DNA from: Octopus sinensis
Taxonomy: Eukaryota
Assembly (NCBI RefSeq): GCF_006345805.1
Contig: NW_021826492.1
Location: forward strand, 1 to 12,673
DNA length: 12,673 nucleotides
Direction of reading: 5' to 3'
The notes under the pieces are model-generated. The model did no database searches and was not told where the DNA came from. It saw nothing but the letters and a program-made list of their open reading frames with translations. Position 1 is the first letter of the stretch, and each line of letters starts with the position of its first letter. Position numbers and translations under genes: made by a program. Shown here piece by piece: positions 1-12,673 of this stretch.

Positions 1-73
1 ACTTTTCACTCCCCGTGCGTTATACTAATACATCTGTTCGTTATCTACACTACCTGTCTTCGTCTTTTGTTTT

Positions 74-92
74 TTGTGTGTGTATATATATA

Positions 93-138
<46 letters not shown>

Positions 139-241
139 TATATATATATGTATTATATATAATATATATATATATATACATATATATGTATGTATGTATG
201 CATGTATGTATGTATGTATGGATGGATGGATGGATGGATGT
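74..241. repeat. Compound microsatellite (TG)n-(TA)n-(TATG)n-(GATG)n
   Basis: Runs are directly visible; they explain the Y/I-rich ORFs at 15-453. Confidence 0.95.
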
Positions 242-475
242 ATACATCCACATATGCATTTTCGTTTGTATATGGATATACATAGATTTATTTTAAAATG
301 TAGATGCAAACAGAAGGGCCATAACATTGAATGTGCTTGTTTGCGTGGACGATGCCGTAGGGTATGAGAGTGTTTCCGTGTGTGTATGTGTGTGTGCTCG
401 TGCGTTCGCGAGTACGTGTGTGTGTGTAATAAAATAAAAGTACAAATAGGCAAACACCTGTTATCAGATCAGAAT

Positions 476-580
476 ATATGATACATATATATTATACATA
501 TATATCATATATACATGTGTATATATATATATGTATGTATGTTTATATATATATATGTATGTATATATATATCTCTATAC

Positions 581-627
<47 letters not shown>

Positions 628-786
628 AATATACATATATATATATGAATATAGATATATATACATATATATACATATATATATATATTATATATACATA
701 TATATATATAGATATATATATATATACATATATATACATATAATATACATATATATATAAATATATTTATATATATACATATATAT
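476..786. repeat. Imperfect (TA)n microsatellite
   Basis: About 310 bp of TA repeats with occasional C/G interruptions. Confidence 0.95.
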
Positions 787-1204
787 GCCTCTCTCTTTCT
801 CTCCCTCTCCCTCTATGGTTGTATATGTGTCTGCGTACTATACACCTAAACTTATATATATGTACGGAAACACATACATACAACGTGCAACAGACATACA
901 AACACATATTCTGGAGACGCCATAATAAATAGGAAAGTATTTCAATGTCTTCCTAAAGCAAACCCGGTTCAATATAATTTTAAATAAGAATTACTTTTAA
1001 AAAATATCATTATATTTCTTTCATCAATTTACCTTTTTGTTTGTTTGTTTGTTTTTGCTTTTGTTTTGTTTACATTTTTTTTTCTTTCTTAAATTCATAT
1101 AATTTTACTCTTTTTATTCTAGAAATTTCTGCAATCAAAAATTCAAGAGAAATCATTAAAATTTGACGTAATTATCTCCAATAAAATTTTGATGAATCAC
1201 ACAA

Positions 1205-1868
1205 CATCGCTTTCTCATTCTCGTTCTTCTCTTTCTCTTTTGACTCTCTTTCATTTCTATCTTTCTTCTCATCTTATCATTGCTATGTGCCCCCCCCCAC
1301 TCTATTAACTTTCTATCTTTTACTCATCATTATTTTTTCTTTTGCTTCTTTTCTTCCTTCCTTACGTTCATAATTTTTTCCTTCCTTTTTCTGTCTTTTT
1401 ACCTTTCTTTCACATTTCTATCTTTCTTTCTCTTTCTTTTCTTTCTTCTTCTTTCTTCTTTCTCTCTCTCCTCTTTCTATTTATTTACTGTATTTCCTTC
1501 TAAAACCCGCCATCTGTCGGTATTTCCTTCTCTCATAATTCAGTGCCATTACCTTTCTTTCTTTCCCACTCTCTGCCCCACCCGACATCGTCTCTCTCTC
1601 TCTCTCTTTCTCTATGCCTTCCTCTCTCTCTCTTTTTTTCTCTATGCTTTCGTCTCTCTCTATATATATACCATCCTCTCTCTCTCTTTCTCTATACCTT
1701 CCCCCTCTCTCTCTTTTTTTCTCTATGCTTTCGTCTCTCTCTATATATATACCATCCTCTCTCTCTCTTTCTCTATACCTTCCTGTCTCTCTCTCTCTTT
1801 CTCTATACCTTCCTCTCTCTCTCTTCCTCTATACCTTCCTCTCTCTCTCTCTCTCTTTTCCTCGACCT
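1205..1868. repeat. Polypyrimidine (CT/CTT-rich) tract with a ~27-bp minisatellite and an 81-bp higher-order duplication
   Basis: Almost purine-free plus strand. The motif (CT)n-TTTCTCTAT(A/G)CCTTC recurs, and TCTATGCTTTCG occurs at 1641 and 1722 (period 81). Confidence 0.9.
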
Positions 1869-1945
1869 TCCATTGATTGTTTTGTTTTGTCCATGATTTG
1901 TATTTAGTTTGATTCATCTTTTACAAACTTTCACCTAAAAGTTGA

Positions 1946-2246
1946 CGAGGAGGAGGAAGAGGAGAAAGAGGAGGAATGTGGGGAGGAGGGGGGAGAAAGA
2001 GGAGGAAGGTGCGGAGGATGAAGGGAAGGAGGAAGTGGAAGATGGGGGAGGAGAATGAAGGTAGGAAGGAAGAGGACAAGGGGAAGAAGAAGGTGGGGTG
2101 GAGGAGGAGGAGGAGGAGGAAGGTGGAAGAGGAGGAAGGTGGGAGTGTAGGATAGAGAGGAGAAGGAGAAGGAAGAATGTGGGGAGGAGGAGGAAGAAGA
2201 AGGACGAGGAGGAGGAGGAGGAGGAGGGGGTGGAGGAAGAGGAGGG
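1946..2246. repeat. Polypurine (GGA/GAA)-rich low-complexity tract
   Basis: Imperfect GAG/GGA trinucleotide repeats; they explain the poly-P and poly-E ORFs. Confidence 0.9.
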
Positions 2247-2288
2247 TTCTTACATAGACGCAAAGTCTGAAATTTTCAGAGAACTATA

Positions 2289-2372
2289 TAGATGTAATCG
2301 CCCTCAGTGAATACTTTATTTAATCGGCCCTGAAAAGAAGTAAACGCCAAGTTGACGCATGCGGATTTTAAG
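2289..2372 (-). mobile_element. Diverged fragment of SINE family A (central domain and 3' hairpin)
   Basis: Minus strand AAAATCCGCATGCGTCAACTTGGCGTTTACTTCTTTTCAGGGCCGATTAAATAAAGTATTCACTGAGGGCGATTACATC aligns by eye with 7750-7835 of the full-length copy in this window. Confidence 0.7.
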
Positions 2373-2429
2373 CATCGAAAATATAAAAGCCATTAAAAGA
2401 TACCAAGCGAGTACAAAGCAATTCCATGC

Positions 2430-2597
2430 AATGAAAGGTTAGACCGTAGCAGGGCTACCTATTTACAGCTGAGTGAACTGGAGCAACGTGAAATGAAGTG
2501 TCTTGCTCAAGAACTCAACGCACTGCTCGGTTGGGAAATCGAAACCGCGATGTAGCGATTGTGAGTGCAGCACCTCGACCCACAAAGCAACGCGTCT
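2430..2597 (-). mobile_element. tRNA-derived CORE-type SINE (head and CORE-like domain, 3' end uncertain)
   Basis: Minus strand has a degenerate A box and a B box GGTTTCGATTTCCC (2533-2546). These are followed by CTTGAGCAAGACACTTCATTTCACGTTGCTCCAGTTCACTCAGCTGTAAATAG (2459-2511), which resembles the MIR/CORE domain CTTGGGCAAGTCACTTAACC...CTCATCTGTAAAATGG. Confidence 0.75.
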
Positions 2598-2604
2598 ATC
2601 ATAT

Positions 2605-3244
2605 ATTCTTCTTTCTTCTTTCTGCCTTTAATCATTCAACGCGGAGTATAGGCCACTTATGAATTCCATGTCGCATAATTTTTCGCTTCTGTACTTATAC
2701 TCTGCCATGAATGTCCCCCTTTCTCTAGTTTCTTTTGTGTTGATCTAAGCCATGAGTTCTTAGGCCTACCTCTCTTTCTACATCCATCCGGTTTCCACTG
2801 TAAAACACTTTTCGCTACACTTGGTATGTCTTTTCTAATTGTGCTACCAATCCACTTCCACTTTTTCCTAAATATTTGCTCCCTAATCGAAACTTGATTT
2901 GTTCGTTGCCATAGCTCCATATTGCTTATGTGTTGGGGCCATCTAATTTGAAGTATACTACGCAAACATCTGTTGATGAATGATTCTATTTGCTTATTTG
3001 ACTTAACTGTTGTTCGCCATGTCTCAGCCCCATACAATAACACCGCTTTTACGTTAGTGTTAAAAATTCTTATTTTGTTCTTTATTGAAATTACACTTGC
3101 GCTCCAAACTTTTTTCAACAGGTGAAAAGCGGTCCTTGCCTTACTTATTCTCGTCTTAATATCTTCGTCGGTGCCACCCGAGAACAGTATCTTACTACCT
3201 AAATACGTAATCAAATTGATTACGAAAACACTGATAGTTGACAA
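2605..3244 (-). mobile_element. 5'-truncated RTE-clade LINE (end of RT domain plus C-terminal region of ORF2)
   Basis: ORF 2657-3253 carries TYLGS, RISKARTAF, KIRIFNTNVKAVLLYGAETW, WKWIG and GCRKRGRPKNSW, typical of RTE ORF2 C-termini. A 1-nt frameshift near 2660 restores the ending FISGLYSALND-stop (stop 2628-2630). Short (GAAAGAA)n tail at 2606-2622; 11-bp flanking duplication GTCT(A/G)TCATAT at 2594-2604 and 3245-3255. Confidence 0.92.
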
Positions 3245-3648
3245 GTCTGTCATATGTAGGCATCATCAATAAACATCAACCGTATACATCAGACATTTGC
3301 ACCATACACAGACATCAAACATAAACATTACACACAGACGTCGTACAAAGACATTTCCTCAATTATGCAAATGTACAACAGATTCGAACTTGGAATGATA
3401 ATGATACTGAATTAGTTTGTCACTCCACCATACATTATAAGCAATGTTGTTTTAGTTATTGTTGTTGATTTTTAGCACTAGCTCAGCACCAATCTGATCG
3501 AATAGTGTCATGATCATATCTGATAAAGGTTTATCGCATCTTGTCATGATATGTTGCTTTCAGCTCGTCTATTTCACTGGAACATGTAGCTTTTGATGGG
3601 TATAATAATGTGGAATTACTTATACAGCGTGGGGAAGCGTGTGATAAT

Positions 3649-3696
3649 GTAGTAGTAGTAGTAGTAGTAAGTAGTAGTAGTAGTAGTAGTAGTAGT
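3649..3696. repeat. (GTA)n microsatellite
   Basis: About 16 GTA units with one interruption. Confidence 0.95.
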
Positions 3697-3879
3697 TGCT
3701 GTTTTTGTTGTTTTTGTTGTTTGGCTCATCACTTAGTCCGGTTGAATAAACTTTCATTCAAATCTTTTATCGTGATGTCACAGTTTTGGTCTGCGTTTTA
3801 GGGAACAGTCTTGGACTACATTTCAATATTGCATTCTTACTTCTTGTTTAGCCCAACGTCATGAAAGGTAATGTAATCC

Positions 3880-4232
3880 CATAAATCATATATTCCAGAC
3901 GTGACCATCTCCTTAGATTTTAGAAATAGTGTGTCATAGGAGCATGGTCGGAAGAATAAGGTGGAGGAGGAATTTTTTCCCAACCAAACACTTCAATGTT
4001 CTGTGATGTGATTTTTGCAGTGTGGGATCGCACATTGTCCTGATGAAACACCACTCATTTTCGATTCACTAAAGCGGGTCTTTTTTCTTTTCTTCAAAGC
4101 TTGGTTCAAACGCTCTAAATGCTGACAGTAGACTTGAGCATTGATTGTTGCATTAGGTGGTAACAATTCAGTGTGAATTACTCCTTTACAATCCCACCAG
4201 ATAGTGAGAAGAACCTTTTTTCCATGAATTCC
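3880..4232 (-). pseudogene. Decayed mariner (DD34D, Mos1/SETMAR-like) transposase fragment
   Basis: Minus-strand translation gives GIHGKKVLLTIWWDCKGVIHTELLPPNATINAQVYCQHLERLNQALKK, then after a frameshift RPALVNRK*VVFHQDNVRSHTAKITSQNIEVFGWEKIPPPPYSSDHAP. These match the mariner HQDNARPH and HPPYSPDLAP motifs. Frameshifts, a stop and an apparent internal deletion follow. Confidence 0.9.
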
Positions 4233-5039
4233 ATCTTCCATAACTAGAGAGTCTTCTTTAATCATTTCACCACTGGAGAAGTTTGGAAGGAGTTCTTTCT
4301 GCAATATGGACACATTTATTTAAATTTATCTTTCCCTCGCACTCAACCATCTCTGATCAACCATTGCTCCAAATTGCTCCCCAGACCATCACAAAATAGC
4401 TGCTGTGTTTCATTGCTGGTTGCAATCTTTTCACATCAAATTCTTGATGACAGAGTCTCCAGACCCACACTCGACCACTGTCAAGAACTACAGCAAATCT
4501 GAACACATCAGAACATATAACAGTGTCCCAAAATGCTAATGGCCTCTCCACCATCTCGCTGGCCCAATCTTTTCTCCGCTTCATATTGGCTGGTCAAAGA
4601 TGTGGCTTCCTTCTTGCTGCTCTGCCATAGTAACCAAGTTTATGGAGATACCTAACATCTGTTCTGGGACTGGCATCAACTTGCTCTGCTATGTCAGAAG
4701 TCTTACAACGAGGATTATCCTCCACACTTCTTTTAGCAAAGAGAAGGGTCCTGTCAGAGGCCCCTGGTTGATCTGGACAAGGTGATGTGAACTCCTTCCC
4801 CTTTCTGGTGAATTCACTCTGTTAACTGTAGAAAGCGGGATCTCAAGGTTTTCTGCGATTTTACACTGACTATATCCACCTTCAGAATCACTTCTTTTGT
4901 ACATGGCATGATTAAACAGTCACATAGAATCTGAAACATAAAAATGTCAATTAATTAGAAATATTAACTTTTACAAGTTAGAATAAACAAAAAAAAACGA
5001 TGTTTTATGGGGTGTCTATTTACTTCTAACATGTGTGTG
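4230..5039 (-). mobile_element. Decayed Tc1-like (DD34E-type) transposon, left end to second catalytic Asp
   Basis: Repaired translation from ATG at 4909: MPCTKE...GYSQCKIAENLEIPLSTVNRV (HTH), ARRKPHL, WDTVICSDVFRF (first Asp 4507-4509), VMVWGAIW, and SILQKELLP...MEDG (second Asp 4233-4235). There are stops and frameshifts. A putative terminal repeat CACACACATGTTAGAAGTAAATAGACACCCC abuts a TA run at 5040-5050; this boundary is less certain. Confidence 0.88.
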
Positions 5040-5265
5040 TATATATATATCATAGTTTATAATTATACAATACGTTACATGTATATTATATCATTCCTTG
5101 ATACTGTGTGGTCTAAAATCCCCGTTGACAGGCCGCTGGTATTTATAGAGTTTTTTAACACTTTCAGTATGCAAATTAGGGACTCCTTCATAGAATAACT
5201 GCTGCATTTGTTGAGTATATAAACAGTTGCGCTGCATAACTGTCTGGAGACTGTGGACTGTCAAT

Positions 5266-5329
5266 ATGAGGTAGACGCCACTGATGAGATCCCAATAAGG
5301 TTCGAAAATCGATTAAGGTTGTTTATCAT
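5266..5329 (+). ncRNA. Degenerate type I hammerhead ribozyme
   Basis: Core CUGAUGA 5281-5287; stem II GAUCC/GGUUC (one U.U) with loop CAAUAA; GAAA 5304-5307; palindromic stem III AAUCGAUU 5307-5314; UUA triplet with predicted cut after 5315. Stem I is imperfect, with an A.A mismatch next to the core. Confidence 0.6.
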
Positions 5330-5384
5330 TTTGTTCTGTTTGCGGAGAAATTGCTAGAATTTGCCCCGTTTATAATTATACCAT

Positions 5385-5660
5385 ATGTTACATATAATGT
5401 GAGAGATATATAGATAGGTGTGTGTACAAATAAACATTTATTTGCATGTCGGCATGTATATATGAATATTATTGTTAGTCGACGTACGTGAATATATTTT
5501 ATGCGTGTATCAAGATAGATGCGTACTTGCAAGTATGTGTATAGACGTGTATGAATGAGTCGGTGAATGAAGGTTTGTCTTTGTGCATATATATGTGTCT
5601 GGCTGTACGTGTGTGTTATTGAGTGTGTGTGTGTGTGTGTTGATATGCGTGTGTGTGTTT
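5385..5660. repeat. Degenerate TA/TG-rich low-complexity region ending in (TG)n
   Basis: Alternating purine-pyrimidine sequence with a (TG)n run at about 5623-5658. Confidence 0.7.
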
Positions 5661-5784
5661 GTTTTGTGAGATGATGTTTATCGTGTTTTGTTATCGATTT
5701 TTTTTTATGTTTTTGCTGCAGTAAGATCAAACTTCACATCTTTCCGAGTCAACAATCACACATCTCACTACGTGTGTGGAGATA

Positions 5785-5939
5785 AAGAGAGAGGTTGGGG
5801 TAAGAGAAGTTGAGAAGAGAGAGAGAGAGAGAAGGGTCTGGAAATATAGAATAACGTAGGGAGGTGGGGTGAAGATTTGGACGGTGGCGGAGAAGACTGT
5901 GAGAGAAAGAAGCAATAGATAGGTACATTCAGAGAGAAG

Positions 5940-5971
<32 letters not shown>

Positions 5972-6115
5972 AAAAGGGAGCGACAAAGAGGAACTGTAAG
6001 AGGGAGAGCGATACGGAAAATGAGAACCCGAAGAAAGAAAGATATACAGAGACAGGGAGTGTGAGAGAAGGGGAGATATAAGAAAGAGAGAGCGAGACTG
6101 AGGGAGGGAGGAAAA
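5785..6115. repeat. Purine-rich tract with (GA)n microsatellites
   Basis: (GA)n runs at about 5815-5832 and 5941-5967 within a GA-rich background. Confidence 0.85.
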
Positions 6116-6164
6116 TTATGTATGTGCTTGTGTATGTCCGTATTTGACTATACGATGAGTATGT

Positions 6165-6168
6165 GTAA

Positions 6169-6200
<32 letters not shown>

Positions 6201-6287
6201 AAGTGTGTGCGCGCACGTATGTATGTGCGCACGCGCGTGAGTGTGTGTGTCAGTGTGTTTGTGTGTGTGTGTGCGCCCGTGTGTGTG
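6165..6287. repeat. Imperfect (GT)n microsatellite
   Basis: Directly visible GT runs with GC interruptions. Confidence 0.9.
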
Positions 6288-6424
6288 GTTTGTGTCTTCG
6301 ATAACGGATGTACATGCTCCGGCTCCACAACGAACACAGCAGAACATTTTAGATACAGTTGAGATACAAGATCTACAGTTGTGGGTTTGACATCTAAGAC
6401 TCCTGCAGATCAATAACATAGACA

Positions 6425-6575
6425 TAATACATTTATATATATTTGTGTATGTATACATTATGCATGCGTATATACACACGTATATACATACACACACTCA
6501 TATACATACACATGCTCCCATATGAGTATACACACGCACACACATATACATATGTAAGAATATATATGTATGTGT
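6425..6575. repeat. Degenerate (TA)/(CA) microsatellite
   Basis: Alternating TA/CA/TG low-complexity sequence. Confidence 0.75.
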
Positions 6576-7337
6576 GCGTGGTCATGATTGTAAGCATACA
6601 TAATGTGTACACATGTTTCTACACGATATTTTGGGTGTCGTATATTATTACGTATATTGTTACGTATCGGCATATAACTTCATCTTACGGTTTCATATTA
6701 CTTTTTCGTGGAAGTTGATCTAGGGTCGGTTTTCCAGTTTTATCCTGCTTAAAAAAAGTTTTGCTACATAAGTTAGAATGATTATACTTCAGTAGTAGCA
6801 GATAATATTCTTCCTCATGTCTCGCTGCTTGTGTTGACTTTCAAAGGCACAAGTGGTACTTTAAGGAACCAGTCACACTAACCTGAAAATGGGGAAGCTA
6901 ACCCCCGATGACATTGTCCTTCTTCTCGACCTAGTAAGAAAAGGGAAGTCCGTTTCTAAGTTGAGGATATGCATAGTCGCGAAGACTTCTTGCTGGGATT
7001 CTTATTTGAAGCCTTTCTAACTTTCGCTTTTTGTCAATGACACTCCCCTCCTGGGCCGCAGTTATTTCTCACAAATAAAAACAGATCGACATGGTTGTCA
7101 GCTGTTGTCCCTGTAGTGTAGGAATCAGTGAACTTTTTTAACCAATTATCCCAAAATATATTTATTTACGCCGACTGTACCTCCTTGATTTGAAATTAAT
7201 AAAATCACAGATCGGATTCTTTGAATGCGAAAGATTTATTGAATCTATTTATATGAAGAATACAATTATAAATATAAAAAGTATAAGGTAAATGCTATAA
7301 AATAAATTGAAGGGGTTGCAGTCATCTCAGCGAGCGA

Positions 7338-7401
7338 GACTGGCTACTCTGGACTGACGACGAGCAATAGACTCAGAAACATATGTCTTCAGGTACCTGT
7401 C
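7338..7401 (+). ncRNA. Type I hammerhead ribozyme with tertiary-contact-type stem I
   Basis: Core CUGACGA 7354-7360; stem II GAG/CUC with loop CAAUAGA and a C.A closing mismatch; GAAA 7376-7379; palindromic stem III ACAUAUGU 7379-7386; canonical GUC triplet 7385-7387. Stem Ia is UCUGGA/UUCAGG (6 pairs, 2 of them G.U), followed by internal loop CUAC/UA and stem Ib GACUGG/CCUGUC (one U.U). Confidence 0.85.
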
Positions 7402-7676
7402 CCAGCTGGTGGGGGTGATTGCCTCCCCTTTGCAAATATAAGAACACAGAAAATGTGTCAAAGCCGACAGGAAACATCGATGTTTCCTAGGGCTAAATGG
7501 TGGTAGTGTAATTCCCTTACGGGACTGTCACATTGAGTTGACAGTATACGACCACTATACCGCTCCACCACCGCTCATGTCTCTCTGAGATATTTAGAAA
7601 TTCAATATTTCTAATTTCGAAACAAAAGAAGTTTTCTAGAAACTTTTTTTACTTCATGTTTTGGTGAAATGGTATT

Positions 7677-7903
7677 GGCGAGTTGGCAGAAACGTTAGCA
7701 CGCCGGGCGAAATGCTTAGAGGTATTTCGTCTGCGTCACGTTGTGAGTTCGAATTCCGCCGAGGTCGACTTTGCCTTTCATCCTTTCGGGGTCGATAAAT
7801 TAAGTACCAGTTACGCACTGGGGTCGATGTAATCGACTTAATACCTATGTCTGTCCTTGTTTGTCCCCTCTGTGTTTAGCCCCTTGTGGGTAATAAAGAA
7901 ACA
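7677..7903 (+). mobile_element. Full-length tRNA-derived SINE, family A (octopus-type)
   Basis: A-box-like TGGCAGAAACG at 7684 and B box GAGTTCGAATTCC at 7745-7757. Central GCCTTTCATCCTTTCGGGGTCGATAAATTAAGTACCAG, hairpin GTCGAT-GTA-ATCGAC (7823-7837), possible short TSD GGTATT (7671-7676 and 7904-7909). Related copies lie at 2289 and 8101. The octopus attribution is from memory. Confidence 0.85.
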
Positions 7904-7960
7904 GGTATTGTTTCAATTTTGTAACAATTACATCAAAATAGGGGCATTTTGAAGCCAGAG

Positions 7961-7963
7961 CTA

Positions 7964-8011
<48 letters not shown>

Positions 8012-8067
8012 CCTATCCATCTATCTATCTATCTTTCCATTTATCCATCTATCTACCTATCTTTCTA
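7961..8067. repeat. (TCTG)n-(TCTA)n tetranucleotide microsatellite
   Basis: Directly visible. Confidence 0.95.
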
Positions 8068-8100
8068 CATTTAGAAATATACTTTAATATATAGCATTCT

Positions 8101-8264
8101 GACATCTCGTCCGTTTTTACGTCCTTGGTTCAAATTCCGCCGAGGTCAACTTTGCCTTTCTTCCTTTCAGGGTCGATAAAATAACTACCAATTAAGCACT
8201 GGAGTCAATGTAATCAACTTACCCCTCCCACGAAATTGCTGGCCTTGTGAGAAAATTTGAAATC
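8101..8264 (+). mobile_element. 5'-truncated SINE family A copy with a different 3' tail
   Basis: 8119-8220 aligns with 7746-7840 (GGTTCAAATTCCGCCGAGGTCAACTTTGCCTTTC...CACTGGAGTCAATGTAATCAACTTA). The tail then diverges (CCCCTCCCACGAAATTGCTGGCCTTGTG). Confidence 0.85.
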
Positions 8265-8275
8265 GGTATATCACA

Positions 8276-8667
8276 GGCGCATAAGTGGCTCTGTGGTAAG
8301 TAGCTTGCTTACCAACCACATGGTTCCGGGTTCAGCCCCACGGCGTGGCACTTTGGCCAAGTGTCTTCAACTATAGCCTCGGGCCGACCAAAACCTTGTG
8401 AGTGGATTTAGTAGACGGAAACGGAAAGAAGCCCGTCGTATATATGTATATGTGTGTGCATCTGTGTTTGTCCCCCCCCCCCAACATCGCTTGCAAACCA
8501 ATGCTGGTGTATGTACGTCCTCGTAACTTAATGGTTCGGCAAAAGAGACCGATAGAATAAGTAGTAGGCTTACAAAGAATAAGTCCTGGGGTCGATTTGC
8601 TCGACTAAAGGCGGTGCTCCAGCATGACCGCAGTCAAATGACTGAAACAAGTAAAGAGAGAGAGAGA
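8276..8667 (+). mobile_element. Full-length tRNA-derived SINE, family B (octopus-type)
   Basis: A box TGGCTCTGTGG 8286-8296 and B box GGTTCAGCCCC 8329-8339. CORE-like start CACTTTGGCCAAGTGTCTT, internal TA/TG microsatellite, hairpin GTCGA-TTTGC-TCGAC 8591-8605, and an AG-repeat tail. A second copy lies at 12518. Confidence 0.87.
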
Positions 8668-9125
8668 TTATATAATATTCTGCATCAGAAATGCAGAGTG
8701 CTGAATAAGAGTCTTAATAAGTTTCATAGAGCTTATTATATCAGAAATACATGCGAGAATATACATTTAATAGCCATGAAACCCGTAAACATATACAATG
8801 CCGAAACAAACATTTCTGTGCTGAACGTAAGAACTACAGTTTCATGTGAGTGTGTAGTCTTTAGCGTGGTGGAAAGACCGTAGTTGTAACGTCGGTAAAT
8901 CGTATCAATGTTGCAAGGATTTAAGCTGATAAACCCAATGGAGTCTCAGGTTGAAATTATTCGTCATGTGAGGGAAATTAAATTTTCACTTCACTCATTG
9001 TAAATTGAGAAATACTTTTGGTTGCACATTATATAACATGAGTTAATTCAGCATGTGAAATAATTCATATTAATCTTTGAAAGCAATTCTCAATGTTTAG
9101 ATATGCTTCTACGTATACAATCGAT

Positions 9126-9308
9126 TATCACCGTCATCGTGACCGACCAGGCTATCAGATGTTGCTACACATCGCTGGTCACAATGCGCTTCGCATAGGT
9201 TTTAGCCTTCAAATGACGCCACCCCGCTGGCTAAGCGAGCAGGCCAACAGAAGAAAGAGTGAGAGAAAGTTGTGACGAAAGAGTATAGCAGGGATCGCCA
9301 CTACCCCC
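9126..9308 (-). mobile_element. 3' portion of a further octopus-type SINE (head missing)
   Basis: GC-rich segment GGGGGTAGTGGCGATCCCTGCTATACTCTTTCGTCACAACTTTCTCTCACTCTTTCTTCTGTTGGCCTGCTCGCTTAGCCAGCGGGGTGGCG...GGTCGGTCACGATGACGGTGAT, which I recall as the body and tail of a high-copy octopus SINE. There is no second copy in the window to confirm this. Confidence 0.65.
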
Positions 9309-9384
9309 TACGTTTTTGCATTGTTTCTTCATGGAATTGAGTACACATACTCTTATTTTGAGTGCTATATTTCCTGTTTGCACC

Positions 9385-9830
9385 GAATACCTGTATATAT
9401 AATATATATGTAAATATAAGTATGCAGACATACACATATGCATAGGTATAACACAGATGAGCATAAATATTCATTCATATATATGCATGTATGTATACTT
9501 ATAATATATATAAGCGTTGTACACGCACATACACATATAACCATGTATAACTGGTCACATCTTAGGCATCTTCACTTATCAACAAACATGCGCACACACT
9601 TACACAACTACAGGTACCTTCATACACAAACACATATACACACATACAGATAGATATATCTAGATATACTCAAAGACACGCACGTATACGCACACTGTCA
9701 ACATTTACAGACACCGACGCGCTCATACAAACGCACATGTGCATACACACCTGGAGATATGCACACACACACACACGCACGTGCACACACACACACGCAC
9801 GTGCACATACACGTATAAACACACCTGCAT
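9385..9830. repeat. Degenerate (CA)/(TA) microsatellite region
   Basis: Long alternating purine-pyrimidine sequence with (CA)n runs near 9762-9800. Confidence 0.75.
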
Positions 9831-10054
9831 ACGCAGATGTTCGACACACTTTATTTATTTACACATTTTCCATCGCTGAAACCAACCAACCGACCCACAG
9901 CGAACAAAAAAAAAATGAAAAGCATTAAAAATGAAGAAAATGTCGATGTAGAAACCTCTACCCCCTTTGAACCCGAATACATAAATAGATAAAGAAATAA
10001 AATAAAATAAACAATCATTACAAACAAATCAAATAAACACCATCATGGCGAAGA

Positions 10055-10181
10055 TATATATAATATATATATATGTATGTATGTATATATATATATATAT
10101 ATAGATATATATATAGATATATATATATAGATAGATAGATAATAGATAGATGATAGATAGATAGATTGATAGATAGACAGA

Positions 10182-10225
<44 letters not shown>

Positions 10226-10382
10226 TAGATAGAATAGATAGATAATAGATAGATAGATATAGATAGATAGATAGACAGATAGATAGACAGATAGATAGAT
10301 AGATAGATAGTAGATAGATAGATAATAGATAGATAGACAGATAGATAGACAGATAGATAGACAGATAGATAGATAGATAGAT

Positions 10383-10432
<50 letters not shown>

Positions 10433-10455
10433 CAGATAGATAGATAGATACAAAG
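10055..10455. repeat. (TA)n followed by a long (GATA)n/(GACA)n microsatellite
   Basis: About 320 bp of GATA/GACA units; they explain the IYLS-repeat ORFs. Confidence 0.97.
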
Positions 10456-10512
10456 ATATATATGCATAAACAGATATAATATAGACATTGAATATTATAT
10501 GCATATGTTTTT

Positions 10513-10515
<3 letters not shown>

Positions 10516-10575
<60 letters not shown>

Positions 10576-10645
10576 GTACATATTTATACATGTGCTTACA
10601 AGTATATATATATATTTGTATCTATGTGTATATCTATGTATATAC
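10516..10645. repeat. (TA)n microsatellite with degenerate continuation
   Basis: Near-perfect TA run at 10519-10561. Confidence 0.95.
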
Positions 10646-10756
10646 GAAACAAGCACAAAAAAAGAGCCTTTCGTACGAAACCACTTAAACTTATTAAGCT
10701 GCACTTTGTAGCATCCACTGTATTGATGCAACATAAAAAAAAAAACAGAAAAATAC

Positions 10757-10894
10757 CTCGTGTGTTCACCTCCTCTACAGCATCAATTTCTCTTCTATTA
10801 CAAACCCGATTCAATCCGATTGTTCGAGATACACGCTAAGATGGCGTCCGACTAACTCTAATGACGTAGCATTGCTAGCGAACAATGGCGGCAA
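10757..10894 (-). promoter_or_regulatory. Putative non-coding exon or promoter island with YY1-like and CRE-like motifs
   Basis: Nine CpGs in 10807-10890. Motifs AAGATGGCG 10838-10846, ACAATGGCGGC 10882-10892 and TGACGTA 10862-10868. On the minus strand, a long T-rich tract plus CCCCAG precedes 10894 and GAG|GTATTT follows 10757. Confidence 0.4.
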
Positions 10895-11154
10895 CTGGGG
10901 AGAGTTTGGAAATAGAAAAAGGCAAAAGCAAAAAAAAAAAAAAAAAAAATAAGAAAAAACAAAAACAAGAAAAACTTTCTTGAATCTCCATCTTTAAAGC
11001 TATCGTTTTGTTGTTATTGTTGTTGTCTTCTCAATGTGTTGCTTGTTGAAAAGGCAGCTTGATTGCTCGCTTCCCTATCTGCGTCTATTGTAGCTTGCAT
11101 TTTCCTTCTTTAACCTTCTCTCTTTCTCTCCTTCAGTCTGTATTTATTTATTTA

Positions 11155-11340
11155 TTCATTTCTTCTTCATCGTTTTCTTCTCTTCTTCTTCTTCTTCTTC
11201 TTCTTCTTCTTCTTCTTTCTTCTTATTCTTCTTCTTCTTCTCTTTTCTTCTTTCTTCTTCTTTCTTCTTTTCGTCTTTTCTTTTTCTTCTTCTTCTTCAC
11301 CTTTTTCTTCTTCTTCTTCTCTTCTTCTTCTTCTTCTCCA
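11155..11340. repeat. (CTT)n microsatellite, imperfect
   Basis: Directly visible; it explains the poly-L/S/F ORF. Confidence 0.95.
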
Positions 11341-11375
11341 GCTTTCTATATCTCATATCTTGGATATACAGGCAT

Positions 11376-11377
<2 letters not shown>

Positions 11378-11416
<39 letters not shown>

Positions 11417-11420
11417 ACAC
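11378..11420. repeat. (AC)n microsatellite
   Basis: Near-perfect AC run. Confidence 0.97.
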
Positions 11421-12061
11421 ATTCACATCCCTCTGCAAATTCATACGTATACACTAACATGAATACAAGCATATAGGTTTTTACCAGAGCCTATACACAG
11501 ATAAATACATATACACACATATATAGATAAAATTTACTTACATACATATACAAAGTGAATCTGTAAATTACAGTACACACTGTGACCACTTGCTGTCACT
11601 TACTGGAACAATAACGGCATCTACTCTTCTGGCCAAGCAAAATATATGCCGCATTTATTCTACCCTGAGTATCTTTATTTCCTCACCCCACAACACTAAC
11701 AATTAGACCCCATTGGAGCCTCTTACCCAATCTTTCTTTCATCAATTACTACAGCTTAAGAAGCTATTGCAACGCCTCCTGCTTTTACTTTGCGCACAAT
11801 GCAACAGGAAAGCTCTTGGCTACCTCTCTTCATTTTATCAAATTGGCCGTGGAGGCCTTACAGAGAAGCAATGCGGGAAGGACAAAATGACAAATACGAA
11901 TGATGTAAATGGGAAGAGTATTTTGGCTGCCTCTCTTGCTACACATTCAGTATCCTGAAAGACTTATGCTGACGAACGCTTTTCCTTGACATAGCAATAA
12001 TGGTCTCGGAAAGATTAGTCTTACTCACCAGAGCCAGAATATTTTCTTACCCATATAACTA

Positions 12062-12116
12062 TCAGATTTGAACCTCAGATTTGAACATCAGATTTGAACA
12101 TCAGATTTGAACCTCA
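12062..12116. repeat. 13-bp tandem repeat, four copies of TCAGATTTGAAC(C/A)
   Basis: Units start at 12062, 12075, 12088 and 12101, with a partial unit at 12114. Confidence 0.95.
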
Positions 12117-12517
12117 ATTGATCACTGTTCTCAAATCAGAGACATCCTAAATCGCATCCAGAAAAAGATCGCTCGACTGAGTCACATCAAATCATTCCAC
12201 AACACGCTCTAAATTCGTATTATATAGACGTCTCACTCATCTCTTGTACCTTTTCCTTCTCTATACCCTCTCTCTCCCCCCCTCTCTCTCACTCGCCTCC
12301 GGGCATGCTGGGGCGTCGAGTTCAAGTATGTTGCTCATTTATATCAATGGTAGTATTTTGCCTCTTACTGTTGCATTTTTTTATCATAGGGTACGCGAGA
12401 AATAGCAGTGAAGAAATATCAGTTCATTTCAACAGACAAAATACTACGGTTTATGATTTGCATTATTATATGCTCAAGTGAAGGGTTTACAGATTGATTA
12501 GAATATGATTAGGGCAC

Positions 12518-12673
12518 TGGTTCCAGGTCAGTACCACTACGTGGCACCTTGAGCAAGTGTCTTCTACTATCGCCTCGGGCCAACCAAAGCATTGTGAGTG
12601 GATTTGGTAGACGGGAACTGATTGAAGACCGTCGTATATATGTCGTATGTATGTGTATGTATGTGTATATGGT
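12518..12673 (+). mobile_element. SINE family B copy, 5'-eroded, running off the window end
   Basis: TGGTTCCAGGTCAGTACCACTACGTGGCACCTTGAGCAAGTGTCTTCTACTATCGCCTCGGGCCAACCAAAGCATTGTGAGTGGATTTGGTAGACGG aligns with 8321-8418. Confidence 0.88.

What the first reader, a model, noticed from the sequence alone, without database searches (positions are those of the whole stretch)
7338..7401. Near-canonical type I hammerhead ribozyme with Sm-alpha-like architecture
Seen in sequence: the conserved core nucleotides (CUGACGA, GAAA, GUC) are in type I order, with a palindromic stem III (ACAUAUGU) and a two-part stem I whose internal loop contains UAC six pairs from the core. Established: the Schistosoma Sm-alpha hammerhead has the same six-nt-then-UAC arrangement and a CAAAUA loop II that form the tertiary contact. 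Palindromic stem III is typical of metazoan hammerheads that cleave as dimers, as in Penelope-like elements and non-LTR retrozymes. Inference: the main core defect, C7361.A7375, would be a C-G pair if 7375 were G (a CpG-type change), so the ancestral family may be active and may make circular RNAs. Predicted cut after C7387.
Basis: partly seen in the sequence, partly recalled or inferred. Interest (0 to 1): 0.85.

Follow-up and report, generated by a model that had tools for sequence, protein, structure and literature searches.

The report
Solo relic of animal hammerhead ribozyme
The flagged 64 bases are a real but isolated and slightly flawed copy of the self-cutting "hammerhead" RNA motif that small mobile elements scatter through many animal genomes; a second, more decayed copy lies 2 kb upstream, so this is a new example of a well-known thing, not a new kind.

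Summary
At 7348-7393 (+) every invariant hammerhead core base is present in type I order: CUGACGA 7354-7360, GAAA 7376-7379, GUC 7385-7387. Helix I is 6 bp, helix II is short, and helix III is the palindrome ACAUAUGU.

Rfam finds nothing, even at E<=10. That null is uninformative, because a hammerhead family with clear covariation, which I pulled from metagenomes, is equally invisible to Rfam.

A covariance model built only from four experimentally cleaving retrozyme hammerheads (coral, mussel, two axolotl) scores the site 23.3 bits (E~4e-5 in the window). The metagenome control family scores in the same range.

Helix I continues as a ~120-nt RNA-type hairpin (7309-7431; distal arms -43 kcal/mol, z=-5.7). 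The same model finds a second, decayed hammerhead at 5275-5322 (+). Two such motifs occur against 0.002 expected per shuffled window.

There is no tandem copy, no Penelope-like coding region, and no flank homology between the two sites. The source genome could not be reached, so copy number, the family consensus and the proposed G at 7375 are untested.

Best reading: a solo relic of a canonical metazoan type I hammerhead (retrozyme / Sm-alpha-like class), probably weak or inactive at this locus. It is a new member of a known kind, of low-to-moderate interest.

The parts
7309..7347 (+). Distal 5' arm of extended helix I (closing stem); includes UAC at 7345-7347, six nt upstream of the core
   Evidence: It pairs with 7394-7431 at -43.2 kcal/mol, z=-5.7 against shuffled arms; 0 of 502 in-window control pairs reach this value. 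Pair list.
7348..7353 (+). Helix I proximal 5' strand (positions 2.6-2.1), UCUGGA
   Evidence: Six pairs with 7388-7393. Aligned full-length by model R1.
7354..7360 (+). Catalytic core C3-A9, CUGACGA
   Evidence: Read directly from the sequence. Matches the core in the R1 alignment.
7361..7375 (+). Helix II and loop II: C7361 opposite A7375 (non-Watson-Crick), then G7362-C7374, A7363-U7373 and G7364-C7372; loop CAAUAGA at 7365-7371
   Evidence: the 'v' mark on the first helix II pair. A precedent for a mismatch here is axolotl Ax353, which has U.U.
7376..7379 (+). Core G12 A13 A14 A15.1 (GAAA)
7379..7386 (+). Helix III: 8-nt palindrome ACAUAUGU. In a monomer this gives A15.1-U16.1 and C-G with an AUAU loop; in a dimer it gives an 8-bp intermolecular helix.
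   Evidence: The dimer cofold uses the intermolecular helix: -31.4 kcal/mol against 2 x -12.3. Validated retrozyme hammerheads have the same design.
7387..7388 (+). Predicted scissile bond after C17 (GUC|U)
   Evidence: Inferred by alignment to the marked cleavage sites of four validated retrozyme hammerheads. Cleavage itself was not tested.
7388..7393 (+). Helix I proximal 3' strand (positions 1.1-1.6), UUCAGG
7394..7431 (+). Distal 3' arm of extended helix I
   Evidence: Helix I contains 7 G.U pairs against at most 1 A.C apposition. The + strand folds at -51.8 kcal/mol and the - strand at -38.7.
7432..7580 (+). Downstream structured segment: a perfect 20-nt palindrome at 7469-7488 and a three-way junction at ~7497-7560. 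It may belong to the same element, but the boundaries are undetermined.
   Evidence: 7300-7620 folds at -107 kcal/mol, z=-4.76. No Rfam family matches. The link to the hammerhead is inference only.
5275..5322 (+). Second, more decayed type I hammerhead relic: ACGCCA CUGAUGA GAUCC-CAAUAA-GGUUC GAAA, palindrome AAUCGAUU, A17, then AGGUUGU
   Evidence: R1 scores it 14.4 bits, E=0.017. It is also a hit of the helix-I-free descriptor. There is no flank homology to the 7354 locus and no stable surrounding fold.

Best explanation
The site is a genomic relic of a canonical metazoan type I hammerhead ribozyme. This is the class carried by small non-autonomous retroelements: non-LTR retrozymes, Sm-alpha-like SINE-type repeats, and relatives of Penelope-like-element repeats.

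An RNA read from the + strand would fold into a three-way junction:
- Helix I is long and open. Six proximal pairs are extended to a ~120-nt imperfect hairpin at 7309-7431.
- Helix II is short and hairpin-capped.
- Helix III is minimal, and its palindrome ACAUAUGU is too short to be stable in one molecule.

In the parent family (inferred by analogy with validated retrozymes), multimeric transcripts of tandem copies would let two hammerheads pair through the palindrome. Each would then cut after GUC, here between 7387 and 7388, leaving 5'-OH and 2',3'-cyclic phosphate ends. A host tRNA ligase joins such ends into a small circular RNA, which is reverse-transcribed and reinserted.

This particular locus is a solo copy:
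- It has no tandem partner.
- It carries a non-Watson-Crick C.A apposition between the core and helix II.
It is therefore most likely weakly active or dead and does not itself make circular RNA.

Shown: the motif, its statistical excess, its score under a model of validated ribozymes, the long RNA-type hairpin, and a second relic nearby.
Inferred: homology to the retrozyme/Sm-alpha class, the dimer mechanism, the cleavage site, and inactivity.
For: - The complete core in type I order, and the only descriptor hit in the window against 0.002-0.006 expected.
- Model R1, built only from four experimentally cleaving retrozyme hammerheads (PMC7229834 supplement), aligns 7348-7393 end to end at 23.3 bits, E~4e-5. 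The next unrelated window hit scores 8.9 bits.
- The same model scores an independent hammerhead family at 19-27 bits. That family shows covariation: 7 of 12 pairs have compensatory changes, and 0 of 500 shuffles reach the observed value.
- Helix I extends into a hairpin far stronger than its background: -43.2 kcal/mol, z=-5.7, 0 of 502 controls.
- The hairpin is strand-asymmetric, with 7 G.U pairs against at most 1 A.C, and -51.8 against -38.7 kcal/mol. This fits selection or origin at the RNA level on the + strand.
- With the core forced unpaired, the hammerhead fold is within 3 kcal/mol of the MFE.
- The architecture matches the published definition of canonical metazoan hammerheads (PMC4209133) and the four validated examples, all of which have GAAAC plus a palindromic helix III.
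- UAC + 6 nt + CUGAYGA and loop II CAAUA.. mirror the published Sm1-derived ribozyme (alignment).
- A second hammerhead relic with the same layout lies at 5275-5322 on the same strand. That gives two hits against 0.002 expected, which implies hammerhead-bearing repeats are common in this genome.
- A cephalopod genome paper reports 235 Rfam Hammerhead_1 loci (PMC6962438). The window's cephalopod origin is unverified.
Against: - No Rfam hammerhead model reports the site, even at E<=10 on 81 nt. This is mitigated by the failed positive control.
- The conserved G10.1-C11.1 pair is replaced by C.A in the direct register.
- No other copy, tandem repeat or homologous flank exists in 12.7 kb.
- No family members could be retrieved. 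A 66-aa ORF across the site has no relative among 5.8 billion proteins, a specific DNA pattern gave 0 metagenome hits, and the source genome is not on record.
- There is therefore no covariation evidence for this element itself.
- The 64-nt segment alone is not unusually stable (z=0.08).
- Scaled to a multi-Gb genome, 23 bits alone would be expected by chance a few times.
Confidence: 0.7

Rival explanations
1. Chance look-alike. A long inverted repeat or hairpin exists here for another reason, such as a foldback or MITE-type DNA repeat or a hairpin-RNA or miRNA-like precursor. Its 34-nt tip happens to spell the hammerhead core.
For: - No Rfam hammerhead hit.
- No family copies could be found.
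- The 10.1/11.1 pair is mismatched.
Descriptor hits at ~0.002-0.006 per 12.7 kb would amount to hundreds per Gb-scale genome.
- 12-nt perfect inverted repeats at 6750-6761 and 7640-7651 could be ends of a DNA element.
Against: - Given a pre-existing hairpin, I estimate the chance that its tip carries CUGANGA, a paired helix II, GAAA, a palindromic helix III and UH in the right register at about 1e-7 per hairpin. This is my calculation from base frequencies, not a tool result.
- A second hammerhead motif in the same window is expected 0.002 times.
- Shared peripheral details with the Sm1 ribozyme were not part of any descriptor.
- The G.U-rich strand asymmetry argues against a purely DNA-level palindrome.
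- No miRNA family matches.
Confidence: 0.12
2. A domesticated single-copy hammerhead that still works at this locus. It would process a host transcript, for example within an intron or UTR, as the intronic and 3'-UTR hammerheads of amniotes and rodents do. The long helix I hairpin would replace the need for a dimer.
For: - The core is fully intact.
- Helix I is unusually long and stable.
- The hammerhead fold is energetically accessible.
- A validated axolotl ribozyme tolerates a mismatch at 10.1/11.1.
- Isolated hammerheads are known in mammals (PMC7229834 discussion).
Against: - Helix III is only 2 bp plus a 4-nt loop in a monomer. That design gives poor monomer cleavage in the validated examples (PMC4209133, PMC7229834).
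- No gene, exon or Pfam domain was detected within 6650-10000 in any frame.
- The surroundings are transposon fragments, SINE-like repeats and microsatellites.
- Cross-species conservation could not be assessed.
Confidence: 0.08
3. A hammerhead of a Penelope-like element (PLE). The site would be the remnant of a pseudo-LTR. C7361 would be the characteristic extra nucleotide between A9 and G10.1, and G7362-C7374 would be the true G10.1-C11.1 pair.
For: - PLE hammerheads conserve an extra nucleotide after A9, a G10.1-C11.1 pair and a palindromic 15.2-16.2 with loop 3 (PMC4209133).
- Most genomic PLE hammerheads occur as single, dispersed motifs.
- Cephalopod genomes carry PLEs (PMC8557442 and PMC6962438).
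- The insect-metagenome family with the same loop II has exactly that extra U.
- A 2026 preprint argues that retrozymes derive from PLE pseudo-LTRs, so this rival overlaps with the best explanation.
Against: - No RT or GIY-YIG remnant in any frame of 6650-10000.
- The only RT fragment is RTE-type. It lies on the opposite strand 4 kb away.
- PLE minimal hammerheads have a long helix II (6-8 bp) and a short helix I (4-5 bp). Here it is the reverse.
- This reading leaves A7375 as an unprecedented extra nucleotide between C11.1 and G12.
- The two window hammerheads share no flanks, so they are not the two pseudo-LTRs of one element.
Confidence: 0.1

Closest known systems
Type I hammerheads of metazoan non-LTR retrozymes (coral Amil224, mussel Mg353, axolotl Ax353/Ax330; Cervera and de la Pena 2020, PMC7229834)
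   Same: - Type I topology.
- 6-bp helix I with a closing stem beyond an irregular region.
- 4-position helix II.
- GAAAC followed by a palindromic helix III and a GUH cleavage triplet.
- Low GC content.
- Full-length alignment to a model built from these four sequences (23.3 bits).
- Ax353 also has a non-Watson-Crick apposition (U.U) at 10.1/11.1 followed by G-C.
   Different: - Retrozymes are defined by tandem arrays of 150-450-bp units and by expressed circular RNAs. Here there is one copy and no repeat.
- Expression is unknown.
- The apposition here is C.A, and loop II is 7 nt.
Schistosoma mansoni Sm-alpha / Sm1 hammerhead (Ferbeyre 1998; crystal structure Martick and Scott 2006; N79 derivative sequence in PMC12550524)
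   Same: - UAC, then six nucleotides, then CUGAYGA on the 5' strand.
- Helix II of four positions.
- Loop II starting CAA and containing AUA (CAAUAGA against CAAAUA).
- A GUC triplet.
   Different: - Sm1 has G10.1-C11.1 and a 6-nt loop II.
- In the window the 3' strand also reads UAC, so the UAC can pair instead of forming the bulge that makes the tertiary contact.
- No pol III or tRNA-like head was detected.
- No sequence similarity beyond the motif.
Minimal hammerheads of Penelope-like elements (Cervera and de la Pena 2014, PMC4209133) and the insect-gut-metagenome family found here (L001-L036)
   Same: - Dispersed single copies.
- Palindromic helix III.
- Possibly an extra nucleotide after A9.
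- Loop II AAUAGA, identical to the insect family. Note that this similarity was imposed by my search pattern.
   Different: - PLE motifs have a long helix II, a short helix I and no helix I-helix II loop contacts.
- They lie in pseudo-LTRs next to an RT-GIY-YIG ORF.
- None of this is seen here.
Rfam Hammerhead_1 (RF00163) and other Rfam hammerhead families
   Same: Same ribozyme class and topology. 235 Hammerhead_1 loci were reported in a squid genome (PMC6962438).
   Different: The site does not reach even E<=10 against any Rfam family. Nor does a hammerhead with clear covariation used as a positive control.

Membership tests
Hammerhead ribozyme (any type) | Core C3 U4 G5 A6 N7 G8 A9 | tested here: met
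   CUGACGA at 7354-7360.
Hammerhead ribozyme (any type) | Core G12 A13 A14 and the A15.1-U16.1 pair, followed by H17 (not G) | tested here: met
   GAAA at 7376-7379, U7386 and C7387.
Hammerhead ribozyme (any type) | Three helices radiating from the core | tested here: met
   Helix I has 6 bp plus a ~30-bp extension. Helix II has 3 Watson-Crick pairs plus C.A. Helix III has 2 bp as a monomer or 8 bp as a dimer.
Hammerhead ribozyme (any type) | Conserved G10.1-C11.1 pair closing helix II | tested here: inconclusive
   In the direct register the pair is C7361.A7375 (not met). If C7361 is the extra nucleotide known from PLE hammerheads, G7362-C7374 fits, but A7375 is then unaccounted for. Validated Ax353 has U.U at this position.
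Hammerhead ribozyme (any type) | Significant hit to a curated covariance model (Rfam) | tested here: not met
   No hammerhead family at gathering score or at E<=10. The test is weak, because control L002 567-608 is also missed.
Hammerhead ribozyme (any type) | Significant hit to a covariance model of experimentally validated type I hammerheads | tested here: met
   R1 scores it 23.3 bits, E~4e-5 (rough calibration), full length. Control hammerheads score 19-27 bits.
Hammerhead ribozyme (any type) | Covariation in the helices among related copies | not testable with these tools
   No related copy of this element could be retrieved.
Hammerhead ribozyme (any type) | Site-specific self-cleavage | not testable with these tools
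   Requires in vitro transcription or RNA-end mapping.
Canonical metazoan type I hammerhead / non-LTR retrozyme | Helix I 6 bp, helix II 4 bp, helix III 1-2 bp with a small palindromic loop (PMC4209133) | tested here: met
   Helix I has 6 pairs. Helix II has 4 positions, 3 of them Watson-Crick. Helix III is A-U and C-G with an AUAU loop inside the palindrome ACAUAUGU.
Canonical metazoan type I hammerhead / non-LTR retrozyme | Occurs in short tandem repeats (150-450 bp units, from dimers to multimers) | tested here: not met
   Single copy. No direct repeat or tandem array covers it within 12.7 kb. Solo monomers are known in such families (abstract), so this lowers the claim for this locus, not for the family.
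Canonical metazoan type I hammerhead / non-LTR retrozyme | Conserved loop 1 - loop 2 tertiary interaction | tested here: inconclusive
   UAC and a CAAUA-type loop II sit in the Sm1 positions. However, the folding energy favours pairing the UAC with GUA 7393-7395 by ~7 kcal/mol.
Canonical metazoan type I hammerhead / non-LTR retrozyme | Expressed as small linear and circular RNAs | not testable with these tools
   No transcriptome access.
Penelope-like element hammerhead | Located in a pseudo-LTR flanking an RT plus GIY-YIG ORF | tested here: not met
   No Pfam domain in six frames of 6650-10000. The upstream ORFs are RTE-type RT and mariner, both on the other strand. Most genomic PLE hammerheads are solo, so this does not exclude PLE ancestry.
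Penelope-like element hammerhead | Long helix II (6-8 bp), short helix I (4-5 bp), extra nucleotide between A9 and G10.1 | tested here: not met
   Helix II is 3-4 bp and helix I is 6 bp with a long extension. Only the possible extra nucleotide (C7361) fits.
Sm-alpha-type SINE-like element | tRNA-like / pol III promoter head with the hammerhead inside a ~335-nt unit ending in a simple tail | tested here: inconclusive
   ARAGORN finds no tRNA-like gene and Rfam finds nothing in 7400-7920. Box A and box B were not searched specifically, and the unit boundaries are unknown.

The most novel reading that the evidence does not exclude
The site is a member of a still-active, lineage-specific (possibly cephalopod) retrozyme-like family. 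Its hammerhead would naturally carry a 1x1 internal loop (C.A) between the core and helix II, sit on an unusually long helix I rod, and produce abundant small circular RNAs. The C.A would then be a tolerated or regulatory variant (for example, pH-sensitive A+.C wobble gating of cleavage) rather than decay.
Probability: 0.12. Interest if true: 0.5.

Novelty: new member of a known kind. Interest (0 to 1): 0.27.

Why it matters
Hammerhead-bearing retroelements are already known to be widespread, and sometimes hugely abundant, in animal genomes. One more relic therefore changes little.

Its modest value is threefold:
- Two independent relics in 12.7 kb suggest that such elements are common in this genome, which looks cephalopod-like though that is unverified. 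I found no dedicated description of hammerhead or retrozyme families for that group in the searchable literature.
- It gives a natural example of a non-Watson-Crick apposition at 10.1/11.1, parallel to a validated axolotl ribozyme. This is useful for asking how strict that position really is.
- It shows concretely that Rfam scans miss short-helix-III type I hammerheads, so genome annotations based on Rfam undercount them.

Tried and rejected
- Rfam at gathering score on the whole window, and at E<=10 on 251 nt and 81 nt around the site, gave no hammerhead. I rejected this as a refutation after a hammerhead with clear covariation from metagenomes was also missed. Rfam on the second motif and on 7400-7920 gave only chance hits.
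- To reach other genomic copies, I searched the 66-aa stop-free frame across the site on the minus strand against 5.8 billion predicted proteins. There were no relatives.
- Exact look-ups of three window ORFs in public assemblies found nothing on record, so the source genome and its relatives are unreachable with these tools.
- The homology search with the RT fragment returned only relatives at <=57% identity from flatworms and other molluscs, none cephalopod. I therefore gave up on sampling the genome through protein hits.
- The specific DNA pattern CTGAYGANGAGCAATAGACTCNGAAAC found 0 matches in metagenome contigs. The relaxed pattern found an unrelated insect-associated hammerhead family, which I used only as a control.
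- In-window repeat searches found no second copy, no tandem array and no convincing terminal repeats or target-site duplication.
- The flanks of the two hammerheads are not homologous, so I rejected the idea that they are the two repeats of one PLE or LTR-type element.
- Pfam on all six frames of 6650-10000 found nothing. ARAGORN found no tRNA-like head.
- The 64-nt segment alone shows no excess stability (z=0.08). Only the extended hairpin does.
- I did not identify the organism.

Full report
**1. Checking the observation**

The window is eukaryotic. It is rich in microsatellites and interspersed-repeat fragments.

The stated features are all present:
- Core: CUGACGA at 7354-7360, GAAA at 7376-7379, and U7386-C7387.
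- Helix II: C7361 opposite A7375, then G7362-C7374, A7363-U7373 and G7364-C7372 around loop CAAUAGA.
- Helix III: the 8-nt palindrome ACAUAUGU at 7379-7386.
- Helix I: 7348-7353 pairs with 7388-7393 (six pairs, two of them G.U).
- UAC at 7345-7347 lies six nucleotides upstream of the core.

The topology is type I: helices II and III are capped and helix I is open.

**2. Is it more than chance?**

- A simple descriptor (core; helix I >=4; helix II >=3, allowing a mismatched first pair; helix III >=2) finds this site as the only hit on either strand. The expectation is 0.0057 per dinucleotide-shuffled window, or 0.0017 if helix I must be >=6 bp (3000 shuffles).
- That is significant for one window, but not for a genome-wide scan.

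Two further facts carry the case.

First, helix I does not stop after six pairs. It continues as an imperfect hairpin from 7309 to 7431.
- The distal arms alone (7309-7347 with 7394-7431) pair at -43.2 kcal/mol.
- This is z=-5.7 against shuffled arms, and none of 502 equally spaced segment pairs from the window comes close.
- The hairpin contains 7 G.U pairs and at most one A.C apposition.
- It is 13 kcal/mol more stable on the + strand than on the - strand, which suggests an RNA-level structure on the hammerhead strand.

Second, a descriptor that ignores helix I altogether (core, helix II, GAAA, a perfectly palindromic helix III, H17) finds two sites in the window. They are 7354-7387 and 5281-5315, both on the + strand. 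The expectation is 0.002 per shuffled window, and 0 of 4000 shuffles gave two or more.

**3. Covariance-model tests**

Rfam:
- Rfam 15 reports nothing at gathering score.
- It reports no hammerhead family at E<=10 on 251 nt or 81 nt around the site.

Positive control:
- A relaxed pattern scan of metagenome contigs returned 36 loci. About 33 of them carry one clear hammerhead family, for example ACAAC CUGAUGA U GGCC AAUAGA GGCC GAAAC AU GUA|GUUGU.
- On 16 distinct sequences, 94.9% of cells are paired and 7 of 12 pairs show compensatory changes. No shuffle or slid control comes near.
- A representative of this family is also invisible to Rfam at E<=10.
- The Rfam null therefore says little about type I hammerheads with a minimal helix III.

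Independent model:
- I built a model (R1) from four hammerheads whose self-cleavage was shown experimentally. They are coral Amil224, mussel Mg353, and axolotl Ax353 and Ax330, with sequences and marked cleavage sites from the supplement of PMC7229834.
- With filters off, R1 aligns 7348-7393 end to end at 23.3 bits, E~4e-5 for the window (calibration is rough).
- The insect-metagenome hammerheads score 19-27 bits with the same model.
- The best unrelated hit in the window scores 8.9 bits.

**4. The second motif**

R1's second hit is 5275-5322 (+), at 14.4 bits and E=0.017. It reads ACGCCA CUGAUGA GAUCC-CAAUAA-GGUUC GAAA, then the palindrome AAUCGAUU, A17, and AGGUUGU.
- It has the canonical G10.1-C11.1 pair.
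- It has a U.U inside helix II, an A.A at 1.1/2.1 and a decayed helix I.
- It has no stable surrounding fold.
- Its flanks share no similarity with those of the main site. The two are therefore independent insertions of different families or ages, not the two repeats of one element.

**5. Anatomy compared with known hammerheads**

- PMC4209133 defines the canonical metazoan type I hammerhead as helix I of 6 bp and helix II of 4 bp interacting through loop nucleotides, with helix III of 1-2 bp capped by a small palindromic loop. The site fits this definition.
- All four validated retrozyme ribozymes have GAAAC followed by a palindrome and a GUH triplet: ACAGUACUGU, ACGCGCGU, ACACGUGU and ACAUGU. 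The site has ACAUAUGU.
- The published Sm1-derived N79 ribozyme reads GCAGG UAC AUCCAG CUGAUGA GUCC CAAAUA GGAC GAAAC.
- The window reads CUGGC UAC UCUGGA CUGACGA CGAG CAAUAGA CUCA GAAAC. The second motif reads GAGG UAG ACGCCA CUGAUGA GAUCC CAAUAA GGUUC GAAA.

Whether the UAC forms the tertiary contact is another matter:
- The 3' strand also reads UAC.
- Nearest-neighbour energies prefer a register that pairs UAC 7345-7347 with GUA 7393-7395 (-47.6 kcal/mol) over the Sm-alpha-like 3x3 internal loop (-40.8).
- With the core forced unpaired, the best structure is the hammerhead junction at -48.0 kcal/mol, only 3 kcal/mol above the unconstrained minimum.
- Two copies cofold through an intermolecular 8-bp helix III at -31.4 kcal/mol, against 2 x -12.3 for two monomers.

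**6. The 'defect'**

C7361.A7375 replaces the usually conserved G10.1-C11.1 pair. Three readings remain open:
- A natural 1x1 loop. Validated Ax353 has U.U at the same place followed by G-C (CUGAUGA U GCC CACUA GGC U GAAAC). It cleaves weakly as a monomer and better as a dimer.
- C7361 is the extra nucleotide between A9 and G10.1 that PLE hammerheads conserve. G7362-C7374 is then the true G10.1-C11.1 pair, which leaves A7375 as an extra base.

Without family copies I cannot choose between them.

**7. Context**

- There is no tandem repeat, second copy or convincing terminal repeat around the site.
- No Pfam domain is detectable in any of the six frames of 6650-10000, so no Penelope-like RT or GIY-YIG remnant adjoins it.
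- Upstream, on the opposite strand, lie an RTE-type RT tail (2660-3253; DUF6451) and a mariner transposase fragment (3996-4313).
- Downstream lie SINE-like repeats.
- 7300-7620 as a whole is strongly structured (z=-4.76). It includes a perfect 20-nt palindrome and a three-way junction after the hairpin. This may be the rest of the element, but the boundaries are undetermined.

**8. What could not be done**

No tool here holds cephalopod or other animal genomes as DNA. Every attempt to reach related copies failed:
- A protein-space search with an ORF across the site.
- Exact look-ups of window ORFs.
- A specific metagenome pattern.

Copy number, the family consensus, covariation for this element, expression and cleavage all remain untested. 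The organism is unverified. For context, a giant-squid genome paper lists 235 Rfam Hammerhead_1 loci (PMC6962438). I found no paper describing hammerheads or retrozymes in octopus.

**9. Verdict**

The most likely explanation (about 0.7) is a solo relic of a canonical metazoan type I hammerhead of the retrozyme / Sm-alpha-like class. Its ancestral family would cleave as dimers through the palindromic helix III and cycle through small circular RNAs. The copy at this locus has no partner and carries a non-canonical base apposition next to the core, so it is probably weak or dead.

Rivals:
- A PLE-derived solo hammerhead (about 0.1, overlapping with the main reading).
- A chance core at the tip of an unrelated hairpin (about 0.12).
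- A domesticated single-copy ribozyme (about 0.08).

It is a new member of a known kind. The interest is low to moderate.

Noticed in passing
window 5275-5322 (+): A second, more decayed type I hammerhead motif. It has a perfect core including G10.1-C11.1, loop II CAAUAA, palindromic helix III AAUCGAUU and UAG six nt upstream of the core. R1 scores it 14.4 bits. Its flanks are not homologous to the flagged site and it has no stable surrounding fold.
   Followed up: partly
L001-L036 (metagenome contigs Ga0209737, Ga0209628/9, JGI20166J26741, Ga0131853, Ga0123352-7 and others): A hammerhead family with strong helix I covariation and an extra U between A9 and G10.1: ACAAC CUGAYGA U GGCC AAUAGA GGCC GAAAC AU GUA|GUUGU. 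Several copies often occur per contig, on both strands. The contig names suggest insect-gut metagenomes, that is, host DNA, but this is unverified. Rfam misses it at E<=10. Two long contigs carry no ORF >=200 aa.
   Followed up: partly
window 7432-7580 (+): A strongly structured segment just after the hammerhead hairpin. It contains a perfect 20-nt palindrome AGGAAACAUCGAUGUUUCCU (7469-7488) and a predicted three-way junction (~7497-7560). It matches no Rfam family, and its relation to the hammerhead is unknown.
   Followed up: partly
window 2657-3253 (-): A 198-aa ORF that is the C-terminal part of an RTE-type non-LTR retrotransposon reverse transcriptase (Pfam DUF6451). The best relatives are only 49-57% identical and come from flatworms, gastropods, bivalves and metagenomes.
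   Followed up: yes
window 3993-4904 (-): Broken Tc1/mariner-type transposase. 3996-4313 matches Pfam Transposase_1 (partial DDE domain). The neighbouring ORFs 4357-4584 and 4689-4904 look like further fragments but have no Pfam hit.
   Followed up: partly
window ~7665-7900, ~8100-8240, ~8270-8400 (+): Three SINE-like interspersed repeat fragments. The first two share a core (…TTCGAATTCCGCCGAGGTCGACTTTGCCTTTCATCCTTTCGGGGTCGATAAA…). ARAGORN and Rfam call no tRNA.
   Followed up: no
window 6750-6761 and 7640-7651: A perfect 12-nt inverted repeat (TAAAAAAAGTTT / AAACTTTTTTTA) brackets ~900 bp that include the hammerhead hairpin. It is A/T-rich and has no obvious target-site duplication, so it may be chance.
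   Followed up: no
window 83-790, 1375-2245, 5600-6550, 7961-8067, 9760-9812, 10054-10644, 11160-11421: Very dense microsatellites and low-complexity tracts: (TA)n, (TGTA)n, (TC)n, (GAG)n, (GT)n, (CTAT)n, (TTC)n and (AC)n. They generate long spurious ORFs such as 5727-6497.
   Followed up: no
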